From assembly GCA_043801595.1 (NCBI GenBank), contig JAZDLW010000019.1:32949-96948 (forward strand): a DNA stretch of 64,000 bases, written 5' to 3'. This DNA is from Candidatus Aenigmatarchaeota archaeon (GTDB lineage Archaea > Aenigmatarchaeota > Aenigmatarchaeia > JACPZZ01). Both the position numbers and the translations under genes were made by a program. The notes below the pieces were generated by a model that did not search any database, had not been told where the DNA came from, and worked only from the letters and a program-made list of their open reading frames with translations. Shown here piece after piece: positions 1-64,000 of the stretch. Numbering within the stretch: the first letter of the stretch is position 1; every line of letters begins with the position of its first letter.

Positions 1-9001: not shown

Positions 9002-9769
9002 ATGAAAAGGAGAGACGCTTTTCCGGTTTTTGGCGAACTCGTAGTCGGCACTATAGTCGCAGTCAATCCTTATTCGGCCTCTGCACGGTTAGACGAGTAT
9101 AACAGCAACGGCATGATACACATTTCCGAAGTTTCTTCAAAATGGGTAAGGGATATCCGCGAATTTGTAAAGGAGAACCAGCGCTGCGTTTGCAAGGTAA
9201 TGAAGGTTGATGCGGAACAAGGCCACATAAACCTGTCGCTGAAGCGCGTTAGCAAAGAAGAGTATGACAGAAAAATGTCCGATTTCAAGAGCGAGGAAAA
9301 GGCGGAAAAGATGCTCGAGGACATAGGCAAACAGATGGAAAAAACCCTTGATCAGATGTACGACGAGGTCGGTTATCAGTTACAGGACACGTTCGGTTCG
9401 TTGTTCAAGGCGTTTAAAATCGCGCTGAAAGACAAAAAACTGCTTGTCAAAAAAGGCGTCAATGAGAAATACGTTGATGCAATAGTCGATTCTGCGTCGA
9501 AAATATTTCAGGAAAGCAAGACCGAGCTGAAATGCAGACTCACGCTGACCTCGAAAAAACCAGACGGCATAAACGCAATAAAGAAAGCGTTGCTTGATGC
9601 GGAGAAGGAAGGCGTTGAGATAAGGTACATTTCCGCGCCGGTTTATATGTTAAAACTCATTGGCACTGACCCGAAGAAAACGGAAAAGAAAGTAATATCC
9701 ATAGCCGAATCAATTTCAAACGCGATCGAGAAGAGCGGCGGAGAAGCCAGCTACGAGCTTGTTTATTGA
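9002..9769 (+). CDS. eif2a: Translation initiation factor 2 alpha subunit (aIF2-alpha)
   Basis: The N-terminal S1 domain (GELVVGTIVAVNPYSASARLDEYN..GMIHISEVSSKWVRDIREF) has the conserved HISE/W.R.I pattern. The gene lies in the L44e-S27e-aIF2a-Nop10 cluster that is conserved in archaea. Confidence 0.9.
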   Translation: MKRRDAFPVFGELVVGTIVAVNPYSASARLDEYNSNGMIHISEVSSKWVRDIREFVKENQRCVCKVMKVDAEQGHINLSLKRVSKEEYDRKMSDFKSEEKAEKMLEDIGKQMEKTLDQMYDEVGYQLQDTFGSLFKAFKIALKDKKLLVKKGVNEKYVDAIVDSASKIFQESKTELKCRLTLTSKKPDGINAIKKALLDAEKEGVEIRYISAPVYMLKLIGTDPKKTEKKVISIAESISNAIEKSGGEASYELVY

Positions 9770-9782
9770 ATCGGGATGAATT

Positions 9783-9944
9783 ATGAATAAAATAAAAAAA
9801 TGCGAGCGCTCCCATTACACGCTGAAAGACGTGTGCGTCGAATGCGGTTTGCGCACACGTTCGGCGCATCCGATGAAATTCTCCCCCGAAGACAGGTACG
9901 GAAAATACAGGCGGATGGCTGAAAAACAGGATATATACCCGTGA
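9783..9944 (+). CDS. nop10: H/ACA RNP protein Nop10 (53 aa; below the ORF-track cutoff)
   Basis: Hand translation gives MNKIKKCERSHYTLKDVCVECGLRTRSAHPMKFSPEDRYGKYRRMAEKQDIYP. This has the Nop10 signature C..C..YTL...C..CG....AHP.KFSPEDKYGKYRR. Confidence 0.88.
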   Translation: MNKIKKCERSHYTLKDVCVECGLRTRSAHPMKFSPEDRYGKYRRMAEKQDIYP

Positions 9945-9957
9945 AAATAATCTTATT

Positions 9958-10764
9958 TTGATAGAAATGGAAACACATATCGTAGTTTCGGAGACGCCAA
10001 AATTAAACAACCCCATACTCATTGAAGGCTTGCCCGGCGTGGGAAATGTCGGGCGCGTTGCTGCGGGTTATTTCATAGACCAGGCTAAGGCGGTAAAATT
10101 TGCGGAATTGTATTCGAGACATTTTCTGCCTTTCGTACTTGTCCACGACAATGCGGAAGTTTCGCTGCTTAAGAATGAATTCTACTATGTCAAGGCAAAG
10201 AAAAAGGGTGACCGCGACATAATCGTTTTGATCGGCGACGCACAATCATTGGACCAGGTCGGGCATTACGAAATTGCCACAAAGATCCTCGATTTCGTGG
10301 CGGGATTCGGTTGCAAAGAGTTGTACACACTCGGCGGGTTCGGAACAGGCCAGATTGAAACGCAATCGCCAAAAGTTTTCGGCGCAATGTCGTCGCAGAA
10401 ACTGAGAAAAAAACTTGAAAGTTTTGGAATAGATTTTGACGTTTCACCAAAGATCGGCACAATTGTCGGAGCTTCGGGCCTTCTGCTCGGGCTTGGAAAG
10501 CTAAGGGGAATGGAAGGCGTCTGCCTGATGGGCGAGACTGCGGGCTTTCCGATTGTAACAGATCCGAAATCGGCGGAGGCTGTGTTAAGAGTGCTTGTAA
10601 AAATACTGGGTATCAAGCTTGACATGAAAGGGCTTGACCAGAGGGTAAAGGAAATGGAGAGCTTCATAAACAAGGTTGAATCGCTGCAGAGAAAGGCGGT
10701 TGAAGAGATGCAAAGGGGCTCGCAAAAGGATGCGAAGGACGACCAGCTCAGGTACATAGGCTAA
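9958..10764 (+). CDS. PAC2-family proteasome assembly chaperone (COG1938-like)
   Basis: The N-terminal LNNPILIEGLPGVGNVGRVAAGYFI pattern matches archaeal PAC2/Pba proteins. The position after Nop10 is the conserved one. Confidence 0.75.
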   Translation: MIEMETHIVVSETPKLNNPILIEGLPGVGNVGRVAAGYFIDQAKAVKFAELYSRHFLPFVLVHDNAEVSLLKNEFYYVKAKKKGDRDIIVLIGDAQSLDQVGHYEIATKILDFVAGFGCKELYTLGGFGTGQIETQSPKVFGAMSSQKLRKKLESFGIDFDVSPKIGTIVGASGLLLGLGKLRGMEGVCLMGETAGFPIVTDPKSAEAVLRVLVKILGIKLDMKGLDQRVKEMESFINKVESLQRKAVEEMQRGSQKDAKDDQLRYIG

Positions 10765-10776
10765 ACTTTTGGGACA

Positions 10777-10837
10777 ACGGAAAGCAAAGCTTTCCGTGCA
10801 TAGGAAATTCGATAATTTCCTATGAAAGTTTAATCAA
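10777..10837 (+). repeat. Hairpin-repeat module (class 1 hairpins x2 plus TTTAATCAAA)
   Basis: 10777-10797 is ACGGAAAGC|AAA|GCTTTCCGT. 10799-10824 is CATAGGAAATT|CGAT|AATTTCCTATG, which has the same stem as 5606-5631. AAAGTTTAATCAAA follows, ending at 10837. Confidence 0.8.
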
Positions 10838-10903
10838 AAACGTCAATATTAAGCTTAAGAACATTGTTGTGCAGATTAATTGATTGCCTGAAGAGGATTT
10901 CTT

Positions 10904-11077
10904 ATGGAATACACCAGATTCGAGAGGGTAAGGATAATCGGTGCAAGAGCGCTGCAAATATCGCTCGGTGCGCCTGTCCTTATCAAAGACATTGATGAAA
11001 TTGACCCTGTCAAGATCGCCATCAAGGAAATGGAACAGAACCTGATACCGATAACGGTCATAAGGCCGAAAGCTTAA
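10904..11077 (+). CDS. rpoK: DNA-directed RNA polymerase subunit K (Rpo6; 57 aa; missed by the ORF track)
   Basis: Hand translation gives [57 protein letters not shown]. The core [17 protein letters not shown] and the IP.T..R tail are diagnostic. The antisense track ORF 10876-11061 is spurious. Confidence 0.9.
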
Positions 11078-11082
11078 TCAAA

Positions 11083-11129
11083 TAAGCTTTTAAGAAAAGC
11101 TTAAGCAAAAACGGAAAAGTTTGATCAAA
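11083..11129 (+). repeat. Hairpin-repeat module (class 2)
   Basis: 11083-11103 is TAAGCTTTT|AAG|AAAAGCTTA. It is followed by AAGCAAAAACGGAAAAGTTTGATCAAA, with TTTGATCAAA at 11120-11129. The rpoK stop lies in GCTTAATCAAATAAGC just upstream. Confidence 0.8.
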
Positions 11130-11132
11130 AAA

Positions 11133-11140
11133 TATTTATA
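11133..11140 (+). promoter_or_regulatory. Putative TATA box for enolase
   Basis: TATTTATA is preceded by an A-rich BRE-like run. It ends 23 nt before the ATG at 11164, the spacing expected for a leaderless or short-leader archaeal transcript. Confidence 0.45.
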
Positions 11141-11163
11141 CGACCTGAAAACTAAACAGGTTT

Positions 11164-12336
11164 ATGATAAACGATTTGCGTTTTCTAAAGGTGCCCAATT
11201 CAAAGGCTGGCGAGTCTGTGGCGATACGCGCAAAGACGGACAAATATTACATGGCTTCGGTGCCGTCGGGGACGTCGAAAAGCGATTCCGAGGCTGTTGA
11301 TCTTCCGCTTGACATTGTTGAAAAACGATTCTACGACATAAAGGACAAGATCATCGGAATAGATGAAAACAATTTTGAAGCTGTTGACGATTTCTTAAAA
11401 CAGGCGGACGGAACGAACAATTTCCGCAAGCTGGGCGGCAATTTATCGCTGGCAATATCAATGGCAGTATTCCGCGCCGCTGCGAAGGGTGATATCTGGA
11501 AGCTGGTAAATCAGTTCGCATCAACATTCCCGTTTCCGATGGGAAACGTAATCGGCGGGGGCAGCCACGGCGGCAATACGACAATACAGGAATTCCTGAT
11601 AATTCCGGCAAAGGCGAGAACAATGGAAGAGGCGGTAGCGACGAACAGGGAAATAAGAAAAACAGTCGGCGACCAGCTTGAGGCGAGAAACTGGTTAATT
11701 GCGACAAATACGGAGAACGCCTTTACGACAAAGCTCGACGACATGAAGACTCTTGAAATGCTTACCGCAATTGCGAAAAATTACGGTGCGTTGGTTGGTA
11801 TCGACGTTGCGGCGTCGCAGTTCCATTTCAACGCGCGGTATTCCTACGACGCGCTCGGCAAAAGCTTAAACCCAGTGCAGCAGCTTGAATTTATCCAAGA
11901 ATTGATAAAGAACTACAAACTTTTCTATGTCGAAGATCCTTTGTACGAAAAGGACTTCGACCACTTCGCGGAACTTACGAAAAGCGTGAAAGGCTGTATA
12001 ATAGCGGGCGATGATTTGTACTCCACCAACAAAGCGCTGATTGCGAAAGGCATAGAAAAAAATTCAACCAACGGCGTGATAATCAAGCCAAACCAGTGCG
12101 GTACTGTATCGTCGGCGTTAGGCGCAGCGATGCTGGCAAAGAAAGCTGGATTTTGTTTAATCGCGTCGCACCGCTCAGTCGAAACAACGGATAACTGGAT
12201 ATCGGATTTTGCGGTCGGGTTAGGCGCGTCGCTGATAAAGACGGGGATAATCGGGAAAGAGCGCGAATCCAAACTTAACAGGCTCGCGGAAATATGGAAC
12301 AAAATTGAAAAACCGAGAATGGCAAAGCTGTTTTAA
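11164..12336 (+). CDS. eno: Enolase (short, divergent)
   Basis: Motifs appear in enolase order: VPSGTSKSDSEAV (SGAS.G..EA), DVAASQF, VEDP, AGDDL, IKPNQCGT, ASHRSVETTD, IKTG. At 390 aa it is shorter than typical enolases. Confidence 0.85.
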   Translation: MINDLRFLKVPNSKAGESVAIRAKTDKYYMASVPSGTSKSDSEAVDLPLDIVEKRFYDIKDKIIGIDENNFEAVDDFLKQADGTNNFRKLGGNLSLAISMAVFRAAAKGDIWKLVNQFASTFPFPMGNVIGGGSHGGNTTIQEFLIIPAKARTMEEAVATNREIRKTVGDQLEARNWLIATNTENAFTTKLDDMKTLEMLTAIAKNYGALVGIDVAASQFHFNARYSYDALGKSLNPVQQLEFIQELIKNYKLFYVEDPLYEKDFDHFAELTKSVKGCIIAGDDLYSTNKALIAKGIEKNSTNGVIIKPNQCGTVSSALGAAMLAKKAGFCLIASHRSVETTDNWISDFAVGLGASLIKTGIIGKERESKLNRLAEIWNKIEKPRMAKLF

Positions 12337-12419
12337 TTTTTTTAAAGGCAGTAGTTGGTCAACGGACATTCTGCATAACGCTTAAACCCTTAACTATCAA
12401 CTAACTATCAGTGTTCCAG

Positions 12420-13151
12420 ATGGCATCAAGACCTGAAATTATGGAAAGGCTCGTAATGCAGCCGGCAAGTTCCGTTTATCCGTTACTAGGAACGGCTTAC
12501 AAAAGCGCGGGCAATAACATTGAGTATTCAATGCATCTTGTCATGACGGGCAAGAGCTATTACGATTCCAAGCCGAAAGATGGAAGGATGTCAACGGCAG
12601 CCGAAGAGTTAGCGATCCAGCTTTCGCTGGAACGTGCTGGCCAAGATCCGAAGAAAGTGGGCGTATTCAATGATTTGTTCGTAATAAATGATTCTTATTG
12701 GCGCGTGTGGCAATGGACAGCGACTGGTTTACGAATCCCGAAAGGACGAGATCCGACTAAATACGAAACCGACGCAAAAGGAAGAAAATACTGGGCAAGG
12801 GAAGTACTGATAGGAAAAGACGTAATCGGTGAAATTCTCGTTCCCGAAGGCAATGGAAGAGTCGCTGTTGAATGGGACGAAGTTTTCGGATTGCCAAAAA
12901 CAACGGACAACATCGATTTCCCGCACAAACCTTACACGACTCATTTTTGGTTTAACCAAACTCCCAGCAAAGACGGCAAATCCGGCCATTATGATGTCGC
13001 TGTCGGGCGTAGGGGCTTTTGGCTCCGCGATGTGGACAGGGGATGCCTCGCCGTCAACGCGCTCTACGCGCGTTCGGATGCGGGTTCGGATGACGGCTTC
13101 CGTCCGGTTCGGGGTTCGTTGCCGGAAATTAAAAATACTTCTGCAAAATAA
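12420..13151 (+). CDS. Hypothetical protein (orphan) inserted between eno and rps2
   Basis: A long ORF with no motif I recognise and no TM segments. The start is set at the first ATG; the track begins at an upstream GTG. Confidence 0.5.
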   Translation: MASRPEIMERLVMQPASSVYPLLGTAYKSAGNNIEYSMHLVMTGKSYYDSKPKDGRMSTAAEELAIQLSLERAGQDPKKVGVFNDLFVINDSYWRVWQWTATGLRIPKGRDPTKYETDAKGRKYWAREVLIGKDVIGEILVPEGNGRVAVEWDEVFGLPKTTDNIDFPHKPYTTHFWFNQTPSKDGKSGHYDVAVGRRGFWLRDVDRGCLAVNALYARSDAGSDDGFRPVRGSLPEIKNTSAK

Positions 13152-13336
13152 ATATTGTTTATTTTTCTAAACTCCGCAGCTTTCGCCGCCGCTCGTTTGC
13201 GGAATGAGGTTCTGCGCCTTCAATGGCTGATAAACATTTCTACGGAAACCATTTGTTTCCGTGCAGAGGAAATGACAGCTTTTCCTCTGTCGCGCATCGA
13301 AGAACCTATTTAAATACCACCCTATTATCTGTATTG

Positions 13337-14065
13337 ATGCAAGAGGATCTTTTGATTCCAAGGGCGGAATACCTGTCAGCCGGCGTACATATCGGGATGA
13401 GGCAGCGCACGGAAGATATGAAGGAGTTCATTTTCAAGATACGATCCGATGGTTTAGCTGTTCTTGACATCAAAAAACTGGATGACAGAATCCGAGTTGC
13501 TGCGAAATTCCTCGCAAGCAGAAAGAGTATGCTCATAGTTTCGCGAAGAGGCGTCGGAATGAAGGCGGCTGAGAAATTTGCAGAGCTCACGGGCGGAAAA
13601 GCGATAACAGGACGGTTTTTTCCGGGCACGCTGACAAACCCGGCGTATGAAAAATTCTTCCAGCCGGATGTTGTGATCGCTATGGATCCTTTGGTTGATG
13701 CGCAGGCCGTTGTCGAGGCTGTCGACGAAAGAATACCTGTCGTTGCTTTGTGTGACACGTTCAATGAAACCAAGAATCTGGATCTTATACTGCCGACGAA
13801 TAACAAGGGAAAGCGCGCACTAGCGCTGATATTCTGGCTTCTCACACGGGAAACTATGAAATTGAAAGGGCTGGTAAAGTCTGACGAAGAATACGCCTCG
13901 ATGATAGCGGAAAAGGTCAAAGCGGAAACGCCCGGACTCAAACCCGATGCTGCGGTAGACGGCGTAACTTATTTCGAAGGCGTCGAAACGTATGAGGACA
14001 GGGCAAAAGAAGAGAATAAGTACGAAAGAAAAGGCAAGCCTGGAAGAAGGAATCAGAGGCGTTAA
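13337..14065 (+). CDS. rps2: Ribosomal protein S2 (uS2) with a charged C-terminal tail
   Basis: The core begins LLIPRAEYLSAGVHIGMRQRT and includes DPLVDAQAVVEA..IPVVALCDT. The start is at the ATG at 13337, because the upstream part of the track ORF has no S2 similarity. The tail KAETPGLKPD...KGKPGRRNQRR is extra. Confidence 0.9.
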   Translation: MQEDLLIPRAEYLSAGVHIGMRQRTEDMKEFIFKIRSDGLAVLDIKKLDDRIRVAAKFLASRKSMLIVSRRGVGMKAAEKFAELTGGKAITGRFFPGTLTNPAYEKFFQPDVVIAMDPLVDAQAVVEAVDERIPVVALCDTFNETKNLDLILPTNNKGKRALALIFWLLTRETMKLKGLVKSDEEYASMIAEKVKAETPGLKPDAAVDGVTYFEGVETYEDRAKEENKYERKGKPGRRNQRR

Positions 14066-14107
14066 AACAATATTATTCTAGTTGCATCAACTGATGTAGT
14101 GGTAATT

Positions 14108-15820
14108 ATGGACGATATACGAAAAGCGGCGAAAAAGTACGCTTTGCAGAATGCCGTATTCTTTGGCGGCAAAGCCAACATGGGCGCTGTGATAGGAAAG
14201 ATAATGGCTGACAAACCAACGCCGAAGGACAGGATCAAAGATATACAGGCTGTTGCAAGAGAGGAAGTTGAAACCGTTAATCGTATGTCCGCTGACGACC
14301 AGCGAAGGGAGCTTGCGTTGATCGATCCTTCACTGCTCGAGAAAAAGGAAAAGGAGCAGCGCAAGGGTCTTCCGGAACTTTTGAACGCGATAAAAGGAAA
14401 AGTCGTAACGCGTTTCCCGCCGGAGCCGAACGGATATCCTCATCTGGGCCATGCAAAGGCCGCGATAATAGGCGAAACCTATGCAAGGATGTACGACGGC
14501 AAATTCATTCTGCGTTTCGACGACACCAACCCGCTAAAAGAAAAGAGGGAATATTACGACGCTATAAAGCTTGGAACAGATTGGCTCGGCATAAAATTTG
14601 ACAGGATAAAAAACACTTCCGATGACATGGAAAAAATTTACAAATATGCGGAAAAACTGGTCAACGACGGAAACGCTTATGTCTGCTTTTGCAAAATGGA
14701 GGATATGCGGAAAAACAGGGCGGAGATGCGGGAATGCGAATGCAGAAACGCCGACACAAAAAAAACGAAAGAAAACTGGAAAATGATGTTTTCAAAACTG
14801 ATGCCGAACGAGGCGATACTGCGATTAAAAACCGATATCGCGAACGTAAACACGGCTGTTCGGGATCCGACGTTATTCAGGATAATCGACCACGATCATC
14901 CGTTGCAACGAAAAAAATACAGGGTGTGGCCGACATACGATTTTTCGGTCGCGATAGAAGACCATATCGACGGCATAACGCATGCGATGCGCACGAAGGA
15001 ATACGAATTAAGAGACGAATTATATTTCACGCTGATAAAACTGCTCAACCTCAATAAACCCGAATTAATAGAATTTTCCAGGCTTGAGATGGAGAACGCG
15101 CCGTTGTCGAAAAGAAAAATAAACCCACTGATTGATAAAAAGCTTGTTGAAGGCTGGGACGATCCACGATTACCTACGTTAGCAGGATTGTGCAGGCGCG
15201 GTTTTCTTCCAGAAGCGATAAGGGAGTTTGTAATCTCGCTCGGTATTGCGAAGACGGAGGCTGTGATAAAATGGGAAGCGCTTGAAAGCATTAACCGAAA
15301 AGTTCTGGACCCAATGGTCAACAGGTATTATTTTGTTCCGGATCCTATTCGCGTCGAGATAAAAGGCGCTCCATTGGTTGTTAAATCGGACGCACCACTA
15401 CACCCTTTGAAAAAGGACAATAAGAGTTACGAGTTCAAGGGACCGGATTTTTATGTTTACATTTCCGGCGATGACGCCAAAGTTATGCGGAAAGACGACA
15501 ATGTCAGGTTGATGCATTTGTTCAATATTGTAATTACAAAAATAGGCGAAAAATACATGGAGGCGAAATATGCCGGCGACGACAAGGCTGCGAAAAAAAT
15601 ACACTGGGCGCCGCAAAATTCCATCCGTGTGTCCCTTCGCACATTCGAGCCGCTGTTTATCAACGAAGAATTTAACAAAAACAGCCTTGCAATAAGGGAA
15701 GGTTTGCTGGAACCGCACGGCCAAATCATCAACGAAGGAGAGCGTGTGCAGTTCGAACGCATGTGTTTTGCAATACTGGACGATAAAAAATCGATGACGT
15801 TCAATATGATACACAGGTGA
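14108..15820 (+). CDS. gltX: Glutamyl-tRNA synthetase (archaeal type)
   Basis: Contains a class I HIGH motif (PEPNGYPHLGHAKAA), FDDTNP, and a KMSKS-like LSKRK. Length and N-terminal domain are typical of archaeal GluRS. Confidence 0.88.
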   Translation: MDDIRKAAKKYALQNAVFFGGKANMGAVIGKIMADKPTPKDRIKDIQAVAREEVETVNRMSADDQRRELALIDPSLLEKKEKEQRKGLPELLNAIKGKVVTRFPPEPNGYPHLGHAKAAIIGETYARMYDGKFILRFDDTNPLKEKREYYDAIKLGTDWLGIKFDRIKNTSDDMEKIYKYAEKLVNDGNAYVCFCKMEDMRKNRAEMRECECRNADTKKTKENWKMMFSKLMPNEAILRLKTDIANVNTAVRDPTLFRIIDHDHPLQRKKYRVWPTYDFSVAIEDHIDGITHAMRTKEYELRDELYFTLIKLLNLNKPELIEFSRLEMENAPLSKRKINPLIDKKLVEGWDDPRLPTLAGLCRRGFLPEAIREFVISLGIAKTEAVIKWEALESINRKVLDPMVNRYYFVPDPIRVEIKGAPLVVKSDAPLHPLKKDNKSYEFKGPDFYVYISGDDAKVMRKDDNVRLMHLFNIVITKIGEKYMEAKYAGDDKAAKKIHWAPQNSIRVSLRTFEPLFINEEFNKNSLAIREGLLEPHGQIINEGERVQFERMCFAILDDKKSMTFNMIHR

Positions 15821-16076
15821 CGCTAGTTTTATTTAGGAATACCATAACCGAACAGCTTAAAAGCTTAGCAGGTTGCACAAGTTGAATATACGGGACTAAG
15901 AGTGCAACTATCCATGTGTTTCAATTCAAAGATAACGCTGAAACAGCCTAGCAACCTTTTTATATCTATCCGCGTCAATTAACTGATGTCTTAAACGTGC
16001 TAAGGGCGCGTTTCTGATTAACCAATGAATGTATGTGGGCATTTGTAATGCAAATGCCTGAATGGAGGTTGTGAAT

Positions 16077-16442
16077 ATGACAGTTGAAAAGAAATTCGTT
16101 GTTCCGAAGGAACTTGTTAACAAGGTATACGAAGCTATAGAACTTGCAAAAACTTCTGGCAAAATACGCAAGGGAACGAACGAGACGACAAAATCCATTG
16201 AGCGAGGCGAGTCGAAGCTTGTTGTAATTGCCGAAGACGTGGATCCCGCGGAAATAGTGATGCACCTTCCGGTTATCTGTTCAGAGAAGCGGGTGCCGTT
16301 TATCTATGTTCCGAACAAAGTCGAACTGGGCAAGGCTTCTGGTGTTGATGTAGGGACAGCCGCGGTTTCGATAGCCGAAGCAGGCGATGCAGCTTCGGTT
16401 TTAAAAGAAATACTCGAAGGATTGTCCAAGGTAAAAAAGTAA
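16077..16442 (+). CDS. rpl7ae: Ribosomal protein L7Ae
   Basis: The K-turn-binding core is KIRKGTNETTKSIERGESKLVVIAEDVDP.EIVMHLP..C.EK..P..YV. The start is at 16077, 6 nt after GGAGGT. Confidence 0.92.
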   Translation: MTVEKKFVVPKELVNKVYEAIELAKTSGKIRKGTNETTKSIERGESKLVVIAEDVDPAEIVMHLPVICSEKRVPFIYVPNKVELGKASGVDVGTAAVSIAEAGDAASVLKEILEGLSKVKK

Positions 16443-16456
16443 TGACGTGATTACGT

Positions 16457-16669
16457 ATGGCAAACGAACCAACACCGGCTGAAATTGTTCAACTACTCGG
16501 GCGAACAGGCGTCAGAGGCGTAACGCAAGTGAGATGCAAACTCATTGATGGTAAAGACGCAGGGAAAGTGCTCGTAAGAAACGTGACAGGTCCTGTGAGA
16601 CTTGGCGATATAATCATGCTTAGAGAGACGGAAATGGAATTCGCCGGCGAAATGAGAGGGCGACGCTGA
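16457..16669 (+). CDS. rps28e: Ribosomal protein S28e
   Basis: [23 protein letters not shown].....[22 protein letters not shown] matches the S28e signature. Confidence 0.92.
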
Positions 16670-16845
16670 TGAAATGCTCTTTTTGCGGGAATGATATCAT
16701 TGCCGGCACGGGCAAAACGATTGTTAGGAAAGACGGTTCGCTGTCCAACTTCTGCAACACAAAGTGCGAAAGAAATTTCAACATGCGCGACCCAGTGAAC
16801 GTAAAATGGACAAACGCTGCGAAAAAAGCCTCGAACAAAGAGTAA
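16669..16845 (+). CDS. rpl24e: Ribosomal protein L24e (58 aa; missed by the ORF track)
   Basis: Hand translation gives [58 protein letters not shown], which has the C.FCG..I.PG.G...VR.DG....FC..KC signature. The start overlaps the S28e stop (TGATG). Confidence 0.9.
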   Translation: MKCSFCGNDIIAGTGKTIVRKDGSLSNFCNTKCERNFNMRDPVNVKWTNAAKKASNKE

Positions 16846-16851
16846 TCCCGT

Positions 16852-17505
16852 ATGTTTGTTAAAATCGGGGCCGAGGCGACTGTCAAAACCGTTGATTTTG
16901 ACAATATGGACGCTGTTCTTAAAGAGCGAATAAGGAAAAACTACAGGATAAACGAACTCGACGAAAAGCTGCGTTCACAGCGCACACGGACAGAAGCGAA
17001 AATAACCGGAGAAGCGCGGCGTGCGGGCGTTAATACGCCGATGGTTTTCCAGACCGAAGAAAAAAACTATAAAATCTTTTTCGAAAGAATAAACGGAAAA
17101 ACGCTGAAAGCCTGCGTCAATAGCGGAAACCGTGAAAAAGTTTCCATTATCGCGGAAAAATGGGGAGAAGCGGTCGGAAAGCTCCATGTCGCGAATATCA
17201 TACACGGCGATTTAACAACGTCGAATTCGATAGTGCATGACAACAAAATTTATATGATAGATTTCGGGCTTTCGTTTTTCTCTTCCCGCGAGGAAGATAA
17301 AGCGGAGGATATAAACCTGCTACGACAATCGTTAGACGCCACGCACAACCGCGTTTTCGAAGCGGTGTGGGGCGCCTTTGTCGCCGGTTATCTCAGGTAT
17401 GGAAACGAAAAAACGCTGGAGCGGGCTTCGGAAATCGCGGCAAGGGGAAGGTATGTTACAGACAGAAAAAAAGGCCGAAAGCCTTTAAAAATAACGGATG
17501 CGTGA
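16852..17505 (+). CDS. bud32: Bud32/PRPK-type Kae1-associated kinase (KEOPS subunit)
   Basis: A small RIO-like kinase. It has GAEA..K in the N-lobe, E.R....AR..GV..P, the catalytic loop IIHGDLTTSN, and IDFGLS. Confidence 0.85.
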   Translation: MFVKIGAEATVKTVDFDNMDAVLKERIRKNYRINELDEKLRSQRTRTEAKITGEARRAGVNTPMVFQTEEKNYKIFFERINGKTLKACVNSGNREKVSIIAEKWGEAVGKLHVANIIHGDLTTSNSIVHDNKIYMIDFGLSFFSSREEDKAEDINLLRQSLDATHNRVFEAVWGAFVAGYLRYGNEKTLERASEIAARGRYVTDRKKGRKPLKITDA

Positions 17506-17749
17506 TAATTTCGTGAAAAACATAAAAAAGCTCATAAAAGGCGAAAAGCCCGAATTGGGAGCGGTTGCAGAAGAGGCGTTAATCGCGACATTGATAACCG
17601 GCGCTGTGCTTGTTGTTATCGGTGTCGTACTTTCATCGTTTATGCCAATCGGTATTGCGCCTTTAATGGCGATGTCTGGAGCTTTATTAAGCTTCCTATC
17701 ATTAATCTTTATGATCACTTTTTGGTTCAGCCAAGAAGGGTTCAAATAA
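17498..17749 (+). CDS. Small membrane protein, hypothetical (2 predicted TM helices)
   Basis: Two hydrophobic stretches are present (ALIATLITGAVLVVIGVVLSSF and LMAMSGALLSFLSLIFMITFWF). It overlaps the bud32 end by 8 nt. Its stop lies inside the hairpin at 17747-17778. Confidence 0.4.
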   Translation: MRDNFVKNIKKLIKGEKPELGAVAEEALIATLITGAVLVVIGVVLSSFMPIGIAPLMAMSGALLSFLSLIFMITFWFSQEGFK

Positions 17750-17778
17750 GCCTTTTCTTTTAAAAAAGAAAAGCCTTA
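17747..17778 (+). repeat. Hairpin-repeat module (class 2)
   Basis: TAAGCCTTTTCTTTT|AAA|AAAGAAAAGCCTTA, with a 10-bp perfect core CTTTTCTTTT/AAAAGAAAAG. The TAA stop of the upstream ORF forms the first 3 nt. Confidence 0.7.
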
Positions 17779-17857
17779 ATGGAAAAGAAAAACAACCACA
17801 AGGGTCGGCGAACATATATAATTGTTGAGCCACTAAGATTTGATTTACGTGTCTAAA

Positions 17858-18805
17858 ATGGAAGAGAAAAATAAGGAAACGGTCGAAAAGGAAAAACCGG
17901 CAGAAGCCGAAAAGGCGGTAGAAAACGTTGTCGAAACCGCCCCGGTCGAAGCGCCGATCGCAGAGGCGATTACGCCGGCCGCTCCTACAGTCGAGATAAC
18001 GCCGGAAGACGTTAAAGCGTTCATGCCGTCACTTGAAAACTGGAAACCAAAAACAAAGCTCGGAAAAGAGGTCATGGAAGGCAAGCAGGATAACATTTAT
18101 AAAATTCTTGAAAACGGCGTCAAGATCAAGGAATTTCAGATTGTCGACAAGCTTGTACCAGATCTGGGAAATGAAATAATCTATATCGGCGGTTCTCCGG
18201 GAAAAGGCGGTGGCAGTCAGAGAACCATCACGAAAAAAACCGCCAGAATGCATAAATCAGGGCGCAGATTCAGACTTTCGTCGCTCGTTGTTGTCGGTAA
18301 CGGCAACGGAATAGTCGGCATCGGACAAGGCACGGGAAAGGAACACAGGAATGCCATTGAGAAGGCAGTTGAACATGCGAAACTTAATCTTGTTACCATT
18401 CGCAGGGGTTGCGGTTCATGGCAGTGTGCGTGCGGACAGGCCCATTCGTTTGCAACAAAGGCAGTCGGACGTTCAGGATCAGTAACAGTTGAATTCCGGC
18501 CTGCACCAAGAGGAACAGGGCTTGTAACAAGCGATGATTTGAAGAAAGTCCTGAAGTCGGTTGGGATAAAAGATGCATGGTGCCGGACAAGCGGAAACAC
18601 CGCGTCAAGGACGAATCTAATAAAAGCAGGGTTCAATGCGCTGAAAAGCATGAACAATATGAAAACCGTTTCAAATGACCTTTTTTTAAAAGGTCAATCA
18701 AAAGAGAATGAAAAAGTTCAATCAAATAAACTTTCTTCGGAAGAAAGTTTAATCAAAGAAGCTTTGGAAAAAGGTAAATCAAATAAGCCTTTGGAAAAGG
18801 CTTAA
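17858..18805 (+). CDS. rps5: Ribosomal protein S5 (uS5) with N- and C-terminal extensions
   Basis: The core runs from KPKTKLGKEV through VVVGNGNGIVGIGQGTGKE, VTVEFRPAPRGTGLV and ASRTNLIKAGFNAL. About 65 aa of E/K/A/P-rich N-terminal extension and about 45 aa of C-terminal tail are extra. The tail is encoded by the repeat array at 18677-18805. Confidence 0.88.
   Translation: MEEKNKETVEKEKPAEAEKAVENVVETAPVEAPIAEAITPAAPTVEITPEDVKAFMPSLENWKPKTKLGKEVMEGKQDNIYKILENGVKIKEFQIVDKLVPDLGNEIIYIGGSPGKGGGSQRTITKKTARMHKSGRRFRLSSLVVVGNGNGIVGIGQGTGKEHRNAIEKAVEHAKLNLVTIRRGCGSWQCACGQAHSFATKAVGRSGSVTVEFRPAPRGTGLVTSDDLKKVLKSVGIKDAWCRTSGNTASRTNLIKAGFNALKSMNNMKTVSNDLFLKGQSKENEKVQSNKLSSEESLIKEALEKGKSNKPLEKA
18677..18805 (+). 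repeat. Tandem hairpin-repeat array lying inside the 3' end of the S5 reading frame
   Basis: GACCTTTT|TTT|AAAAGGTC is at 18677-18695. TAAACTTTCTT|CGG|AAGAAAGTTTA is at 18727-18751. TAAGCCTTT|GGA|AAAGGCTTA is at 18784-18804. The units are joined by four AATCAAA linkers and an AAAAGAGAATGAAAAAG block identical to 5754-5770. Confidence 0.8.
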
Positions 18806-18821
18806 GCGAAAAGTGATAAAA

Positions 18822-19166
18822 ATGTACATTGCAATAAGATTGCGCGGACATGCGGGGACAAACCAAGACATTGACGAGACTATGGATTTTCTCGGGCTAA
18901 AGGCGCCTAATAATTGTGTTGTGGTCGAAGAAAACGCGGTCATGAAAGGAATGCTGCACAAGGCAAAGGATTACATTGCGTGGGGAGAGGCCGACGAAAA
19001 GACAGTGGAGCAGTTGCGTGCGATTGCCAAGGACAAAGACGGAAAAATAATTATCAGGTTCAGCCCGCCTTCAAAGGGGTTCAAGAACCTCAAGGAGCAT
19101 TACCCGAAAGGCGCGCTGGGATATTACGGGAAAAAAATAAACGATTTTGTGCAGATCTTCATCTAA
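18822..19166 (+). CDS. rpl30: Ribosomal protein L30 (uL30)
   Basis: YIAIRLRGHAGTNQDIDETMDFLGLKAPNNCVVV matches the uL30 pattern (R..G........TL..L.L.....V). The position between S5 and L15 is the expected one. Confidence 0.85.
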   Translation: MYIAIRLRGHAGTNQDIDETMDFLGLKAPNNCVVVEENAVMKGMLHKAKDYIAWGEADEKTVEQLRAIAKDKDGKIIIRFSPPSKGFKNLKEHYPKGALGYYGKKINDFVQIFI

Positions 19167-19189
19167 CGCAAAAGAGAATGGTGTGGAAA

Positions 19190-19582
19190 ATGGCAAGAAA
19201 AGAAAAAAAGAACAAAAAGTTCAGAGGGCTCCATACACACGGTCACGGGAACAAGAAAAAGTGGAGAGGCGGCGGGTCGCGCGGCGGGCGCGGTTTTGCC
19301 GGAAAATACCATCATAAAAAAACGTGGGCGATCAGATGGGGAGAGGTCAATGTCAAAAAGGGATTCACATCAATAGGGCGTGAAACAAAGAAAACCATAA
19401 ACGTCGGCGATATAGAGGATGTTGCAAACGGCAAAAATTCCGTCAATTTATCAGAGCTGGGTTACGGCAAGGTGCTCGGATCCGGAAAGATAACAAAGGC
19501 GGTTAAAGTCGAGGCGCCGCAATTTTCGAAGTCCGCAAAAGAAAAGATAGAAAAGGCTGGCGGCCAGGCAATAGAAGCCTAG
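19190..19582 (+). CDS. rpl15: Ribosomal protein L15 (uL15)
   Basis: MARKEKKNKKFRGLHTHGHGNKKKWRGGGSRGGRGFAG has the G/R-rich uL15 N-terminus. The track ORF start at 18914 overlaps L30 and is not credible. Confidence 0.88.
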   Translation: MARKEKKNKKFRGLHTHGHGNKKKWRGGGSRGGRGFAGKYHHKKTWAIRWGEVNVKKGFTSIGRETKKTINVGDIEDVANGKNSVNLSELGYGKVLGSGKITKAVKVEAPQFSKSAKEKIEKAGGQAIEA

Positions 19583-19605
19583 TTAATGGAAAAAGCTTAA
19601 TCAAA

Positions 19606-19632
19606 CAAACTTTTAAGAAAAGTTTGATCAAA
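19606..19632 (+). repeat. Hairpin-repeat module (class 2)
   Basis: CAAACTTTT|AAG|AAAAGTTTG is at 19606-19626 and runs into TTTGATCAAA at 19623-19632. It is preceded by AAAAGCTTAATCAAAC. Confidence 0.75.
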
Positions 19633-19667
19633 AAAGCGAAGGCTGGTAACAATGACGAGGTATTACG

Positions 19668-21224
19668 ATGATTTTGGAGCCGCTATTTAATTTTCTGCCT
19701 TCGATAAAAAAGCCTGTTGAAAAGCAGACGCTTAAAAAAAGATTGAAGTGGACAGGCATAATGCTTCTTCTTTATTTTGCAATGTCCCAGGTCACGGTTT
19801 ACGGCGTTTCAGAAACGGCGTTGCAAAGGTTTGCGTTTCTTGAACTGATTTTAGGATCCAGGTTCGGATCTTTGATGACGCTGGGAATAGGGCCTATCGT
19901 AACCGCGTCTATAATATTGCAGCTGATGGTCGGTTCAAAGATAATAAACTGGGACCTCTCAAAACGCGAGCAGAAATTGAAGTTCGAAGGCACGCAGAAG
20001 ATCCTTGCAATTGTAATTACAGTGGTCGAGGCTGCGGCATACGTATCGTTTGGCGCGGTTCCGCCCATACCCGGTGCTTCTGCGTTGCTGGTTGCATTTC
20101 TCATATTACAGTTGTCTCTGGGCGGCTGGCTGGTCATACTCATGGACGAAATAGTAACGAAATGGGGTTTTGGATCAGGCATAAGCCTGTTTATCGCAGC
20201 GGGAGTTTCGAGCCAGATAATAATACGAATGGTAAATCCACTCGCCGCATGCGTCGATAACCCGTTAAAAGTCTGCATTCCCGATGCCACGAACGCGCCC
20301 GCAGGATTGATACCGAATGCGCTGCTGGGTTTATTTTCCGGCAACTTCGCAGATGCAATCGTCAATCTTATACCGATAATATCAACCGTGATAGTTTTCA
20401 TGATCGTAATCTACGCGCAGGCGATACGCGTTGAGATACCGCTGGCTTTCGGATATTTCCGCGGGTTCGGAAGAAGCTGGCCGCTGAAATTCATTTACAC
20501 GAGCAATATACCTGTAATCTTAACAGCAGCGCTGATCGCAAACGTGCAAGTTATGGGCGCGCTGCTCGCAGCGAAGGGATTTCCGATACTCGGCACGTTC
20601 GACGCGTCCAATACACCACAAAGCGGCATTTCGTTGATGTTTTCCGTGCCGCGTGAACTGCCGGTACAGACAATGATGCTTACAATCGGGATAGCGGTCG
20701 TTATCGGGTCTTTGATTTCGGTTTACTATATCAAAAAATACCTTGGCGAGATAATGGTCTTGTCAGGGTTGCTAGGGATAATCATATGGTTCTTCGGATT
20801 CCAGGCCTTGGGATTTTCCGCAGCCACAGCTTTGACAGCGCAGAGCGTTGCGAGGCTGATCGCGTACACGCTGTTCCTGTCATTGGGGTCAATTATGTTT
20901 TCGATATTCTGGGTGAACACTGCCGGAATGGACGCCGGAAGCGTTTCAAAGCAGATACAGTCAATAGGAATGCAGATACCCGGATTCAGGCGCGATCCGC
21001 GAATAATAGAATCCGTGCTTGAGAAATACATACCAAACCTTGCAGTGCTCGGCGGTGCGTTCGTAGGTATTCTAGCCGCGTTCGCAGACTCTGTAAACGC
21101 GCTTGGAACAGGGACGGGAATACTTTTAACAGTAATGATAATATACAACATGTACGAACAGCTGGGCATGCAGCAAATGGAAGAGCTGCATCCGGCTGTG
21201 CGAAAATTGTTCGGAAAGGAGTGA
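19668..21224 (+). CDS. secY: Preprotein translocase subunit SecY
   Basis: 518 aa with about 10 TM segments. The conserved LGIGPIVTASIILQL plug/TM2 region is present. The position after L15 is the expected one. Confidence 0.92.
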   Translation: MILEPLFNFLPSIKKPVEKQTLKKRLKWTGIMLLLYFAMSQVTVYGVSETALQRFAFLELILGSRFGSLMTLGIGPIVTASIILQLMVGSKIINWDLSKREQKLKFEGTQKILAIVITVVEAAAYVSFGAVPPIPGASALLVAFLILQLSLGGWLVILMDEIVTKWGFGSGISLFIAAGVSSQIIIRMVNPLAACVDNPLKVCIPDATNAPAGLIPNALLGLFSGNFADAIVNLIPIISTVIVFMIVIYAQAIRVEIPLAFGYFRGFGRSWPLKFIYTSNIPVILTAALIANVQVMGALLAAKGFPILGTFDASNTPQSGISLMFSVPRELPVQTMMLTIGIAVVIGSLISVYYIKKYLGEIMVLSGLLGIIIWFFGFQALGFSAATALTAQSVARLIAYTLFLSLGSIMFSIFWVNTAGMDAGSVSKQIQSIGMQIPGFRRDPRIIESVLEKYIPNLAVLGGAFVGILAAFADSVNALGTGTGILLTVMIIYNMYEQLGMQQMEELHPAVRKLFGKE

Positions 21225-21228
21225 TCGA

Positions 21229-21813
21229 ATGTCTTTGGTAATTGTTGCAGGGGCGCCGGGCGTGGGAAAAACAACCGTCCAGAATGTCGCATTGGAACAA
21301 TTGCAGCAAACGAAACCGATCAAGGTCGCGATGTTCGGCGATTATATGTTTTCGATAGCAGAGAAGGAAAAACTTGTAAAAAACAGGGACGAGATGCGAA
21401 CGAAAATACCGCGCGAAAAGTACAAGGACCTGCAGGCGAAAGCCGCGGAACAGATAGCGGCGGATGCGAAAAGCCGGAATGTGATCGTAAACACGCATCT
21501 TTCAATGATAACGGCTTTCGGGATAATTCCCGGGCTGCCGTTGAACATATTGAAGATGCTTGATCCGAAACTGATAGTGATTGTCGAAGCGGATCCGGAG
21601 GAGATAGCGATTCGCCAGAAGACGGACAAGGAACGGGAACGCTCCGACTTCGGAGACGCGGGAAAGCTGCGCGAGTTCCAGAATTATTCGAGATCGTGCG
21701 CTGCGGCATATTCGGTCATACAAAACGTGCCTGTAAAGATAATAATGAACAGACATGGAAAGATCCGCGAGGCGGCAGGCGAACTGACAGAAGTGTTGCG
21801 CAATGTTTTCTGA
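21229..21813 (+). CDS. adkA: Adenylate kinase, archaeal type
   Basis: Has the P-loop VAGAPGVGKTTV. The ~194-aa length and position after secY fit AdkA. Confidence 0.85.
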   Translation: MSLVIVAGAPGVGKTTVQNVALEQLQQTKPIKVAMFGDYMFSIAEKEKLVKNRDEMRTKIPREKYKDLQAKAAEQIAADAKSRNVIVNTHLSMITAFGIIPGLPLNILKMLDPKLIVIVEADPEEIAIRQKTDKERERSDFGDAGKLREFQNYSRSCAAAYSVIQNVPVKIIMNRHGKIREAAGELTEVLRNVF

Positions 21814-22267
21814 TCTGCTAAACGCGATATTCGCGCCATTGTTATCGCAAGGCCTTTTCATAGGAGTGACAATCATATCCGTGCTCGCATCATCGATTAC
21901 TACGTTGTTCTACAGATTTTTTGTTGACCAGACGACGATGAAGGACGTAAGAAAGAACATGGAGCTGTACCGCGAGCTTGCAAATGCCGCGCAAAAGGAA
22001 AATAATGTCGGGAAAATGAACGAGAATGTGGATAAAATGATGAAGCTGAACAAACAATATTTTTCGTTGTCAACGAAGCCGATGATATTGTCTTTGCTTG
22101 TGTTTGCGGTGATATTTCCGTGGATGGGACAGACTTTTTTGAATGTTGTGGTTAATTTACCGTTCACGCTGCCGTTTATCGGCAATACGACCGGCTGGTT
22201 CGGCTGGTATTTTTTGCTGGCGATCCCGTCGAGCATAGTGATGCGTAAACTCTTGGACCTCGAATAA
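21803..22267 (+). CDS. DUF106-family membrane protein (archaeal YidC/EMC3-like insertase)
   Basis: Three hydrophobic segments flank a charged coiled stretch (KDVRKNMELYRELANAAQKENN..KMMKLNKQ). The position after adk is conserved in archaea. Confidence 0.65.
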   Translation: MFSDLLNAIFAPLLSQGLFIGVTIISVLASSITTLFYRFFVDQTTMKDVRKNMELYRELANAAQKENNVGKMNENVDKMMKLNKQYFSLSTKPMILSLLVFAVIFPWMGQTFLNVVVNLPFTLPFIGNTTGWFGWYFLLAIPSSIVMRKLLDLE

Positions 22268-22321
22268 ACCGGCAATTTCTTGCTTAAAAACTTCTTAGTC
22301 CAATCAGTTTCAGGAACGACC

Positions 22322-23272
22322 ATGATAACGAAAGAAGACGCGAAAACGAACGACAGGTACGGGACGTATCCAGAAAAAAGAACCATAGCCCAGCTTATGG
22401 ATTACGGCGTGATAAACCTGGATAAACCGCAGGGACCGACCAGCCACCAAGCGGTTGCATGGTTGCGCGACATTCTTGGAACAAGGAAAATCTCGCACAC
22501 AGGTACGATCGATCCGATGGTAAGCGGGGTTCTTGTTGTTTTGTTAAACGAGTCGCCGAAAGCGACAGAAGTTATCGGGCACGAAGAGAAGGAGTATATC
22601 GCGCTTATGCACGTGCACCAGCAGTTTCCGAAAAACATTATTGAAAATTCGGTCAAAAAATTCGTTGGAAAGATAACACAGCTTCCTCCGCTGCGATCAG
22701 CGGTTGCGCGTCGCGAGAGGGTGCGCGAAATAAAGGAAATAGAACTGCTTGAAATAAACGGTAAAGATGTTTTATTCCGCGTCCGCTGCGAGGCAGGCAC
22801 GTACATACGACGATTGATCGACGACATAGGAAAAGATTTGAAGTCGAAAGCGCACATGGCAGAGCTGCGAAGAATACGGGCGGGCGTGTTCGAAGAGAAA
22901 GATTCTTTCACAATGCACAATGCCAAGGACGCATGGGACGCTTACAAGGAGAACGGCGATGAAAGCAGGCTGCGAAAAATAATAATGCCGCTTGAAAAAG
23001 TTTTGGATGTTGTTGGCGTGAAAAAAATAATTGTAAAGGATTCGGCTGTCAATAAGATATGCAACGGAGCGGCTGTCGGCGTTAACGGCATAGCGAAACT
23101 CAGCGATAACATCGGAAAAGGCGAAACTGTTGTCATACTAACGCTAAAGGGCGAGATAGTCGCTGTTGCAGCAGCGTTGATGGACTCGAAGGCGATAACA
23201 AAAGCAAACCGCGGGATTGCGGCGAATACGGACCGCGTGTTAATGAAACTAAATACGTATCCCTATTTGTAA
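22322..23272 (+). CDS. cbf5: tRNA/rRNA pseudouridine synthase Cbf5 (H/ACA RNP catalytic subunit)
   Basis: Contains the TruB catalytic motif GVINLDKPQGPTSHQ...HTGTIDPMVSGVLVV and a C-terminal PUA-like domain (VKDSAVNKICNGAAV). The start is at the first ATG; the track begins at a TTG. Confidence 0.9.
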   Translation: MITKEDAKTNDRYGTYPEKRTIAQLMDYGVINLDKPQGPTSHQAVAWLRDILGTRKISHTGTIDPMVSGVLVVLLNESPKATEVIGHEEKEYIALMHVHQQFPKNIIENSVKKFVGKITQLPPLRSAVARRERVREIKEIELLEINGKDVLFRVRCEAGTYIRRLIDDIGKDLKSKAHMAELRRIRAGVFEEKDSFTMHNAKDAWDAYKENGDESRLRKIIMPLEKVLDVVGVKKIIVKDSAVNKICNGAAVGVNGIAKLSDNIGKGETVVILTLKGEIVAVAAALMDSKAITKANRGIAANTDRVLMKLNTYPYL

Positions 23273-23286
23273 CCGGAAAAAATCGC

Positions 23287-24255
23287 TCAGCGTCCGGGTA
23301 TCGGCTTCACAAACATATGTTCTTCCCAGTGAACTGTTTCGGTGTAGCCTGCTGACGGAAGCACCTTTTTACGGATATATTCGTCAAGCTCTACCGTTGT
23401 CTTTTCTTTCAATGTTCTGTAACTCCTTTCTATTTCCGCAAAAGCGCTTCCGGTCTCCCTTCTCAGAATTGCGAGATGGGTGTTGAGGCGGGCTGCGCAA
23501 TATCCGACTTTGTCTGAACCGGTTTCTTCGTGCATCCCGCGCATGCAATCGGTTATGACCGAAGCCGTTATTTCCGCGCGCTTGTCGCGGTGATGCTCTC
23601 TTCTGTAACTTCTTGTGCCCTCCTCGAATTTTCTTAGCGCTTCGTAATAGTCTTTCATGCCATTGATAATCTTTCCTGTCAGGAAGCTAAGATAATCCGG
23701 TTGCAGTTCAAAAGTGATCGGTGTCAGGTCGATTGTCACGTTTTTGTTAGACTCTGACTCGCTTGGTCCCAGTGGCGTGACTTTCTTTTGCTTGTATAGG
23801 ACGCCTCCCATGACCTCCGCTACTTCTGAATTTGTTTTTTGCAGGCCTTTTCCTTCAAATACATTGTTTGGCAGCAAAACGAAAACATGCTGCATAAGGC
23901 GGGTGTTGTAACCTTCAGTGTCGTCCAGAGGAGAAAGTATCGACCGCCAGTATTCCGAGGGCGGTTGCGACAAAATCAGGCTAGATATTCTGTCCCTGAT
24001 TTCATCAGGCGCACACGCGTTCTTTGTCAATATTTGTTTCTGTTTCTGGCTGTGGAAAGTCCTTACCCTTTCTTCTACAGCGGTTTTTTCAATACTTTCG
24101 ATTATCTGCGAACCGTAGGATGTTGCTATGTCCATTGCCAGCTGTTTCGTTTTTCCAGGGTCCTGTTCCGATTCGCGGAGCGTCAGGCGGAGGTCTTCTA
24201 CCGAGAACATGGCATCGTTGTTGATTTGTTGCATTTCTTCCCAGCTGTTCATCAT
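23287..24255 (-). CDS. Hypothetical protein (orphan, 322 aa)
   Basis: A long uninterrupted ORF with no recognisable motif and a soluble composition. It is divergent from 24333-25130. Confidence 0.5.
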   Translation of the reverse strand: MMNSWEEMQQINNDAMFSVEDLRLTLRESEQDPGKTKQLAMDIATSYGSQIIESIEKTAVEERVRTFHSQKQKQILTKNACAPDEIRDRISSLILSQPPSEYWRSILSPLDDTEGYNTRLMQHVFVLLPNNVFEGKGLQKTNSEVAEVMGGVLYKQKKVTPLGPSESESNKNVTIDLTPITFELQPDYLSFLTGKIINGMKDYYEALRKFEEGTRSYRREHHRDKRAEITASVITDCMRGMHEETGSDKVGYCAARLNTHLAILRRETGSAFAEIERSYRTLKEKTTVELDEYIRKKVLPSAGYTETVHWEEHMFVKPIPGR

Positions 24256-24332
24256 GACAAATCATTATCAGGTAAGTTTTAAATTACCATGAGAATGAAA
24301 GGTTTTAATCCCTTGCACGTCAGAAAAATCTT

Positions 24333-25130
24333 ATGAAAAACGGATGGAAAATCTACGTGTTTGAGCACGATCCTTATTCTTCCGAACTGGCAGAATCGCT
24401 GCAACTGGTATTCGGGCTGGAGAGGAGAAGCGTAAATGTAACGTACGGGGACAACAGGAAACAAATTATAAATAAAGTGAAAAAAGCCATCAACGGGGAT
24501 CATGAAAGGATTCTCACTGTCCTTGGTCACGGATACGCACACAAAATGACCTACGGCCTCTGCAAGCACGTCGCCGACAGTCGAAGCGACGGTTATGTCT
24601 ACTACCATTTCGACCAGCACGGCGACATCGGTCACATATGGACGCGCATCACCCACGGCGGCTTCGTAGCCAGATTGTTCAATGATACGAAAGCGCAGGA
24701 TGTTGTATTTTCCGATGAACCCGATTTCAACAGCCGCGCGCTTGCCAGGGGTTTGGACGTGGACGATACCGGGGCGTCGTTGATGACAAATAAGAACGTT
24801 CCTGACGCATATTGTTCGTTCGATCTGGATTGCATGCGTTACGAGGAAATAAAAACCGGCTGGCCGGGAGGAACGATGCATTCGATCGCATTGCTCAACG
24901 AAGTGGAAAATATCAAAACGAAGAAGGACATAATCTCAGCCGATGTCCTTGGCTATTCCGGCGAAAGGGATGCCAAAAGTCACGTGATGTATGCGGTGCT
25001 CATGGAGACGCTCATCGGAGGCGGACGCGTCGATGAATTCAAGTCGCTACACGAAATCGCAAAGAATGGGCGGATCGACTATCAAGACATGCTCAAAGAA
25101 TTCAAGTCAATCGGAAGTTGCGGACGCTGA
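24333..25130 (+). CDS. Hypothetical protein, possibly a divergent ureohydrolase (arginase/agmatinase) fold
   Basis: Candidate metal-ligand motifs occur in arginase-family order: LGHGYAH, HFDQHGD (D-x-H-x-D) and CSFDLDC (S-x-D-x-D). Similarity is otherwise weak. Confidence 0.35.
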   Translation: MKNGWKIYVFEHDPYSSELAESLQLVFGLERRSVNVTYGDNRKQIINKVKKAINGDHERILTVLGHGYAHKMTYGLCKHVADSRSDGYVYYHFDQHGDIGHIWTRITHGGFVARLFNDTKAQDVVFSDEPDFNSRALARGLDVDDTGASLMTNKNVPDAYCSFDLDCMRYEEIKTGWPGGTMHSIALLNEVENIKTKKDIISADVLGYSGERDAKSHVMYAVLMETLIGGGRVDEFKSLHEIAKNGRIDYQDMLKEFKSIGSCGR

Positions 25131-25140
25131 TAACGCATAC

Positions 25141-25163
25141 TAAAAAGAATAGCGCCGAGGAAG
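25141..25163. repeat. Distal direct repeat of the tRNA 3' end (att-like)
   Basis: TAAAAAGAATAGCGCCGAGGAAG matches TAAAAAGATTAGCGCCGAGGAAG at 27275-27297 in 22 of 23 positions. Confidence 0.8.
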
Positions 25164-25224
25164 CGATATACCTCGAAGTGTTCACATCCTGCCCTTGTTT
25201 TATCTTATTAGGACTTTCTATAGT

Positions 25225-25668
25225 TTACGTTGCATGCACAGCATAATTCGATGGCGCATACGAATCGTATAATTTCCAAATGTCGCCAATCTTTTGCATT
25301 CTAAAGGTGTTTGCGGGATCAAGATATGTTTTATTATTTTCTGTTTTTATCACATCCGCGGTAATAGTAGCATCGGTCTGATTGTTATACTCTACTTTGG
25401 TGATGTTTAGATCCATCCCCATTTTGGAGCATGCATCCGGTTGCGGTTTAGTTTCTACACAGAATTTTCTAACAACATCCCAATATTGGATACCCAGATA
25501 ATCTCCGGATTTTTCAAAATCACCAGATTTCCAAAGGGAAAGAAGTGCTCTAAGGTCGTTTTCCGGCGTATGTGAGAAATATGTGTTAAAAATAAGCCAA
25601 GCCATAGCAACGAACAGAACAATACTTACAATTCGCTTTTTATTAGGAGTTATTTTCAGTGTTTTCAT
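25225..25668 (-). CDS. Membrane-anchored hypothetical protein
   Basis: MKTLKITPNKKRIVSIVLFVAMAWLIFNTYF is a signal anchor, followed by a ~115-aa soluble domain. The start is at the internal ATG at 25668; the track ORF extends to 25743. Confidence 0.45.
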   Translation of the reverse strand: MKTLKITPNKKRIVSIVLFVAMAWLIFNTYFSHTPENDLRALLSLWKSGDFEKSGDYLGIQYWDVVRKFCVETKPQPDACSKMGMDLNITKVEYNNQTDATITADVIKTENNKTYLDPANTFRMQKIGDIWKLYDSYAPSNYAVHAT

Positions 25669-25750
25669 TCTCTCACTTGATGTATGTCCATGCCCATCCT
25701 TCCGGCCTCCAAACCTTAAACCCAAAGGATGGGATATGGACAATTTGACT

Positions 25751-25764
25751 TAGCGCCGAGGAAG
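25751..25764. repeat. Internal direct repeat of the tRNA 3' end (att-like)
   Basis: TAGCGCCGAGGAAG is identical to 25150-25163 and 27284-27297. Confidence 0.7.
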
Positions 25765-25952
25765 AACGACCCGGTTTATCAGGGTCATACAGCCTTCCGC
25801 ACGAAACTATGATGAGCTTTCATGTTATTGGGGTCGCTGGAAAATAAAGGCGACGGTAAAGCTCCCTTTTTGGCTGCATCTTGCCTAGTTTGCGGGTAAA
25901 GGCACCGAAATCTATAAAAACTATAACTGCTATAACACCTATAGGTGATATA

Positions 25953-26132
25953 GTGACCAACACTACAATAGCAGTGAGGAAAGAGACGAAAGAGCTGTTG
26001 AAGCACTTCGGCGGCAAAGGCGACACGTACGATGACGTTATCCAGAAGATGTCAGCGACATACGAAGAGTTTGTAAACACTCAATACAACCGTTTGACGG
26101 AAAAACATAAGTTCAAGAAGATGGACCTATGA
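25953..26132 (+). CDS. Putative antitoxin (ribbon-helix-helix-like) of the RelE pair
   Basis: TTIAVRKETKELLKHFGGKGDTYDDVIQKM resembles small archaeal antitoxins. There is a 4-nt ATGA overlap with the toxin gene. A GTG start at 25953 follows a TCTATAAAAACTATAA TATA-like element at about 25909-25924. The track ORF begins at a TTG at 25881. Confidence 0.55.
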   Translation: MTNTTIAVRKETKELLKHFGGKGDTYDDVIQKMSATYEEFVNTQYNRLTEKHKFKKMDL

Positions 26133-26392
26133 TGGCTGTCCTGATACACGACGCAGCCGATAAATCGCTAAGAAGTTTTGAGAAGAAAGTGCGGGAAAGG
26201 ATAAAACAGCAAATAAAACTTCTGGCTGAGAACCCGTATTCCACACAGTTGGACATCGTGAAACTCAAGGGAATAAACGACGGCCCGGACTTATTCAGGA
26301 TGCGCGTCGGTAATTACAGGGTCATTTATTTCATCCAAGATGGGAAAATCCTTATAACGGATATAGGAAGACGGGAACGAATCTATGGTTGA
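26129..26392 (+). CDS. relE: RelE/ParE-family toxin
   Basis: 87 aa. The pattern KQQIKLLAENPY....VKLKG...LFRMRVGNYRVIYFI.DGKILITDIGRRERIY is typical of RelE/StbE/YoeB-type mRNA interferases. Confidence 0.75.
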   Translation: MMAVLIHDAADKSLRSFEKKVRERIKQQIKLLAENPYSTQLDIVKLKGINDGPDLFRMRVGNYRVIYFIQDGKILITDIGRRERIYG

Positions 26393-26466
26393 TCCGCATG
26401 GTTGGCAAATAAAACCGACGGTGGGGATCCCTCGCTAGTTTTAAGTTTAGATATTGAATTCTAATT

Positions 26467-27180
26467 ATGGCAGTCGATGACAAGCTATCTAAATATTGTA
26501 AAGGAATAATAGAATACCCATTTTATAGCCATCCTTATTTTTCTGACGCTATTAACGCAAACGGAACTGTAGATGTTAAAAAATTTCAACAACGATATCA
26601 GACATTCTTATCAGATAAACGATTAAGACGATCCCTCTCTGATACTGAAAAAAAAGTGTTGCTGGGAAGAGCGGGCATAGAAGGTTACCAGAAAACCCAA
26701 AAGGAGATAGGAGCGGAAATGCGGCGATCCGGTAACAGAGTTTTTCAAATAGAAACAAAGGCGTTGAGAAAATTACTGCCAAGAAGCAACGGAGGTGTAT
26801 TAGACGCACTCTACCTTGAAGAGTTTGAAGCCACAAGTGCGAAGTACGCTAAATCGAAAGATTTTGATTTGGATTATATAAACCGAATTAAATCGCAGGC
26901 GGCGGCAAAGATCATGGAGGAAGAAGAAAAGACACGCAAACAAATACAGCTAACTGAAGAAAATGCTCGTCATAAGGCTCATTTAACTGAGTACGGTATC
27001 CAACATTTAGGACTTTCATCACGCACAAATAACAGCTTATTGAGAGGAGGCGTCGATGTCATAGATCAGCTAGAAGAAAAAAGTGATGAAGAATTACTTA
27101 AAATACGAAATGTAGGAGTAAAGTCAATAAGAGAAGTTCGTGAAAGACTGGAAGCTTATCACAAACAAAGGAAGCCCTGA
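26467..27180 (+). CDS. DNA-binding protein fusing a sigma-70 region-4-like HTH to an RNA polymerase alpha-CTD-like domain
   Basis: LSDTEKKVLLGRAGIEGYQKTQKEIGAEMRRSGNRVFQIETKALRKLL fits the sigma-70 region 4.2 pattern. LGLSSRTNNSLLRGGVDVIDQLEEKSDEELLKIRNVGVKSIREVRERL fits the alpha-CTD helix-hairpin-helix pattern. Confidence 0.6.
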   Translation: MAVDDKLSKYCKGIIEYPFYSHPYFSDAINANGTVDVKKFQQRYQTFLSDKRLRRSLSDTEKKVLLGRAGIEGYQKTQKEIGAEMRRSGNRVFQIETKALRKLLPRSNGGVLDALYLEEFEATSAKYAKSKDFDLDYINRIKSQAAAKIMEEEEKTRKQIQLTEENARHKAHLTEYGIQHLGLSSRTNNSLLRGGVDVIDQLEEKSDEELLKIRNVGVKSIREVRERLEAYHKQRKP

Positions 27181-27274
27181 TCACAAGACTGTTATTTTGG
27201 TGAGGTCTCCAACCAGTGGGTCTCCTGGGCCGGGAGTTTACCCTATAATTGAACTCCCTCGTATGGGCGTCCTC

Positions 27275-27297
27275 TAAAAAGATTAGCGCCGAGGAAG
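27275..27297. repeat. Proximal att-like repeat overlapping the tRNA 3' end
   Basis: TAAAAAGATTAGCGCCGAGGAAG. Positions 27287-27297 are the discriminator plus the 3' acceptor strand and the start of the T-stem of the minus-strand tRNA. Confidence 0.8.
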
Positions 27298-27520
27298 GGA
27301 TTTGAACCCTTACGGGACTTGCGCCCCACCGGATTTCTAAGGCTCCAAACTTAAAGGATTCCTCATCTCGCCGCCGTGATCAGAATCAAGCCTTGTTGTC
27401 ATAGCCTCTCAAGTATCGCCTATGCACCAATCATCTCTGGTATCAGCATATCCGGCGCATTTAACCTGGTTCTGCCTTCGATTGTACAGCTGGAATACTT
27501 CCAGCAGCAAAAACCTCGGC
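27287..27520 (-). tRNA. Class II tRNA (probably tRNA-Ser) interrupted by two intervening sequences
   Basis: On the minus strand, the 5' acceptor strand GCCGAGG+T is at 27520-27513. The D-arm and 5' anticodon stem GGCAGAACCAGGTTAAATGCGCCGGA are at 27476-27451. The 3' part at 27333-27287 is TCCGG-T-GGGGCGCAAGTCCC-GT-AAGGGTTCAAATCCCTT-CCTCGGC-G. It contains a long variable arm with a GCAA loop, a canonical T-arm, an acceptor strand complementary to the 5' end, and G73. The gaps are ~36 nt and ~110 nt. The anticodon is ambiguous: GCT at 27447-27445, or AGA/TAG at about 27339-27336. Confidence 0.6.
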
Positions 27521-27702
27521 TCTCCTCGGCATATTTTAATTGCGCGGAAAGGTTAATAAACGTCCGTTTGGCACGCCGCGTTTAGATACCAAGCTACGTC
27601 AAAAAATCACGCATAAATATGGCATATGACGTAGTTGAATGACAGGTATTATAAAAAAAACATTCGCTAAATCTAAAAGAAACGAAAAACGGAATAATTG
27701 TT

Positions 27703-29418
27703 ATGACTAAACTTGTTTGGCTGATCGGAGGGGAAGCGGGCTTCGGAGTCCGTGAGGCCGGCCTGATATTCGCAAAAACGTGCACACATGCCGGTTTTAA
27801 CATATTCGGGCACGTCGAATACCCGTCGCTGATACGCGGAGGGCATAACACATACCAAGTCAGCGTTGATGACGAGGTTTTCTGCCAGTCGAAGAATGTC
27901 GATATCATTGTGGCGCTTAACAAGGAGACCATAGACAAGCACACAAACGAGCTTTCCAAAGGCGGCGCAATAATTTACGATTCCGGTTCGATGACAAAGG
28001 ATGTTGAGAAAACTAACGCGTTGTTTTATCCGGTGCCGCTTAAGCAATTAGTAACGGAAACGGGCGGAAAGGACATAGTCCGCAACACGGTTGCAATAGG
28101 AGCGTCGTGCGCTGTTGTCGGCCTTGATTTTTCGTTTGTGAAAGATTCGCTCAGCGAAGAGTTTAAATCAAAGGGCGCGGAGATAGTCGAGATGAACGTT
28201 AAGGCTGCGAAAGCGGGCTATGATTACATAAAAAAGAATTTCAAGAATGAATTCGCTTTCACGCTCAAACCGAAGAATAGAGAGGAAAAAATAGTACTGA
28301 CAGGCAACGATGCGATCGGGATAGGTGCGGTAAAAGCGGGATGCAATTTCTACGCAGGCTATCCGATGACGCCTGTAACATCGCTGATGCAGTTTTTTGC
28401 AGCCCACGCAAAGGATTATGAAATCGTTTTCCGAAATTCCGCCGACGAAATAGAAGCGATCAATATGGCAATCGGAGCTTCGTATGCCGGTGCAAAATCA
28501 ATGACCGCGTCTTCAGGCGGCGGTTACGCGCTCATGGTCGAAGCAATCGGAATGGCTGCGATGACAGAGATACCGGTTGTAATAGTTGAAGGGACGAGAA
28601 CCGGACCTTCGACAGGCTTGCCGACGTGGACAGAGCAGGGCGATTTGCGATTCGTATTGCATTCGTCTCACGGCGAGTTTCCGCGAATAGTCGTTGCGCC
28701 CGGAGATGTCGAAGAATGCTATTACAAAACCATCGAGACATTCAATCTGGCCTACAAGTATCAGGTGCCTGCTGTCATATTGACAGACCGCCAGCTTGGC
28801 GAGAGCCATATGAGTACGGACAAGTTTGAGACGGATGCGAAGAATGACAAATTCGTAATGGACGACAACGATGCGAAGAATGATTACAAAAGATTCGCTT
28901 TTACCGAGAGCGGATTATCGCCGCGCTCCGTGCCAGGGCAGAAAAACGGTCTTTATGTTGCAAACAGCTATGAGCATGACGAGACGGGCGTCTATGCTGA
29001 AGACGCCGATAATACGAAAAAGATGAAGGACAAAAGAATGAAAAAACTCGAATTGATACTCAAGGAGATACCGGAACCCGTATTGCACGGGGAGAAGAAT
29101 TCTGACATAACATTGATCGCGTGGGGATCAACAAAACTTCCGGCGCTGCAGGCAATAAAGATCCTTAATGAACAGAAAATAAGTGCGAACGTCTTGCAAA
29201 TCGTTTACATGGAGCCTTTCAAATCCGAGGCTGTTGCGAAAATTCTAAACAATGCTAAAAAACTGCTGATTGTTGAGAATAACCAGACAGCGCAGCTTGC
29301 CGGACTGATACGCGAGAAGACCGGTATCGAAATAAAGGAAAAATTGTTGAAATACAACGGGCGGCAGTTTTTCGCAGAGGAGATCGCTGACAAAGCAAAG
29401 GAAATGCTAAAGAGATGA
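27703..29418 (+). CDS. korA: 2-oxoacid:ferredoxin oxidoreductase alpha subunit (gamma-alpha fusion)
   Basis: The N-terminal gamma-like domain (IGGEAGFGVREAGLIFAK...YPSLIRGGHNTYQV) is followed by the alpha domain (GNDAIGIGAVKAGCNFYAGYPMTP...GGGYALM). This is the two-subunit OFOR architecture. Confidence 0.85.
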   Translation: MTKLVWLIGGEAGFGVREAGLIFAKTCTHAGFNIFGHVEYPSLIRGGHNTYQVSVDDEVFCQSKNVDIIVALNKETIDKHTNELSKGGAIIYDSGSMTKDVEKTNALFYPVPLKQLVTETGGKDIVRNTVAIGASCAVVGLDFSFVKDSLSEEFKSKGAEIVEMNVKAAKAGYDYIKKNFKNEFAFTLKPKNREEKIVLTGNDAIGIGAVKAGCNFYAGYPMTPVTSLMQFFAAHAKDYEIVFRNSADEIEAINMAIGASYAGAKSMTASSGGGYALMVEAIGMAAMTEIPVVIVEGTRTGPSTGLPTWTEQGDLRFVLHSSHGEFPRIVVAPGDVEECYYKTIETFNLAYKYQVPAVILTDRQLGESHMSTDKFETDAKNDKFVMDDNDAKNDYKRFAFTESGLSPRSVPGQKNGLYVANSYEHDETGVYAEDADNTKKMKDKRMKKLELILKEIPEPVLHGEKNSDITLIAWGSTKLPALQAIKILNEQKISANVLQIVYMEPFKSEAVAKILNNAKKLLIVENNQTAQLAGLIREKTGIEIKEKLLKYNGRQFFAEEIADKAKEMLKR

Positions 29419-29422
29419 AGAA

Positions 29423-30274
29423 ATGAAGATAGAAGATTTTGATTTTGGAACAAGGCCGAAATGGTGCCCCGGATGCGGGAACTTCTCAATATGGGTCGGG
29501 CTGCGCCAAGCACTGGTTGAGACGAACGTCGAACCGCACAATTTGTCTGTTGTCTACGGAATAGGATGTCACGGGCATTTGTCGAACATGCTGAGATGCT
29601 ACGGTTTCGAGTCGTTACACGGACGGGAGATTCCGGTTGCCATCGGCGCGAAGCTTGCTAACAATAATCTCAAGGTTATCGCTGTTGCCGGTGACGGCGA
29701 CTGCTACGGAGAAGGATTGAATCATTTCATCAATGCAGCGAGAATGAACGTAGGAATAACGCTGATGGTCTGCAATAACATGGTTTACGGTTTGACAGCA
29801 GGGCAGACGTCGCCGACATCGGAGAAAGGATTCAAAACAAAAACAACGCCTTCCGGTTCGATAGACACACCGATCAATCCGCTGGCTTTGGCAATATCAG
29901 CAGGCGCAACGTTTGTAGCGCGGGTTTTTGCAGGCGATCTTCAAAGCATGAAAAAAATAATCGCGGAGGCGATAAACCACAAAGGATTCGCACTTGTCGA
30001 TGTTTTGCAGCCTTGCGTCACGTTCAACAAGATAAACACGCATGAATTTTACCAGAAACACATTTACAGACTGCAGGACGAGAACCACGATATGGGCGAC
30101 AAAGCCAAGGCGCTTGCGAAATCCTTTGAATGGGGCGAACGCATTCCCACGGGCATATTCTACAAGGAACAAAGACCAGCGTACGAGAGCTTGCTTCCGC
30201 GTGTTAAAATGCCGCTGTACAAACAGGACCGCACAAACGTGAACGTCGATAAGCTCATAGCTGAGTTTGCCTGA
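29423..30274 (+). CDS. korB: 2-oxoacid:ferredoxin oxidoreductase beta subunit (TPP-binding)
   Basis: Contains WCPGCGNF and GDGD..GEG..H TPP/Mg motifs. It follows korA with a 4-nt gap. Confidence 0.88.
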   Translation: MKIEDFDFGTRPKWCPGCGNFSIWVGLRQALVETNVEPHNLSVVYGIGCHGHLSNMLRCYGFESLHGREIPVAIGAKLANNNLKVIAVAGDGDCYGEGLNHFINAARMNVGITLMVCNNMVYGLTAGQTSPTSEKGFKTKTTPSGSIDTPINPLALAISAGATFVARVFAGDLQSMKKIIAEAINHKGFALVDVLQPCVTFNKINTHEFYQKHIYRLQDENHDMGDKAKALAKSFEWGERIPTGIFYKEQRPAYESLLPRVKMPLYKQDRTNVNVDKLIAEFA

Positions 30275-30333
30275 TCGCTTATAGCGCGAAAACGCAAGGC
30301 GAGTTTTTTATACCAGAAGAGGCAACATTATTC

Positions 30334-30453
30334 ATGAAATGGGACTATGAAGGCCTTCATGTCGACGGATACATAATAAACAAGAAATTATTTCCGCTGA
30401 TACTCATTTTCATCGGAATCGTTCTGCTGGCACTGATCGAAATCGCAAAATGA
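30334..30453 (+). CDS. Possible 39-aa single-TM peptide
   Basis: Hand translation gives MKWDYEGLHVDGYIINKKLFPLILIFIGIVLLALIEIAK. There is no supporting similarity. Confidence 0.2.
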   Translation: MKWDYEGLHVDGYIINKKLFPLILIFIGIVLLALIEIAK

Positions 30454-30495
30454 CCTGAAAACCGCGTTTTTAAGCGTTGCATAACTATTTTTATT

Positions 30496-30768
30496 ATGGT
30501 GAACGAACGCAGCGAGGCGCTGTTCAGGATTGTAGTTGCAATAGTTTCCGGTATTGTTCTCGGCATTTGGAGAGTAGCGACAAAAATTGTCGCTGTCGTT
30601 CACTGGTTTATTGTTCTGATAACTAAAAAACGCGATGCTGAGCTTGCGTTGTTTTGCAACAGGTGGAACGTTGAGTATTACAGGTTTATCCGTTATCTGA
30701 CTTTTGTAACGAACAAGCGGCCTTTTCCGTTTGAGCCGTTATCGAAAAAAGTCCCGCGAATGGAATAG
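30496..30768 (+). CDS. Small membrane protein, DUF4389-like
   Basis: SEALFRIVVAIVSGIVLGIW........HWFIVLITKKR......FCN.WN...Y.F.RYLTFVTNKRPFPF matches my recollection of the DUF4389 family pattern. Confidence 0.45.
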   Translation: MVNERSEALFRIVVAIVSGIVLGIWRVATKIVAVVHWFIVLITKKRDAELALFCNRWNVEYYRFIRYLTFVTNKRPFPFEPLSKKVPRME

Positions 30769-30782
30769 CTATTCAGGTGCGT

Positions 30783-31256
30783 TTAACAGCCGTATTTTTT
30801 GGCCCACGGCTCGCGTCCGAATTCCGAAGAGTCGCAGTATTCGGTGAATATGTATCCGAAACCGTTTTCGAGCAGCGCGCTATTTAGGTTTTTATTGTTG
30901 CAATAAACCACAGCAACAGTCCGGCCGTAGCTTCCCTTTGTCTGTTTATCATCTTCGTCCACGATTGCGGTTGATCCTATCGGGCATAACGACGATGTGA
31001 AGTTCGTGGCTTCGTCGCCGCCCTCCTCGCCTTTTTCCGGCGCGTTGACAAGCACCAGCCTTATTGTTTTGTTGCCAATTACTAGCGTGTCGCCGTCGAC
31101 TATCCGTTCCACTGTGCTGCTGAAACATTCCGCGTTTCCTTTGCATACATTCGCAGTGTTATTGACAACCAGTGCTGCGGAAACAGCAATGAAAAATAAG
31201 ATCATGTATGCGAGTTTTGCCACGATTTCACAACGCCTTTTGCTTGAGAACAACAT
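30783..31256 (-). CDS. nuc: Secreted or membrane-anchored thermonuclease (staphylococcal nuclease fold)
   Basis: VERIVDGDTLVIGNKTIRLVLVNAPE and YGRTVAVVYCNNKNLNSALLENGFGYI match SNase core motifs (DGDT...R..G.D.PE; GR.L....G...N..L...G.A). An N-terminal hydrophobic anchor is present. Confidence 0.8.
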   Translation of the reverse strand: MLFSSKRRCEIVAKLAYMILFFIAVSAALVVNNTANVCKGNAECFSSTVERIVDGDTLVIGNKTIRLVLVNAPEKGEEGGDEATNFTSSLCPIGSTAIVDEDDKQTKGSYGRTVAVVYCNNKNLNSALLENGFGYIFTEYCDSSEFGREPWAKKYGC

Positions 31257-31271
31257 TATTCGATCATTGAA

Positions 31272-31514
31272 TCATTTCAAATGAAGAAGCTTTTTCAGCG
31301 TTGGTACGTCGTAACCTAATACAATGTTTCCGTCTATGTCTATAACCGGTATGCCCGATTGCCCGGATTTCTTCATAGATTCTTCGGCTGCGCCCTTCAC
31401 TTTTTCTATATCCTTTGCTTCAAATTTTATGTTATTCTTTGTCAGAAAGTCTTTTACCTGGTGACAATAAGGACACCATTCAGCCGTGTATACGATCACT
31501 TTCATAAGTCTCAC
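31272..31514 (-). CDS. Glutaredoxin-like protein
   Basis: 80 aa. It has the CPYC active site in VYTAEWCPYCHQVKDFL and a GIPVI motif. Confidence 0.8.
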   Translation of the reverse strand: MRLMKVIVYTAEWCPYCHQVKDFLTKNNIKFEAKDIEKVKGAAEESMKKSGQSGIPVIDIDGNIVLGYDVPTLKKLLHLK

Positions 31515-31560
31515 TTTGATTTCTGGATTTTATACTTTAAATTCGTAACGCGTCTTGAGT

Positions 31561-32025
31561 TCACATTTTGGCAGAATCGAGGAATTTGATAACATCTTTT
31601 GCGTGATCCATCGGGTTTACATTTTTGAATATCTTTATTATTTTTCCATCCATGTCTATGATGAACGTCGTCCTTTCCACGCTCGTGAAATTTTTTCCCA
31701 TGAAGGATTTGTTTTTCAGGACACAGTATTTTTTACAAACGTCATTGTCAAGGTCGCTTAGCAATGAAAAATTAAGGCCGTGCTTTTTCTTGAATTTTTT
31801 GTGCGACTCGGAACTGTCAGGGCTTACGCCAAGCACAAGCGCGCCTTTCGAGCCAAGCGAACGAATATTGTCCCTGAATGAACACGCTTCCATGATGCAG
31901 CCGGACGTGTCGTCTTTCGGGTAAAAATAAAGGATTATCATCCTGCCACGCAGATCGCTTAGCCTCTCAATCCTACCGGAATCGTTCTTTGCCGAGAAAT
32001 CAGGAGCCTTTTCGCCTTCTTTCAT
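31561..32025 (-). CDS. bcp: Peroxiredoxin, Bcp type
   Basis: APDFSAKND....LSDLRG..IILYFYPKDDTSGC contains the peroxidatic Cys motif. The start is at the internal ATG at 32025. Confidence 0.85.
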   Translation of the reverse strand: MKEGEKAPDFSAKNDSGRIERLSDLRGRMIILYFYPKDDTSGCIMEACSFRDNIRSLGSKGALVLGVSPDSSESHKKFKKKHGLNFSLLSDLDNDVCKKYCVLKNKSFMGKNFTSVERTTFIIDMDGKIIKIFKNVNPMDHAKDVIKFLDSAKM

Positions 32026-32162
32026 ATCAAATCCTTTTCTTTTTCGAAAGAAAAGTCTTTGAATTCCCAAAAGAAACCGATTTAATCGCCTTGTTATTTG
32101 AAAATCAGGCTGATTTATATACCTTTGATAATCTATTATTGTAAGATTCCCCGAGGCATGTT

Positions 32163-32423
32163 ATGACAAAAATATACAAAGTCGAATACGATCGAACGAA
32201 CTGCATAGGTGCGGGCATCTGTGCTGCGCTTAACCCTGAAAATTTCAAGATCAACGACGACACAAAGGCTGATTTTCTCGAAGCCAAATTAAATGAAAAA
32301 ACTGGCATGTGGGAGCGCGAAATTACCGAAAAAGAACTCGAAAAGGTAATGGCAGCTGCGAGCGGCTGTCCTGTACTTGTAATACACATAACAGACAAAG
32401 AGACGGGCGAGAAACTAATCTGA
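32163..32423 (+). CDS. Small single-cluster ferredoxin
   Basis: VEYDRTNCIGAGICAALNP....ASGCPVLVI gives a C-x2-G-x2-C ... CP arrangement, as in mono-cluster ferredoxins. Confidence 0.6.
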   Translation: MTKIYKVEYDRTNCIGAGICAALNPENFKINDDTKADFLEAKLNEKTGMWEREITEKELEKVMAAASGCPVLVIHITDKETGEKLI

Positions 32424-32451
32424 TTCCCTTGTTTTTCGCGTTCTAAAAAAT

Positions 32452-33666
32452 TCATCCGCGCAACGCATCAACCGGCCTAAGCCTTGCTGCCTGGCGCGCA
32501 GGCGCAATGCCGGACGCGCAACCTACGACGAACGAAAACACCAAAGCGCCAAGCACAAGCTCGGGCGATGCGTAGACCTTAAAAAATCCCACATTCGCAG
32601 TTGCTGCAATGGCCTGTACAACCTGTCCGATGCCAATGCCCACTGTGACCCCAACAACGCCGCCCACCAATCCGAGAATTCCTGATTCAAACAGGAATAT
32701 TGTCAGTATATCCTTCTCTGTCGCGCCAACAGCCTTCATTATTCCTATATTTCTGGTCTGTTCGAGCACGGACGTGTACATCGTGTTCATAATTCCAATC
32801 CCGCCGACCAGCAGGGATATTGCTGCGATACCAAGCACAACAATCTGTATAACTCCAAGAATCATGTCAACGCTGTCCAGAAGCTGTTCTGATGTCTGGA
32901 CCGAAAAGTCTTCCTGACCTTTTTTCAGTCCGCGGTCGCGCCTCATTTCCTGTTTGATACTCTCAGCGACAACCGCAGGGTCATTTCCGGACTTCGGCTG
33001 TACCATTAACATGTTAAATTTGTCAGGTTCGTTGAACAAATCTCGCGCCGTGTCCATTGTGATGTACAGCTGCTTGTCGTCTTCTGGGTTACCGATACTG
33101 TCCAGAGCACCAACAACCTGGAATCCCTGGCCGTTAATTTTCAGGCGGTCGCCGATTTTAACGTTTGTATTAAAAACATTTTCATGCGCAATCAGATAGC
33201 CGATATCGATTGCATACCTGTCGCCTTCCCTAAGCCCGCGACCCTCGATCACATTGAACGATCCCATGTTGTCGACGAGCTCTTTTGCCCTGTCTGTCGG
33301 AATTCCGATTACAAACAGGTATTTCACTTCATTCCCGTATTCCACCTTTGATATTTTATACAGCATACCGCCGACGATATCCACACCGTTTGCCCTCTGT
33401 ATAACATCAACATCATGCGTTGTAAGGTAGGAGGAGGTTGATCCTATGAAACCTGAAAAACCAGCGCCCCCTCCGGGCATAATCATTAATAAGTCTGTGC
33501 CAAGCGACTTGAACTGCTGCGATATGGAATCCTGCAATCCCTGGCTGATTGAGATCAACGCAACAACTGACGCGATTCCGATGAATATTCCCAGCATGGT
33601 CAGCCACGAGCGCAGCCCGCGCCTGCTTATTGTCCTCCACGCCAGACTGAAATAATCGTGCAACAT
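32452..33666 (-). CDS. ABC transporter permease, MacB/FtsX type (paralog 1)
   Basis: An N-terminal TM is followed by a ~230-aa extracytoplasmic domain and a C-terminal FtsX domain (MNTMYTSVLEQTRNIGIMKAVGA...). The sequence ends with PARQAARLRPVDALRG. Confidence 0.85.
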   Translation of the reverse strand: MLHDYFSLAWRTISRRGLRSWLTMLGIFIGIASVVALISISQGLQDSISQQFKSLGTDLLMIMPGGGAGFSGFIGSTSSYLTTHDVDVIQRANGVDIVGGMLYKISKVEYGNEVKYLFVIGIPTDRAKELVDNMGSFNVIEGRGLREGDRYAIDIGYLIAHENVFNTNVKIGDRLKINGQGFQVVGALDSIGNPEDDKQLYITMDTARDLFNEPDKFNMLMVQPKSGNDPAVVAESIKQEMRRDRGLKKGQEDFSVQTSEQLLDSVDMILGVIQIVVLGIAAISLLVGGIGIMNTMYTSVLEQTRNIGIMKAVGATEKDILTIFLFESGILGLVGGVVGVTVGIGIGQVVQAIAATANVGFFKVYASPELVLGALVFSFVVGCASGIAPARQAARLRPVDALRG

Positions 33667-34886
33667 TATTCATACCTCAATGCTGACATCGGATTCATCT
33701 CGGCAGCCCTTCGCGCAGGAGTCAATCCGGAAACGCAGCCGACTATGAATGAGAATAAAATTGCGCCGATTATCAAGTCGGGCGCTATATACGCCTTCAG
33801 TGTCTCGAATCCGGCGTTCGCAGCAATGGTCTGGACAATCAGACCGATAACTATGCCTATGAATGTTCCAATAGCGCCGCCGGCTGCGCCGAGAATTCCT
33901 GATTCAAACAGGAATATTGCCATGATATCCCGCTCCTTTGCGCCAACAGCCTTCATTATTCCTATATTTCTGGTCTGTTCGAGCACGGACGTGTACATCG
34001 TGTTCATAATTCCAATCCCGCCGACCAGCAGGGATATAGCAGCTATCCCTATCAGGAACAGTTGTACAATGTCAAGTACCACAGTAAAACTTTTTATCAT
34101 CTGCTGCGCCGTCTGTACTGTGAAGTCTTCCTCGCCTTTTTTCAGTCCACGGTCCCTGCGCAACCGGTCGCTGATGTCGTTTGACACCTCGGTTGTGTTA
34201 AAACCCGGCTTGCTGCGCGCGGTTATTGTCGACACTTCATCCCCGATTCCAAAAAGCGTTTTTGCGGTTTCAAGCGATATCATGATCTTCCGGTCGTAAA
34301 TCGGGTTCCCGGATTTCTTTGTTACACCGCTTACGTCGAATTCGAAGCCGTTGATGGTTATTTTGCTTCCAACACCAATCGGCTTTTCAAAAACATTCTT
34401 CGTTAACTCGTAACCGATCACTGCCCTGTTGTTTTGATTATCCGGCGGGTAACTGCCGTCAATCAGTGAAAAATAATCTACGCTGTTCAAATTTTCAACA
34501 GTCTTTGTATCAAACGGAAGCCCGAATACCATCAGGGATTTGGTTTCTCCGCGGAAATCTACATTTGCAGTGATTATTGAAACGCCGATCGCGTAATCAA
34601 CGCCCCTCACTTGGCGTACAATGTCAACGTCGTGCTGGTAAAGCTTGGATGAAAAAAGATCGCCGGTTACCGGCGATGAGTATGAGCCAGAACCTGCGGT
34701 AATGGTTATTCTGTTGCTTCCGATCTTGTTTAACTGATCATTTATTACAGCCTGCATTCCGGCGCTCAGGGATATCAGCGCAACAACTGACGCGATCCCT
34801 ATGAATATTCCCAGCATGGTCAGCCAGGAACGCTTGCTGCTCCTCCGAAGGTTTGTCAGGGCAAGACTGAAAAAATCCATGATCAT
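33666..34886 (-). CDS. ABC transporter permease, MacB/FtsX type (paralog 2)
   Basis: Same architecture as paralog 1, and it shares a 98-nt stretch identical to it. It ends with PARRAAEMNPMSALRYE. The start is at the internal ATG at 34886. Confidence 0.85.
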   Translation of the reverse strand: MIMDFFSLALTNLRRSSKRSWLTMLGIFIGIASVVALISLSAGMQAVINDQLNKIGSNRITITAGSGSYSSPVTGDLFSSKLYQHDVDIVRQVRGVDYAIGVSIITANVDFRGETKSLMVFGLPFDTKTVENLNSVDYFSLIDGSYPPDNQNNRAVIGYELTKNVFEKPIGVGSKITINGFEFDVSGVTKKSGNPIYDRKIMISLETAKTLFGIGDEVSTITARSKPGFNTTEVSNDISDRLRRDRGLKKGEEDFTVQTAQQMIKSFTVVLDIVQLFLIGIAAISLLVGGIGIMNTMYTSVLEQTRNIGIMKAVGAKERDIMAIFLFESGILGAAGGAIGTFIGIVIGLIVQTIAANAGFETLKAYIAPDLIIGAILFSFIVGCVSGLTPARRAAEMNPMSALRYE

Positions 34887-34929
34887 CTTTTTCACGCGTT
34901 TTCGACCGGCTTTTTCCAAAAAGGACCGA

Positions 34930-36147
34930 TCATTTCTTTACGAACTTCTTATACAAGAAATAGAAAGCAATTAATGCGATCGCCGCAATGAGTAATGTTG
35001 ACACGGTGTTCGATGATCTCAGCCCCATCAAATTCAGCTGGCTGGGCGTGTACAGGACGAGACTCAGGTTGCCGGTCTCGGTATAAGGATTGTTGTTACC
35101 ATCCCTGTAGGCAAGGGTTATCGGGACGCTGACGTTACTGGCGCCTTTGTCCACGTACAGATCGAATTTCGCGCTCTGGTAATCGTCAGACTTCAATTCG
35201 CCGATATAGACATAATCTGCAGAGAGGACCTGATATTTGTAACTTTGCCCGATTGTTACTGTAAGGAATTTTATCTTGGTAAGGCCTTTATTGACAATAT
35301 TGACATTGATGCTTCCCTTATCTCCGGGAGATAATATGGTTGAACTTTCTATGTTGCTGATGATCTCGGGCTTTGCGCCCACTATCAATGTTATGGTATC
35401 GGATTTGGTGTAATTTGTTCCGACCTCGTCGTGGTATTTGATTGTCAGCGGAATCTTGTAAGGCTTTGCATCGGCATCGGGGTCTGTGATCACGTCAAAT
35501 GTCACATTTTTTTCCTCGAGCGCATTGACAATGTACATTTTCTTTTCTGTTGCCGAGCCTATTGGCGAGAACGGAACTCCGGAAGCGGTAAGATCGAGTT
35601 TTACGCCAACGTCCTTGAGAACCGAATTAGCGGTATTCTTCAATGAAATCGTGACCTTGCCCGTACCTCCAGGGGGTATCTCGCTGGGTTCGCTGTAAAC
35701 CTTGTCTACCGCTATCACAGCCTCGCTTGTCATGACAAATATTTTCGCAGTAAAATCTTTCGAACCCGTGTCGGTTTTCAATCGTATCTTGAGGTCGTTC
35801 CAACCTTCAACCGTGTTAGCATCAATCCTGATTTTGTAGCTGATTACAAGATCCTGGAAAGACGCTATCTTTGAAAAGAATCTGGTGGAATTCTCGCCTG
35901 CGTCAAGATAGAAAGGATACGAAGGCATCAGTTCCACAATGACATTATCGGCCTGTTCGGTTGCCGCGTTCATGACATCAATCCAAACCTGTACGTATTT
36001 GCCCGGTTCAGCAGGGTAAGGCGTGTATTTTAATGCCGATACATTCAGATTTGCAAAGTTCGCAGTAGCCATTACGCCGTGGGAAAAAAACACTACAAAT
36101 GCAAGGATGGCAATAGGAATAAGCAATGTTTTTTTCAATCTATTCAC
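34930..36147 (-). CDS. Secreted S-layer-domain-like (COG1361/CARDB-like) protein with a C-terminal TM anchor
   Basis: It has a signal peptide (LLIPIAILAFVVFFSHGVMA) and repeated beta-rich modules (YPAEPGKYVQVWIDVMN; PPGGTGKVTISLKNT; SPGDKGSINVNIVNKG). The C-terminal anchor is VSTLLIAAIALIAFYFLYKKF. It is embedded in the ABC operon and overlaps the ATPase gene by 8 nt. Confidence 0.6.
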   Translation of the reverse strand: MNRLKKTLLIPIAILAFVVFFSHGVMATANFANLNVSALKYTPYPAEPGKYVQVWIDVMNAATEQADNVIVELMPSYPFYLDAGENSTRFFSKIASFQDLVISYKIRIDANTVEGWNDLKIRLKTDTGSKDFTAKIFVMTSEAVIAVDKVYSEPSEIPPGGTGKVTISLKNTANSVLKDVGVKLDLTASGVPFSPIGSATEKKMYIVNALEEKNVTFDVITDPDADAKPYKIPLTIKYHDEVGTNYTKSDTITLIVGAKPEIISNIESSTILSPGDKGSINVNIVNKGLTKIKFLTVTIGQSYKYQVLSADYVYIGELKSDDYQSAKFDLYVDKGASNVSVPITLAYRDGNNNPYTETGNLSLVLYTPSQLNLMGLRSSNTVSTLLIAAIALIAFYFLYKKFVKK

Positions 36148-36829
36148 CTACAACGAAACCGTCTTTAAGATGTATCATGCGTTCAGCCTGCTTGGCCACG
36201 TTCATGTCATGGGTAACGATTATAATTGTTTTGTTGTTCTCCCTATTTATCTTTTTAAGAAAATCTATCACAACCCCTCCCATCTTGGAATCGAGATTTC
36301 CGGTCGGCTCGTCGGCGAGTATTATCTCGGGGTCGTTGGCGAGCGCCCGCGAGATTGCAGTTCGCTGTTGTTCGCCTCCGCTTATTTCAGTGGGCTTGAA
36401 GTCAAGCCTTTTTTCAAGGCCGATCATTTCTAACAGTTCCGTCGCTTTTCGTACCCTTTCCAGCTTCGGCACATTCTGGAACATCATCGGGAGCATGACA
36501 TTCTCGATTACTGTCAGGCTAGGGATAAGGTTGAATACCTGGAAAACGAAACCTATTTTCCTTCCCCGCACTTCGGCGAGCCGGTTATCGCTGAGCTTCG
36601 AAACATCCTTATTGCCGAGCATCACCTTTCCGCTTGTGGGCGTGTCAAGACATCCCATTATATGCATGCAGGTTGATTTTCCGCAACCAGAAGGGCCGGT
36701 TATGCTCACAAATTCACCCCTGCGGATTTTTACGTTTATGCCTTTCAGTACAGGCACTTCAAGCTTTCCGAGGTGGTATGTCTTGAAGACGTTTTGAAGT
36801 TCGAGAATGGTCTTTTGCATTTTAAACAC
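36140..36829 (-). CDS. ABC transporter ATP-binding protein (MacB/LolD type)
   Basis: Contains Walker A GPSGCGKST, a Q-loop, the signature ISGGEQQR, Walker B ILADEPTGNLD and the H-loop VTHD. Confidence 0.92.
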   Translation of the reverse strand: MFKMQKTILELQNVFKTYHLGKLEVPVLKGINVKIRRGEFVSITGPSGCGKSTCMHIMGCLDTPTSGKVMLGNKDVSKLSDNRLAEVRGRKIGFVFQVFNLIPSLTVIENVMLPMMFQNVPKLERVRKATELLEMIGLEKRLDFKPTEISGGEQQRTAISRALANDPEIILADEPTGNLDSKMGGVVIDFLKKINRENNKTIIIVTHDMNVAKQAERMIHLKDGFVVGE

Positions 36830-36946
36830 TATAGCCGATTAATATTATTATCTTGCATTTACATCAAATACGCATAACAGACTGCGAGAAATATTCTGTA
36901 AAGGGTTATCGCGCGTTGCAGGAACTTGTTTCTAGAAACTGACTCT

Positions 36947-37381
36947 CTACAATCGTCCGCTTGCTTTGATTTCAGCGAGAATTTGATCAGCGTCAATGCC
37001 CTTTTCGAACTCAATTACGATTTTCTCGGTCAGTTCTTTGATTTTGTCGTCTCGCGGATAGAGTACTGCCCTTTCATAACCACGTTTAGTCGCTTCTATT
37101 TGTATTCCTGCCAGAGCATCTTCGTATGTGTTCAACCCGTCCTTTGATACTATCATCTGGATTTTTGTGCAATATCTTCCTGAGCGGGTTCGTTGGTGCG
37201 GCCTTTTCAAGGCAATATGGTGTCCTTCGTAAATAAGGCCGGGTAGTATGGCGCCGGCTTCCAGTTTTTTCTCTGCGGATAGTATCATCAACGTCGCTTT
37301 TCCCTGCTTAGTTTCGGGATCCACATAACACTTTGCATTGTTCGGAGCAAAACTATCGCATTCAAAATAAACCTTTGCCAT
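36947..37381 (-). CDS. Hypothetical protein (144 aa)
   Basis: An uninterrupted ORF 2 nt downstream of the LAGLIDADG-like ORF. No motif recognised. Confidence 0.4.
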   Translation of the reverse strand: MAKVYFECDSFAPNNAKCYVDPETKQGKATLMILSAEKKLEAGAILPGLIYEGHHIALKRPHQRTRSGRYCTKIQMIVSKDGLNTYEDALAGIQIEATKRGYERAVLYPRDDKIKELTEKIVIEFEKGIDADQILAEIKASGRL

Positions 37382-37383
37382 CT

Positions 37384-37806
37384 TTATAACAAAAGAGAAA
37401 GAGATTTAAGCGCATTATCGTTGCTCTTTGTATAATGTATTTTTGAATTCGAATTTATAGACTCTAAAAACTTTCGTAAATGAGATTTGTCGGAATTCAT
37501 AAGACCGATGGACAAAGATTTGTCTCTCTCAGAAAGGCTGCCATCAGCTGCAATGAATCCTGCCCAATAAGCGGAAGCGGGATTTAGGTTTAAAAAGCAA
37601 TTCTCATTGCAACAAAATTTTCTTTTGAACCTTCCCATGTTTTGTAATTTCATTCCTTGGTTGTGCAGAGTTCCTAGAATGGTATTTCTACCACAATCGA
37701 AGACCAACGCTAATTGCGGAGCGGAAAATTTATTACTTTTGGCTAATTTTATGAGCGATCGAAGCTTCTTTTTGTCAGCAAATTTCTTTGCTCCAAACCC
37801 TTTCAT
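37384..37806 (-). CDS. HTH plus LAGLIDADG-like protein (free-standing homing-endonuclease relic?)
   Basis: AYWAGFIAADGSL matches the LAGLIDADG motif, followed by LSIGL...D...L.KF. The N-terminal SAPQLALVFDCGRNTILGTLHNQG looks like an HTH. At about 75 aa, the domain after the motif is short for a complete endonuclease. Confidence 0.45.
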   Translation of the reverse strand: MKGFGAKKFADKKKLRSLIKLAKSNKFSAPQLALVFDCGRNTILGTLHNQGMKLQNMGRFKRKFCCNENCFLNLNPASAYWAGFIAADGSLSERDKSLSIGLMNSDKSHLRKFLESINSNSKIHYTKSNDNALKSLSLLL

Positions 37807-37870
37807 AAGGCAACATAAAATTTTAACACTAAAAAAGACACATGTTTATACGGTGCCGATAGGATAGTTA

Positions 37871-38359
37871 TTATTCCTTTCCCATATTCTGTCTCTCAAA
37901 ATCTATATGCTTCGAATATTCTTTTTCGAGTGTTTCAACCGTTTTTTTAATTCTTTCATGCTCTTTAATCAAGCCTTCCGGGATTGTCAAATTATTTTTT
38001 TTACAATAATCATAGATAGCCTCGGAAAGTGCGTCTGCGGCTAAAACGGAGCAGTGAATCTTGGTGGCAGGAACTTCGCCCAATTCTCTCAAAACATCTT
38101 CCTTTCCAATCTTCAATGCATCTTCCAGAGTTTTACCTTTAACCATTGCTGTTATCAAACTTGTGTTTGCAATTGCAACAGCACAACCCAGACATTCAAA
38201 TTTCACATCAGAGAGTATTTTGTTATCGTCAACTTTTATATAAATTTTCATTATATCTCCACATTTGATATTGCCAGCTTCACCGACGCCGTCCGCGTTC
38301 TCGATCCTTCCCATATTTTTGGGATTCATGAAATGCTCCATCACTTTTTTTGAATACAT
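37871..38359 (-). CDS. iscU: Fe-S cluster scaffold protein IscU/NifU-like
   Basis: HFMNPKNMGRIENADGVGEAGNIKCGD....I.....I.DVKFECLGCAVAIA....T......KIHCSVLA contains the three conserved Cys of IscU. Confidence 0.88.
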   Translation of the reverse strand: MYSKKVMEHFMNPKNMGRIENADGVGEAGNIKCGDIMKIYIKVDDNKILSDVKFECLGCAVAIANTSLITAMVKGKTLEDALKIGKEDVLRELGEVPATKIHCSVLAADALSEAIYDYCKKNNLTIPEGLIKEHERIKKTVETLEKEYSKHIDFERQNMGKE

Positions 38360-38360
38360 A

Positions 38361-39554
38361 TTACACCTCAAATCCCTTTTTAAACGGCGAAATTCTTCTC
38401 AATCTCTCCACGCATCCTGGCAATACACTCAACAAGTAATCGACATCACTTTCTGCAGTTTCACGCCCGAGAGTCAATCTCAATGAACCGTGCGCTTCCT
38501 CGTGCTTCAGGCCGATCGCGAGCAACACGTGACTGGGTTCAAGCGATTTCGAAGAGCACGCGGATCCGGTTGACGCGGCGATTCCTGCCTCGTCGAGGAG
38601 AATCACAAGCCCCTCACCCTCGATGAATTTGAAACACAGGTTCGCATTGTTTGGAAGACGTTCTGTCGCATGGCCGTTTAACCATGTATTATCGATTTTT
38701 AGTGCGCCCGCTATGAGCTTATCGCGGAGTTTTGCCAGCCTTTTTGCTTCCGCATCCATCTCGACGCATGCGAGTTCTGCAGCTTTGCCGAACCCGATTA
38801 TTCCAGCAACGTTTTCCGTGCCCGACCTTAATCCTGATTCCTGCCCGCCGCCGTGAAACAGCGGATGCATTTTAACGCCTTTTCTTACATACAATGCGCC
38901 GACTCCTTTGGGTCCGTATATTTTGTGGGACGATATGGACAGCAAATCTATATTCATCTTCTTTACGTCAATCGGTATTTTGCCGAATGTCTGGACAGCG
39001 TCTGTGTGAAAAATCACGTTTCGCTCTTTGCAGATTTTCCCGATTTCTCCCACTGGTTCTATTGTCCCGATTTCATTGTTCGCATGCATTATTGACACGA
39101 GTATGGTATCCTTTGTGACGGAATTCTCCAGTTCATCCAGGCTGATTAGTCCGCATTTGTCAACCGGCAGGCGCGTGACAGAGAATCCGTCCTTCTCAAG
39201 AAATTTAGCTGTTTGCAACACGGCGTCATGCTCGATTGAGGACACGATTATGTGGTTTCCCCTGTTTCTGTTTGCATATGCAGTTTCCTGCAATGCGAGG
39301 TTGTCGGCTTCTGTTCCGCCCGATGTGAATATTATTTCGCCCGGCTCGGCGTTTATAACGCCTGCTATAATCTTTCTCGCGTTCTCAACAGCCTCGAAAG
39401 CTTCACGACCGAACGAGTGCAATGAAGACGCGTTGCCGTATTTTTCCGAGAAATAAGGCATCATCCCCTCCAAAACTTCCCTGCGTACCGGTGTTGAAGC
39501 TGCATAGTCCATGTAAACCCTTTTCATAATTTCATCCCATCGTTTGCTATACAA
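38361..39554 (-). CDS. iscS: Cysteine desulfurase IscS/NifS
   Basis: Contains YMDYAASTP, GNASSLHSFG, the PLP lysine context SISSHKIYGPKG, and the active-site loop SSGSACSS. Confidence 0.9.
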   Translation of the reverse strand: MYSKRWDEIMKRVYMDYAASTPVRREVLEGMMPYFSEKYGNASSLHSFGREAFEAVENARKIIAGVINAEPGEIIFTSGGTEADNLALQETAYANRNRGNHIIVSSIEHDAVLQTAKFLEKDGFSVTRLPVDKCGLISLDELENSVTKDTILVSIMHANNEIGTIEPVGEIGKICKERNVIFHTDAVQTFGKIPIDVKKMNIDLLSISSHKIYGPKGVGALYVRKGVKMHPLFHGGGQESGLRSGTENVAGIIGFGKAAELACVEMDAEAKRLAKLRDKLIAGALKIDNTWLNGHATERLPNNANLCFKFIEGEGLVILLDEAGIAASTGSACSSKSLEPSHVLLAIGLKHEEAHGSLRLTLGRETAESDVDYLLSVLPGCVERLRRISPFKKGFEV

Positions 39555-39611
39555 TGTATAGTATCATTGATATCGAAAGAATATTAATAACCACGGATAT
39601 ATAGCTATCTC

Positions 39612-39905
39612 ATGCCTCGATGTTTAAGACGCGGTTGCCCGTTGTTCGGGGAGATCGGTTTTGTAAGCAAGAAATGGTCGTTGCTGATACTAAGGTCACT
39701 TTCGCACGACAAGAAAAGGTTTGTGGACCTTTCCAGAGAGTTAAAAAACATAACTCCGAGGATTCTGGCGCAAAGACTTGAGGAGATGGAAAGCATAGAA
39801 ATAATATCGAAAAAAAGGTTCAGCGAAGCTCCGTCGCGAGTGGAATATTTTCTTACTGCCAAAGGCAAGAAACTTGCAAGATGTTATATGCAAGATTCAC
39901 AATGA
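39612..39905 (+). CDS. HxlR-family winged-helix transcriptional regulator
   Basis: CPLFGEIGFVSKKWSLLILRSL....RF.DL.RELKNITPRILAQRLEEME....I.......PSRVEYFLT.KG matches the HxlR pattern. Confidence 0.8.
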   Translation: MPRCLRRGCPLFGEIGFVSKKWSLLILRSLSHDKKRFVDLSRELKNITPRILAQRLEEMESIEIISKKRFSEAPSRVEYFLTAKGKKLARCYMQDSQ

Positions 39906-39914
39906 GGTTTGGTT

Positions 39915-40883
39915 ATGAGGCTTTCTTTTGTGGGAAATCTTGTCGATTCGGAATTAAGCTGGCTGACAAATACCGCAAAAAAATTTGCAGACGTGACAAA
40001 TGAGGTTTCGATAGAGTTTCACCAAAAACACGAATGGCTGCGCACGCTTCGTGCGCAATCGGAAAAAATAAAGCTTCTTCGCAGCGAGCTGCCTGAATTT
40101 TGCGAGCCGAGCTTCGGATTGCACATACCATGGGAGCCGAAAAAATATTACCGTGTTTTGGACGAAGGCTTTGACGACAAAACCGTTTTGGCGTGGCTAA
40201 AATTCTGCGCTGAAAACAATATTGAACTTGTCAATATGCATCTGGAATGGGGCGACGGTATCGGCAAGCTGGACTGGAGGGACGATGAAAACAAAAGGGA
40301 TAAACAAATAAAAACCGCCGCCGACAACCTGAAAAATATAATATCCTTCGTAGAAGCGAACAATATCAAGCTGTCCATTGAAACGCTGCCGTCGTTTTTG
40401 TATGACGATGTTTCAGGACGCGGGTTTGTCGATTTTCCAGCTTTCCCGACAGATTATTTAAAATTGCGCAAACTGATCGGTTTTGAATTCGGGATAAATC
40501 CGGACGTATCCCACACAGGAATAACGTGGTACAATATCCGGAACAATATCCTTGACGGAATTTACAAATCCGATAGCGAATGGTTCGGCCTGACAATGGA
40601 AGGTTTTTTTGAGAAGTTCATAAAAATGTCAAAACCCAGTTACCAGATACATGTGGCAGATTTTGCAGGAAACCGCAACCCGTCACAGCACGCAATGACG
40701 CTTGGTGAAGGATTTTTAACTGATAAAACGATCAAGACGATAATTAAAAGCATAGACAAAAAAACGGTCGTCGTTCTCGAAATAAAGGAAGACTGGAAGA
40801 CCATGGAGAAAATGCGTTTGGCAGGATATTTACCGAACACGATGAAGTCGCTGGAGAAATTGAAGGAATTTTTGAAGAATTAG
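39915..40883 (+). CDS. Hypothetical protein, possibly a xylose-isomerase-like TIM barrel
   Basis: Alternating beta/alpha character with motifs such as VNMHLEWG, LSIETLP and QIHVADF is reminiscent of the AP-endonuclease-2/sugar-phosphate-isomerase fold. This is a weak call. Confidence 0.3.
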   Translation: MRLSFVGNLVDSELSWLTNTAKKFADVTNEVSIEFHQKHEWLRTLRAQSEKIKLLRSELPEFCEPSFGLHIPWEPKKYYRVLDEGFDDKTVLAWLKFCAENNIELVNMHLEWGDGIGKLDWRDDENKRDKQIKTAADNLKNIISFVEANNIKLSIETLPSFLYDDVSGRGFVDFPAFPTDYLKLRKLIGFEFGINPDVSHTGITWYNIRNNILDGIYKSDSEWFGLTMEGFFEKFIKMSKPSYQIHVADFAGNRNPSQHAMTLGEGFLTDKTIKTIIKSIDKKTVVVLEIKEDWKTMEKMRLAGYLPNTMKSLEKLKEFLKN

Positions 40884-41287
40884 ATCAATGCTTTGTTAAG
40901 CCTTTCTAGGAGCGTATCGACCAGTTCCCGCGAATATGTGCATAGCGGTTCGTCGTTTTCGCGGCCTTTCCTGTACGCACACTCGGCAACTCTGGTATTG
41001 CATATTTTTTCATATCTGAATATAGTTCTCGGTGCACCGGTGACAAGATCATTTTCCTCGAATTCGATTAATTTTAATGATACAGTGCACGTTATAGCTA
41101 TAGGCGGCGCAGAGTTTGCGAGTCCGTAGGAAAATGGCTGCGCGTACGATTCATGATCATGGCGTGATTCGGTTGTCATGCTCTCATCTGGACAGCAAAC
41201 AAATATAAAGTTAAGATTTTTGTTCTGCTTATAAAGCGAGGTTAGGAACCGTTTCCAGAACCGTTGTGACGGTTTATTCGTGTACAC
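40880..41287 (-). CDS. Hypothetical protein (135 aa)
   Basis: ORF only. It is convergent with the previous gene and overlaps it by 4 nt. Confidence 0.3.
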   Translation of the reverse strand: MYTNKPSQRFWKRFLTSLYKQNKNLNFIFVCCPDESMTTESRHDHESYAQPFSYGLANSAPPIAITCTVSLKLIEFEENDLVTGAPRTIFRYEKICNTRVAECAYRKGRENDEPLCTYSRELVDTLLERLNKALI

Positions 41288-41478
41288 TGATGCGATAATG
41301 CAAGAAGCGCCGTGTTCGTTGCCGGCACAAAGAAACCTATTTAAATAGTAGCGTCGAGAGTTATAGAGAAGCCTCCCAAGATAGTTATATTTGGCTGGCG
41401 TTTCAAAGGTTTTGCTCGTGCAAAACTACGCGCGGAAATCAGGATTTTCGCTGTTTTAAAGGCTTATAGAGTGGTCAA

Positions 41479-42120
41479 ATGGCTGAAAGAAGATACGAGG
41501 AAATTGTCCGATTGATGGACACGGATCTAGATGGCAACAGATCGCTCGCAATGGCGCTAAAGGAAATAAAGGGGATAAGTTCGAGGTTAAGCAGGGCTGT
41601 ACTTGTTGTTTCTGGCGTTGATTCCTCGAAGAAACTAAAAGAGATTTCCGAGGATCAAATTAAGAAAATAGAGGAAATAATACGGGAGCCGATCAAGGCC
41701 GGGATCCCTGTTTGGATGCTTAACCGAAGAAAGGACATCGAAACCGGAAACGACATACATCTTGTTTCCAGTGACTTGGATTTTGCGAAAAAAGGCGACA
41801 TAGACAGGATGAAAAAGATAAGGAGCTGGAAGGGTGTAAGGCACACGTTGGGGCAGCCTGTAAGAGGACAAAGCACACGTTCATCGTTCAGGGTATCGGG
41901 AATGGTTATAGGCGTTTCAAGAAAGGCGGCGAAAGCTGCGGCCGCTCCTGCACCTGTGGCTGGCGCAACAACAGCAGAAGCGGTGCCAGCAGCGAAGCCG
42001 GTTGCAGGCGCGAAACCGACGGCTGGCGCAAAACCAGTAGCTGGAGCAAAACCAACAACAGCTAAACCGGAAGCAAAGACTGCTGCCAAACCTGTTGCAA
42101 AACCAGAGGCAAAGAAGTGA
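41479..42120 (+). CDS. rps13: Ribosomal protein S13 (uS13) with an Ala/Lys/Pro-repeat C-terminal tail
   Basis: The core begins IVRLMDTDLDGNRSLAMALKEIKGIS and includes RSWKGVRHTLGQPVRGQSTRS. The tail from about aa 149 is AAKAAAAPAPVAG...AKPVAGAKPTAGAKPVAGAKPTTAKPEAKTAAKPVAKPEAKK. Confidence 0.9.
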   Translation: MAERRYEEIVRLMDTDLDGNRSLAMALKEIKGISSRLSRAVLVVSGVDSSKKLKEISEDQIKKIEEIIREPIKAGIPVWMLNRRKDIETGNDIHLVSSDLDFAKKGDIDRMKKIRSWKGVRHTLGQPVRGQSTRSSFRVSGMVIGVSRKAAKAAAAPAPVAGATTAEAVPAAKPVAGAKPTAGAKPVAGAKPTTAKPEAKTAAKPVAKPEAKK

Positions 42121-42124
42121 TTGA

Positions 42125-42589
42125 ATGAGAAAGATAAGATCCAAAATTAAGCCTGTGCGCGACCATTGGAATGAGGAAAGGATAGCGCTCGAGAAAGGGT
42201 TAATGAAAAAATACGGATTAAAACGCAAAAAAGAGCTGAGGGCTGCCGAGGCAATATTGAGAAGCTTCAGGACTCAGGCGAGAGCACTGCTGGTAAAGGC
42301 TGATGAAAACCGCAAACGCGTACTGTTTGAAAAGTTGCAGGCTCTTAATATTCTTTCAGAACCCATGTTGGATACTGTATTGTCGCTTTCATTGGAAGAC
42401 ATCCTTGAAAGAAGGCTGCAAACCGTGATAAACAAGAAGGGACTGGCAGCCACTGTCAAACAGTCACGCCAGATGATAACGCATGGCAGGATTTACATAA
42501 ATTCGAGGCGAATAACGTTCCCTTCATATCTTGTAAGGAAAGCTGATGAAGAGGGCATTGCGCTCTCGGCAAAGAGTGATGCAAAGTGA
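42125..42589 (+). CDS. rps4: Ribosomal protein S4 (uS4)
   Basis: The N-terminal segment (W..ERI..E..L...YGL....EL) is followed by an S4 RNA-binding domain ([41 protein letters not shown]). Confidence 0.9.
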
Positions 42590-43017
42590 TGAGACGAAGA
42601 TCCGATATAGCAGGCTTGCAGTTCACAGGACAGACAGGAAGATGGGGTATTGCGTACATATTCGCTTCCCCGAACAATACGATTATTCATGTAACCGATA
42701 TTACAGGATCCGAGACGGTTGCACGTTTTTCGTCAGGAATGATGACGGATAAGGACAGGGAAGGCGGTTCGCCGTTTCCGGCAATGCTCGCAGCAAGGCG
42801 TGCTGCTGATGAGTGCATGCAGAAAGGCATAACAGGAATTCACATCAAGGTTCGTGCGCCAGGCGGCAACAAATCAAAGATGCCCGGTGCGGGTGCGCAG
42901 CCCGCGATCCGAGCGTTAGCAAGAGCTGGTTTAAGAATCGGAAGAATAGAGGAAATAACGCCCACAAGCCATGACGGTGTGAAGAAGAAAGGCGGCAGGC
43001 GCGGAAGAAGAGTGTGA
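42589..43017 (+). CDS. rps11: Ribosomal protein S11 (uS11)
   Basis: [21 protein letters not shown] and [14 protein letters not shown]........[27 protein letters not shown] match uS11. The ATG overlaps the S4 stop (TGATG). Confidence 0.9.
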
Positions 43018-43023
43018 TCATTG

Positions 43024-43644
43024 ATGAAGATTAAAGTAAATGAGCAAACTAAAGATAAAATTTCGTTCACTTTGGAAGAGGCTGACGTGGCTTTTGCGAA
43101 CGCGATGAGAAGGGTAATGATGGTCGAGGTTCCGGCAATGGCAATTGAGTTCGTCGACTTCCACGAAAACAGTTCCGCGATGTACGACGAGGTTATTGCG
43201 CACAGGCTCGGACTTATACCCCTTACGTTTGATCCAAAGCTTTTCAACCTTCCGGACGAATGCATTTGCGAAGGCAAAGGATGCTCGCAATGCCAGGTCT
43301 ATTTTGTTATTGACAAAAAAGGACCTTGTACTGTCTACTCCGGCGATATGAAATCCACTGAAGAGAGCGTAAAACCGGTTGATCCGGGATTTCCGATAGT
43401 CGAACTGCTTGAAGACCATAACCTTAAACTCGATGCAATCGCCCAGCTTGGAAAGGGCGAAGCGCACATAAAATGGCAGGCAGCGATTGCAGCATACAAG
43501 TACGCGAAGAGCAATGATACGAAGTTCAATTTCACTGTTGAGACTGTTTCCGGGCTTGAGCCGTCGTACATAGTACAGAAGGCGGCCGCAATAATCGAAG
43601 GAAAAGCTGAAGAGTTTAAGAAACAGCTAAAAGAAGCGAAATAA
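43024..43644 (+). CDS. rpoD: DNA-directed RNA polymerase subunit D (Rpo3)
   Basis: SFTLEEADVAFANAMRRVMMVEVPAMAIEFVDFHENSSAMYDEVIAHRLGLIPL is the Rpb3/RpoD dimerisation-domain signature. A four-Cys patch, CICEGKGCSQC, is present. Confidence 0.88.
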   Translation: MKIKVNEQTKDKISFTLEEADVAFANAMRRVMMVEVPAMAIEFVDFHENSSAMYDEVIAHRLGLIPLTFDPKLFNLPDECICEGKGCSQCQVYFVIDKKGPCTVYSGDMKSTEESVKPVDPGFPIVELLEDHNLKLDAIAQLGKGEAHIKWQAAIAAYKYAKSNDTKFNFTVETVSGLEPSYIVQKAAAIIEGKAEEFKKQLKEAK

Positions 43645-43660
43645 GCTTTTGAAAAGTTAT
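43641..43660 (+). repeat. Degenerate hairpin-repeat module containing the rpoD stop codon
   Basis: ATAAGCTTTT|G|AAAAGTTAT is an imperfect hairpin of the TAAGCTTTT class. The rpoD TAA is at 43642-43644. Confidence 0.5.
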
Positions 43661-43688
43661 ATAGGGTCGGCTGAGATTAATAATATAT

Positions 43689-44210
43689 ATGGCGCAGGCC
43701 GACTGGGATAATATTCTAAAAGAGCTGCTTGAATTTAACACTGTCAAGGCTGACATAAACGACATTTCAAACAGCATCAAACTTGTTTTTACGAAGATAA
43801 ACGAACTTGAAAAGGAATTGAACATGATTTCGCAGCAAGTGCTCGAGCAAAATAACAAAATAGATTCGATTGCTCAGTACATGACCGAACAAATCGAGGT
43901 TGTTTCCGAGCAGGTTGATGTCAAAAATGAAACTGTGACTGAGCAACCGAGCGCCGAGCAACCGAAACAAATCCAGATTTCGAGCGCAACCGGAAGATAC
44001 CGCGAAATACTTTCATTGCTGATAAACGAAGGGTTCTTCACATACACGAAGCTTGCGGAAAGAATGAGAATATCGCAGTCGCGTGCAAGGGCTTACATCG
44101 CAGACCTGAAGAAATATTATTCCATACCGATTACTTCTGTAAAGGACACGGAAGGCGTAAAAGTCGGGATAAGTCCTGAATTTGTCGATAAGATACTCGG
44201 CGTGCGCTGA
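43689..44210 (+). CDS. Hypothetical coiled-coil protein with a C-terminal winged-helix-like domain
   Basis: The N-terminal half has heptad-like character (LLEFNTVKADINDISNSIKLVFTKINELEKELNMISQQVLEQNNKI). The C-terminal segment YREILSLLINEGFFTYTKLAERMRISQSRARAYIADL is HTH-like. Confidence 0.45.
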   Translation: MAQADWDNILKELLEFNTVKADINDISNSIKLVFTKINELEKELNMISQQVLEQNNKIDSIAQYMTEQIEVVSEQVDVKNETVTEQPSAEQPKQIQISSATGRYREILSLLINEGFFTYTKLAERMRISQSRARAYIADLKKYYSIPITSVKDTEGVKVGISPEFVDKILGVR

Positions 44211-44225
44211 ATTTTTTCTTAATCG

Positions 44226-44308
44226 TGCTCGGTAACTGCTCGGATATTGCTCGGCTTGTGCTCAACAACATGCTGAGCAATATCGAGCGCTCAGTCGCGC
44301 TCAGAGCG
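44226..44308 (+). promoter_or_regulatory. Phased direct-repeat and palindrome array (candidate operator array)
   Basis: TGCTCGG is at 44226, 44237 and 44248, with TGCTCAA at 44259, giving 11-nt spacing. The palindrome TGCTGAGCA is at 44271-44279 and GAGCGCTC at 44285-44292. GCGCTCAG is at 44287 and 44297, giving 10-nt spacing. CGCTCAGAGCG is at 44298-44308. Confidence 0.6.
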
Positions 44309-44395
44309 GGTTGCAACAGCGATTTGCATTGTTGCGTGCCATATTGACAAGGTAGCATAACATCGTACTGTGCAATATAGCGTACTATACATAGG

Positions 44396-44405
44396 TTTAT
44401 ATATA
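44396..44405 (+). promoter_or_regulatory. Putative TATA box for the 65-aa wHTH gene / surface-protein operon
   Basis: TTTATATATA ends 23 nt upstream of the ATG at 44429. Confidence 0.45.
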
Positions 44406-44428
44406 ACACTATTACATTCATATTCTAC

Positions 44429-44626
44429 ATGGTTTCAGAAAACAATGCGCTAAACAAGCGAATCTTGAGCGAATTAAGGAAGAAACCGATGTCAATTGCG
44501 AAACTTTCAACTGAACTAAAAATGCGCAGGGAGTTCCTCGGGGGGTATCTCGAGGCGTTGAGAGCAGTTGGAAAATTGGAAATGATACAGGTCGGAAAAG
44601 CTAAAGTTTATAAACCCAAAAAATGA
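44429..44626 (+). CDS. Small winged-helix DNA-binding protein (65 aa)
   Basis: LNKRILSELRKKPMSIAKLSTELKMRREFLGGYLEALRAVGKLEMIQVGKAKVY has a helix-turn-helix-plus-wing layout. It lies 11 nt upstream of the giant surface-protein gene. Confidence 0.55.
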   Translation: MVSENNALNKRILSELRKKPMSIAKLSTELKMRREFLGGYLEALRAVGKLEMIQVGKAKVYKPKK

Positions 44627-44637
44627 GGTTATGAATA

Positions 44638-47600
44638 ATGAATTTTAAAGCGTTTGCAGGTTTTGCGGCGTGGGGAATAGTTGCGGCATCAATTTCATTA
44701 ATTTTAGTTTTCGCTGTTTCTATTTTGATGAGCTCAGCGGAAACCTTGGTTATTGATGCTGGTAACGTTTCAGTATCCGCACCCAATGGTGCGACATCTG
44801 GCGCCGGGATAATTGTAAAAAACGACACAACGGTGTTATACAACTTTACAATCCAAGTCACGGGCAATGTATCATTTATTAACATAACGGTTCCTTCTTG
44901 GCCTCATGCCGCGGATTCAGCAAACATTACTGTTGGACGAAACACAAGCATCGTACCAGCTAATGTTCAACTTGGTCAAGGACTTACCAGTAATTGGGCA
45001 GTAAGTTATATTGAAAATTTCACTAACGGCGGGGTAAAAACAATTCGATTGAATGCAACAATGCCTGCAGGAACAATAGGCGGAGCTTCAAATGTAAAGA
45101 TCGTGTGGTTCGCATTCAACGGCACGTCTAATATCACAGGACTTGGCAACCTATCCGATAACCAGACAATGACATGGTATGTTTATGCCGCAAATGATAC
45201 CAGTTCGTCTTTGCTGAAAGTAATAACGCTGGTCGACAACAACCCGCCGAGAATATTAGTAACAAAACCTTTGCTGAACAGTTCGAACAACGCGTACATA
45301 CGCGGTCTGGCCGCAGAAATATTCCAGGTCAACGTGACTGAAGTTGAATTGAATGTATCGGAGAGCGCAAATAATGACGGTTCTACCAACGCGACTTTGT
45401 GGTACAGAAACGTAGGAACCAACAGGGATACGGGTGTAGGTTGGAGCAAAAAGACGCTGGCTTGTTATAACTCTGCAGGCGGCATGCTGCCTAACGATCT
45501 CACACACAACAAGTATACGTGCAATACAACGATAGATTTGTCATCGCTTGCGTTTGTGGGTGAAAACGAGTTGATACAATTTTTCTTCAACGCATCGGAT
45601 CTTGTGCTGAATGCAGGTTACAACGGCACGCAGGCTTCGCCGCACGAGGCGCAGGTCGACAGGACAGCGCCGACATCGTCAAGCGTGGCTAACAATGTGT
45701 CGTATGTGAACCCGAGCAATTTCGTCCGATTGAACGTGCAATTCGATGATAATTTTGCGCTTGCGAATGCGACGTTGGCGACGAATGAAACCGAAACTGG
45801 GGCATATTTCAACTACACCGACAACAAAACACGGGGCTCTCCCATAACGATGGCAGGAAATTCATACGTGCTCAATTTCACGTGGCAAAACACATCGCTT
45901 GTGTCCGGGCTGATAGTGGGATGGCAGATTTTGGCAACGGACATAGCGGGCAATGTGCATGCGACAGCGCTTAAGACATTCACTGTTGATGCCGATGCTC
46001 CGTCAACGCTTGGCGGATTCATGAGTCCTGCTAGAAATGCAAATTTAACCGGGGACTCCATACTCGTAAACGTTTCCGTCAATGACACATTATCAGGCGT
46101 ATCTATGGTTTACCTTAACATTTCGTACGAGGCGTCAACAGGGTCAATAAGAGGAATTAATAACATAACGCTGACGCAGGGCATAGCAGGTTATTGGAAC
46201 GCGACTGTAAATTCCACATTTAACCTTATTACAGAATCGCCCGCCAACGGCAATTATACATTCAGAATTGTTGCGAATGACACGTTGAATAATGAAAACC
46301 ACACTATGAATATCACGGTCTGGATAGACAACACAGCGCCGGCTATATCCATCACGCGACCTACTGCAGGCCAGATTGTGACAGGGCAGTTTAATATAGA
46401 GGCTTTGGTTACAGATGCGGTAAGGGTTGCCAGGGTTCAGTACAGATTAAGCAATGCCACATACACGAGCGGGATATATTTCCAGATGCTAAACACTTCT
46501 GACCTCTTGATGAACCAGAGCGGTGTTTACAACCTGACAAATGTTACCAATGCCAATTTGTTCCTTGACGGCGTTTGGAACGTGACAGTGTGGGCGAACG
46601 ACAGCGTGAACAACATAGCGCAGGAGAATGTGAGCATAACAATCGACAACGTGCAGAATGCGACTGAACTTGATATCGTATCCTATGTAAACGGAAGCGT
46701 CAGGAAAGCGGGTCAAACCATAAACTTAAACTTCACAACAATAGGCAACCAGTTCGGTTTGTTCCCGTCCGGCTTCGGTTATAACATTTCAGTTTACATC
46801 GTCAACTCAAGCGGGACAGCGATCTATGCCGGTAACGTGTCCAACAGTTCGGAATTCTGGGCCAACGGCACGATTACGATACCCGCGAACACCGCAGATT
46901 CCGTGATAGACGACGGCAACAGAACGTTTGTGTTCAAGACATTCGACAACGGCGGGAACCTGATGGTAAATGGATCTTCAAACTTCACAGTCAGCATAGA
47001 CAATACCGCTGCGAGTTATTCCAACCCGTTGCCTTTGAACAACAGCTACATTACAGGAAGTGCGGCACAGCTGTTCCAGATAAGCGTGACTGAGGTCAAT
47101 TTAAACGCAAGCAAGAACGTGACGCTGTACTGGGGTATTGGCCCTGCCATACCGACTGCTTGGAACGCTAAAACGCTGTTATGTACAGGAACTGCGGGCA
47201 GCAATTATCTGTGTAACACGACAGTAGACCTGTCAACTTCTCCTACCAACAAGATAATTTATTACTTCTTCAACAACTCAAACGTTACTCAACCGAACGG
47301 AGATTTGGCGGGCAATGGAGCCGGGTTTGGAACAGAGGTTATTCCGTTTAACACAACGATTGACAGGGTGAACCCTGTTGTGGGCGTATTACTTCCGTTG
47401 GGCAGCGCTAATGTGTCAGGTTCATTTACACTAAACATAAGTGCGAACAACACGCCTTCGGGCATTGCGAGCGTTTCCTACAGGGTAACAAATGACACTT
47501 TCCAGTCGGGTCCAATAGCTTTGAGCTTGGGTATAGGAACAGCCTTTAGCGGTTACTGGAACGGAACCAACAATACTTTCGGAATAGGTTTGGAGGACGG

Positions 47601-50313
47601 CCTGTACAGAATAAGCATTAACGCAACGGACAACGCAGGCAACTTAAACACTACAGTCAACGTGACAATAACGATTGACAACACAAAACCTAATGTTACA
47701 ATCGTTACGCCTACAGCGAACCTGAATTTCTCAACCTCGATAATCATAAATGCGACTGTCCGCGATTCTGGAATAACGTCGACGATAAATGCTGGCAACA
47801 TACAGTCTGTGCAATATCGTCTTTCAAACAGCAGCTGGGCAGGTTCATTGTTGGCAATGACAAACGAGTCCTCGGCTGGAGAAGCGTTCTTTGATATGTA
47901 CAACGCGACAAACTTCACGAGCGCAAATCTAGCAGACGGACGATATAACCTGACAATAGTCGCAACCGACTACGCAGGGAACGTTAACAATTCGCAAAAT
48001 GTGACAATCGGTATTGACAACACAGCGCCGATGGTTAGCATCAAGTCGCCGACAGCGAACCAGTTTATCAAAGGTACGTTCAACATAATGGCTGATGTCA
48101 ATGACGCGGTCTGGGTTAAGAGCGTATGGTACAGGATAAGCAACGTAACGGACGCGTTTGACGTGCTAGGAAGCGCTTATCTCACCATGAGTAACAATTC
48201 AGGCGTGAATGCTACTGGCGGTGGATACTTCAATGGAACAAATATAACATCTGCCGCATTGTTCGGTGACGGTTTGTACAACATAACAGTTGCTGCGAAC
48301 GACACCCTGAACCATGTAACATACGCTAACGTGACTGTCACGATAGACAACAATGTGCCTGTGGAATTCGACGTTACTACGAATACTTCAGAACCTGCGT
48401 CAGGAATAGAATACTTCCCCGGGAGGTTCTACAGGTTCAACAAGACTTTCAATGATACAATAGGTGTTACGAGCGTCATAATGCAGATTAATGCGACGAA
48501 CCGCACGGCTTTCAGGTATGAAGGCGACGCACAAGGCGGCAATTGGTCGGCTAATGTAACAGATCTGGCTGCGAACACGACAGGTTATCCGATAATCTGG
48601 TACGCTTCGGACACGACTGGAAACTGGCTCAAGACAACGCAATGGTATTATGTAATTGCAAAGAACGCTTCACCGGCAGTGATATTGGAAGTTAACGGCA
48701 CGCAGGCGAGCGGTGGCATCGTCAATGTGTATACATGGGAGAGGGGAACGGCGCTTAACATAACTGCGTATTCGCCGACAAGCCTGACAATAAACACAAC
48801 ATTGTTCGCGAACATAACGACTGTGGCGAATCAATTCATAAACCTGACTGCGCTGTCGTTCAGGCCGTATCCGGCAGGCAACCAGAACATAACGATTTCG
48901 AACTTGAATATGGCGTTGGGCATTTACAACATCACCGCCAATACAACAGACAATGAAAACTACACCGCAAACGGCACAGTGGCCATGGTAATCGTTACGC
49001 TGCAGGATTCAGCGCCTTATTCAATGATACTGTCGCCCGCTAACAACTCGAATATAACCGGCTCGATGCTGATCAACGTATCGACGATAGACTTGAGCGG
49101 TGTTGCCAATGTGTCATACTACCTGTTCAACGAAACCGACGGCATAAGCGCATCGGGATTGTTAAACAACACAGGGAACATAAACGGCAACCACTACAAT
49201 GTTACTATAAGCACATCCTCGTTATACGAGGGCAGGTTCAAGCTTAACATAACGGCTTACGACTCCATCGGCAATGTGAACATAACATATTACTTCAACA
49301 TTACAGTGGACAGGACTGCACCGGTGATAATATTCAATTATCAGGCAGAGGGAACGAGACTGGCAGACTTGACACCGGGCAACAATTCTTACAGGTCTGG
49401 GACTATCTCGGCGAACGCGACTATATCCGACTCTGTATCCGGTGTTAACGGCGGGACGCAGTTATTCAGAATCGGCAACCGCACGAACTGGATGGGACCG
49501 GCATTCGGGCTTTCGGTGTTTGCGGGCGCGTTCAACGGAACCAACGGCACGATCTTGTTGGCCGACGGTTTATACAATATCACGATAACAGCGAACGACA
49601 CAGTAGGCAATGTAAGAACCAATGTGACGTTCTTCTATGTGGACAATACGGCGCCGACTGTGATAGCGTTGAGCAACAGCACAAGAGGAAAATACATTCC
49701 GAATGCGTCGGAACAAATAATGGTACAGGTCAATGATGCTTCGCAGACAAATGCAACTATAGATGTGCGTGCTTGGTCCAACAATACAGGATGGACTATT
49801 TACAAGACTACAAATGCAACGCCTGGCACAGCGTCCATTTACAACGTGACTATAGACACCTCTGACCTTGTGGACAACGAGAGAGTAAAGTTCTTTGTCA
49901 TGGTGACAGATAATGCAAGCAACGTAGCGACGTACACGGGTTCGTTGGGAATACCGCTAGCTAACATAACGATTGATGTTAACTGCGGATATGTCGGCAG
50001 ATTATTGAACTACTGCTCTGATAACGATCTTTGGCAAGCTAAGTTCGCCTCTGCACAACTGCCGCAGAAGAGCGATATAGAGAGTATCAGTTCGCTGCAG
50101 AGCAACTTTACAGTTGAAAATGTTACAAAGAGAGCCGGTATGTGGGGCTTCTTCAACTACACCTACTATTACAACGGCGCGTCATGGCTTTCGTTCGACC
50201 CGAACTCAGCGCCATCCGAGAACACGCTCAAGATGTTCAATAACACAGGTGCGCAGGTATACCTGTTCAACATGAACAAGACTATCCCAGACTTTGTGTT
50301 CAGAATAGAATAA
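44638..50313 (+). CDS. Giant secreted surface protein (1891 aa) of repeated Ig-like modules, heavily sequon-loaded (S-layer/adhesin candidate)
   Basis: GAGGT lies 8 nt before the ATG. The N-terminal hydrophobic segment is AWGIVAASISLILVFAVSILM. I count about 20 N-x-S/T sequons in the first ~300 aa, and the density looks similar throughout. A module-boundary motif recurs: QVDRTAP, TVDADAP, WIDNTAP, SIDNTAA, TIDRVNP, TIDNTKP, GIDNTAP, TIDNNVP, TVDRTAP, YVDNTAP. No C-terminal anchor is present. Confidence 0.8.
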   Translation: MNFKAFAGFAAWGIVAASISLILVFAVSILMSSAETLVIDAGNVSVSAPNGATSGAGIIVKNDTTVLYNFTIQVTGNVSFINITVPSWPHAADSANITVGRNTSIVPANVQLGQGLTSNWAVSYIENFTNGGVKTIRLNATMPAGTIGGASNVKIVWFAFNGTSNITGLGNLSDNQTMTWYVYAANDTSSSLLKVITLVDNNPPRILVTKPLLNSSNNAYIRGLAAEIFQVNVTEVELNVSESANNDGSTNATLWYRNVGTNRDTGVGWSKKTLACYNSAGGMLPNDLTHNKYTCNTTIDLSSLAFVGENELIQFFFNASDLVLNAGYNGTQASPHEAQVDRTAPTSSSVANNVSYVNPSNFVRLNVQFDDNFALANATLATNETETGAYFNYTDNKTRGSPITMAGNSYVLNFTWQNTSLVSGLIVGWQILATDIAGNVHATALKTFTVDADAPSTLGGFMSPARNANLTGDSILVNVSVNDTLSGVSMVYLNISYEASTGSIRGINNITLTQGIAGYWNATVNSTFNLITESPANGNYTFRIVANDTLNNENHTMNITVWIDNTAPAISITRPTAGQIVTGQFNIEALVTDAVRVARVQYRLSNATYTSGIYFQMLNTSDLLMNQSGVYNLTNVTNANLFLDGVWNVTVWANDSVNNIAQENVSITIDNVQNATELDIVSYVNGSVRKAGQTINLNFTTIGNQFGLFPSGFGYNISVYIVNSSGTAIYAGNVSNSSEFWANGTITIPANTADSVIDDGNRTFVFKTFDNGGNLMVNGSSNFTVSIDNTAASYSNPLPLNNSYITGSAAQLFQISVTEVNLNASKNVTLYWGIGPAIPTAWNAKTLLCTGTAGSNYLCNTTVDLSTSPTNKIIYYFFNNSNVTQPNGDLAGNGAGFGTEVIPFNTTIDRVNPVVGVLLPLGSANVSGSFTLNISANNTPSGIASVSYRVTNDTFQSGPIALSLGIGTAFSGYWNGTNNTFGIGLEDGLYRISINATDNAGNLNTTVNVTITIDNTKPNVTIVTPTANLNFSTSIIINATVRDSGITSTINAGNIQSVQYRLSNSSWAGSLLAMTNESSAGEAFFDMYNATNFTSANLADGRYNLTIVATDYAGNVNNSQNVTIGIDNTAPMVSIKSPTANQFIKGTFNIMADVNDAVWVKSVWYRISNVTDAFDVLGSAYLTMSNNSGVNATGGGYFNGTNITSAALFGDGLYNITVAANDTLNHVTYANVTVTIDNNVPVEFDVTTNTSEPASGIEYFPGRFYRFNKTFNDTIGVTSVIMQINATNRTAFRYEGDAQGGNWSANVTDLAANTTGYPIIWYASDTTGNWLKTTQWYYVIAKNASPAVILEVNGTQASGGIVNVYTWERGTALNITAYSPTSLTINTTLFANITTVANQFINLTALSFRPYPAGNQNITISNLNMALGIYNITANTTDNENYTANGTVAMVIVTLQDSAPYSMILSPANNSNITGSMLINVSTIDLSGVANVSYYLFNETDGISASGLLNNTGNINGNHYNVTISTSSLYEGRFKLNITAYDSIGNVNITYYFNITVDRTAPVIIFNYQAEGTRLADLTPGNNSYRSGTISANATISDSVSGVNGGTQLFRIGNRTNWMGPAFGLSVFAGAFNGTNGTILLADGLYNITITANDTVGNVRTNVTFFYVDNTAPTVIALSNSTRGKYIPNASEQIMVQVNDASQTNATIDVRAWSNNTGWTIYKTTNATPGTASIYNVTIDTSDLVDNERVKFFVMVTDNASNVATYTGSLGIPLANITIDVNCGYVGRLLNYCSDNDLWQAKFASAQLPQKSDIESISSLQSNFTVENVTKRAGMWGFFNYTYYYNGASWLSFDPNSAPSENTLKMFNNTGAQVYLFNMNKTIPDFVFRIE

Positions 50314-50345
50314 GGTTGATGGCGTGAGGTTCAAGAGTGAGCACG

Positions 50346-51578
50346 ATGAAAGGATCCAAACTTGTATGTTATAGTTTCCTGCTATCGTTAATTGTTGTGC
50401 TTTCGTCTTTTGTCGTGGCTCAATCCACACCTGGAACATGGAAAGGGTATGTTTACACGAACACAACGCTCGCTGAAAATGGTCTACCTGTTTCTGCGTA
50501 TATAGCTGGTGTTTTGAAAGCGAACACCAGCACGATCACTGCGGAAGGCAGGGGATTTTATATTCTTGAAGTCGAAGGTGTGGCTGGACAATCCGTAGGT
50601 TTTCAGATTTGCGGTGTCAATGTTGCGCAGGAAAACCAGTCCTGGTCTGCAGGTTCGCATTACAACGGCACGTCAACAAGGTTCAACCTTACTTTTAGCA
50701 GATCAGCTGATGCAGCGTCGTGCACATATGCGTGTGGCTGTACGGGCGGATACTGCAATTCAGGTTCGTGTGCGAGTTCGGCTCCGGCAACAACACCAAC
50801 AGTCAATACCAATCCTGGCGGTGGCGGTTCTTCCGGAACAACGACCACAACAACGACAACAACAGTGAGTACGACATCGACTACCACAACAACCACCACA
50901 ACAACGACAACAATGATAACACAGACCGTAGGCAATGTTCAGGCAAACACGCCGACCGAGGTTAGTCTGCCTGCATCGGAATCAACAGCTGTGCAGTCAA
51001 TAACAATGCAAACCAATGTTGCGGCGAGCAACGTTCAATTGACAGTCCAGACAACGTCTGCGCCGTCAACAGCATCTGTAGTTATATCATCGTCTTCCGG
51101 TTCGGTTTATAGGTATCTTGATATCAAGGCTGTGAATGTCGAGACTTCGGCAATAACAAGCGCTAAATTCAAGTTCAAGGTTGAACGAACATGGTTTGAC
51201 GCGAATCAGATAGACCAGACCACTGTAAACCTAAACCGCCTTGTAAGCAACAGCTGGGTAAAATTAACAACAATCATCACTGGCGGTGACAACAGCTATG
51301 TATTCTACGAGGCGACATCGCCCGGATTCTCGGTATTTGCAATAACAGGCCAAAAAATAGTCACAGGCGCTACGACAACGACTGTTCCGCTGCCAACGAC
51401 TACAACTTCTGCAGTAACTACAACAACCGCTGCGACTACAACGACAATGCCTACGACGGGTGGAGCGAGCATAATCCCGATAATCATAGTTTTGGTTGTT
51501 CTGATTGCCATAGCGGCTTATTTCTACATGCGGAAGAACAAGGGTTATAGTTTCAAGTCGGTTCTGCCGCAAGTTTAA
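50346..51578 (+). CDS. Surface protein with poly-Thr linkers, a PGF-pre-PGF-like domain and a C-terminal TM anchor
   Basis: It has a signal peptide (LVCYSFLLSLIVVLSSFVVA) and a Cys-rich patch (CTYACGCTGGYCNSGSC). A Thr run GTTTTTTTTTVSTTSTTTTTTTTTTT follows. The PGF-pre-PGF-type motif is YVFYEATSPGFSVFAITG. A second T-rich linker leads to the TM segment IIPIIIVLVVLIAIAAYFYM. Confidence 0.75.
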   Translation: MKGSKLVCYSFLLSLIVVLSSFVVAQSTPGTWKGYVYTNTTLAENGLPVSAYIAGVLKANTSTITAEGRGFYILEVEGVAGQSVGFQICGVNVAQENQSWSAGSHYNGTSTRFNLTFSRSADAASCTYACGCTGGYCNSGSCASSAPATTPTVNTNPGGGGSSGTTTTTTTTTVSTTSTTTTTTTTTTTMITQTVGNVQANTPTEVSLPASESTAVQSITMQTNVAASNVQLTVQTTSAPSTASVVISSSSGSVYRYLDIKAVNVETSAITSAKFKFKVERTWFDANQIDQTTVNLNRLVSNSWVKLTTIITGGDNSYVFYEATSPGFSVFAITGQKIVTGATTTTVPLPTTTTSAVTTTTAATTTTMPTTGGASIIPIIIVLVVLIAIAAYFYMRKNKGYSFKSVLPQV

Positions 51579-51613
51579 ATGTTTGTTCTTTGTTATCGGT
51601 GTAAGGCAGAATA

Positions 51614-52546
51614 ATGTCTAAAATTGAAAATCTAGACGAGGTCAAAGGCATTGACATATCGAAAGATATTACGATAAAGGAGTTACTGGGGGGCATAGGT
51701 TCCACAGGTTTTCAGGCTACGAATCTTGGCAAGGCTGTTGAGATAATCGAAAAGATGAAGCGTGAGAAAGCTACGATATTCCTCGCATTCACCTCGAACA
51801 TGGTTTCTTCGGGGCTTCGTGATATTTTCGCGTACCTTGCGAAAAACAAGCTTGTTGACGTAATAATAACCAGCGTCGGGTCCATAGAAGAGGATCTGAT
51901 AAAATCCGAAAAGCCGTTCCTGCTCGGAAGTTTTGATTCCGATGATATTGAACTACATAAAAAGGGCGTCAACCGCATCGGAAATATTTTTGTCCCGAAC
52001 GACCGCTACGAGCATCTTGAAAAGGTTTTGCAGCCGTTTTTTGCAAGAATGCATGAAAAACAAAAAGAAACGGGAAAGATGGTCTCTCCGAGCGGGCTGA
52101 TAAACGAGCTTGGAAAAATATCAGGCGAGGATTCGTTCATTTACTGGGCGACGAAAAATAAGATACCGATATTCTGCCCTGCGATAACCGACGGCGCTTT
52201 TGGGCTGCAGTTATTCTTTTACAAACAGGACCACAAAGACTTCGGCGTCGATGTTACGGCAGATATGAAAGATCTTGCGGATATAGTATTGCTTTCGAAA
52301 AAGACGGGCGCGATAATACTTGGCGGAGGGGTTGCGAAACACCATACTATCGGCGTGAACATACTACGCGACGGATTAGATTATGCTGTTTACGTAACAA
52401 CAGCAAACGAAGGCGACGGTTCAGTTGCTGGTGCGCGGCCGAAAGAAGCGAAGTCGTGGTCGAAGCTTAAGGAAGACGCGAATTCAATTTGCGTTGAGGG
52501 CGATGCGACAATAATATTCACGCTCCTTTCCTTTGCGTTGAAGTGA
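51614..52546 (+). CDS. dys: Deoxyhypusine synthase
   Basis: GFQATNLGKAVEI, TSNMVSSGLR and SVGSIEEDL are present, and the C-terminal GGGVAKHH region is typical of DHS. Confidence 0.88.
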   Translation: MSKIENLDEVKGIDISKDITIKELLGGIGSTGFQATNLGKAVEIIEKMKREKATIFLAFTSNMVSSGLRDIFAYLAKNKLVDVIITSVGSIEEDLIKSEKPFLLGSFDSDDIELHKKGVNRIGNIFVPNDRYEHLEKVLQPFFARMHEKQKETGKMVSPSGLINELGKISGEDSFIYWATKNKIPIFCPAITDGAFGLQLFFYKQDHKDFGVDVTADMKDLADIVLLSKKTGAIILGGGVAKHHTIGVNILRDGLDYAVYVTTANEGDGSVAGARPKEAKSWSKLKEDANSICVEGDATIIFTLLSFALK

Positions 52547-52550
52547 TACG

Positions 52551-53072
52551 ATGATAGAGATAATAGCCGCAGCTTTTGCAACCGGAATACTCGTTAAATT
52601 CGTCGACGATATACACGATAAACCCATGAAACGGTTCAAGAATGTGGAGATGTTTTTCGGTTTTAGCTACGGACTTCTGCTTTCGTATGTTGCTTTAAAG
52701 TCCGCTGATGTTGCTAACCTTTGGATAGCCGTTGTTCTTGCGAATTTTTTGGCGGGAAAACTCGATTCGCCGGGGCACAGGATCGGCGCGTTTTCGATGT
52801 TTGCGATCCTGTTTATTCTGGGTTTTCCAATGCTGCAGCCCGCATTGTTCCTGATATTCCTGGCCGCAGCTTATGCGGACGAGTTTTTCAGCGACCTTGC
52901 AGATGCCAAGAAAATAAAAAACAAGACCATCGCAAAAATAATATTGTGCAGGCCATTCCTCGAGGTCGCGGCGTTCGTTGCAGCGGCTATAACAGCAACG
53001 TGGATAATTTTTGCCTCGATAATAGCGTTTGATCTCGGATACGTTGCGACAAAAAAATTAATAACAGCATGA
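52551..53072 (+). CDS. Integral membrane protein, hypothetical
   Basis: Five or six hydrophobic segments. It starts 4 nt after dys. No recognisable motif. Confidence 0.45.
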   Translation: MIEIIAAAFATGILVKFVDDIHDKPMKRFKNVEMFFGFSYGLLLSYVALKSADVANLWIAVVLANFLAGKLDSPGHRIGAFSMFAILFILGFPMLQPALFLIFLAAAYADEFFSDLADAKKIKNKTIAKIILCRPFLEVAAFVAAAITATWIIFASIIAFDLGYVATKKLITA

Positions 53073-53254
53073 CCGGCGCTTTTAAAAAACGATACGATAT
53101 GGCCGAAATGCGGTTTTTTGCCCGCAGCTTATAAAGCGTGCGCCGCATCTATTTATATCCATTATATTGATATAACTTAGACATACGGAAGGATTCTCTT
53201 TTTCAGGGAGTTTTTTTGCGTGTCTGATATAGGAAAAAAGGGTGAATAAGGAAA

Positions 53255-53407
53255 ATGGCATTCGGTGGACGCAATTTCGGCGGTCCCAGAGAAACACACA
53301 AGATAACTTGTGCTGACTGTGGGAACGAATCTGAAGTCCCTTTCAAGCCGGACGGCAAAAGGCCCGTCTATTGTAGGGATTGCTTCAACAAGAGACGCGG
53401 AGCTTAA
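53255..53407 (+). CDS. CxxC-x17-CxxC zinc-ribbon protein (50 aa; missed by the ORF track)
   Basis: Hand translation gives MAFGGRNFGGPRETHKITCADCGNESEVPFKPDGKRPVYCRDCFNKRRGA. The C.DCG....VPF.P...RPVYC.DC pattern is that of a widespread small archaeal/bacterial zinc-ribbon family. The antisense track ORF 53082-53297 is spurious. Confidence 0.7.
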   Translation: MAFGGRNFGGPRETHKITCADCGNESEVPFKPDGKRPVYCRDCFNKRRGA

Positions 53408-53408
53408 G

Positions 53409-53456
53409 TTAAACTTTCAGAAAGTTTAATCAAAGTTACACGGTTCTTTGATCAAA
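53409..53456 (+). repeat. Hairpin-repeat module (class 2)
   Basis: TTAAACTTT|CAG|AAAGTTTAA is at 53409-53429, followed by TCAAAG. TTTGATCAAA is at 53447-53456. The module begins 2 nt after the zinc-ribbon stop codon. Confidence 0.75.
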
Positions 53457-53545
53457 CCTTAAATAAGTTTGAAAGGCAACGATTTGAGTTTTTGGCTTCA
53501 TTGCCAATTTTGTATTTTTATATCCTAGACATCTCTATATTTTTC

Positions 53546-53827
53546 ATGGTTACAGAGGTTCGTGCAAGTCACATTCTGGTGAAGACGGAGAACGAAGCGA
53601 AAACAGTTCTGGAAAGAATCAATAAGGGCGAAAGCTTTGCGAAAATCGCAATGGAAGTTTCGTTGTGCCCGTCCGGCAAGAAAGGCGGGGATCTTGGTTA
53701 TTTCGGTCGCGGTCGCATGGTGCGCGCATTTGAGAATGCGGCTTTTGAACTGGAAAAAGGCAAGGTTTCATTGCCGTTCAAAACAGAGTTTGGGTGGCAT
53801 GTGTTAAAGGTTACAGATAAAAAATAA
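53546..53827 (+). CDS. Parvulin-type peptidyl-prolyl cis-trans isomerase
   Basis: VRASHILVK.E.EA..V...I..GE.FAKIA.E.S.CPSGKKGGDLGYFGRG.MV..FE.AAF.L..G.VS.P..T.FGWH is the PpiC/Par10 signature. A TTTTTATAT TATA-like element lies 24 nt upstream of the ATG at 53546. Confidence 0.85.
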   Translation: MVTEVRASHILVKTENEAKTVLERINKGESFAKIAMEVSLCPSGKKGGDLGYFGRGRMVRAFENAAFELEKGKVSLPFKTEFGWHVLKVTDKK

Positions 53828-53847
53828 TTTTACAAACGTCCCAAGTT

Positions 53848-54234
53848 TTACAGATCGATCGTTTTTTCCAAACTTTCTCCGAACTCAAACAGTTCTGCTG
53901 CGGAAATATCCGTGTCCATAAATGCAGTCAGGTAGCCGTGATCAATGACCCTAAGCATCAAAAGCGCAGATCCGCAGCTGCTTGAAATGATTGCAGCGTT
54001 TTTTTCGTAGAATTCCTTGACATTTTTTTTGCCGTCCCTGTCCAGGTACGCTGCTTGTACAAGCTTCGCTTCGGCCATTTGCATCAAAGCGTATCCAGCC
54101 GGATAATCGTTGGAAAAGCGCGGTGAGACGTAACCGGATATCGGCAGGCCGTTTTCATCCCAGGCGCGCACGGATAATATGCCGGGGAAAATCGGATCCG
54201 ACTCAAATAAGTTTCTGAAAAGATCCTGCATCAA
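53848..54234 (-). CDS. Hypothetical protein (128 aa)
   Basis: ORF only. Soluble, with no motif recognised. Confidence 0.35.
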   Translation of the reverse strand: MMQDLFRNLFESDPIFPGILSVRAWDENGLPISGYVSPRFSNDYPAGYALMQMAEAKLVQAAYLDRDGKKNVKEFYEKNAAIISSSCGSALLMLRVIDHGYLTAFMDTDISAAELFEFGESLEKTIDL

Positions 54235-54338
54235 ATCGCCTTGCGTAACAACAAATTTAATGGGAAGGTTAGTTATTTAAGCGCGTCTTCCCGCTTTTAT
54301 AAGCGACGCAGGCGTTAATATGAAACTGGACTGACGGA

Positions 54339-55868
54339 ATGGAACGAAAAAATAACAAGCTTGTCATAATGCTCAGCGTGCTGAGCGGATTATTTCTTTC
54401 TGCATTGGACCAAACAATCGTATCGACAGCGTTGCCGAAAATCGTTTCGGCGCTTGGCGGCATAGAACTTCTCAGCTGGGTAGTTTCCTCGTACCTGCTT
54501 ACGTCAACGGCTGCTGTCATAATCTACGGGCGGCTCTCCGATATTCACGGGCGCAAGAATTTGTTCATACTGGGAATACTGATATTTCTCGGAGGTTCAG
54601 TTTTATCAGGGTTTTCTGGCAACATAATAGAGCTTGTGATATTCCGCGCAATACAGGGAATCGGAGGAGGCGCGATAATTGCGAACTCTATGGCGATAAT
54701 AGGCGATTTATTCCCGCCCGCGGAACGCGGAAAGTGGCAGGGCGTCATCGGCGCGACATTCGGGTTAGCGTCGATAATCGGCCCGTTACTGGGCGGATTT
54801 ATAACGGATACGCTGAGCTGGCACTGGATATTCTTCATCAATCTGCCAATAGGCGCTGTTTCAATCCTGATATTGTCGAAATATTTGCCGGACATAAAAG
54901 GACACCGTGCAACAATCGATTACAAGGGCGCGGCGCTGCTTACTACTTCTTCGGTATTATTCATGCTTGGTTTGTTCCTAATTAACACACATTATATGCA
55001 GACTGTTGCGCTATCGCTGCTTTCGGCTGTTGCGCTGTTTTTCTTTGTCAAGACGGAAAGAAAAGCAAAAGATCCGATCCTTCCGCTTTCGATATTCAAA
55101 AATAAAATATTCTCCGTGTCGGTAAGCGCCGCGTTCATAACTGCAATAGGAATGTTCGGCACAATAACATACATACCTCTATTTGCCCAGGCTGTTTTGG
55201 GAAAGTCCGCGACAGCAGCGGGCGTAATACTTACGCCGATGGTCGTTGCGATGGTAACCGTTAACATGATTTCCGGACAGATAATATCGCGTACGGGCAA
55301 ATACAAGGCGCTGGCGATTTTCGGCCTGACTCTTGTCGTATTAGGAATGTTTCTGCTTTCTCGGATGGGCGCGTCTACAACCGATATAGCGCTTGTCAGA
55401 AATATCGCACTTGTCGGCGCAGGAATGGGCGTCACGTTCCCGCTGTTCGTGATAACAACGCAAAATGCATTCGAACATTCCATGATAGGCGTCGTAACCG
55501 CGTCGCTGCAGTTTTTCAGGAACATAGGAAGCCTGATAGGCGTGACTATTTTCGGCGTAATATTGGTCGCGTCGCTTAACAGCGTGCTTGGCGCAAACAA
55601 CACAACGATAAACCCGAGTGTGCTGCTTGACGCGGATTATTTGTCGACGCTCAGCGCTGCGCAGATAGTTGGTCTGCGATCGGCGCTTGCAGTTTCATTG
55701 GACAACGCCTTTTTGCTGGCGACGGCTGCGAGTTTATTTGCGCTGTTAGTAACGTTCTCCTTAAAGGAAATCCCGCTTAGGAAGACGCACGAGACGGTTA
55801 TCGAGGAAGCGGGCATGGATCTTGCAAAAGGTGAGGGCGTTTTCAATCCCGAATACGAGAACAAATAA
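54339..55868 (+). CDS. MFS transporter, DHA2/EmrB-like (14 TM)
   Basis: Contains [13 protein letters not shown], the motif-A-like [13 protein letters not shown], and motif [10 protein letters not shown]. Its length is compatible with 14 TM segments. Confidence 0.85.
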
Positions 55869-55958
55869 TATTTCTTATAATTTATTTTATCCATAACTAA
55901 ATGAGAAACCGTTATCCTACATCTATTCAACAGAAAGGTCAATGTTTTAATTACCTGA

Positions 55959-57833
55959 ATGTATTCATTAAATATGGCATTAATGGGGAAGATCGTCTTT
56001 TTTATGATTATTTTCATGCTGCCGGTATTTGTTATTGCCGAAGACAAGCCGGACTTGGGAACACTGGGGAGCATTCCAAAATTAACCGATGCGGAGAAAG
56101 TCGATGCGCCCGAACTTTATTCTTCGACAGTTTACCCGTCCTTCGGAACCCCATGCATGAATTTCACATACAGGGTATATTACAAGGACAGTCAAGGCCG
56201 TCCTCCGGCATACGTAAAAATATGGCACGATTACAAGTGGTACAACATGACAAAGGAAAGCGGAAATTATGCGAGCGAAGCAATGTATACATTCAATTAT
56301 GTGCCGACATCCGGCAAAGAACTGTTCTATTATATTGAAGCCAGCAATGGCGTTGGAAAGGCGAGGGCTGCGATAATAGACAGCCCGGACCAAGGTCCGC
56401 TACTCTATGCTGAAAAACTTGACAACAATGAAATAATTTTGCTGGACAATAACGGAAATAAATTATGGTCATATGAAACAAAAAACGACTGGGTTGAGGG
56501 CGTCGCACTTTCCGATGATGGCAGATACGCTGCTGCTGTTACAGGATACGCGATCTACCTGTTTTCAAACAGCAGCAACGAGACGCTAATAAAATGGAAA
56601 TTATGCGACAAGTGCGATGTGCCGAAGGTTACGATGGCAGGTTTCAACGGGGTGGACATTTCCGGAGACGGCAGATACATGGCAGGAACACTCGGAACCA
56701 CTCTTTATTATTTTGATACAGCATCCAGGCAGTTGCTCTGGAAAACATCCCTTGAGGCAAATGTCATAGGTGTTTCAATGTCCGATGACGGAGGGCGTGT
56801 CGCGGTTGGATTGGGAAACGCTGACAATAAGGGCGATAAGGTAATTCTTTTTAACAGCACAGGGGGAAAACTTTGGGAATATAAAGCCCCCAATCCCGGA
56901 TACACGCAGACCGGAAATTTCTACAAGCCAGACATCACTTCGGATGGTAGCTATACAGCAGTATCATCGGGATGCCCTGACAGAAGAGCTTATCTGTTCT
57001 CGAATAACGGGGAATTGCTTTTTATGAGCGAAATGCTCACAAGGGATTCACCTGTCCATGAGTCGGCGATATCGGATAACGGAGAATATATAGCGTATGT
57101 AGCAGATCAGGAGCAGGGCAAACCGAATTTATTTTTATTTTCCAAATCCGGCAGGAAAATATGGGAATTCTCGTCCCCGGACGACGCGACAGCGCGATCC
57201 GTTTCGATTTCATCCGATGGAAAATACATAGCATCCGGAACCCTGAGCGGGAATGTATATTTATTTTCGAGTGAAAGCAACGCTCCGCTCTGGAAATTCT
57301 CAGAAAGCGGGGATTTCAGAAAGATCGGCGATTTGAAACTGAGCCCTGACGGGAGATTTCTGGCAGCCGGGAGCAGTTCGAAAAAAATCTATCTTTTCTC
57401 AATAAACAGCAGCAAACCGTTGTGGGAATACACGGCTCCGACTTATGTGACATTCGTTGATTTCAACGGCAAGTATGTGGTTGCAGGTACAGGAGTCAGG
57501 CAATTCGTGTTTGAGGGGAACAGCGCATCCACAGAGGAGGTTCAATGCAGCGAAATAACCCAGATGCCTTACGTGGAAAGCGCCGATTCGAACGGCGCTT
57601 CTGCGAATAACACCGCTCCATCATATTGCGGGAATGGGATTTGCGAGAATTGGGCGGAATCGAAGGATATCTGTGCGCAGGATTGCTGCCCGGATTGTAA
57701 TAATAAAAACACCCAGTCGATCACTGGGAACAATACAACCAAAGAAACGGGCAGCCCCCGGAGAAATCTTGAAAATAAGAATTTCCTCGAAATCATAATC
57801 GATTTTTTCAGGAACCTGTTCGGAACAAAATAA
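55959..57833 (+). CDS. Secreted beta-propeller repeat protein with a Cys-rich C-terminal module
   Basis: A signal peptide is present after the internal Met (MGKIVFFMIIFMLPVFVIA). At least seven ~40-50 aa repeats share S(D/S)DG(R/K/S)Y(I/A/M)A.....(I/L)Y(L/Y)F...G..LW. The C-terminus is YCGNGICENWAESKDICAQDCCPDC. Confidence 0.7.
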   Translation: MYSLNMALMGKIVFFMIIFMLPVFVIAEDKPDLGTLGSIPKLTDAEKVDAPELYSSTVYPSFGTPCMNFTYRVYYKDSQGRPPAYVKIWHDYKWYNMTKESGNYASEAMYTFNYVPTSGKELFYYIEASNGVGKARAAIIDSPDQGPLLYAEKLDNNEIILLDNNGNKLWSYETKNDWVEGVALSDDGRYAAAVTGYAIYLFSNSSNETLIKWKLCDKCDVPKVTMAGFNGVDISGDGRYMAGTLGTTLYYFDTASRQLLWKTSLEANVIGVSMSDDGGRVAVGLGNADNKGDKVILFNSTGGKLWEYKAPNPGYTQTGNFYKPDITSDGSYTAVSSGCPDRRAYLFSNNGELLFMSEMLTRDSPVHESAISDNGEYIAYVADQEQGKPNLFLFSKSGRKIWEFSSPDDATARSVSISSDGKYIASGTLSGNVYLFSSESNAPLWKFSESGDFRKIGDLKLSPDGRFLAAGSSSKKIYLFSINSSKPLWEYTAPTYVTFVDFNGKYVVAGTGVRQFVFEGNSASTEEVQCSEITQMPYVESADSNGASANNTAPSYCGNGICENWAESKDICAQDCCPDCNNKNTQSITGNNTTKETGSPRRNLENKNFLEIIIDFFRNLFGTK

Positions 57834-57892
57834 CTAAATGGGGAAACCGTCAATTTTTATATCATAGGAAAGCTAAAAAATATTTAGATTCG

Positions 57893-60163
57893 ATGTCTGG
57901 TTTCAAGTTTTCATCGAGAAAAGCGTCCAAACAATCATTCCGCAAGCGGCATCCGATTTTCTTCTGGGGTTCCCTCGTTATAGGTTTGGCTGTTTTTGTG
58001 TTTGCGTTGAGCATACCTTCAAACCATAATATTCAGTCTCAATCCAAAGCGTTCACAGCCATTGTTGCAAAGGGACCAATCGCAGGCGCCACTGTGAGCG
58101 TCTACGAATTGAAAGATGACGGGACCAGAGGAAATTTGCTCATTGATTCTATGATTTCAGACGCTTCCGGGAGCGTAGACTTCTCTATACTCAAGGAACT
58201 TCCCACCCGCTTACTCGTGGAGTCTTCCGGAGGAGCATATAGGGATGAAGTTACCGGAGTGCAGGTGCAGTTATCCGGCAATGACGTGATTCATACAGTA
58301 TTACCGGCAGGCATACGGCAGGCTGCGGTAACACCATTCACTGATATGGCAGCCTCTTTAGCAACGAAATGGATGCAGCAGGGAATTCCGGCAGGCGATG
58401 CGGTGACGCAGGCGAACATTGCAGTTGCCCAGCAATATCAGCTCCAGAGCATTCTTGAGATTGTGCCAGTTGCTGCGAACGACCCGAGCGCAATGAAAGC
58501 GGCAAATCTGGATGCGAGAAAATACAGCGCGCTTCTGGCAGGGCTAGACCAAGAGGCGAAGAACATGAATGTCCGTGCCATAGATCTTGCGCAAGCGCTT
58601 GCAAATGACTGGTCTGACGGGATTGTGGACGGCACAGCAAATGGAAATCCTATCACGGTCAATGATTTGTCTGGAAAGCCTGTACAAATAACCGCGAAAA
58701 CAGGCCTTGACGATCTTCAAACCGCTGCCAACACTTTCCTTGCCGGCGCGAATGATGCAACAAAACTCAAGAAGATGGATATTTCATTGAATCCTGTCAG
58801 GGCAGATACAACATTTGCCATTACTACAACAGCGCTTCCTGTCTGGGAATCCGGCAAAGCCGGCGCATTTACAATTACAGCAAGCGGCGGAAAACCGCCT
58901 TATGTCTGGACTCTGAGGCAGGGTTCGACGCTTCCGAACGGATTTACGCTGAGCAGGGACGGGATTCTTTCAGGCAAGAGCACACTTTCTTTGGGAACAA
59001 CAAAGAGCATCTCCCCGCCATTTGTCGTAATCGTGAGCGACTCATCATCGCCGCCAAACACACGGGAAATCGAGTTGAGAATTACCATTGTCCAGTCTGC
59101 TCCGCAGCTCACACTCAGACCGGCCAAATGCATGGTTGGCAGAGCGTGCTCTGTGCAAGTCGCAACAGCAAGCGGCGGAACGCCTCCGTACTATTTCAAA
59201 TCCGATACGTTCAGAGCCGGAGCTCCGCCTATGGGCATGATGATAGATTTGAACGGATATCTGACAGGCACAACCAGAGTACAAGGAACGCATACTTATG
59301 GAGTTTGTGTTGTGGATATGGTCGGTGCGTCGAGCTGCGACACGACAGATGTGACCATAATCGAAGCAATTCCTGATGCCCAGATTGCCAATCTCACAGT
59401 GTTCTGGGCTGGCACAGGAAGCGGTTCGATAGGTTGGAATCCGGGCAGCATTGTGCAAAAGGACTGCGGAACCACTGACAGCGGAATTTATTGGTGTGTC
59501 CTGCCCTACAAACTTGGCACCAAAGTCACACTTACGAATGAACCGAACGACGAATCCACATTCGACAGCTGGTCCGGAGAATGCTCCGGAACCGATTGTT
59601 CTGTCACAATGGATAAAGATAAAACTGTAGTCGCAAATTTCGCAAGCAAGTCTGAAACATGGACCGGAAAGATTATTGGCACATTCCTTGAGGAGGGCTG
59701 TGCTTGGTGCGAGAAGGGAACTCTCGGCATCAACCTTGATGTGAGTATGACATTTTCAGATAGTTTGGTTGCTGCACTGAGAGGCAATAGCAGTGACCAG
59801 TATTATTCCCCCGCCAACGGCTACGGATACGTCAGCGGAACCTCAAGTTCGGCAACAGCACCAGTATCAAATACGAAGGATTGCACGTGTCAAATTACCG
59901 GCGGAAGCGTTACCAACATTCCGGTAGATGTCAGCGGCTACAGGGGCGAAGGAAAAAGCACGATTTCGATTTACTCAAGCAACACCACATATTCCATAGC
60001 TTTGGGCGGGCTTACCCACAATTGCCCGAATGATTTTCTGACACATCCCGTATCGGAATATGGGGTTACATTGGTGCCCACGTCCATCACAAATACAGTA
60101 ATTAAGGGGAATTTGGACGACGATAAAGACCATTCCGGCACATTCACGCTTACAAAGAAATAG
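57893..60163 (+). CDS. Membrane-anchored extracellular protein with putative Ig-like (He_PIG-type) and InlB-B-repeat-like modules
   Basis: The N-terminal anchor is HPIFFWGSLVIGLAVFVFAL. Two copies of GG(K/T)PPY....(L/F).....P.G(F/M).(L/I)...G.L(S/T)G are present. The InlB-B-repeat-like segment is VTLTNEPNDESTFDSWSGECSGTDCSVTMDKDKTVVANF. Confidence 0.55.
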   Translation: MSGFKFSSRKASKQSFRKRHPIFFWGSLVIGLAVFVFALSIPSNHNIQSQSKAFTAIVAKGPIAGATVSVYELKDDGTRGNLLIDSMISDASGSVDFSILKELPTRLLVESSGGAYRDEVTGVQVQLSGNDVIHTVLPAGIRQAAVTPFTDMAASLATKWMQQGIPAGDAVTQANIAVAQQYQLQSILEIVPVAANDPSAMKAANLDARKYSALLAGLDQEAKNMNVRAIDLAQALANDWSDGIVDGTANGNPITVNDLSGKPVQITAKTGLDDLQTAANTFLAGANDATKLKKMDISLNPVRADTTFAITTTALPVWESGKAGAFTITASGGKPPYVWTLRQGSTLPNGFTLSRDGILSGKSTLSLGTTKSISPPFVVIVSDSSSPPNTREIELRITIVQSAPQLTLRPAKCMVGRACSVQVATASGGTPPYYFKSDTFRAGAPPMGMMIDLNGYLTGTTRVQGTHTYGVCVVDMVGASSCDTTDVTIIEAIPDAQIANLTVFWAGTGSGSIGWNPGSIVQKDCGTTDSGIYWCVLPYKLGTKVTLTNEPNDESTFDSWSGECSGTDCSVTMDKDKTVVANFASKSETWTGKIIGTFLEEGCAWCEKGTLGINLDVSMTFSDSLVAALRGNSSDQYYSPANGYGYVSGTSSSATAPVSNTKDCTCQITGGSVTNIPVDVSGYRGEGKSTISIYSSNTTYSIALGGLTHNCPNDFLTHPVSEYGVTLVPTSITNTVIKGNLDDDKDHSGTFTLTKK

Positions 60164-60211
60164 AATACTGTCAGAATTTTTCAGGGAAATATGCGTTAGC
60201 AAGATAGAGCA

Positions 60212-60469
60212 CTAACCTTTCTTGACAAGTTCGCTTTTTAGTTTTTCCAAAAGAACTGGATCTAGTTTTATCTTAGAACATTCAGCTTGGTTGATTATGT
60301 AGCCAAGCATTTCCTTTGTCGGGTTGAAAAACTTTAACCTTTGCTCCAGATATCTTATCTGCTTTTCAAGTTTGGTAGGTTCAACGTTTTTGACATTTTT
60401 GATTTCAGCGTTGATTCTACTCAGCATTTCTATGAGTTTTTTAACATCCCCAGGTTCATAAGTTTCCAT
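60212..60469 (-). CDS. Hypothetical small coiled-coil protein
   Basis: 85-aa ORF with a charged, helical composition. Confidence 0.3.
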   Translation of the reverse strand: METYEPGDVKKLIEMLSRINAEIKNVKNVEPTKLEKQIRYLEQRLKFFNPTKEMLGYIINQAECSKIKLDPVLLEKLKSELVKKG

Positions 60470-60556
60470 GATATTATCTTTATTTTTTAAAATTATTAAA
60501 GTTTTTACGTAATAAGGTAATTTTTATGGCTTCAAAATCCATTCCATATTACCCAA

Positions 60557-60682
60557 TGGGGAAACCGTGATTTGAACACGGGTCACCGACTAATTCTAAA
60601 TCTTTCTTTCCCTTAAGGCTTTCTTGTTGAAAGAAAGGCTTACCCGAAGCCGGTATCTTAGACCAGGCTGGACCATTTCCCC
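60557..60682 (-). tRNA. tRNA-Pro (anticodon CGG) with a 51-nt intron at the canonical 37/38 position
   Basis: On the minus strand the acceptor stem is GGGGAAA/TTTCCCC with A73. The D-arm is GTCC-AGCCTGGTCTAA-GAT. The anticodon stem is CCGGC/GTCGG and the loop is TT-CGG-G|intron|A. The T-arm is CCGTG-TTCAAAT-CACGG. The intron spans 60592-60642. CCA is not encoded. Confidence 0.8.
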
Positions 60683-60683
60683 C

Positions 60684-60713
60684 AAACTTTCTTACAAAGA
60701 AAGTTTGATCAAA
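60684..60713 (+). repeat. Hairpin-repeat module (class 2)
   Basis: AAACTTTCTT|ACA|AAGAAAGTTT is at 60684-60706 and runs into TTTGATCAAA at 60704-60713. Confidence 0.75.
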
Positions 60714-60849
60714 GAAGGAAAGTTTGTTGTGCAATGATTTACCTTTCTCCTCTTTCTTTATTTCTGTCAACTATAAGTATTAAACCACGCTATACTTTTG
60801 TTCGCTGCGAATGATCGCGTATTTATTAGGATTATAACGAGGTTAAATT

Positions 60850-61737
60850 ATGCTTAACGCCGGCAGAATGTTCAGTGTGTTTGCACTTGTAACGATCGTA
60901 CTGGCAGGCATGTTTCCGATAATCGCAGCTGCGGATACTGTCAATTCAAATGCGAACAGCGTAGGCATATCCTTTGATATCAACGCGGACAATTCGGTGA
61001 AACAGACAACGAAATTCCATTTCAACAGTTCTGTGGCGAATAATTCCATAAACTATACGCTAAGCGGACCTGTCAGGGACATAAGCGTCATTGACGACAG
61101 CGGAAACAGTCTCGCATACAGGCTTCTGGTGCAGAACAACGGCTCGATCCTGGAAATCTTCCTGGAAGGAGCGACGAGCACTCTTACACTCGGCTATACG
61201 GCCGATAACGTGATATTTCACAGCGGCACGATAAGCCACTTCTTTACAGAGTTTTCCTTTGAAAGGACGCTTTACAACGTGAGCGTGCAGGTGGCGTTGC
61301 CTCCGGGCTATGCCATATACCAGAACGATTACAGTCCTATGGGAGCGAGCATTGTTTCAGATGGTTCACGAATAATCCTATTGTGGAATGGAAACAATGT
61401 CGGCGGTCCGATCCTTTTCTCGGTGAAGTTTACTGGTGCCGGTCAGGGCAGCGTTATTTTGATTGCGTTCGTTGTTGCGCTGATCGCGATAATCATGGCG
61501 CTTTACATTTATTTCAAACGAAAAACAAAGGAAGAGTTTATGAAAGGATTCAGGGAGGATGAGCGTAAAACGATAACGTTCATACAGGCCAGGAAGACCG
61601 CTTTGCAGAGCGACCTGCAGAATGAATTCGGATTCTCGCGCGCCAAATCCACGCGGATAGTTTCGAGGCTGGAGAGCGAAGGCTACATTAAAAAACAAAG
61701 ACACGGAAGAACGAACAAACTTTTCTGGCTAAAGTAA
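60850..61737 (+). CDS. Membrane-tethered winged-helix regulator (extracellular domain, TM, cytoplasmic wHTH; COG2512-like architecture)
   Basis: A signal/anchor (VFALVTIVLAGMFPIIAA) precedes a ~190-aa extracytoplasmic domain and the TM segment VILIAFVVALIAIIMALYIYF. The C-terminus ERKTITFIQARKTALQSDLQNEFGFSRAKSTRIVSRLESEGYIKKQRHGRTNKLFWL is wHTH-like. Confidence 0.6.
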   Translation: MLNAGRMFSVFALVTIVLAGMFPIIAAADTVNSNANSVGISFDINADNSVKQTTKFHFNSSVANNSINYTLSGPVRDISVIDDSGNSLAYRLLVQNNGSILEIFLEGATSTLTLGYTADNVIFHSGTISHFFTEFSFERTLYNVSVQVALPPGYAIYQNDYSPMGASIVSDGSRIILLWNGNNVGGPILFSVKFTGAGQGSVILIAFVVALIAIIMALYIYFKRKTKEEFMKGFREDERKTITFIQARKTALQSDLQNEFGFSRAKSTRIVSRLESEGYIKKQRHGRTNKLFWLK

Positions 61738-61869
61738 TTTTTTCGTAAAACTATTTTCTGATAACCGTTTCACGACTGTTTCAGCACACCAATTAGTAGC
61801 TGAAACGGACTAAAACTGCTTGTAAGAAAAGGGCGCGAAAAGACGCCCTTTGTGTGGGGTGCATACAAT

Positions 61870-62397
61870 ATGAAAGTTTGGAAAAAAGGAGTGCTTGTGG
61901 CATTTGTATTGGTTTTGCCATTGGCTGTAGCTGCGGAGGCGCAAAGGACCTCTGAAAACAGTATGGGAGAATATACGGAAAGGTACATGAACAATGTGCC
62001 TTCTGAAAATATGAACCGTATGATGTCCGGCGGAAACCGAACATACGACCATGATGTAGACGACGACAATGAAACGGACGACGAGGACCAGAAACCACGC
62101 ATGTCGTTCCACGGCATGGGAAACGGGATTAACGGGCTTGTTAACGGGTTGGGACACGTCAACATGACATCCGAGAAGATGGGAAAGATGATAGCCAACA
62201 GGCTCGGGTTCAAAAACGCAACCGTTACGACGAAAACCGTGGACAACGCAACATTTTACGTTGTTTCGGGAATTGACATTCGCAAAGCGAATGATCGGTT
62301 CCTCAATAAAACCTTTGAAGCGTGGTTTGACGTTTCGACCGGAAAGCTGATCTCGTTTGACATTAACATGCATGCGACACTCATCGAGGATCAGTAA
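61870..62397 (+). CDS. Secreted hypothetical protein with an acidic patch
   Basis: A signal peptide (MKVWKKGVLVAFVLVLPLAVAAEA) is present after the internal Met. The acidic run is DHDVDDDNETDDEDQ. Confidence 0.4.
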   Translation: MKVWKKGVLVAFVLVLPLAVAAEAQRTSENSMGEYTERYMNNVPSENMNRMMSGGNRTYDHDVDDDNETDDEDQKPRMSFHGMGNGINGLVNGLGHVNMTSEKMGKMIANRLGFKNATVTTKTVDNATFYVVSGIDIRKANDRFLNKTFEAWFDVSTGKLISFDINMHATLIEDQ

Positions 62398-62448
62398 TGA
62401 TCTGCGGAACATACAGCAGATGCTAAGGTGGCTGCCAACTAAAAGGCC

Positions 62449-62496
62449 GCATGGGAAATCAATAATTTCCTATGCACGAGTTGTTATACAACTCGT
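62449..62496 (+). repeat. Two adjacent hairpins (the first is a class 1 repeat)
   Basis: 62449-62475 is GCATGGGAAAT|CAATA|ATTTCCTATGC, with the same GGAAAT/ATTTCCTATG arms as 5606-5631 and 10799-10824. 62476-62496 is ACGAGTTG|TTATA|CAACTCGT. Confidence 0.75.
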
Positions 62497-62543
62497 TGCC
62501 TAGCGAAAAAGGAGGTATGAAACAACAAACGGTCTGATGACCG

Positions 62544-62601
62544 CCAGGCGGGCAGGGTAGCGTAGTCCAAGCCTGAGATAGCGAGATAAATGCCCGCCTG
62601 G
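62544..62601 (+). promoter_or_regulatory. Long-range 11-bp stem enclosing a 36-nt loop in the 5' region of the 62647 gene (candidate structured leader or small RNA)
   Basis: CCAGGCGGGCA at 62544-62554 is perfectly complementary to TGCCCGCCTGG at 62591-62601. Confidence 0.35.
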
Positions 62602-62646
62602 GTAATATTATTAGTATCAACGGTCTAAACGAAAAAGAGGGACAAG

Positions 62647-63567
62647 ATGAAAAAACAAGTGATTTTATTCGCGCAGATAATCGCACTTGTGATTATTCCG
62701 TGCGCTGCGTACGGTCAGCTGGGATCGCAATCGTTTCCCGCGGTTAATTTCAGCGATAACACTGTCACAGCTGCAGAGATTTCCGTAATGGAAACAGAGA
62801 TGTCGCAACCCGGTCTTCTTCCGGATAATCCAATGTACATATTCAAAAGGTTCGGTGAGGCTGTGCAAATGACATTGACGTTCGATCCCAAGAAAAAAGC
62901 CGAGTTACATCTCGAGTTTGCCAAGAATCGTCTTGCCGAAGCAAAAAAAATGATAGATAACAACAAGACAACAGAGGCAAAAAATGCTGTCGAGGATTAC
63001 AGCAAAGAGATTGACGATTTTGAGAACGTTTCCAGCGGTATAGGAAGGAACGTTTCCTCTTTCATAAAGGCGAACGACAATCTGCTTGTCAAGAGCACGT
63101 TCGTGCTTGGTATGGTTTACGACAAAGTTCCGGATGAAGCGAAACCGGCAATAGAAAACGCGCTGAACAATTCCATTGAGCATATTGTAAGGGCGACGGA
63201 AAGGGTTGAAAACAAAACAGATAAAAATTACACAGAAGCTATTGAAGCAGTGATTGAAAGGGAATATACCAGGAGCATGCAGTTCAGGCACAGCGAAAAC
63301 CTGGCAACCGTAAACGCGACAATTGTTGGCGAGCATCGTGACAACGAAGCCGGCGATAAAAAGCACTGGGACATAACAAGCGTGAAAGGAGGCGGCGTGC
63401 ATGACAGCACAGCGTCCGTTTCAATAAACAAAGCGAATACGGTTGTTGAAAACGGGACAACAGGCAAAACTGTTGTTAATGCTTTGGTTCGTGTCGATAA
63501 CAGCGAAAAAACCCAAACTGCTGTGCGTGTGACAACGGCAAGTTCAAGCAGCGGGAAAGTCGTTTAA
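62647..63567 (+). CDS. Secreted protein, DUF5667-like
   Basis: It has a signal peptide (VILFAQIIALVIIPCAAYG). PGLLPDNPMYIFKRFGEAVQMTLTFDPKKKAELHLEFAKNRLAEAKKM matches my recollection of the DUF5667 N-terminal pattern (P.....Y..KR..E.......D...KA.L.L.FA..RL.E). Confidence 0.45.
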   Translation: MKKQVILFAQIIALVIIPCAAYGQLGSQSFPAVNFSDNTVTAAEISVMETEMSQPGLLPDNPMYIFKRFGEAVQMTLTFDPKKKAELHLEFAKNRLAEAKKMIDNNKTTEAKNAVEDYSKEIDDFENVSSGIGRNVSSFIKANDNLLVKSTFVLGMVYDKVPDEAKPAIENALNNSIEHIVRATERVENKTDKNYTEAIEAVIEREYTRSMQFRHSENLATVNATIVGEHRDNEAGDKKHWDITSVKGGGVHDSTASVSINKANTVVENGTTGKTVVNALVRVDNSEKTQTAVRVTTASSSSGKVV

Positions 63568-63572
63568 TACTG

Positions 63573-64000
63573 TCACAGTTTTAATTCCTGATATTTGATC
63601 CCAAGCGCGTCGGCTACTTTTTTGTTTGTCAGCTTTCCGTCGTACGTGTTTATTCCTTTCCTTATAGATTCGTCGGCCTTCGTAGCTTTGTCAATGCCCT
63701 GCGTTGCTATTTTCAAAAGATACGGGAATGTCGCGTTTGTCAGTGCGAGCGTTGATGTGTTCGGAACAGCTCCGGGCATGTTGGTAACGCAGTAATGCGT
63801 TACGCCTTCCTCCACATAAACAGGATTATCGTGGCTCGTTGGCTTCGACGTCTCGAAACAGCCACCCTGGTCTATCGCGACATCGACGATTACGGAACCA
63901 CGCCTCATTTTTTTGACCGTGTCCCTTGTCACAAGTTTCGGAGTTTTTGCGCCTGTGATATAAACGGCGCCGATCGCCAAATCGGATTCTGCGATTGAAC
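63573..64000 (-). CDS. ald: Alanine dehydrogenase, C-terminal part (gene continues beyond the window)
   Basis: GAKTPKLVTRDTVKKMRRGSVIVDVAIDQGGCFETS.PTSHD.PVY...GV.HYCV.NMPGAVP.TST.ALTNAT.PY is the AlaDH/PNT C-terminal signature. The frame stays open to position 64000. Confidence 0.85.
   Translation of the reverse strand, partial: SIAESDLAIGAVYITGAKTPKLVTRDTVKKMRRGSVIVDVAIDQGGCFETSKPTSHDNPVYVEEGVTHYCVTNMPGAVPNTSTLALTNATFPYLLKIATQGIDKATKADESIRKGINTYDGKLTNKKVADALGIKYQELKL

Follow-up and report, generated by a model that had tools for sequence, protein, structure and literature searches.

The short modules scattered over the studied stretch of an Aenigmatarchaeota (DPANN) genome are probably copies of two small non-autonomous repeats, which have multiplied within one genus and build mosaics like the REP/BIMEs of bacteria. 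Judging from their sequence, they appear to constitute a REP/BIME-like mosaic repeat of triplex-type (TMECO-like) three-tract design. The stretch, hereafter the window, comprises 64,000 nt of an 814-kb metagenome-assembled genome. Bacteria are known to have both extragenic palindromic mosaics and intrastrand-triplex repeats. The original prediction had recognised no described family; Rfam gave no match in the window at gathering thresholds, and a full-text literature search found no archaeal description.

Structure of element 1

Element 1, the outer unit, is about 30 nt long and unites the hairpin of the original prediction, module (a), with its module (b) or (c). It consists, in this order, of a pyrimidine-rich 5' arm, a loop of 2–5 nt, a complementary purine-rich 3' arm, the 8-mer GNTYRANC and a purine tail, which repeats the 3' arm in mirror order. 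The 5' arm mostly begins with TAA, TGA or TAG (the 5' feet read TAA, TGA, TAG or CAA), and the 3' arm changes along with this triplet (TAA..TTA, TGA..TCA, TAG..CTA). The conserved flank 3' of the hairpin is ATCAAA or AGCRAAA. AAGC stems occur with an AGC[AG]AAA tail, AAAC, GAAC and AACC stems with an ATCAAA tail, and CTTCT stems with an AATCAAG tail. Modules (b) and (c) are tail variants bound to particular stems; module (c), AAGC[A/G]AAAAG, is not separate, but is the tail tied to AAGC-type stems in the way that ATCAAA is tied to AAAC-type stems. Units were searched with regular expressions and pattern scans; MAFFT alignment of the units mis-registers the stems of length variants. The outer units of the window are the following, those of the rpoK–enolase junction, the tRNA-Pro intron and the composite being given below:

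51–102, minus strand: outer unit TAAGCTTTT-cag-AAAAGCTTA with tail AGCAAAAGAGAATGG and half-unit AAAAGTTTGATCAAA; the first TAA (100–102) is the stop codon of the 353-aa ORF 100–1161 (minus strand), originally named gap
5709–5771, plus strand: half-unit GGAAAAGTTTGATCAAA, then outer unit TAAGCCTTTT-cat-AAAAGGCTTA with tail AGCGAAAAGAGAATGAAAAAGG
17747–17795, plus strand: outer unit and best three-tract match, with Y-arm CTTTTCTTTT, R-arm AAAAGAAAAG, 8-mer CCTTAATG and tail GAAAAGAAAA; 10 of 10 positions mirrored, the TAA being the stop codon of an 83-aa ORF
18676–18811, plus strand: tandem array between the conserved S5 core and L30, made up of three full outer units with two partial units (arm plus tail) in between; read in frame as the S5 C-terminal tail, with the stop at 18803–18805
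19588–19637, plus strand: half-unit GGAAAAAGCTTAATCAAA, then outer unit CAAACTTTT-aag-AAAAGTTTG-ATCAAAAAAG, between L15 and SecY
43641–43664, plus strand: degenerate copy ATAAGCTTTTGAAAAGTTATATAG, whose 3' part merges into a TATA-like box 29 nt before the next ATG
53410–53458, plus strand: outer unit TAAACTTT-cag-AAAGTTTA-ATCAAAG, then a lone TTTGATCAAA palindrome
60683–60714, plus strand: outer unit CAAACTTTCTT-aca-AAGAAAGTTTG-ATCAAAG, abutting the 5' end of the opposite-strand tRNA-Pro

The ATG of AGAGAATG was considered as a start codon and rejected, the ORFs opened by it being mostly of 2–30 codons.

The three tracts covary. In 21 of 23 anchored copies, over four classes, the first G stands equally far along the reversed arm and the tail, and G positions matched in 35 of 70 cases in mirror order against 15 of 90 in direct order (shuffles: 12.8 ± 2.8 mirror matches, with 0 of 2000 reaching 35), although these statistics are inflated by descent within sub-families. 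The mirror match fades past about five positions, and four to five bases of the 8-mer, which occupies the second loop (8 nt), pair with the 5' arm. Stems were perfect in 35 of 38 cases, the mismatches being two T:G and one T:C, so that the counts of G-U against A-C mismatches cannot tell an RNA from a DNA constraint.

A Y tract, a complementary R tract and a mirror R tract lie on one strand at, for example, 17747–17795 and the tRNA-Pro intron, and class II intrastrand triplex repeats have the same succession of tracts, namely Y-arm, loop, R-arm, loop and mirror R-tract (PMC4666352). With the covariation of the tracts and of the stop triplet, the strong sense bias, and the location of units next to stop codons, at the ends of tRNAs and on the 5' border of introns, this order is consistent with a fold that acts in cis and is under selection, possibly an intramolecular triple helix of the transcript or of single-stranded non-template DNA, which would punctuate transcription units, with change in copy number as a secondary effect. 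Such a fold could protect the 3' end of the upstream cistron, cause pausing of RNA polymerase or ribosomes at stops, or guide processing beside tRNA exons. As a full explanation it is nevertheless considered rather unlikely: most gene ends are without units, which are freely lost and gained between relatives even in the ribosomal-protein operon, and both the partly paired 8-nt second loop and the decay of the mirror match speak against it. Moreover, A-rich tracts give weak purine-motif triplexes, and RNA is disfavoured as their third strand. Three features, namely the sense bias, the exact abutment on stop codons and the conservation of modules across species of about 76% protein identity, would also agree with a cis-acting function under selection rather than with selfish spread.

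Abundance and location of the modules

The observation of the modules was confirmed, well beyond chance. The 14-mer AAAGYTTRATCAAA was found 10 times in the window, against 0 expected (no match in 100 dinucleotide-preserving shuffles), and 30 times in the whole genome. Intergenic DNA represents 14% of the genome and contained 38 copies of TTAATCAA, with 11 in coding sequence, as well as 278 of the 625 perfect hairpins (stem of 7 bp or longer) detected genome-wide. The orientation of the modules tracks that of the flanking genes, as had been claimed: nine copies of AAAGYTTRATCAAA in the window were on the plus strand and one on the minus strand, matching the local gene strand, and between co-directional gene pairs of the genome 26 element 1 units were sense and 3 truly antisense. 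The elements fill a large share of the scarce non-coding DNA of this 0.8-Mb DPANN genome.

All eleven loci named in the original prediction carry modules; however, the part at 10848–10860 has none, being rather part of the conserved rpoK leader/promoter that is also present in relatives, and 43641–43664 is only the degenerate copy. The two copies of GGAAAAGTTTGATCAAA (5709–5725 and 11113–11129) are identical, as stated; those of AAAAGAGAATGAAAAAG are identical too, but lie at 5753–5769 and 18700–18716, one position away from those given. A concentration around translation and transcription genes was not upheld, since the 10 upstream genes outside the window were of mixed functions (dCMP deaminase, HAD hydrolase, pilin-like protein, TBP, SUI1, L37ae, prefoldin, and three hydrophobic sequences without Pfam match).

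Outer units were located behind stop codons and tRNAs, in 5' leaders, in the gaps between cistrons and at the head of tRNA introns. That the stop codon may lie inside the module held true: the 353-aa ORF (100–102, minus strand), PAC2 (10762–10764), the 17498 ORF (17747–17749) and others terminate at the opening triplet of a 5' arm, and of 49 units, 12 have an arm TAA that is also the stop of the upstream gene. In four genomes the tail of S5 consists of modules that are translated, and three different frames are used with respect to the motif. Gene ends are reshaped in this way, the elements supplying stop codons and C-terminal tails.

Element 2 and composites

Element 2, the inner unit, is about 50 nt long and consists of two hairpins, CAnnGGAAA...TTTCCnnTG. 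It is situated in the loop of the outer hairpin, in both orientations, giving composites of 80–130 nt, and its family is confined to the genus and has no orientation preference. The corresponding features of the window are:

5603–5703, plus strand: array of four inner-type hairpins (CATAGGAAATT.., GCGGGAAATC.., CACGAAAACC.., CACGGAAAC..), in the 5' leader of a beta-lactamase-fold gene (ATG 5778), downstream of a promoter-like box conserved in the relative
10762–10840, plus strand: composite, with outer stem TAAACTTT / AAAGTTTA around the two-hairpin inner element, then tail ATCAAAAA; the TAA of the outer stem is the PAC2 stop codon, and a three-way junction fold is predicted (z = -6.5)
10777–10824, unstranded: inner two-hairpin element, ACGGAAAGC-aaa-GCTTTCCGT then CATAGGAAATT-cgat-AATTTCCTATG
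13242–13289, unstranded: inner two-hairpin element upstream of the S2 gene

The GGAAA/TTTCC hairpins at 10777–10824, which are commoner and had not been singled out before, represent a separate nested element.

The rpoK–enolase junction

At this junction the modules can be compared with sites free of them in close relatives. Relatives were taken from a genome search and from a search for encoding contigs; an enolase query of the genome contigs found none. The features of the junction are:

11069–11082, plus strand: native 3' end of rpoK, AAAGCTTAATCAAA, coding for Lys-Ala-stop (TAA 11075–11077); it resembles a 3' arm plus tail and is the left edge of an insertion unique to this genome
11083–11132, plus strand: outer unit TAAGCTTTT-aag-AAAAGCTTA-AGCAAAA, then half-unit ACGGAAAAGTTTGATCAAAAAA; lacking at the corresponding junction of four further genomes in the genus (G001, G003, G005 and a relative with 86% enolase identity)
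11133–11140, plus strand: enolase TATA box TATTTATA, 23 nt before the ATG at 11164

The TATA-like sequence is thus placed exactly where the original prediction had it. It is also present (TTTATAC) at the same distance from the ATG in the four module-free relatives; the modules were inserted between the rpoK stop and a pre-existing promoter. The box is ancestral and independent of the repeat, and no part of it.

These data bear on the original general reading of the modules as a terminator-plus-promoter cassette, in which the T-run of the 5' arm stops the upstream gene and AAAAG with TTTRATCA (or CTTAAGC) acts as BRE/TATA for the downstream gene. The archaeal BRE and TATA consensus is AAAnnTTTAWATA, which AAAG-TTTAATCA resembles. 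From the end of the palindrome TTTGATCAAA to the tRNA there are 17 nt for tRNA-Ser(GCT) and 21 nt for tRNA-Pro(CGG), spacings near, and on the short side of, the 21–27 nt of TATA-like boxes before the other tRNAs of the genome; at SecY the palindrome lies 37 nt upstream of the ATG, and runs of T3–T5 from 5' arms follow directly after stop codons and tRNA 3' ends. This reading is considered very unlikely. The enolase TATA box is older than the modules and downstream of them, and the distance from unit to next start codon varies from 1 to more than 500 nt, where an archaeal BRE/TATA promoter would keep a set distance of about 25–30 nt before the start of transcription. Between S5 and L30 five units are followed only by a Shine-Dalgarno-like GTGAT, without a TATA-like box before L30 or room for a promoter. 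Units also occur in a 5' leader (gene at 5778), in the S5 frame and in tRNA introns, places where neither signal would make sense, and a promoter needs neither linked stem and tail variants nor a mirror tail. Within 10600–11300 no hairpin followed by a T-run was found; the 5' arms carry only T3–T5, where the oligo-T terminator criterion is at least 5 T at the end of the transcript and no need of read-through into genes downstream, and units sit inside the S5-L30-L15-SecY operon as well as in a 5' leader. We infer that the modules are neither the promoter of the downstream gene nor efficient terminators. Care is needed in annotation, as the units mimic BRE/TATA boxes and terminator hairpins.

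Distribution and turnover within the genus

The REP/MITE-like alternative of the original prediction fared better, with near-identical composites at unrelated loci and presence or absence at orthologous junctions of close relatives. Lhr, PurA and Nop56, which are unrelated genes, are each followed by a copy of one 129-nt composite with sharp ends; two of these copies are 98.5% identical. Besides the rpoK–enolase junction, filled in this genome only, three junctions (L7Ae-S28e, S27e-eIF2a and eIF2a-Nop10) were filled only in the relative with 86% enolase identity. In 21 kb of this relative, all nine module-bearing junctions were sense.

The description of the modules as genome-specific proved too narrow, the families being present in all seven genomes of the genus. 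The marker of element 1 was found 30 times in this genome (G000), 13 times in G001, 11 times in G006 and one to four times in each of the other four; that of element 2 was found 21 times in G000, 13 in G004, 9 in G003 and once in G001, with none outside the genus. Control scans with reversed patterns gave 0. These counts suggest that the two elements expanded independently across the genus.

No target-site duplication, which had been proposed as a check, was visible at four filled-versus-empty junctions. Neither G000 (86% complete) nor G001, the two genomes richest in element 1, gave a match to a Y1/HUH transposase (RAYT, PF01797). IS200/IS605 was rejected as the parent element: this genome has no Y1 transposase match, and in G004 and G006 the IS200-like copies end in GC-rich hairpins that bear no relation to the modules. 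Retro-mobility was also considered, and no reverse transcriptase (RVT_1) domain was matched in the assembled 86% of this genome. The family may serve to study the spread of non-autonomous repeats in a genome without visible transposase.

It was also considered whether the modules are dispersed double-stranded sites for a dimeric protein (nucleoid protein, regulator, or methylase/restriction enzyme) reading the palindromic cores TTTGATCAAA, GCTTAAGC and AAGCTT. These cores are perfect 8–10 bp palindromes, strongly enriched in intergenic DNA and containing GATC, CTTAAG and AAGCTT; however, the commonest core, TTTAATCAAA, is non-palindromic, the cores always come with hairpin and mirror tail, copying takes whole 129-nt composites, units are also inside introns and coding tails, and a symmetric site needs no orientation bias relative to transcription. 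This possibility is regarded as extremely improbable.

Under the preferred reading, that of two non-autonomous repeats, whole units and whole composites are copied to new sites, with arrays growing and shrinking between close relatives, and element 2 lands in the loop of element 1 in either orientation to give the composites. Copies survive only where this very compact genome tolerates extra sequence: directly at or behind stops, in the gaps between cistrons, within 5' leaders, behind tRNAs, in the 5' portion of tRNA introns and, where the reading frame is kept, in C-terminal tails that are dispensable. Copying may be performed in trans, or may come about as folded single strands cause the template to be switched, and the three-tract design may be a retained recognition or fold feature. 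From its sense bias, element 1 may act on the transcript, where it could be a REP-like stem-loop marking or protecting cistron ends, or its reverse orientation may harm transcription.

Comparison with known repeat families

The REP/BIME families of enterobacteria and pseudomonads, mobilised by RAYT/TnpA_REP, share with the present elements short extragenic palindromic units, of several types joined by characteristic linkers into mosaics, a location in transcribed spacers and 3' regions, variation in copy number and array make-up among close relatives, and lineage-specific families. The present elements differ in their archaeal host, in having no RAYT/Y1 match in this genome (86% complete), in the absence of a GTAG/GTGG-type tetranucleotide at the hairpin foot, and in the mirror purine tail, the loop nesting, the copies in tRNA introns and in-frame coding tails, and the strong sense bias of element 1.

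Archaeal MITEs, such as the SM elements of Sulfolobus, are small, non-autonomous, multi-copy elements of non-coding DNA which can nest, all traits found here; in contrast to them, neither a parent element nor target-site duplications were found for the present elements, nor terminal inverted repeats that match a resident IS.

TMECO is a class II intrastrand triplex repeat whose folding has been shown in vitro (PMC4666352). TMECO/BoxC of Escherichia coli and the PIT/ITxF classes (Holder et al. 2015, PMC4666352) resemble element 1 in their design of Y stem, loop, R stem, loop and mirror R tract (class II, purine motif), and in being intergenic, lineage-restricted and variable in copy number, with unstable loci. 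TMECO is, however, G/C-rich, with 9-nt tracts and a 3-nt second loop, whereas element 1 is A/T-rich, with tracts of 4–10 nt, a putative triplex, and a second loop formed by the conserved 8-mer partly paired with the 5' arm. In E. coli MG1655, TMECO hardly favours either strand (13 plus, 10 minus), while element 1 is sense-biased.

Copies in tRNA introns

Default ARAGORN detected no tRNA in the window. With introns allowed, 37 tRNAs were obtained over the whole genome, 22 of them with predicted introns, of which 18 were examined. The copies lie within introns at the canonical position, in their 5' part only, and in about half of the tRNA introns the variable part corresponds to these elements. 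The one in the window is:

60557–60682, minus strand: tRNA-Pro(CGG) gene with a 51-nt intron, the front of which is an outer unit AAGCCTTTCTT-tcaac-AAGAAAGCCTT, with 8-mer CCTTAAGG and tail GAAAGAAAG; 7 of 7 positions mirrored

Near-alike BHB introns in unrelated tRNAs of one lineage, implying recent spread at the DNA level, have been described in Thermoproteales (Fujishima et al. 2010, as summarised in PMC4090602). The likeness is in the very similar intron sequence of unrelated tRNA genes; compared with that summary, the cassette described here also fills intergenic spacers and gene ends, and it takes up only the 5' part of the intron instead of all of it.

It could be speculated that the hairpin-plus-mirror-tail unit is a self-propagating triple-helix module, recognised via a three-stranded fold on single-stranded DNA or RNA and inserting, always in one orientation, into non-coding sites that are transcribed; by reaching anticodon loops and existing introns it would then be a source of the long tRNA introns of DPANN archaea, and the copies at stop codons would double as cistron-end punctuation. 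This extended proposal is judged quite unlikely. The family provides sequences for studying the growth and origin of archaeal tRNA introns. As a further sign of copying, the introns of tRNA-Cys and of the tRNA with the anticodon read by ARAGORN as CTA have in common a 57-nt cassette stretch, 94.7% identical.

Genomes Compared

The source assembly (G000), in which the window is C21:32949-96948, comprises 814 kb in 32 contigs, is 86% complete and has a G+C content of about 45%; among named proteins, the closest to its enolase (76% identity) are from 'Candidatus Aenigmarchaeota archaeon' MAGs. It was compared with six species-level genomes of the same genus (G001-G006), one genome of a sister genus (G007) and a 21-kb syntenic stretch of a closer relative (R; locus L023 from GCA_053536215.1), whose enolase is 86% identical to that of G000.

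Occurrence of the Modules

Combinations of the three modules of the original prediction, a hairpin (a), a palindromic linker (b) and the string AAGC[A/G]AAAAG (c), were present at every locus named there and are real, well above chance. AAAGYTTRATCAAA had 10 matches in the window and none in 100 shuffles, and the two long identical strings reported were recovered, with the coordinates of one off by one base. In a scan of the whole genome, 14% of which is intergenic according to rough gene calls, TTAATCAA, TTTAATCA and TGATCAAA were 8- to 19-fold over-represented between genes; intergenic positions also accounted for 78 of the 118 matches to NTN[GA]ATCAAA and 278 of the 625 perfect hairpins (stems of 7 bp or more). 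The arms of these hairpins are polar: GGAAA was in the 5' arm in 97 and reversed in 2, and CTTT was in the 5' arm in 45 versus 4.

Structure of the Outer Unit

Modules (a), (b) and (c) together form a single unit, element 1, with a 5' arm of the form [T/C][A/G]A-[A/G/C]-C(C)-T3-5(CTT), a loop of 2-5 nt, a perfectly complementary purine arm and a tail. The tail is tied to the stem type: AAGC stems carry AGC[A/G]AAA, AAAC, GAAC, AACC and GACC stems carry ATCAAA, and CTTCT stems carry AATCAAG. The linker (b) and module (c), previously regarded as distinct, are therefore sub-family variants of one tail position. The last arm base, the next six bases and the first tail base constitute a conserved 8-mer, GNTYRANC (for example GCTTAAGC, GTTTGATC and GTTTAATC), and arms with a stop triplet of the TGA/TAG type have 3' arms ending in TCA/CTA. 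The purine arm recurs, mirrored, in the part of the tail beyond the 8-mer (arm / 8-mer / tail):

AAGAAA / GTTTAATC / AAAGAA
AGAA / GTTTAATC / AAGA
AAAAG / GCTTAAGC / GAAAA
17747-17795 of the window: AAAAGAAAAG / CCTTAATG / GAAAAGAAAA

The first G was equidistant on both sides in 21 of 23 anchored copies, with four classes represented. Over 51 copies, G positions agreed in 35/70 cases in mirror order and in 15/90 in direct order; shuffled tails gave 12.8 ± 2.8 mirror agreements, and none of 2000 shuffles reached 35. These statistics are inflated by shared descent within sub-families, yet at least six different tract patterns each conform. Class II intrastrand triplex repeats (TMECO/BoxC; PMC4666352) have the same architecture, but the tracts of element 1 are A/T-rich and its second loop is the 8-mer, for which reason intramolecular triplex formation is put forward only as a hypothesis.

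Structure of the Inner Unit

Element 2 consists of two, sometimes three or four, abutting hairpins of the form CAnnGGAAAnn-N3-4-nnTTTCCnnTG, and occupies the loop of element 1: with the same arms, outer stems enclose either just 3 nt or an insert of 53-56, 79, 104-106 or 151 nt. Examples in the window are:

10777-10824: element 2
10760-10842: composite, predicted to fold into a three-way junction (z = -6.5 sense, -5.5 antisense)

Relative to the outer tail, element 2 had the same orientation in seven cases and the opposite in three; relative to neighbouring genes, eight were sense and five antisense, with two more antisense in tRNA introns.

An inner-type two-hairpin element (ATTGAGAAAAC..GTTTTCTCAAT TAGAAAACC..GGTTTTCTAAT) is present in G006 (L026, 1462-1512), just upstream of, or within, the 5' part of an IS200-like transposase gene. 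In the sister genus (G007; L008, 1380-1450), the spacer between rpoK and enolase contains other abutting hairpins whose feet are likewise CA...TG (CACAAGACA..TGTCTTGTG CATGGAAAC..), and diverged relatives of element 2 may thus occur outside the genus.

Positions and Orientation

Positions were surveyed for 49 stringently defined outer units. Orientation follows that of the genes, as had been proposed, with 26 sense and only 3 truly antisense units between co-directional genes. Incorporation of the upstream stop was likewise borne out: in 12 of the 49 units the arm's TAA doubles as that stop codon, and five others begin no more than 5 nt from it. Some units are directly 3' of tRNA ends, and others separate cistrons of the S5-L30-L15-SecY operon. 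In the 5' leader of the gene at 5778, about 190 nt of hairpins lie some 45 nt downstream of a promoter-like box kept in R. At least eight tRNA genes have a unit at the front of an intron in canonical position, always in the tRNA sense, including:

60557-60682: tRNA-Pro(CGG), outer unit at the intron front

The sharing of this cassette among tRNA introns is reminiscent of the 'transposition' of introns that has been inferred in Thermoproteales (PMC4090602). Genome-wide, ARAGORN predicts introns in 22 of 37 tRNA genes (25-190 nt in the 18 examined); default ARAGORN and Rfam at gathering scores returned no tRNA in the 64-kb window despite the presence of tRNA-Pro(CGG). Two copies of a 184-nt stretch, 94% identical, lie about 13 kb apart (window 53227-53410; G000 C21:99202-99385); the stretch takes in the end of a small Cys-rich ORF, and an outer unit adjoins each copy.

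Copying and Turnover

The modules constitute a two-tier, non-autonomous, lineage-specific repeat family that spreads by copying, its units being filtered by selection to the tolerated sites of a very compact genome. The REP/MITE-like half of the first reading is supported by copied composites and by turnover relative to R. Three genes with no relation to one another, coding for an Lhr-type helicase, for adenylosuccinate synthetase and for Nop56/58, are each followed by the same 129-nt composite, TAAGCTTTT...[four inner hairpins]...AAAAGCTTAAGCAAAAA. One pair of copies shares 98.5% identity and the third copy is 88% identical; the similarity sets in at the stop codon or a few bases upstream of it and stops with the tail. 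The L7Ae-S28e (43 nt in R versus 14 nt in G000), S27e-eIF2a and eIF2a-Nop10 junctions are filled in R only, rpoK-eno is the one filled in G000 only, and junctions occupied in both differ in composition. At rpoK-eno, R, G001, G003 and G005 are empty, with (A)CTTTTATAC almost directly after the stop; only in G000 does a stretch of about 50 nt separate the rpoK stop from the same enolase TATA box.

The element 1 marker occurs in 30 copies in G000, 13 in G001, 11 in G006, 1-4 in the remaining congeners and 0-4 elsewhere in the class; that of element 2 occurs in 21 copies in G000, 13 in G004, 9 in G003 and 1 in G001, and in none beyond the genus. Reversed-pattern controls gave 0. Target-site duplication was not evident, and neither a Y1 transposase nor a reverse transcriptase was found in the G000 assembly (86% complete). 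IS200-like copies in G004 and G006 were rejected as a source, their ends being unrelated to the elements; a two-hairpin element in fact interrupts one of these copies.

Spread could involve mobilisation in trans or template switching on folded single strands, with the three-tract design kept as a recognition or fold feature. As for the sense bias of element 1, either the unit would act on the transcript, protecting or punctuating cistron ends in the manner of REPs, or the reverse orientation would carry a cost. Full-text literature searches returned no description of a family of this sort in archaea, yet it belongs to known kinds of element.

Relation to Promoters and Terminators

The other half of the first reading, that the modules are a terminator-plus-promoter cassette, fails as a general explanation because the enolase promoter predates the modules and is distinct from them, L30 is preceded by five units and then merely by a Shine-Dalgarno-like GTGAT, units are found in a leader, an ORF and introns, their spacing to start codons is unconstrained, and a promoter or terminator has no place for the stem-tail linkage or the mirror rule. 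Individual copies may still be used as weak TATA boxes, given that TTTGATCAAA ends 17 and 21 nt upstream of two tRNA genes and, at SecY, 37 nt upstream of the ATG, and arm T-runs may contribute to 3'-end formation.

Upstream of rpoK, TATTAAGCTTAAGAACATTGTTGTGCAGATTAATTGATTGCC (window 10846-10903) is conserved in R and G005, unlike the neighbouring modules, and is a candidate promoter or leader element of that gene. Throughout the genome, the start codons of intra-operon cistrons have GTGAT or GGTGAT 5-8 nt upstream (for example 18806-18812 and 16446-16452). Where a long spacer precedes a gene, a TATA-like box lies about 23-30 nt upstream of the ATG, suggesting that such transcripts are leaderless.

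Translated Units

Past the conserved ...FNALKSMNNMK, S5 has tails of 24-47 residues in G000, R, G001 and G006, which are modules translated in three different frames relative to the motif. The tails (window 18640-18805; L023 20690-20778; L015; L017) are species-specific and rich in K/E/S/L. In G000, G001 and G006 the S5 stop codon is directly at the L30 Shine-Dalgarno or start, suggesting that an insertion survives at this site only if it is in frame and free of stops.

Outside the window, Trp-Lys-stop is the terminus of both the Lhr-type helicase and adenylosuccinate synthetase. An identical 9-nt string codes for it in the two genes (TGGAAATAA; G000 C17:16648-16656 and C27:572-580) and forms the left edge of two composite elements, 98.5% identical; the native C-termini of both proteins may have been replaced by the element.

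What the first reader, a model, noticed from the sequence alone, without database searches (positions are those of the whole stretch)
25141..27297. ~2.1 kb insertion with no integrase, bracketed by three direct copies of a tRNA 3' end
**Seen in sequence.**
- The string AGCGCCGAGGAAG occurs three times on the + strand, at 25151-25163, 25752-25764 and 27285-27297.
- The third copy is the genuine 3' end (discriminator, 3' acceptor strand, start of T-stem) of the minus-strand tRNA at 27287-27520.
- The two outer copies extend to 23 nt (TAAAAAGA[A/T]TAGCGCCGAGGAAG) with one mismatch. The middle copy shares 14 nt.
- The bracketed DNA carries no housekeeping genes. It holds a membrane-anchored ORF, a RelE/antitoxin pair and a sigma4/alpha-CTD fusion protein.
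- By eye the 26.4-27.2 kb gene is more AT-rich than the flanks. This was not computed.
- I can find no integrase or recombinase ORF inside or next to the repeats.

**Established knowledge.** A tRNA 3' end duplicated downstream of the intact gene is the classic attL/attR footprint of site-specific integration.

**Inference.** The pattern suggests two tandem integrations. They could be decayed elements, elements mobilised in trans, or an element type whose recombinase lies elsewhere.
Basis: partly seen in the sequence, partly recalled or inferred. Interest (0 to 1): 0.68.

Follow-up and report, generated by a model that had tools for sequence, protein, structure and literature searches.

The report
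Integrase-less gene cassettes at tRNA ends
Two small blocks of foreign genes sit one after the other behind a tRNA gene of a DPANN (Aenigmarchaeota-like) archaeon, each bounded by a copy of the tRNA's last ~15 bases and with no integrase; the pattern recurs at another tRNA in this window and in related genomes, pointing to a family of mini-cassettes moved by an enzyme encoded elsewhere.

Summary
AGCGCCGAGGAAG occurs exactly three times (expected 0.03). The outer copies match 23/24 nt, or 26/28 with flanks; the middle copy shares 15 nt. Copy 3 is the 3' end of a minus-strand class-II tRNA with two intervening sequences, missed by ARAGORN defaults and Rfam.

The bracketed 2.1 kb is the lowest-GC stretch of that size in the window. 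Its two largest genes have the lowest GC3 of 62 genes. Two relatives lack the block: in one the tRNA is followed after 40 nt by an aldehyde dehydrogenase gene, in the other after 49 nt by the orthologue of window gene 23287-24255.

No integrase, resolvase or Cas1 domain was found in any ORF of at least 190 aa in the 64 kb, and no split SSV-type integrase.

The pattern is recurrent:
- tRNA-Pro at 60.6 kb has a 14-nt 3'-end repeat bracketing 2.7 kb.
- An Aenigmarchaeota contig has four copies of a tRNA-Val 3' end around three toxin-antitoxin cassettes.
- Another contig has one such cassette.

All repeats start at tRNA position 62/63. The tRNA-proximal cassette carries a sigma4/alpha-CTD gene in three of the four arrays.

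Best reading: non-autonomous cassettes inserted site-specifically by a recombinase acting in trans. This is a new variant of a known kind.

The parts
27287..27520 (-). Class-II tRNA gene, the integration target. It has two intervening sequences. Its acceptor stem, T arm and G73 are Ser-like. The best ARAGORN model of the spliced sequence is Leu(UAG).
   Evidence: The T arm, acceptor stem, D arm and variable arm can be read directly. ARAGORN accepts the spliced candidates. Exons are conserved and inserts vary in L123 and L126. ARAGORN defaults and Rfam miss it.
27274..27301 (.). tRNA-proximal repeat (copy 3). It covers tRNA positions about 59-73 plus a 13-nt trailer. The core is 27283-27297.
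25765..27273 (.). Cassette E2 (about 1.5 kb): antitoxin, ParE/RelE toxin and a sigma4/alpha-CTD protein.
   Evidence: It is bounded by copies 2 and 3. L133 has the same gene trio next to a tRNA-Val.
25881..26132 (+). Putative antitoxin. The Pfam DUF7557 hit is weak, and the true start codon is probably internal to this ORF.
   Evidence: One search gives the weak hit. Its ORF overlaps the toxin ORF by 4 nt.
26129..26392 (+). ParE/RelE-family toxin (87 aa).
   Evidence: Pfam ParE_toxin 1e-10. PHROG RelE-like toxin 1e-17.
26467..27180 (+). 237-aa protein with a conserved N-terminal region, a sigma-70 region-4 HTH, a long helix and an RNAP alpha-CTD-like domain. It lies tail-to-tail with the tRNA.
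   Evidence: - Pfam domain hits.
- AlphaFold2 model with pLDDT 86.5.
- Foldseek matches only alpha-CTD (TM-score 0.92) and sigma region 4 (0.77).
- GC3 of 0.31 is the lowest of 62 genes.
- Full-length homologues P0128, P0130 and P0133 exist.
25750..25764 (.). Middle repeat (copy 2), 15 nt, at the junction between E2 and E1.
25164..25749 (.). Cassette E1 (about 0.6 kb) with a single ORF.
   Evidence: It is bounded by copies 1 and 2. An imperfect inverted repeat (13/17) lies near its ends.
25225..25671 (-). 148-aa protein with an N-terminal membrane anchor and no family match.
   Evidence: GC3 is 0.34, z = -2.7.
25140..25167 (.). Distal repeat (copy 1). It starts 10 nt after the stop codon of the arginase-like gene.
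60557..60682 (-). tRNA-Pro(CGG) with a 51-nt intron. This is a second target of the same kind.
   Evidence: ARAGORN with introns allowed. T arm and acceptor stem confirmed.
60555..60568 (.). tRNA-Pro proximal repeat, AATGGGGAAACCGT. It covers tRNA positions 62-73 plus 2 trailer nt.
   Evidence: expected 0.02 by chance
57851..60554 (.). 2.7-kb block holding a 756-aa surface-type protein (57893-60163, +) and an ORF of about 85 aa on the minus strand (near 60.2-60.5 kb; exact coordinates not determined). It has no recombinase. Its GC is ordinary (0.466).
57837..57850 (.). tRNA-Pro distal repeat. It starts 4 nt after the end of ORF 55959-57833.

Best explanation
**What it is.** E1 (about 0.6 kb) and E2 (about 1.5 kb) are two small non-autonomous gene cassettes. 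They were inserted one after the other into the 3' end of the tRNA gene by site-specific recombination.

**How insertion works (inferred).**
- Each cassette, as a circle, carries an attP that mimics the tRNA from position 62/63 through the discriminator and a few trailer bases.
- Recombination with the tRNA (attB) rebuilds an intact tRNA and leaves a copy of that 11-24-nt core at the far end of the cassette.
- E1 went in first, with a 15-nt core. E2's attP also mimics 9 nt of trailer. It then went into the tRNA-proximal site.
- This order gives the observed arrangement: copy 3 (24 nt), E2, copy 2 (15 nt), E1, copy 1 (24 nt).

**The enzyme (inferred).** The recombinase is not on the cassettes. 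It acts in trans from elsewhere in the genome or from a helper element.

**A family, not a single case.** The cassettes belong to a family found in Aenigmarchaeota-like DPANN archaea. Members form arrays of one to three units behind different tRNAs (Leu/Ser-type, Pro, Val). They often carry toxin-antitoxin pairs. In three of the four arrays the tRNA-proximal unit carries a sigma4/alpha-CTD DNA-binding protein. That protein is most likely a regulator or an att-binding accessory factor, not the catalyst.

**Shown:** the repeats, their register in the tRNA, foreign composition, absence of the block in relatives, absence of recombinase domains, and recurrence.

**Inferred:** the order of insertion, the circular intermediate, the type of enzyme and its action in trans.
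For: **Repeats and their register**
- The repeats are far beyond chance.
- They start at tRNA position 62/63 in four different tRNA genes. They end 0-4 nt after the discriminator, or 13 nt for E2. This is the pattern expected if the element must restore the tRNA.
- The flank pattern of copies 1-3 fits sequential insertion at the tRNA-proximal site.

**Foreign origin**
- The insert is a composition outlier.
- The block is absent from L123 and L126.
- None of the four proteins occurs in any of the 133 fetched loci.

**No recombinase on the cassettes**
- No Phage_integrase, Resolvase, Recombinase or Cas1 domain was found in the window's ORFs of at least 190 aa.
- None is listed in the gene tables of L132 and L133.
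- No ORF is rebuilt across circle junctions.

**Recurrence**
- L133 has four direct copies of the tRNA-Val 3' end around three cassettes of 0.8-1.5 kb: PIN_3 + MazE-like, MazE + PIN, and a 62-aa ORF + ParE + sigma4/alpha-CTD.
- L132 has one 1.1-kb sigma4/alpha-CTD cassette bracketed by 13-nt repeats of its tRNA-Val.
- The window's tRNA-Pro has a 2.7-kb cassette.
- All seven cassettes have intact ORFs and none carries a recombinase.
- Both tRNA genes recognisable in the window are occupied.
- Two L133 cassettes share 17 nt next to the core (CTTTCAAAAGCGGTTCA), which indicates a common recombination site.

**Literature**
- Tandem integration at one locus and integrated elements without an integrase are already recorded in archaea (PMC8371274).
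Against: - No recombinase has been identified, so action in trans is an inference from absence. Only 64 kb of a 107-kb contig, and partial contigs of the relatives, could be read.
- No free or circular form, and no second copy of E1 or E2, was found in viral, plasmid or phage collections.
- The cores (11-15 nt) are short compared with the 40-50 bp usually reported for archaeal att sites (PMC8371274).
- Within a locus, repeat lengths are fairly constant (window 14-15 nt apart from E2's 24 nt, L133 11 nt). That also fits target-site duplication.
- Neither relative is a clean empty site, because the DNA beyond the tRNA differs in all three genomes.
- The tRNA-Pro block has ordinary composition and no relative to compare it with.
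Confidence: 0.5

Rival explanations
1. Decayed remnants ('gene capture'). E1 and E2 are what is left of two larger integrative plasmids or proviruses that once carried their own integrases. The integrase genes and most other genes were deleted after integration.
For: - This is the usual explanation for integrase-less integrated elements in archaea (PMC8371274, section 'Integration is a major lifestyle', cited).
- TA modules and orphan genes are typical leftovers.
- The sigma4/alpha-CTD homologue in L130 sits in a two-gene, low-GC3 insertion between rpoK and eno, with no tRNA and no flanking repeat. So genes of this family can end up fixed in the chromosome.
Against: - All seven cassettes in four arrays lack a recombinase and none has a recombinase fragment.
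- All are small (0.6-2.7 kb) with intact ORFs.
- The non-functional repeat copies are perfect or nearly so: 15/15, 23/24, 14/14, 13/13 and 11/11 in three further copies. That is not what long decay would leave.
Confidence: 0.25
2. Target-site duplications. The repeats are not att cores but duplications made by a transposase of the casposase (Cas1) type, or a similar enzyme. The enzyme recognises the conserved T-loop box and makes staggered cuts from position 62/63. The cassettes would be MITE-like non-autonomous derivatives.
For: - Casposons insert into the 3'-distal part of tRNA-Leu genes, make 14-bp duplications, and form tandem arrays separated by one shared duplication (PMC4779613).
- Three of the window's repeats are 14-15 nt.
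- The left boundary is the same in four unrelated tRNA sequences, just after the T loop.
- The same cassette type sits at different tRNAs.
- The ends of L133 cassette 7656-8611 match in inverted orientation (13/17), starting at or 1 nt from the two cassette ends. E1 has a 13/17 inverted repeat that starts 9 and 3 nt in from its two ends.
Against: - No Cas1, PolB or transposase was found in the window or in the gene tables of L132 and L133.
- The inverted-repeat scores are not significant against shuffles (p = 0.08-0.69).
- Repeat length varies from 11 to 15 nt across loci, and reaches 24 nt for E2.
- E2's end next to the tRNA repeats 9 nt of the native trailer (TCTTTTTAG). A duplication model does not explain this.
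- The right boundary tracks the end of the tRNA.
Confidence: 0.15
3. No insertion at all. The repeats are chance matches, a generic dispersed repeat or terminator motif, or an assembly artefact that joined foreign DNA at short shared strings.
For: - The outer copies include an oligo-T tract that would serve as an archaeal terminator.
- The window comes from a metagenome contig.
- Two Logan contigs of the L123 population (L124, L125) both start at the same base inside the T-loop intron of this tRNA, near its 3' end.
Against: - Chance expectation is 0.02-0.03.
- The string occurs only at these three places.
- The same architecture appears in independent assemblies from other samples (L132, L133).
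- 15-24-nt repeats are shorter than assembler k-mers.
- An artefact would not produce three ordered direct copies with coding-dense DNA between them.
Confidence: 0.03

Closest known systems
tRNA-targeting integrative elements of archaea (pNOB8-type and SSV-type tyrosine-integrase elements; 'gene capture' of She et al.; tandem iMGEs of Krupovic et al.)
   Same: - Insertion at the 3' part of a tRNA gene.
- Direct repeats made of the tRNA 3' end.
- The tRNA is restored.
- Tandem occupancy of one site.
- Foreign composition.
- Integrase-less examples are on record (PMC8371274).
   Different: - There is no integrase and no split int(N)/int(C) fragments.
- Units are only 0.6-2.7 kb with one to three genes.
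- Cores are 11-24 nt rather than 40-50 bp.
- The same design recurs at several tRNAs and in several genomes without any autonomous member seen.
CIMEs (cis-mobilisable elements) and site-specific accretion next to ICEs in Streptococcus. This comparison rests on my own knowledge of Pavlovic and Bellanger et al.; I did not re-read the papers here.
   Same: - Units flanked by att sites.
- The units lack recombination genes.
- They sit in tandem, separated by an internal att copy.
- They are mobilisable by an integrase supplied in trans.
   Different: - CIMEs are bacterial.
- Their target is the 3' end of a protein-coding gene (fda).
- The helper ICE is known. No helper is known here.
Integron cassette arrays, including archaeal integrons (PMC9668308)
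   Same: - Arrays of very small, recombinase-less cassettes separated by recombination sites.
- Rich in toxin-antitoxin genes.
- The enzyme is not on the cassettes.
   Different: - No intI or attI lies next to the arrays.
- The separators are copies of a tRNA 3' end rather than attC hairpins. attC structure was not tested.
- Cassette genes point in both directions, so there is no common promoter logic.
Casposons (family 2, Methanosarcina)
   Same: - The target is the 3'-distal part of a tRNA gene.
- Duplications are about 14 nt.
- Arrays are tandem and separated by one shared duplication (PMC4779613).
   Different: - No Cas1 or PolB.
- No convincing terminal inverted repeats.
- Units are ten times smaller.
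- Repeat length is not constant.

Membership tests
tRNA-targeting integrative element (tyrosine-recombinase genomic island) | Direct repeats (attL/attR) consisting of the 3' part of a tRNA gene, with an intact tRNA at one end | tested here: met
   Three copies, with the core starting at tRNA position 63. The tRNA is complete after removal of its inserts.
tRNA-targeting integrative element (tyrosine-recombinase genomic island) | Integrase gene inside the element, usually next to the tRNA | tested here: not met
   Pfam, PHROG and NCBIfam scans of all four ORFs found no recombinase. None was found in any ORF of at least 190 aa in the window.
tRNA-targeting integrative element (tyrosine-recombinase genomic island) | Absence from related genomes (empty site) and foreign composition | tested here: met
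   L123 and L126 lack the block, although the DNA beyond the tRNA also differs between genomes. GC is in the lowest 0.3% of windows.
SSV-type ('suicidal') integrase element | attP lies inside the integrase gene, so int(N) and int(C) fragments abut the two att copies and are rejoined in the circle | tested here: not met
   Only 50-86-codon stop-to-stop frames cross the junctions of E1, E2 or E1+E2 circles. The flanking ORFs have no integrase similarity.
Integron | intI integrase and attI at one end of the array | tested here: not met
   No Phage_integrase hit in the window or in the gene tables of L132 and L133.
Integron | attC hairpin site at the end of each cassette | not tested
   No attC model was available. 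The separators are tRNA 3'-end copies. Imperfect inverted repeats near the cores are not significant.
Casposon | Cas1 (casposase) and family-B polymerase genes | tested here: not met
   No such Pfam hits in the window or in the gene tables of L132 and L133.
Casposon | Terminal inverted repeats plus target-site duplications of fixed length | tested here: inconclusive
   Repeat lengths across loci are 11, 13, 14, 15 and 24 nt. The end-to-end inverted-repeat test gave shuffle p = 0.08-0.69.
CIME-like non-autonomous integrative cassette | Flanked by att sites, no recombination genes, mobilised by an integrase supplied in trans | tested here: inconclusive
   The first two features are met. Mobilisation and a helper integrase could not be tested with these data.
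Type II toxin-antitoxin module (ParE/RelE) | Small toxin of the ParE/RelE fold preceded by an overlapping small antitoxin gene | tested here: met
   ParE_toxin 1e-10 and RelE-like PHROG 1e-17. The two ORFs overlap by 4 nt. The antitoxin family assignment is weak (DUF7557, below the curated cut-off).

The most novel reading that the evidence does not exclude
Aenigmarchaeota-like DPANN archaea may have a dedicated cassette-capture system at tRNA genes that works like an integron.

- A recombinase encoded elsewhere would insert tiny promoter-bearing cassettes at tRNA position 62/63 of many different tRNAs, building arrays.
- The sigma4/alpha-CTD protein is found in the tRNA-proximal cassette of three of the four arrays. 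It would be the system's att-site-binding specificity or directionality factor.
- The unusually dense tRNA introns of this lineage would then be a host counter-measure that breaks the target, or a by-product of the traffic. An example is the strict-BHB 46-nt intron at 59/60, right beside the att core, in the unoccupied L123 allele.
- That would give a natural test case for the Randau-Soll (introns block integration) and Sugahara (elements deliver introns) hypotheses.
Probability: 0.15. Interest if true: 0.85.

Novelty: new variant of a known kind. Interest (0 to 1): 0.64.

Why it matters
**Mobile DNA in DPANN archaea.** These archaea have tiny genomes and their mobile DNA is poorly known. If arrays of recombinase-less mini-cassettes at tRNA 3' ends are a regular feature of the lineage, they would be a route for gene gain: toxin-antitoxin pairs, surface proteins and DNA-binding proteins with bacterial-type domains. 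This route would be invisible to island finders that look for integrases, and here also to tRNA finders.

**tRNA introns and integration.** The locus places an occupied, intron-free T arm beside a related allele that is unoccupied and carries an intron 2-3 nt from the recombination core. This bears on the old question of whether archaeal tRNA introns protect against integration or are delivered by it.

**Annotation.** Intron-rich tRNAs missed by standard tools hide integration sites.

Tried and rejected
- **Split SSV-type integrase.** Circularised E1, E2 and E1+E2 gave no meaningful junction-spanning ORF.
- **Free or related elements.**
  - The 23-nt att string is absent from viral contigs.
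  - The proteins of E1 and E2, and an N-terminal family profile, have no relatives in viral contigs.
  - There is no DNA match in plasmids or phages.
  - tblastn against plasmids hit only bacterial rpoA C-terminal domains.
- **Exact look-ups of window proteins.** They are not on record, so the rest of the 107-kb contig could not be read.
- **Arginase-like gene as an anchor.**
  - It has only two distant relatives (63-64%). In both it is followed by a conserved 162-aa gene, so neither is an empty site.
  - A weak tblastn match of that 162-aa gene to 25721-25895 (DPDKPG and flanking residues) is overlapping rather than collinear. I judged it chance.
- **Fourth, fossil att copy near 24298-24319.** By my own hand alignment this string matches the T arm and the start of the acceptor strand at 16/24. 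It lacks the acceptor part. Homology to L126 starts 6 nt after the tRNA-CTAGTC end, so there is no att copy at that junction.
- **Metagenome scan for the same tRNA 3' end.**
  - The 120 loci are almost all tRNA-Ser genes of other archaea.
  - They have no 3'-end duplication except one 171-nt case.
  - Their downstream genes are housekeeping, with no integrase among the 25 most frequent of 55 families; single-member families were not all shown.
- **Strict bulge-helix-bulge search.**
  - It found the L123 T-loop intron perfectly.
  - It found no convincing motif at the expected borders of the window's two inserts.
  - The identity of the tRNA (Leu-UAG or Ser) therefore stays open. Rfam gave only a weak tRNA-Sec-like hit.
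- **Sigma4/alpha-CTD protein as a hidden recombinase.** The confident model is all-helical and matches only alpha-CTD and sigma region 4.
- **Defence-system library.** Only domain-level noise.
- **Terminal inverted repeats.** Not significant.


Full report
**1.

- AGCGCCGAGGAAG occurs at 25151, 25752 and 27285 on the + strand and nowhere else in the window, even with one mismatch allowed. Chance expectation is 0.03.
- The outer copies align over 28 nt with two mismatches (25140-25167 and 27274-27301). Within that, 24 nt differ at one base. The middle copy shares 15 nt.
- Read on the minus strand, copy 3 is the end of a tRNA:
  - the last three bases of the T stem, the acceptor strand CCTCGGC, discriminator G at 27287, then trailer;
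  - T arm AAGGG-TTCAAAT-CCCTT and a 17-nt variable arm;
  - a D arm GCAG-AACCAGGTTA-ATGC;
  - the 5' acceptor strand GCCGAGG at 27520-27514.
- ARAGORN with default settings and Rfam at gathering score do not report this gene. It carries an insert of about 36 nt after U8 and one of about 110 nt before the anticodon loop.
- When candidate spliced sequences are built, ARAGORN accepts them as a class-II tRNA. The top model is Leu(UAG).
- The acceptor stem, T arm and G73 are those of archaeal tRNA-Ser genes. I therefore leave the amino-acid identity open.
- The gene is real. In two related genomes the exon blocks are conserved while the inserts differ in length and number.

**2. Organism and surroundings**

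- The window is archaeal. It holds Cbf5, eIF2-alpha, SecY, Rpb3 and deoxyhypusine synthase.
- The nearest named relatives are Candidatus Aenigmatarchaeota/Aenigmarchaeota MAGs.
- Upstream of the locus lies the end of the ribosomal-protein/SecY/Adk/Cbf5 cluster. Downstream lies a 2-oxoacid:ferredoxin oxidoreductase operon.

**3. The bracketed DNA is foreign**

- Its GC content is 0.410 against 0.457 for the window. Only 0.3% of 2.1-kb windows are as low.
- The sigma4/alpha-CTD gene has GC3 0.31 and the membrane-protein gene 0.34. These are the lowest and third-lowest GC3 of 62 genes. The toxin-antitoxin pair is ordinary.
- The four proteins have no close relatives. The sigma4/alpha-CTD protein hit only bacterial RpoA C-terminal domains in the word-indexed search.

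**4. Relatives lack the block**

- *L123.* Its POR alpha is 89% identical. The gene order is Cbf5, a 222-aa gene, aldehyde dehydrogenase, the same tRNA, POR. The tRNA end lies 40 nt from the start of the dehydrogenase gene, and there is one copy of the 13-mer.
- *L126.* Its POR alpha is 77% identical. The tRNA is followed after 49 nt by a 322-aa gene that is 77% identical to window 23287-24255.
- About 45 nt upstream of that gene's start codon align between L126 and the window. The alignment stops 6 nt from the tRNA trailer of L126.
- So the window has about 2.95 kb (the arginase-like gene plus E1 plus E2) where L126 has nothing.
- The arginase-like gene has no att copy on its far side. Its history is separate and unresolved. 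Its two known relatives sit in another context.
- The DNA downstream of this tRNA differs in all three genomes. That is the behaviour of an insertion hotspot, but it also means neither relative is a textbook empty site.

**5. No recombinase**

- Pfam scans of the four ORFs, the neighbours and every ORF of at least 190 aa in the 64 kb gave no integrase, resolvase, large serine recombinase, transposase or Cas1. PHROG, NCBIfam and PADLOC scans of the cassette ORFs added nothing.
- Seven ORFs without any hit remain, all far from the locus.
- Joining the ends of E1, E2 or E1+E2 into circles does not rebuild an ORF. The SSV-type split integrase is therefore excluded.

**6. The pattern recurs; this changes the reading**

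The exhaustive profile search found a few full-length relatives of the 237-aa protein. Their contexts were as follows.

- *L133* (Candidatus Aenigmarchaeota).
  - The homologue P0133 is preceded by a 62-aa ORF and a ParE toxin. This is the same trio as E2.
  - It is followed, tail to tail, by tRNA-Val.
  - The 3' end of that tRNA, TGGGCCCGAAG, occurs four times in direct orientation at 7645, 8612, 9443 and 10927.
  - These copies delimit three cassettes of 956, 820 and 1473 bp. They hold PIN_3 with a MazE-like gene, MazE with PIN, and the trio.
- *L132* (same assembly as L126).
  - The homologue P0130 is followed by a tRNA-Val.
  - It is bracketed by two copies of AATGCTCCCACCG, giving a 1082-bp cassette.
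- *Scan of all fetched loci.*
  - Among the 195 T-arm candidates, 3'-end duplications occur only in these loci, in the finding itself, in one unrelated 171-nt case, and in a second place in the window.
  - That second place is tRNA-Pro(CGG) at 60557-60682. Its 14-nt end AATGGGGAAACCGT recurs at 57837-57850.
  - It brackets 2.7 kb with a 756-aa surface-type protein and a small ORF.
- Both tRNA genes recognisable in the window are occupied.
- In all four tRNAs the repeat begins at position 62 or 63 and runs through the discriminator plus 0 to 4 bases, or 13 for E2.
- None of the seven cassettes has a recombinase and all have intact ORFs.
- Two L133 cassettes share 17 nt next to the core.
- In L130 the homologue P0128 lies with a second low-GC3 gene between rpoK and eno. 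The window has nothing at that place, there is no tRNA, and there is no flanking repeat. Genes of this family therefore change place between genomes.

**7. Mechanism**

- The register of the repeats fits classical site-specific integration. The left edge is fixed inside the T stem. The right edge tracks the end of the tRNA. In that mechanism the element carries a copy of the tRNA end, so the gene is restored.
- The flanks fit two successive events.
  - E1 entered with a 15-nt core.
  - E2's site also copies 9 nt of the native trailer (TCTTTTTAG). E2 then entered the tRNA-proximal site.
  - This yields the observed 24-nt, 15-nt and 24-nt copies.
- Seven of seven cassettes lack a recombinase, and the redundant repeat copies are perfect or nearly so. 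I therefore favour non-autonomous cassettes moved in trans over decay of once-autonomous elements, though decay is the standard explanation in the literature (PMC8371274).
- A serious alternative is target-site duplication by a casposase-like enzyme.
  - Casposons insert in the 3'-distal part of tRNA-Leu genes, make 14-bp duplications, and form tandem arrays with one shared duplication (PMC4779613).
  - Against it: no Cas1 or PolB, inverted-repeat scores no better than shuffles, repeat lengths of 11 to 24 nt, and E2's trailer mimicry.
- The sigma4/alpha-CTD protein is not the catalyst by any known fold. A confident model (pLDDT 86.5) is all-helical. Foldseek matches only the alpha-CTD (TM-score 0.92, 0.8 A) and sigma region 4.
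- Its constant position next to the tRNA suggests a regulator or an att-binding accessory factor. This is inference only.

**8. Comparison with known systems**

The closest are:
- archaeal tRNA-targeting integrative elements, including tandem and integrase-less cases (PMC8371274);
- bacterial CIMEs and accretion (from my own knowledge);
- integron cassette arrays, now also known in archaea (PMC9668308);
- casposons (PMC4779613).

The locus fails the defining gene-content tests for an integrase-bearing island, an SSV-type element, an integron and a casposon. It works most like a CIME or integron cassette. I rate it a new variant of a known kind.

**9. Link to tRNA introns**

- In L123, the unoccupied relative, the T loop carries a 46-nt insert.
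- A strict hBHBh' motif predicts its removal at 59/60, giving exactly the window's T arm.
- That site is 2-3 nt from the left edge of the recombination core.
- This fits the idea that introns break attB sites (Randau and Soll, as summarised in PMC4090602).
- It also fits the idea that elements deliver introns (Sugahara et al., PMC3293823).
- With three alleles it is only an anecdote, because L126 is unoccupied without that intron.

**10. Limits**

- Only 64 kb of the contig and partial contigs of relatives were readable.
- The genome-wide and metagenome-wide scans were each limited to one use.
- No read data were available.
- The enzyme, the circular intermediate and present-day mobility are all inferred.

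Noticed in passing
window 57837-60682: A second locus of the same kind. The 14-nt end of tRNA-Pro(CGG) (AATGGGGAAACCGT, tRNA positions 62-73 plus 2 nt) is repeated 2.7 kb downstream. It brackets a 756-aa surface-type protein and a small ORF. There is no recombinase, and GC is ordinary.
   Followed up: partly
window 27287-27530; L123 9457-9830; L126 3920-4224: - The target tRNA is heavily interrupted: two inserts in the window, plus a strict-BHB 46-nt intron at 59/60 in L123 or an insert of about 54 nt in the D loop in L126.
- Standard tRNA finders and Rfam miss it.
- Strict BHB motifs were not found at the borders of the two shared inserts.
- Whether the mature tRNA is Leu(UAG) or a Ser type is unresolved.
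   Followed up: partly
window about 27375-27440 (minus strand), inside the large tRNA insert: A core of the large intervening sequence is conserved across all three genomes (ACTTGAGA..ATGAYAACAAGGCTTGATTCYGAT, with C-box-like and CUGA-like strings) while the rest of the insert varies. It could be a structured or guide RNA. Rfam gave no hit.
   Followed up: no
window 27514-27530: The 5' acceptor strand GCCGAGG is present twice, 3 nt apart. Both copies are conserved in L123 and L126 while the 3-nt spacer varies. Which copy is the tRNA 5' end, and what the other does, is unknown.
   Followed up: no
window 26467-27180; L130 10001-10756; L132 499-1296; L133 10001-10885: A small protein family joins a conserved N-terminal region (HPYF..NGTVDV..FQ.RYQ), a bacterial-type sigma-70 region-4 HTH and one to three RNAP alpha-CTD-like domains, in archaea that have neither sigma factors nor alpha subunits. 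The alpha-CTD-like domain also occurs in arrays of up to 10 copies in many long proteins.
   Followed up: partly
L124 and L125, position 1 (corresponds to L123 about 9499): Two Logan contigs from different runs carry the same POR protein as L123. Both start at the same base inside the T-loop intron of the tRNA. A contig break at that point hints at population heterogeneity or a repeat at the tRNA 3' end.
   Followed up: no
window 24256-25139 compared with L126 4225-4271: Relative to L126, the arginase-like gene (the highest GC3 in the window, 0.605) is also extra DNA between the tRNA and the 322-aa gene. It has no att copy on its far side. In two other relatives it sits next to an inverted POR operon instead.
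   Followed up: partly
window 36947-38371: A second low-GC3 patch: genes at 37384-37806 and 37871-38371 (NifU-like) have GC3 of 0.36 and 0.37 (z about -2.5). It lies beside the 26%-identical homologue of the 162-aa gene that follows the arginase-like gene in relatives.
   Followed up: no
L094 5118-5300 (and L108): In an unrelated GC-rich archaeal contig, the same tRNA-Ser 3' end (CCCTTCCTCGGCG) is repeated 171 nt downstream of the tRNA. This may be a very short insertion scar or a tRNA fragment.
   Followed up: no

What the first reader, a model, noticed from the sequence alone, without database searches (positions are those of the whole stretch)
26467..27180. Bacterial sigma-70 region-4 HTH fused to an RNAP alpha-CTD-like domain, encoded in an archaeal tRNA island
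**Seen in sequence.**
- Residues ~55-105 (LSDTEKKVLLGRAGIEGYQKTQKEIGAEMRRSGNRVFQIETKALRKLL) follow the sigma-70 region 4.2 pattern L..rEr.Vl.lRyGl....T..EIg..lg.SreRVrQIE.kALrKL.
- Residues ~180-232 (LGLSSRTNNSLLRGGVDVIDQLEEKSDEELLKIRNVGVKSIREVRERLEAY) follow the alpha-subunit C-terminal-domain pattern L.LSvRs.NcL....I..v.dL....eeeLlkirN.GkKSl.EI...L.
- The two modules are joined by a charged, probably helical linker (KIMEEEEKTRKQIQLTEENARHKAHL).
- About 50 aa at the N-terminus are unique.

**Established knowledge.** Both modules belong to the bacterial transcription apparatus. Archaea use TBP/TFB. Their Rpo3/RpoD (present at 43024-43644) lacks an alpha-CTD.

**Inference.**
- A single polypeptide combining a -35-type HTH with an UP-element-type minor-groove reader has no obvious partner in an archaeal host.
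- It also sits on a putative mobile insertion next to a toxin-antitoxin pair.
- It could be a horizontally acquired element-encoded repressor or partition protein, or a factor aimed at a bacterial neighbour or host.
- I am not aware of this fusion being described, but I cannot search.
Basis: partly seen in the sequence, partly recalled or inferred. Interest (0 to 1): 0.75.

Follow-up and report, generated by a model that had tools for sequence, protein, structure and literature searches.

The report
Bacterial-type DNA-binding protein on archaeal tRNA cassette
A DPANN archaeon (Aenigmatarchaeota) carries a real gene that joins two DNA-binding domains borrowed from the bacterial transcription machinery. 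The gene sits with a toxin-antitoxin pair in a 1.5-kb cassette inserted at the end of a tRNA gene, so it is most likely a mobile-element DNA-binding protein rather than part of a bacterial-style RNA polymerase.

Summary
ORF 26467-27180 (237 aa) has a Sigma70_r4 domain (34.6 bits) and an RNA_pol_A_CTD domain (56.1 bits), both above Pfam's gathering cut-offs. An AlphaFold model (pLDDT 86) superposes on solved αCTD and σ4 structures. The host is a Candidatus Aenigmatarchaeota MAG.

The fusion itself is not unique. About 100 of the 163 best relatives, out of 1.84 billion representatives, carry both domains, including phage-borne proteins (PHROG 351).

What is new is a tiny archaeal family of six members. 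It has its own conserved 50-residue N-terminal module.

The strongest finding is the genomic setting:
- In three genomes the family gene lies in a 1.1-1.5 kb cassette without an integrase, bracketed by exact direct repeats of the 3' end of the adjacent tRNA gene.
- In the window the 14-mer TAGCGCCGAGGAAG occurs three times, with none expected by chance.
- In two of the three genomes the cassette also holds a ParE toxin-antitoxin pair.
- A relative with about 82% nucleotide identity lacks the cassettes.

Best reading: a horizontally acquired, cassette-borne, RNAP-independent bipartite DNA-binding protein, acting as a regulator or maintenance factor. A role in integration is not excluded.

The parts
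26467..27180 (+). σ4-αCTD protein gene (237 aa), the finding itself
   Evidence: ORF. Pfam finds both domains above the gathering cut-off. AF2 model has pLDDT 86.4. Foldseek matches to αCTD and σ4 structures.
26467..26616 (+). Family-specific N-terminal module (residues 1-50; motifs YC, HPYF, NGTVDV, FQxRY). It is the most conserved part of the family.
   Evidence: Invariant columns in alignments A2 and A3. phmmer finds it only in P0005, P0007, P0010 and P0096. No Pfam, PDB or Foldseek match beyond σ4.
26632..26775 (+). Sigma-70 region 4 helix-turn-helix (residues 56-103)
   Evidence: Pfam PF04545, 34.6 bits. PDB SigA/RpoD region 4. Foldseek 1ku3, 1ku7 and 3n97. This segment has pI 11.3.
26869..26994 (+). 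Long charged helix (residues 135-176), a spacer. It is not conserved in the family: relatives have a second αCTD here or nothing.
   Evidence: AF2 secondary structure. Alignment A1.
26965..27153 (+). RNAP alpha C-terminal-domain-like helix-hairpin-helix domain (residues 167-229)
   Evidence: Pfam PF03118, 56.1 bits. PDB 3gfk_B and others. Foldseek 7vpd_S, TM(target) 0.92, rmsd 0.8 A.
25881..26132 (+). Putative antitoxin (83 aa; weak DUF7557 match). First gene of cassette A.
   Evidence: Pfam E=4e-4, below the cut-off. Its end overlaps the ParE start by 4 nt.
26129..26392 (+). ParE/RelE-family toxin (87 aa). Second gene of cassette A.
   Evidence: Pfam ParE_toxin, E=9.9e-11. NCBI name. A ParE gene also sits directly upstream of the family gene in L005.
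25751..25764 (+). att-like copy of the tRNA-Leu 3' end (TAGCGCCGAGGAAG). Left boundary of cassette A.
   Evidence: the repeat finder family D1. Three exact copies in 64 kb against 0 expected.
27284..27297 (+). The same 14-mer inside the real tRNA-Leu 3' end. Right boundary of cassette A.
   Evidence: tRNA model.
25140..25167 (+). Outer 28-nt copy of the tRNA-Leu 3' end plus its flank, 93% identical to 27274-27301. Left boundary of cassette B.
   Evidence: the repeat finder family D2..
25225..25743 (-). 172-aa ORF with one hydrophobic segment, the only gene of cassette B (25164-25750). Function unknown.
   Evidence: ORF. No Pfam, PHROG or PADLOC hit. The cassette has GC 0.387.
27286..27520 (-). 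tRNA-Leu(UAG) gene with two introns. Exons are 27520-27512, 27475-27450 and 27341-27286. It is the integration target.
   Evidence: The in-silico spliced 91-mer is called a canonical tRNA-Leu by default ARAGORN, with a perfect 7-bp acceptor stem. Rfam gives only a weak tRNA-like hit on the unspliced DNA. The ortholog is conserved in L085.
27204..27258 (+). GGTCTCC x2 and the GGGAGTT(12)AACTCCC inverted repeat between the stop codon and att. Present but not distinctive.
   Evidence: No counterpart in L001, L004 or L005.

Best explanation
The gene encodes a cytoplasmic, four-part protein: a family-specific N-terminal module, a σ70 region-4 helix-turn-helix, a long helical spacer and an αCTD-type helix-hairpin-helix domain. 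It belongs to a six-member family seen so far only in DPANN (Aenigmatarchaeota-type) archaea. The family is an offshoot of a large, uncharacterised class of σ4+αCTD proteins found in bacteria and their phages or mobile elements.

In the archaea the gene is not part of the core genome. It rides on a 1.1-1.5 kb cassette without an integrase, inserted at the 3' end of a tRNA gene. The cassette is bracketed by direct repeats of that tRNA end. In two of three cases it also holds an antitoxin-ParE pair.

The host has no bacterial RNA polymerase. The protein lacks σ region 2 and the α N-terminal domain. It therefore cannot act as a σ factor or an α subunit.

Inferred mechanism: the two modules act as a stand-alone, two-part DNA reader. 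The basic σ4 helix-turn-helix would sit in a major groove and the αCTD on a nearby A/T-rich minor groove, as the two domains do side by side in PDB 3N97. In this way the protein would regulate or stabilise its own cassette, for example as the DNA-binding third component of the ParE module or as a repressor of cassette promoters.

Shown: the domains, the folds, the family, the cassette structure, the absence from a close relative, and the bacterial/phage relatives.

Inferred: DNA binding, the targets, and the regulatory role.
For: Domains and folds.

Not a σ or α subunit: only r4 and the CTD are detected.

Archaeal host on a 107-kb contig.

Family members, and where they sit:
- P0007/L001 lies next to the archaeal HMG-CoA synthase/thiolase/DUF35 operon.
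- P0005/L004 is from an 'uncultured archaeon' and P0010/L005 from a 'Ca. Aenigmatarchaeota' genome.
- P0020 and P0096 were found on short contigs.

Cassette evidence:
- Window: the 14-mer occurs 3 times with 0 expected.
- L005: the 11-mer occurs 4 times with 0.01 expected.
- L001: the 13-mer occurs 2 times with 0 expected.
- In each case the last copy is the true tRNA 3' end.
- L085, a relative at about 82% nucleotide identity with the same flanks, has one copy and none of the cassette genes.
- Cassette A has GC 0.417 and the gene 0.387, against a window mean of 0.456 (sd 0.020).

ParE lies directly upstream of the family gene in the window and in L005.

The architecture is widespread in bacterial and phage proteins.

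DNA-binding potential:
- The σ4 segment has pI 11.3.
- The target keeps the residues that, from established knowledge, correspond to E. coli α R265, N268, G296, K298 and S299. This can be read from the alignment to B. subtilis αCTD.
- αCTD-like and σ-HTH-like domains are already interpreted as accessory DNA-binding modules outside RNAP in BREX proteins (PMC12839542).

A TATA-like A/T-rich element lies about 25-35 nt upstream of the start codon in three of the four loci (window, L001, L004). In L005 the gene starts 13 nt after ParE, with only a short A/T run just before the ATG.
Against: - No binding site has been identified. The repeats downstream of the gene are not distinctive or conserved.
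- The σ4 recognition helix is the least conserved part of the family. In the target it keeps only 2 of the roughly 5 -35-contacting positions of σ70 (SGNRVFQ versus TRERIRQ).
- The αCTD DNA-contact residues vary between family members. Specific DNA binding is therefore not guaranteed, and the αCTD could be a protein-contact module instead.
- L001 has the gene without a TA pair. L004 has neither a tRNA nor clear repeats. A dedicated TA-regulator role therefore cannot be general.
- The most conserved part, the N-terminal module, has no assigned function.
- Only 3-4 loci carry enough context to judge.
Confidence: 0.6

Rival explanations
1. The protein is an integration or excision accessory factor for the cassettes. 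In this reading it works like a recombination directionality factor or XafT: it binds and bends att DNA and recruits a recombinase encoded elsewhere in the genome. More radically, its conserved N-terminal module might itself carry catalytic residues.
For: - The family gene is the only gene shared by the tRNA-proximal cassettes in three genomes. In L001 it is the only gene of the cassette.
- No integrase was found in any cassette.
- The gene always lies next to the att copy inside the live tRNA.
- The cassettes target different tRNAs (Leu-UAG and Val-GAC) while the σ4 recognition helix varies.
- The N-terminal module has invariant Y10, C11, H22, Y24, R43 and Y44.
Against: - Neighbouring cassettes in the same arrays lack the gene (L005 PIN/MazE cassettes, window cassette B). 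It is therefore not needed in cis.
- There is no similarity to any recombinase, excisionase or HUH fold.
- A 50-residue module is very small for a catalytic domain.
- L004 shows no tRNA or att context.
- Being nearest the tRNA in three arrays of sizes 2, 3 and 1 would happen by chance about 1 time in 6.
Confidence: 0.15
2. The cassettes are decayed remnants of larger integrated viruses or plasmids of Aenigmatarchaeota. The σ4-αCTD gene would then be a leftover element transcription regulator with no present role, possibly on its way to loss.
For: - Tandem arrays of element remnants at tRNA genes are well known in archaea (PMC6563490).
- TA modules are typically the last genes to be lost.
- Bacterial relatives sit in phage-like loci and in PHROG 351.
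- The σ4 recognition helix is degenerate in some members, such as P0005 and P0010.
Against: - All full-length members keep intact ORFs and confidently predicted folds at only 31-43% identity. This argues for purifying selection.
- Independent decay to nearly the same 1.1-1.5 kb content at two different tRNAs is unlikely.
- TATA-like elements are retained upstream in three of the four loci.
Confidence: 0.15
3. It is an ordinary chromosomal archaeal transcription factor that happens to use bacterial-type domains. It would be vertically inherited and unrelated to mobile DNA.
For: - L004 has housekeeping neighbours: L44e, eIF2α, PAC2 and enolase.
- L001 and L005 share synteny with the mevalonate operon.
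- σ70-like genes have been reported in DPANN (PMC8204110).
Against: - The gene is absent from a relative with conserved flanks.
- It is bracketed by tRNA-end repeats in three genomes.
- Its GC content is low.
- The family is extremely sparse: six members among 1.84 billion representatives.
Confidence: 0.07
4. It is an artefact of binning or assembly, i.e. a bacterial gene on a chimeric contig. Alternatively, it is a factor that acts on a bacterial RNA polymerase in a neighbouring cell.
For: Both domains are bacterial hallmarks. The αCTD is 49-52% identical to RpoA αCTDs, including one from Patescibacteria.
Against: - The gene is embedded in a 107-kb contig with archaeal genes on both sides, and it abuts an intron-containing archaeal-type tRNA.
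- Homologues occur on three other archaeal contigs from independent assemblies.
- There is no signal peptide or membrane segment: the maximum Kyte-Doolittle score over 19 residues is 0.33.
Confidence: 0.03

Closest known systems
Bacterial/phage proteins with Sigma70_r4 + RNA_pol_A_CTD (PF04545 + PF03118), including PHROG 351 'RNA polymerase sigma factor'. Examples are P0087, P0113, P0119, P0147 and P0170, and the large multi-αCTD forms P0006, P0008 and P0014.
   Same: - The same two domains, in the same order (σ4 then αCTD) in the small forms, with similar lengths of 190-300 aa.
- Association with mobile elements or phages.
- Function not experimentally known, as far as I could find.
   Different: - The archaeal family has its own conserved N-terminal module and a post-σ4 helix (LDxxYLxEF) that the bacterial forms lack.
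- Its host has no σ-dependent RNAP for these domains to engage.
- Its σ4 recognition helix has diverged.
- Many bacterial members carry 2-11 αCTD copies plus HARE-HTH or helicase domains.
σ70 region 4 and the α-subunit CTD bound side by side on UP-element/-35 DNA (PDB 3N97)
   Same: The folds are the same (Foldseek TM(target) 0.84-0.89 for σ4 chains of 3n97; αCTD rmsd 0.8-0.9 A to several αCTD chains). This complex gives a structural precedent for the two modules reading adjacent major and minor grooves.
   Different: - Here both modules are on one polypeptide, separated by about 70 residues that include a 42-residue helix.
- σ70 -35 contact residues R584, E585 and R588 are replaced by G, N and F.
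- The α 261-determinant that contacts σ4 is not conserved. This is my reading of the alignment combined with established residue numbering.
- There is no RNAP core to anchor either module.
BREX type 2 PglW (αCTD-like domain followed by HTH modules), BrxL (SIGMA-HTH-like domain) and MzaA
   Same: αCTD-like and σ-type helix-turn-helix domains are used as accessory nucleic-acid-binding modules outside RNA polymerase, in conflict and mobile-element contexts (PMC12839542).
   Different: Those are large multi-enzyme defence proteins (kinase, ATPase). The target has no enzymatic domain and matches PglW only weakly (E=2e-4).
Three-component ParE toxin-antitoxin modules with a separate DNA-binding regulator (PaaR-PaaA-ParE of E. 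coli O157:H7; ω-ε-ζ). From my own knowledge, not tested here.
   Same: A ParE-family toxin, a small antitoxin and a third gene that encodes a DNA-binding protein lie in one compact unit. This arrangement recurs in two distant genomes.
   Different: - The regulator is the last gene rather than the first, and it is unrelated in fold to PaaR or ω.
- In the window a 74-nt gap with a hairpin/T-run and a TATA-like element separates it from ParE.
- L001 has the gene without any TA pair.
Archaeal integrated mobile elements at tRNA 3' ends, and integrase-less derivatives (CIME-like elements; IMEX elements that use host Xer recombinases)
   Same: - Direct repeats equal to the 3'-terminal 11-15 nt of the tRNA.
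- Tandem re-use of the same site.
- A close relative with the site unoccupied.
- TA cargo.
(general features in PMC6563490)
   Different: - Each unit is only 0.6-1.5 kb and no integrase is present in any unit.
- The array looks more like an integron cassette array, but with tRNA-end repeats instead of attC sites.
- Mobility itself has not been shown.
σ70-like proteins reported in DPANN archaea (fam00359; Castelle et al. 2021, PMC8204110)
   Same: Bacterial-type σ-related genes on genuine DPANN contigs, with no known partner or control mechanism.
   Different: That report concerns σ70-classified proteins, mostly in Woesearchaeota. An αCTD fusion, the N-terminal module and the cassette context are not mentioned in the passages read, and the term search of the held supplements found nothing. 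Whether the families overlap could not be checked.

Membership tests
σ70-family sigma factor | Region 2 (core-RNAP binding and -10 recognition), normally together with region 4 | tested here: not met
   Pfam and NCBIfam detect only region 4 (residues 56-103). No Sigma70_r2 or r3 hit. All σ equivalog scores are far below their cut-offs.
σ70-family sigma factor | Region 4 helix-turn-helix fold | tested here: met
   PF04545 at 34.6 bits against a cut-off of 24.1. Foldseek 1ku3/1ku7/3n97. The profile matches SigA/RpoD region 4 at E about 1e-9.
σ70-family sigma factor | Conserved -35-contacting residues of the recognition helix (E. coli σ70 R584, E585, R586, R588, Q589; established knowledge) | tested here: not met
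   The target reads S-G-N-R-V-F-Q where σ70 reads T-R-E-R-I-R-Q. Only the R586 and Q589 equivalents are kept (sequence; alignment pattern).
Bacterial RNAP α subunit (RpoA) | N-terminal dimerisation/assembly domain (RNA_pol_L + RNA_pol_A_bac) | tested here: not met
   No such Pfam hit. rpoA equivalogs score 35-55 bits against cut-offs of 228-523 and align only to the C-terminal part.
Bacterial RNAP α subunit (RpoA) | αCTD fold with the DNA-binding '265 determinant' (R265, N268, C269, G296, K298, S299; established knowledge) | tested here: met
   PF03118 at 56.1 bits. rmsd 0.8 A to 7vpd_S. The alignment to B. subtilis αCTD shows R, N, G, K and S retained and C replaced by S. These residues are not uniformly kept in the other family members.
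σ4 + αCTD accessory proteins (PF04545 + PF03118 architecture; PHROG 351) | Both domains on one polypeptide, with no σ region 2 and no α NTD | tested here: met
   for the target. The same architecture is confirmed by Pfam in 14 relatives and by my own HMMs in 100 of 163. The target matches phrog_351 at E=1.9e-9 over residues 56-161.
Aenigmatarchaeota N-module/σ4/αCTD family (defined here) | N-terminal YC...HPYF...NGTVDV...FQxRY module, then σ4, then an LDxxYLxEF helix, with or without 1-2 αCTDs | tested here: met
   Alignments A1-A3. 31-46% identity to P0005, P0007, P0010, P0020 and P0096. The N-module is found only in these proteins.
tRNA-targeting integrated mobile element | Direct repeats (att) identical to the 3' end of the target tRNA, flanking the inserted DNA | tested here: met
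   Window: 3 exact 14-mers with 0 expected. L005: 4 exact 11-mers. L001: 2 exact 13-mers.
tRNA-targeting integrated mobile element | Site unoccupied in a closely related genome | tested here: met
   L085 has the same flanks at about 82% nucleotide identity, a single att copy inside the tRNA and none of the cassette genes. The DNA to the left of the tRNA also differs there.
tRNA-targeting integrated mobile element | Element-encoded integrase/recombinase | tested here: not met
   No recombinase domain was found in the scanned ORFs of the window's variable region and cassettes (322-aa, arginase-like and 172-aa ORFs, antitoxin, ParE, target), the L005 array genes, or the ORF upstream of the L001 gene (Pfam, PHROGs or PADLOC). 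The rest of the genomes was not searched.
tRNA-targeting integrated mobile element | Demonstrated excision or circular form | not testable with these tools
   This needs the raw reads of the source metagenome or an experiment.
Three-component ParE toxin-antitoxin system | ParE toxin + antitoxin + a dedicated DNA-binding regulator in one operon, conserved together | tested here: inconclusive
   ParE is present (9.9e-11). The antitoxin assignment is weak. The trio recurs in L005, where the gap between ParE and the family gene is 13 nt. It is absent in L001 and L004.

The most novel reading that the evidence does not exclude
Aenigmatarchaeota carry an integron-like system of very small cassettes without integrases. 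These insert one after another at tRNA 3' ends. In this reading the σ4-αCTD protein, through its strongly conserved N-terminal module and its two DNA-binding domains, is the cassette-encoded factor that selects the att site and recruits a host recombinase, or is itself a new kind of recombinase. That would be a new mobile-element strategy in archaea, built from parts of the bacterial transcription machinery.
Probability: 0.12. Interest if true: 0.85.

Novelty: new variant of a known kind. Interest (0 to 1): 0.58.

Why it matters
- It shows that two hallmark modules of the bacterial RNA polymerase holoenzyme, σ region 4 and the α C-terminal domain, circulate together as a stand-alone unit on mobile DNA. 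That unit has crossed into DPANN archaea, where the polymerase they evolved to serve does not exist. This offers a clean natural test of what the two domains can do without RNAP.
- It puts a concrete case behind earlier reports of unexplained σ-like genes in DPANN.
- It reveals arrays of kilobase-sized toxin-antitoxin cassettes bounded by tRNA-end repeats in these tiny genomes. This bears on how DPANN archaea gain and keep foreign genes.
- The large bacterial and phage class of σ4+αCTD proteins is itself uncharacterised. A function found for any member would annotate hundreds of protein clusters.

Tried and rejected
1. Default ARAGORN and Rfam at gathering threshold found no tRNA in the window. 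This was misleading: the tRNA-Leu has two introns.
2. My first search for att repeats compared only the far-left boundary (23200-23420) with the tRNA end and found nothing. The repeats lie further in and were found by the repeat finder.
3. Pattern scans of JGI metagenome contigs and of IMG/VR viral contigs found no family member. The word-indexed protein search found only P0001 and P0007.
4. The exact-protein look-up of the window protein found no contig on record.
5. The first genome scan with alignment A1 failed because no block was conserved enough.
6. The N-terminal half was modelled separately (pLDDT 76) and searched against the PDB. Only σ4 matched. Alignments to σ4/β-flap-tip chimeras are longer (88-102 columns). 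This hints that the conserved helix after σ4 could occupy the flap-tip groove, but the rmsd of 6-8 A is too poor to claim it.
7. The ORF upstream in L001 looked αCTD-like by eye. BLASTP and Pfam rejected this.
8. Proteins flanking the arrays (window 322 aa, L005 248 aa, L004 284 aa, L085 222 aa) are unrelated to each other and have no family hits. None is a candidate shared integrase.
9. The GGTCTCC repeats and the hairpin as binding sites: not enriched, not stable beyond chance, not conserved.
10. Literature searches for the fusion (Pfam names, HARE-HTH, archaeal σ4/αCTD) gave no paper describing it. The held supplements of PMC8204110 do not contain fam00359.
11. L004 has only weak (74%) A/T-rich repeats around a 2.3-kb segment that holds the gene. 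This is inconclusive.
Full report
**1.

The ORF at 26467-27180 (+) encodes 237 residues. Pfam finds RNA_pol_A_CTD at residues 167-229 (E=3.1e-15, 56.1 bits, cut-off 23.8). It also finds Sigma70_r4 at residues 56-103 (E=1.3e-8, 34.6 bits, cut-off 24.1).

NCBIfam models for rpoA and for RpoD/SigK/RpoS match only the C-terminal pieces, far below their equivalog cut-offs. The protein therefore has the two terminal DNA-binding domains but neither σ region 2 nor the α N-terminal domain.

Sequence searches of the PDB return bacterial αCTDs at about 2e-9 and σA/σ70 region 4. An AlphaFold2 model built on the six-member family alignment has mean pLDDT 86.4. Foldseek superposes its C-terminal domain on αCTD chains (7vpd_S: TM(target) 0.92, rmsd 0.8 A, 40% identity). 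It superposes the middle domain on σ4 (1ku3, 1ku7, 3n97: TM(target) 0.70-0.89).

The charged linker is one long helix, residues 135-176. The N-terminal 50 residues match nothing known.

**2. The host is an archaeon and the contig is not a chimera**

The window carries Cbf5 (with DKCLD domain), an EMC3/TMCO1-like protein, SecY with the Sec61 plug, and an S13-S4-S11-Rpo3 cluster in which Rpo3 has no αCTD. It also carries intron-containing tRNAs. NCBI records these proteins from a 107-kb contig of a Candidatus Aenigmatarchaeota archaeon MAG. The target is MFH0889894.1, named 'DNA-directed RNA polymerase subunit alpha C-terminal domain-containing protein'.

**3. The fusion is not unique; the archaeal family is**

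An exhaustive phmmer search of 1.84 billion representatives gave 1883 hits at E<=1e-3. Pfam confirms both domains in every one of 14 relatives checked outside the archaeal family.

These relatives take several forms:
- Small two-domain proteins of 190-300 aa, with σ4 then αCTD as in the target.
- Large proteins with 2-11 αCTD copies plus HARE-HTH.
- Large proteins with helicase and HA domains.

PHROG 351 ('RNA polymerase sigma factor') spans both domains in P0119. One small relative, P0170, lies in a phage-like locus beside Phage_min_cap2 and scaffold genes. Another, P0172, lies among hypothetical genes near a resolvase. PADLOC's PglW and MzaA models also match these domains. A recent BREX survey describes an αCTD-like domain in PglW and SIGMA-HTH-like domains as accessory DNA-binding modules (PMC12839542). 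I found no paper that describes the σ4-αCTD fusion as such.

Full-length relatives of the target are very few: P0005, P0007, P0010, P0020 and the αCTD-less P0096, at 31-46% identity. They share a strongly conserved N-terminal module with the motifs YC, HPYF, NGTVDV and FQxRY. They also share a conserved helix after σ4 (LDxxYLxEF).

Conservation is uneven across the protein. In alignment A2 (four sequences) there are 19 invariant positions in the first 48 residues. σ4 has only 5, and its recognition helix is the most variable part.

The members with usable context are archaeal. L001 lies next to the HMG-CoA synthase/thiolase/DUF35/HMG-CoA reductase operon. L005 is from a Ca. Aenigmatarchaeota genome and L004 from an 'uncultured archaeon'. 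σ70-like genes in DPANN have been noted before without explanation (PMC8204110).

**4. The context is the main new result**

*The target tRNA.* Just downstream of the gene, on the minus strand, is a tRNA-Leu(UAG) gene (27520-27286). Default tools miss it because it has two introns of 36 and 108 nt. Spliced in silico, it is a canonical tRNA with a perfect acceptor stem.

*The repeats in the window.* The last 12 nt of this tRNA plus 2 nt of flank (TAGCGCCGAGGAAG) occur three times in the window. All three are in the same orientation, at 25150, 25751 and 27284, with none expected by chance. The outer copy extends to 28 nt at 93% identity.

These copies delimit two cassettes:
- Cassette A (25765-27283, 1.5 kb) holds a putative antitoxin, ParE and the σ4-αCTD gene.
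- Cassette B (25164-25750, 0.6 kb) holds one 172-aa ORF.

*The relative without cassettes.* L085 (GCA_053536215.1) shares about 82% nucleotide identity over the flanks from SecY to Cbf5 and from tRNA-Leu into the OFOR genes. It has a single copy of the 14-mer, inside the tRNA, and none of the cassette genes.

*Composition.* Cassette A has GC 0.417 and the gene 0.387. The mean for 1.5-kb windows is 0.456 (sd 0.020).

*The same design in other genomes.*
- In L005, the last 11 nt of tRNA-Val(GAC) occur four times. They bound three cassettes: PIN/MazE, MazE/PIN, and an 86-aa ORF/ParE/family gene of 1.48 kb.
- In L001, the last 12 nt of tRNA-Val plus 1 nt of flank occur twice. They bound a 1.1-kb cassette that contains only the family gene.
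- L004 has no tRNA and only weak repeats.

Integration at the 3'-distal part of tRNA genes, short att sites and tandem re-use of a site are established features of archaeal integrated elements (PMC6563490). What is unusual here is how small the units are, and that none of the scanned ORFs in or beside the arrays shows a recombinase domain.

**5. How it most likely works**

The host lacks a σ-dependent polymerase and the protein lacks the parts that dock σ and α onto core RNAP. It therefore cannot be a σ factor or an α subunit. It has no signal peptide or membrane segment, so export to a bacterial neighbour is unlikely.

Several features point to DNA binding:
- The σ4 segment is very basic, with pI 11.3.
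- The αCTD keeps the equivalents of E. coli α R265, N268, G296, K298 and S299. I read this from the alignment, using established residue numbering.

I therefore infer a stand-alone two-part DNA reader, with a helix-turn-helix in a major groove and a helix-hairpin-helix on a nearby minor groove, as the two domains sit together in PDB 3N97.

Its recurrence beside ParE in two distant genomes suggests a regulatory or maintenance role for the cassette. A comparable arrangement is the DNA-binding third component of some ParE systems (own knowledge). The spacing differs between the two genomes: 13 nt from ParE in L005, and 74 nt with a hairpin/T-run and a TATA-like element in the window.

Caveats:
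- The -35-contact residues of σ70 are mostly replaced (SGNRVFQ against TRERIRQ).
- The DNA-contact residues of both domains vary within the family.
- No target site could be identified.
- The best-conserved module has no assigned function.

**6. Rivals**

- *Integration accessory factor.* An att-binding accessory role, or even a recombinase role, is suggested by four things: the gene is the one constant of the tRNA-proximal cassettes, no integrase is present, different tRNAs are targeted, and the N-module has invariant residues. Against it, sister cassettes lack the gene and there is no similarity to any recombination protein.
- *Decayed remnants.* Remnants of larger elements would explain the missing integrase. 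They would not easily explain convergence on the same minimal content, nor the intact and confidently folded proteins at 31-43% identity.
- *Core archaeal transcription factor.* This is contradicted by absence of the gene from L085 and by the flanking repeats.
- *Chimeric assembly.* This is contradicted by the context and by three independent archaeal homologues.

**7. Verdict**

The domain call and the mobile-island suspicion are right. The claim of an undescribed fusion is wrong at the level of architecture. It stands for the archaeal family, for its N-terminal module, and for its setting on tRNA-bounded mini-cassettes. I rate it a new variant of a known kind, of moderate to good interest. 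The cassette arrays and the possible role of the protein in them are the part most worth following up.

Noticed in passing
window 27286-27520 (-): A tRNA-Leu(UAG) gene with two introns: 36 nt after position 9 (27511-27476) and 108 nt in the anticodon arm (27449-27342). Default ARAGORN and Rfam at gathering threshold both miss it. The spliced sequence folds as a canonical class-II tRNA with a perfect 7-bp acceptor stem. The exact splice junctions are ambiguous by a few nt, and bulge-helix-bulge motifs were not checked.
   Followed up: partly
L085 7746-7850 (ortholog of window 27283-27340): The orthologous tRNA-Leu in the related genome carries an extra insertion of about 43 nt inside the T-arm (between GGGATTT and TTTGAACCC). 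This may be a third intron. It is why BLAST homology appeared to stop at window 27300.
   Followed up: partly
L005 3630-6922: An integron-like array of three small toxin-antitoxin cassettes: PIN/MazE, MazE/PIN, and ?/ParE/σ4-αCTD. Each is bounded by the last 11 nt of tRNA-Val(GAC). Two of the repeats share a longer 28-nt identity (TGGGCCCGAAGTGAACCGCTTTTGAAAG) that extends into the cassette.
   Followed up: partly
window 23273-25139, against L085 5641-7745 and 3248-4651: The locus between Cbf5 and tRNA-Leu is hypervariable. The window has a 322-aa unknown ORF and an arginase-family-like ORF. L085 instead has a 222-aa ORF and an aldehyde dehydrogenase. L085 also has GIDE + LemA genes inserted between EMC3 and Cbf5, which the window lacks.
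   Followed up: partly
window 27514-27530 (-): The 5' acceptor-stem heptamer of tRNA-Leu is duplicated in tandem (GCCGAGG AGA GCCGAGG) just upstream of the gene. Origin unknown.
   Followed up: no
window 60557-60682 (-): tRNA-Pro(CGG) with a 51-nt intron. It is called only when ARAGORN is allowed introns.
   Followed up: no
window 44638-50313 (+): A giant 1891-aa ORF with bacterial Ig-like domains (Big_13, Big_3_3). It is probably a surface or adhesion protein, as is typical of DPANN episymbionts.
   Followed up: no
proteins P0006, P0008, P0011, P0014, P0015, P0025, P0048 and others (one search hits): A very large and apparently uncharacterised class of metagenomic proteins with 2-11 tandem αCTD-like domains plus one σ4 domain. 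Many also have HARE-HTH, or an SNF2/ResIII helicase with an HA domain. They overlap the middle region of the BREX PglW model.
   Followed up: partly
L088 550-963 (P0096): A 137-aa family member that has the N-terminal module and σ4 but no αCTD. It ends just before a convergent GHMP-kinase gene. This shows that the N-module + σ4 core can stand alone.
   Followed up: partly
L087 1-250: In the 844-nt contig that encodes P0020, the family N-terminal motif (EYCSKLV...HPYFNRALKED) is readable upstream of the called start. The 185-aa call is therefore probably truncated by a frameshift or a low-coverage error.
   Followed up: no

Follow-up and report, generated by a model that had tools for sequence, protein, structure and literature searches.

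The minus strand of positions 27520–27287 of the window (the whole 64,000-nucleotide stretch of DNA that was analysed) very probably, judging from its sequence, encodes tRNA-Ser(UGA) of an Aenigmatarchaeota-like DPANN archaeon. The gene is divided into four exons of 8, 25, 7 and 48 nt by three introns, designated here intron 1 (36 nt, at tRNA position 8/9), intron A (37 nt, at 30/31) and intron B (73 nt, at 37/38). Their coordinates, together with those of the elements recognised within intron B and around the gene, are collected in Table 1. The initial annotation of this locus had described four pieces of a class II tRNA on this strand (27520–27513, 27476–27451 and 27333–27287), a perfect 7-bp hairpin inside the first gap (27505–27489) and a duplicated acceptor heptamer GCCGAGG with its second copy at 27530–27524, all of which we find in place. 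It had also proposed two gaps of about 36 and 110 nt; the first stands as a single 36-nt intron and the second does not, being made up of a 37-nt intron, a 7-nt micro-exon and a 73-nt intron. The anticodons considered at that stage, GCU, AGA and UAG, are all wrong; the anticodon read here, UGA, lies on the micro-exon.

Table 1 Features of the candidate tRNA-Ser(UGA) gene, in the order of transcription (positions are those of the window)
Feature	Position	Strand	Details
Extra upstream GCCGAGG (copy of 5′ acceptor strand)	27524..27530	-	3 nt upstream of exon 1, in the presumed 5′ leader
Exon 1	27513..27520	-	GCCGAGGU; tRNA positions 1–8; GCCGAGG+U read in sequence
Intron 1	27477..27512	-	36 nt at 8/9; 7-bp hairpin GCUGGAA-GUA-UUCCAGC; BHB; missing in G007
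Exon 2	27452..27476	-	GGCAGAACCAGGUUAAAUGCGCCGG; positions 9–30: D-arm, G26, 4 nt of 5′ anticodon stem
Intron A	27415..27451	-	37 nt at 30/31; strict BHB
Exon 3 (micro-exon)	27408..27414	-	ACUUGAG: A31, C32, U33, anticodon U34-G35-A36, G37
Intron B	27335..27407	-	73 nt at canonical 37/38; box C/D sRNA-like
Box C	27396..27402	-	AUGACAA; preceded by terminal stem GGC (27406–27404) and 3-nt K-turn loop
D′ guide	27384..27395	-	CAAGGCUUGAUU; 12 nt; invariant in family; core GGCUUGA common to other families' introns
Box D′	27380..27383	-	CUGA; CCGA in G007
Box C′	27360..27366	-	AUGAGGA; invariant in 8 orthologues
D guide	27348..27359	-	AUCCUUUAAGUU; 12 nt; pairs with 16S 908–918
Box D	27344..27347	-	UGGA; terminal stem GCC (27343–27341) directly after
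Exon 4	27287..27334	-	A38, UCCGG, variable arm, T-arm, CCUCGGC, G73
tRNA 3′ end, att-like repeat	27285..27297	+	AGCGCCGAGGAAG; further copies 25752–25764 and 25151–25163

The class II fold and serine identity, favoured from the outset by the long variable arm and G73, are borne out. The variable arm reads GGGGC-GCAA-GUCCC, and the acceptor strand GCCGAGG is the same as that of the Ser(CGA) gene at C3 of the genome. Once spliced, the sequence is recognised by ARAGORN as tRNA-Ser(UGA) in each of the six orthologues tested. The unspliced locus goes uncalled, a check that the initial annotation had suggested: ARAGORN reported 0 tRNAs there when run without introns and left it uncalled when one intron was allowed, and Rfam gave no match at the locus at either the gathering score or the E-value threshold. 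A survey of the other serine isoacceptors, also suggested, recovered CGA, GCU and GGA elsewhere in the genome, leaving UGA as the only one otherwise missing; UCA codons are common (36 of 153 serine codons in the six genes counted). CCA is not encoded, since the gene is followed by CUAAUC, and would be added after transcription. Many other tRNAs of the same genome are split likewise. Leu(UAG), read through a shifted stem, was considered and rejected, as it requires A73 and a 2-nt spacer from the D stem to the anticodon stem, and the locus has G73.

A BHB motif was defined as two 3-nt bulges with a 4-bp helix between them, cut 2 nt into each bulge. Because a de novo scan of the precursor alone gives dozens of chance motifs, only those supported by orthologues were kept. 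Such motifs fold at all three introns, strict for intron A and relaxed for the other two, which answers the folding check proposed initially. In all eight orthologues, intron A has a perfect 4-bp central helix, CGCC/GGCG, set between two 3-nt bulges (GG|A and AU|A), and its intron-side helix covaries (UAUGC/GCAUA, UAUUUUG/UGAAAUA and UAAUUUUGGUA/UGCCAAAAUUG). In a pairing test on the trimmed alignment, 91.8% of cells pair, with compensatory changes at 4 pairs; the covariation score on this alignment was reached by 0 of 500 shuffles, and slid controls pair at only 22–51%. For intron 1, the outer helix is GC/GC and the central helix CGAG/AUCG contains three pairs and a G.A, becoming four pairs in G006 and in the C10 paralogue; the intron-side helix covaries among relatives (CGGGCC/GGUCUG versus CGGACA/UGUCUG). 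The sister-genus copy (G007) reads GCCGAGGUGGCUGAAUCUGG uninterrupted, which proves that the first gap consists of sequence inserted at 8/9, as had been supposed. The other relaxed motif, that of intron B, has a central helix CUUG/UUAG comprising C-G, U-A, U.U and G.U, bulges AG|A and AA|A and an intron-side helix GGCU/AGCC.

The genome encodes a single-copy EndA of 201 aa (C13:31962-32564) and RtcB (C5:7695-9005). Cleavage within the 3-nt bulges would fall to the single EndA subunit and ligation of the exons to RtcB. Intron A would probably be removed first, ahead of the canonical intron, because the BHB of the latter is completed only once the loss of intron A lets the anticodon stem CCGGA/UCCGG stack on its central helix.

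The locus is no chance pattern: it is conserved in seven orthologues, from five same-genus genomes, the sister-genus genome and one metagenome contig. Across two genera, the exons of eight orthologues are invariant or compensated and the introns diverge. The number of introns in the Ser(UGA) gene ranges from two to six per orthologue, the highest counts being five in the metagenome contig and six in G004. The micro-exon ACUUGAG is invariant in 8 of 8 orthologues, and the adjacent intron A on its 5′ side varies in both sequence and length. As a U follows CCGG in the sister-genus copy, the micro-exon is required there to form the A31-U39 pair. Intron B carries inserts in two orthologues (G006 and the sister-genus copy), placed in the D′–C′ spacer, and is otherwise conserved in sequence across the two genera. 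An insert in the variable arm of relatives also shows a BHB once one mismatch is allowed in the flanking helices, with GCGU/ACGU and the product GGGGC-GUAA-GCUCC.

Two features lie at the ends of the gene. The leader repeat GCCGAGG-ARA-GCCGAGG is kept in all genus members, and the leader copy is missing from the sister-genus genome, which likewise has no 8/9 intron. The same arrangement is present at the other serine gene with an 8/9 intron (C10:2203-2322), and a Ser(CGA) paralogue at C10 is interrupted by BHB introns at the identical 8/9 and 30/31 positions. At the opposite end, the tRNA 3′-end repeat CTTCCTCGGCGCT occurs in three copies (at 27285, 25752 and 25151; three matches compared with 0.03 expected by chance), in agreement with the integration-target role assigned to this tRNA in the initial annotation. 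The gene adjoins an inserted cassette bracketed by these att-like repeats, and its 3′ end is restored in full at the repeat.

Two other accounts of the gene were weighed against the three-intron tRNA-Ser(UGA), and we consider both very improbable. In one, there are only two introns, of about 36 and 110 nt, and the anticodon loop is taken from the sequence beside CCGGA and UCCGG to give GCU, AGA or UAG. The two stem halves are indeed complementary, and ARAGORN accepts the product joining CCGGA to UUAGAAA as Ser(AGA). However, none of the four single-intron versions tested has a BHB: the central helix reaches one to three of four pairs, the intron-side helix 0–2 bp, and the exon-side helix is absent. 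What they yield is Ser(AGA), a loop that cannot be read or a product mis-called as Ala. Ser(AGA) would join a Ser(GGA) already present in the genome, and A34 is not known to be used in archaeal tRNAs. The GCU triplet is not conserved, with UUU at the same place in relatives, and the U after CCGG in the sister-genus copy would turn the 31-39 pair into U.U. An invariant ACUUGAG preceded by a perfect BHB is left unexplained by this scheme. The other account, equally hard to sustain, sees here a decayed pseudogene, or what repeated element insertions have left behind, with no functional tRNA made. This would fit its invisibility to tRNA finders and Rfam and its position beside the inserted cassette, but not the preservation of the exons across two genera against diverging introns, nor the restoration of an intact 3′ end at the att repeat. 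No other gene supplies the UGA anticodon, although UCA codons are common, and many other tRNAs of the genome are split in the same manner.

Intron B of the three-intron gene is probably a box C/D RNA, as far as its sequence and conservation allow this to be read. Its C–D′ and C′–D spacings are exactly 12 nt in 8 of 8 family orthologues. The boxes and the two guides stay the same across two genera, and it is the terminal stem that covaries (GGC/GCC, AGC/GCU in G006 and AAC/GUU in G007). The register of this stem is also kept, ending 3 nt ahead of the G of box C and resuming right after box D. The pair between C′ G5 and D′ N2 is G.U in the window's genus and G-C in the sister genus. Box D occurs as UGGA, CGGA, UUGA or AUGA, in which GA alone is invariant, as expected of a K-turn, and the tandem G.A/A.G register is kept. 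In two other families of the class, tRNA-Ser(UGA) has a homologous intron that shares the box order and the GGCUUGA core of the D′ guide. The terminal boxes are both degenerate, with 5 of 7 consensus matches for box C (RUGAUGA) and 2 of 4 for box D (CUGA); an equally loose motif, defined after the candidate had been seen, has one occurrence in 1.63 Mb (both strands), which is the candidate itself. No other C/D sRNAs were recognised in the genome, in which the canonical C/D search gave only coding-region noise. Genes for L7Ae, Nop5 and fibrillarin are present, the last of these reading in two frames in the assembly. The excised intron, probably circularised, would assemble with these three proteins to direct 2′-O-methylation. 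The two guides are partly complementary to one another, which leaves a helix or a nested BHB as another way to read the region.

The window's own assembly contains no 16S or 23S rRNA, and predicted targets were therefore taken from relatives, using the fifth nucleotide upstream of box D or D′ (the N+5 rule) and E. coli numbering. The D guide forms 10–11 contiguous pairs with 16S positions 908–918 (AACUUAAGGGA) in class members, for which the rule predicts U912 as the target. In most 16S loci, 2–5% of shuffled guides match this well; in the same-genus locus, 82 of 500 do. For the D′ guide, contiguous pairing with the same-genus 16S covers the 8 positions 1405–1412 (AUCAAGCC) and points by the same rule to A1408 in the decoding centre; this 8-nt match is not significant alone, its score being equalled or beaten by 221–360 of 500 shuffles across the four 16S loci without a better off-target match. 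A1405 of the same-genus 16S faces a U that the guide of the window's family carries at that place. One homologue has a D′ guide with 11 Watson–Crick pairs to its own 16S decoding region, a level reached by 5 of 1000 shuffles. We see about an even chance that U912 and A1408 are the targets. The 23S rRNA of a same-genus genome offered no guide target above chance, and a genome-wide search of the window's own assembly gave no convincing Watson–Crick target for either guide. Targets for the D′ guide in the T-loop or at position 39 were also tried and misfit by eye against the sequence; for position 39 of the host tRNA, no intron B guide fits on a reading of the sequence. In cis, the D guide can make 7–8 pairs with the micro-exon (positions 30–37), and this pairing is present in the minimum-free-energy fold.

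Whether intron B acts as a guide RNA at all, and on what, bears on two further alternatives. One holds that the intron is conserved for structure only, as an L7Ae-binding K-turn scaffold, as a guide–guide helix that folds the precursor, holds the micro-exon or presents the BHB, or as a relic nested intron. The 12-nt segments do pair (AAGG..AUUC with GAAU-CCUU) in a BHB-like arrangement with a 4-pair central and a 6-bp intron-side helix, the micro-exon pairs with the D guide in the minimum-free-energy fold, the boxes are degenerate and the match of the D′ guide to 16S lacks significance in the window's family. Yet purely helical segments of these introns covary, and the 12-mers are invariant over two genera. 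Also against it, both spacings are exactly 12 nt, and the tandem GA register is retained through four box D variants. Homologues in other families retain the D′ core and replace the D guide with a different 12-mer, which is the pattern of guide RNA evolution, and one of them pairs with the 16S decoding site over 11 pairs. A purely structural role is unlikely in our judgement. Slightly less likely still is a role of the kind known for the Haloferax tRNA-Trp intron, with the D guide directing Um34 formation in its own precursor, perhaps in tRNA-Leu(UAA) as well, and 16S not being the target. The fifth nucleotide upstream of box D does fall opposite U34 when the guide is paired with tRNA positions 30–37, and the loop of tRNA-Leu(UAA), ACUUAAA/G, offers 7 Watson–Crick pairs with the D guide. 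Pyrococcus has sRNAs directed at N34 of tRNA-Leu(UAA), and sRNAs that target tRNAs usually have one orphan guide (PMC7994747). However, the cis duplex amounts to 5 Watson–Crick and 3 G.U pairs versus 10–11 pairs with 16S, and the homologous introns of other families are without any anticodon-loop guide.

Taken as a whole, a tRNA-Ser(UGA) gene with three introns, the 73-nt one being a box C/D sRNA with guides for 16S, is a reading that we regard as likely. A possible, more tentative history can be added. The canonical intron would be a class-wide host of a C/D sRNA that methylates 16S A1408 and, in the window's family, U912 of helix 27. In that family the gene would later have gained the 30/31 intron, isolating the anticodon on a 7-nt exon that the guide RNA may hold by pairing during splicing. 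It would also have gained the 8/9 intron along with the leader copy of the acceptor strand, which may act as a decoy by pairing with the 3′ acceptor strand for as long as exon 1 is engaged in the BHB.

For annotation, the gain is the recovery of an essential tRNA without which UCA has no reader and which every standard finder misses. A 7-nt exon holding the whole anticodon, with up to six introns per gene in relatives, stretches the known limits of BHB splicing and prompts one to ask what keeps an exon of this length in place between two cuts. The association of 8/9 introns with a duplicated leader acceptor strand provides a testable hint at how acceptor-stem introns reach the endonuclease. 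If the 73-nt intron works as a 16S guide, it would be a tRNA-intron-borne guide for the ribosomal decoding centre. Such a function would explain the persistence of the intron across families, and production of one tRNA would be coupled to modification of the decoding site of the ribosome.

Incomplete tRNA sets in DPANN archaea have been predicted to hide disrupted genes that need manual curation, in a study that also described an alpha4-type EndA with an L3 loop (PMC5829648); the present locus is such a hidden gene. Published maxima of introns per tRNA gene are three in Thermoproteales (PMC4033280) and five in Asgard archaea (bioRxiv 10.64898/2026.10.13.758758). The gene shares with those multi-intron tRNAs the BHB introns at non-canonical sites (here 8/9 and 30/31) in addition to 37/38, the failure of standard finders to see it, a probably ordered removal and an intron content that differs between close relatives. 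It differs in belonging to a DPANN lineage whose EndA is one 201-aa subunit instead of an alpha-beta pair, in having two introns flank a 7-nt exon with the entire anticodon, and in orthologues that reach five (the metagenome contig) and six (G004) introns. A C/D sRNA is known from the tRNA-Trp intron (PMC11408192, PMC7994747). Like the Haloferax example, intron B is a canonical BHB intron with C, D′, C′ and D boxes and two guides, one of which can pair with the host anticodon loop so that the rule indicates position 34. Unlike it, intron B resides in tRNA-Ser(UGA), has degenerate boxes C and D and no position-39 guide, and for both of its guides the best predicted targets lie in 16S rRNA, not in the host tRNA. 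In Nanoarchaeum equitans, elongator tRNA-Met has a 66-nt intron that contains a C/D box sRNA-like RNA (PMC3491384) and resembles intron B in its DPANN origin, its canonical position, its considerable length, its C/D-like character and an imperfect box C. The host tRNA and the sequence differ, and in contrast to that case intron B is conserved in several families, has predicted rRNA targets and is accompanied by two more introns in the same gene.

All the tRNA strings listed in the initial annotation are present on the minus strand of the window at 27530-27287. ARAGORN in default mode reported zero tRNAs across the whole window, and an Rfam search of the window gave nothing for the locus at gathering score and, below it, only a weak tRNA-Sec-like match on the 3′ half. 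The window corresponds to C21:32949-96948 of its assembly. The closest named relatives of the window's genome (assembly of 814 kb, 32 contigs, 45% G+C) are Candidatus Aenigmatarchaeota metagenome-assembled genomes. Allowing introns raised its ARAGORN tRNA count from 17 to 37, with introns of up to 190 nt; thus, interrupted tRNA genes are the rule in this genome. Only when introns are allowed does ARAGORN show the tRNA-Pro(CGG) gene at window 60557-60682 (minus strand), whose intron is 51 nt long.

BLAST against 60 related genomes matched the locus in five congeneric genomes (G001, G002, G004, G005, G006) and in G007, from a sister genus, and an eighth copy lies on metagenome contig OBEQ010251188.1. 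G007 reads GCCGAGGUGGCUGAAUCUGG unbroken where the window has its first gap; the gap is therefore sequence inserted after U8 and before G9, in line with the intervening sequence initially proposed near 8/9. Conservation of the second gap is patchy: the stretch directly after CCGGAUAU is wholly different between genomes, and from AUAGGCGAUACUUGAGA onwards the sequence is nearly invariant, G007 included.

Splice junctions were called as bulge-helix-bulge (BHB) motifs. The calibrated geometry has a 3-nt bulge on either side of a 4-bp central helix, each bulge being cut (^) after its second nucleotide. All eight copies match this geometry perfectly at the junction ...CGCC-GG^A ... GGCG-AU^A-CUUGAG, and the intron-side helix of this intron (A) shows compensatory changes (UAUGC/GCAUA, UAUUUUG/UGAAAUA; UAAUUUUGGUA/UGCCAAAAUUG in G007). 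Its splicing would join ...GCGCCGG to ACUUGAG, so that A31 would be supplied by the downstream piece and, because of this, G007 can tolerate a U after CCGG with the 31-39 pair unbroken. A second motif follows ACUUGAG at the canonical 37/38 site (intron B), with central helix CUUG/UUAG, bulges AG^A and AA^A, and intron-side helix GGCU/AGCC (AGCU/AGCU in G006, AC/GU in G007). A covariation test used a trimmed alignment: pairing holds in 91.8% of its cells, and in four pairs both sides have changed; the score was matched by 0/500 shuffles, and slid controls pair only 22-51%. By these sequence criteria the second gap is two BHB introns flanking a 7-nt micro-exon rather than the single ~110-nt intervening sequence first described, giving introns of 36, 37 and 73 nt. 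Single-intron versions of the gap had no BHB motif, and their products were Ser(AGA), a loop that could not be read or a tRNA mis-called as Ala. The joined exons of six orthologues were each called tRNA-Ser(UGA) by ARAGORN, displacing the anticodons GCU, AGA or UAG considered initially.

Features of the tRNA-Ser(UGA) locus and related repeats
Feature	Position	Strand	Basis
Exon 1	27520-27513	-	BHB junctions
Exon 2	27476-27452	-	BHB junctions
Exon 3 (micro-exon ACUUGAG)	27414-27408	-	BHB junctions
Exon 4	27334-27287	-	BHB junctions
Leader GCCGAGG copy, window	27524-27530	-	sequence
Region of the leader GCCGAGG(U) copy, contig C10	C10:2179-2216		sequence
Direct copy of tRNA 3′ end	25151-25163	+	sequence match
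Direct copy of tRNA 3′ end	25752-25764	+	sequence match
Direct copy of tRNA 3′ end	27285-27297	+	sequence match

In the unspliced precursor the outer helix of intron B consists of one pair only. Removal of intron A would let CCGGA/UCCGG stack on the intron B central helix and complete its BHB motif, and for this reason intron A is predicted to leave before intron B, an order that would keep the 7-nt exon covalently attached throughout.

The gene should be functional. The initial annotation had suggested looking for other Ser isoacceptors: CGA, GCU and GGA are found elsewhere in the window's assembly, with no further UGA anticodon, and across six confident window genes 36 of the 153 Ser codons are UCA. 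The genome encodes a single EndA (201 aa) and the RtcB ligase. A Ser(CGA)-type gene at C10:2203-2322 also has BHB introns at 8/9 (central helix CGAG/CUCG) and 30/31 (CACC/GGUG) and is predicted to splice to a valid Ser(CGA); both insertion sites thus recur in the genome. This gene and an uninterrupted Ser(CGA) gene at C3:6466-6550 have identical acceptor stems and T-arms and differ at a few positions in their D-arms and anticodon stems; the two may be paralogous, or their presence may stem from strain heterogeneity within the metagenome-assembled genome.

The 8/9 BHB motif occupies exon-1 nucleotides 1-6, which are then unavailable for the acceptor stem. In each Ser gene with an 8/9 intron, GCCGAGG(U) occurs again 3 nt or 15 nt upstream, within the leader, so the duplicated acceptor heptamer noted initially recurs in the C10 gene; counterparts lacking this intron (Ser-UGA of G007, Ser-CGA of C3) have a single copy. 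The leader copy could serve as a decoy, pairing with CCUCGGC during splicing, which would explain its presence in genes with an 8/9 intron. With two gene families only, common descent may account for it instead.

Intron number varies among the copies, from two in G007 (30/31, 37/38) and three in the window (8/9, 30/31, 37/38) to four each in G001, G002, G005 and G006 (the window's three plus one in the variable-arm loop), five in the metagenome contig (L051 3780-4130; the additional one in the D-loop) and six intervening sequences in G004 (L005 1320-1740), including D-loop, T-loop and nested variable-arm inserts. In the variable-arm intron the central helix is GCGU/ACGU, and splicing would give GGGGC-GUAA-GCUCC. 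The D-loop (GGUU/AACC) and T-loop (UUCA/UGAA, outer helix AAGGG/CCCUU) introns of G004 form perfect BHB motifs, both flanking helices included. Reviews give a maximum of three introns in Thermoproteales (PMC4033280), and a 2026 preprint as many as five in Asgard archaea (10.64898/2026.10.13.758758). A hairpin element, AAAC-N-GAAGCAUA...UAUGCUUC-AGUCG, recurs nested inside several introns (variable-arm and 8/9 introns of L002-L006; genome C21:19854-20013), with one copy within the loop of another in G005 and G006. A near-identical long element, CUCACAGGAAAC...UUUCCUGUGCACGAAAACAUGAUUGUUUUCGUUGUUU, is common to introns of three different tRNA genes (C21:17809-17969, C30:22003-22176 and C19:6366-6533, which ARAGORN labels Cys, Asp and 'Pyl(cta)') and looks like a mobile intron family.

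The initial proposal that the tRNA is an integration target is supported by its 3′ end, CTTCCTCGGCGCT, which matches at three places where chance predicts 0.03. Two inserted segments, located downstream of the gene and including a sigma-70-r4/alpha-CTD gene (26467-27180), lie between these copies, and the tRNA 3′ end is intact at the repeat.

Intron B is likely a box C/D sRNA, with the layout A-GGC-U-AUGACAA-(12 nt)-CUGA-(13 nt)-AUGAGGA-(12 nt)-UGGA-GCC-UUAGAA. Three nucleotides separate the end of its terminal stem from the box C G, and the stem takes up again directly after box D, giving K-turn geometry under established K-turn rules. The stem covaries (GGC/GCC, AGC/GCU, AAC/GUU), and box D reads UGGA, CGGA, UUGA or AUGA, with GA alone fixed. 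At C′/D′, G.A and A.G are kept, and a further pair is G-C in G007 instead of G.U. The C-D′ and C′-D spacings are exactly 12 nt in 8/8 copies, extra inserts in G006 and G007 being confined to the D′-C′ spacer. A motif as loose as the candidate, defined after it was seen, occurs once in 1.63 Mb (both strands), as intron B itself. Fibrillarin, Nop5 and L7Ae are all encoded in the genome. The fibrillarin gene (C23:157166-157809) reads as two overlapping frames, 157166-157648 and 157636-157809, and as a single open frame in relatives; the split is a frameshift or assembly error.

Targets of the two 12-nt guides, upstream of boxes D′ and D, were read in relatives' 16S; no rRNA was found in the window's own assembly. 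Position numbers are those of E. coli. The D guide, AUCCUUUAAGUU, forms 10-11 contiguous pairs with 16S AACUUAAGGGA (908-918), a segment that is universally conserved, and the established fifth-nucleotide rule points to U912. Its best score was reached by 7-23 of 500 shuffled guides for class 16S loci and by 82 of 500 in the same-genus 16S locus. The D guide also pairs with the micro-exon and G30 (five Watson-Crick, three G.U pairs), placing U34 opposite the fifth nucleotide upstream of box D, and this duplex is present in the minimum-free-energy fold of the precursor. Self-targeting, which would give Um34 on the host tRNA, is the weaker reading given the stronger partner at 16S 908-918, and is compatible with rRNA targets.

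For the D′ guide, the relevant comparison is with tRNA-Ser(UGA) of G022, G034 and G048, from two further families (L023, L010, L008). Each has a single canonical intron (65-74 nt) with the box order of intron B, and all have the D′ guide core GGCUUGA two nucleotides ahead of CUGA. The G034 D′ guide forms 11 Watson-Crick pairs with its own 16S at GUCAAGCCAUC, a match that 5 of 1000 shuffled guides attain. This is the decoding-centre strand, and the fifth-nucleotide rule points to A1408 there (E. coli numbering from the 1400-1410 sequence). In the window's family the D′ guide pairs with only 8 nt of 16S (1405-1412), a match not significant alone, and the same-genus 16S of G004 has an A at 1405 facing the guide's U. 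No guide target above chance was found in the 23S of a same-genus genome. Overall, 16S rRNA targets for the intron B guides are plausible. The D guide of the G022, G034 and G048 introns differs: it is CAAGGAGGUGRA, which looks like a Shine-Dalgarno sequence with complementarity to the 3′ end of 16S. The 16S and 23S genes of G004 span 3.3 kb (L064, G004:C2:760-4093) and 5.8 kb (L055, G004:C2:18182-24027) and are thus heavily interrupted; a ~35-nt insert directly after 16S position ~919 adjoins the predicted D-guide target.

Within the tRNA-Leu(UAA) intron (C23:81872-81993), CUUAAGU is complementary to the anticodon loop of the same tRNA and is followed immediately by CUGA-N8-AUGAAGA, a sequence similar to a D′/C′ K-loop; no box C or D was found in this intron. 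One orphan guide is frequent in tRNA-directed sRNAs (PMC7994747). A C/D guide within a tRNA intron is a feature that intron B, as predicted here, shares with the tRNA-Trp intron of Euryarchaeota (PMC11408192, PMC7994747) and the tRNA-Met intron of Nanoarchaeum equitans (PMC3491384).
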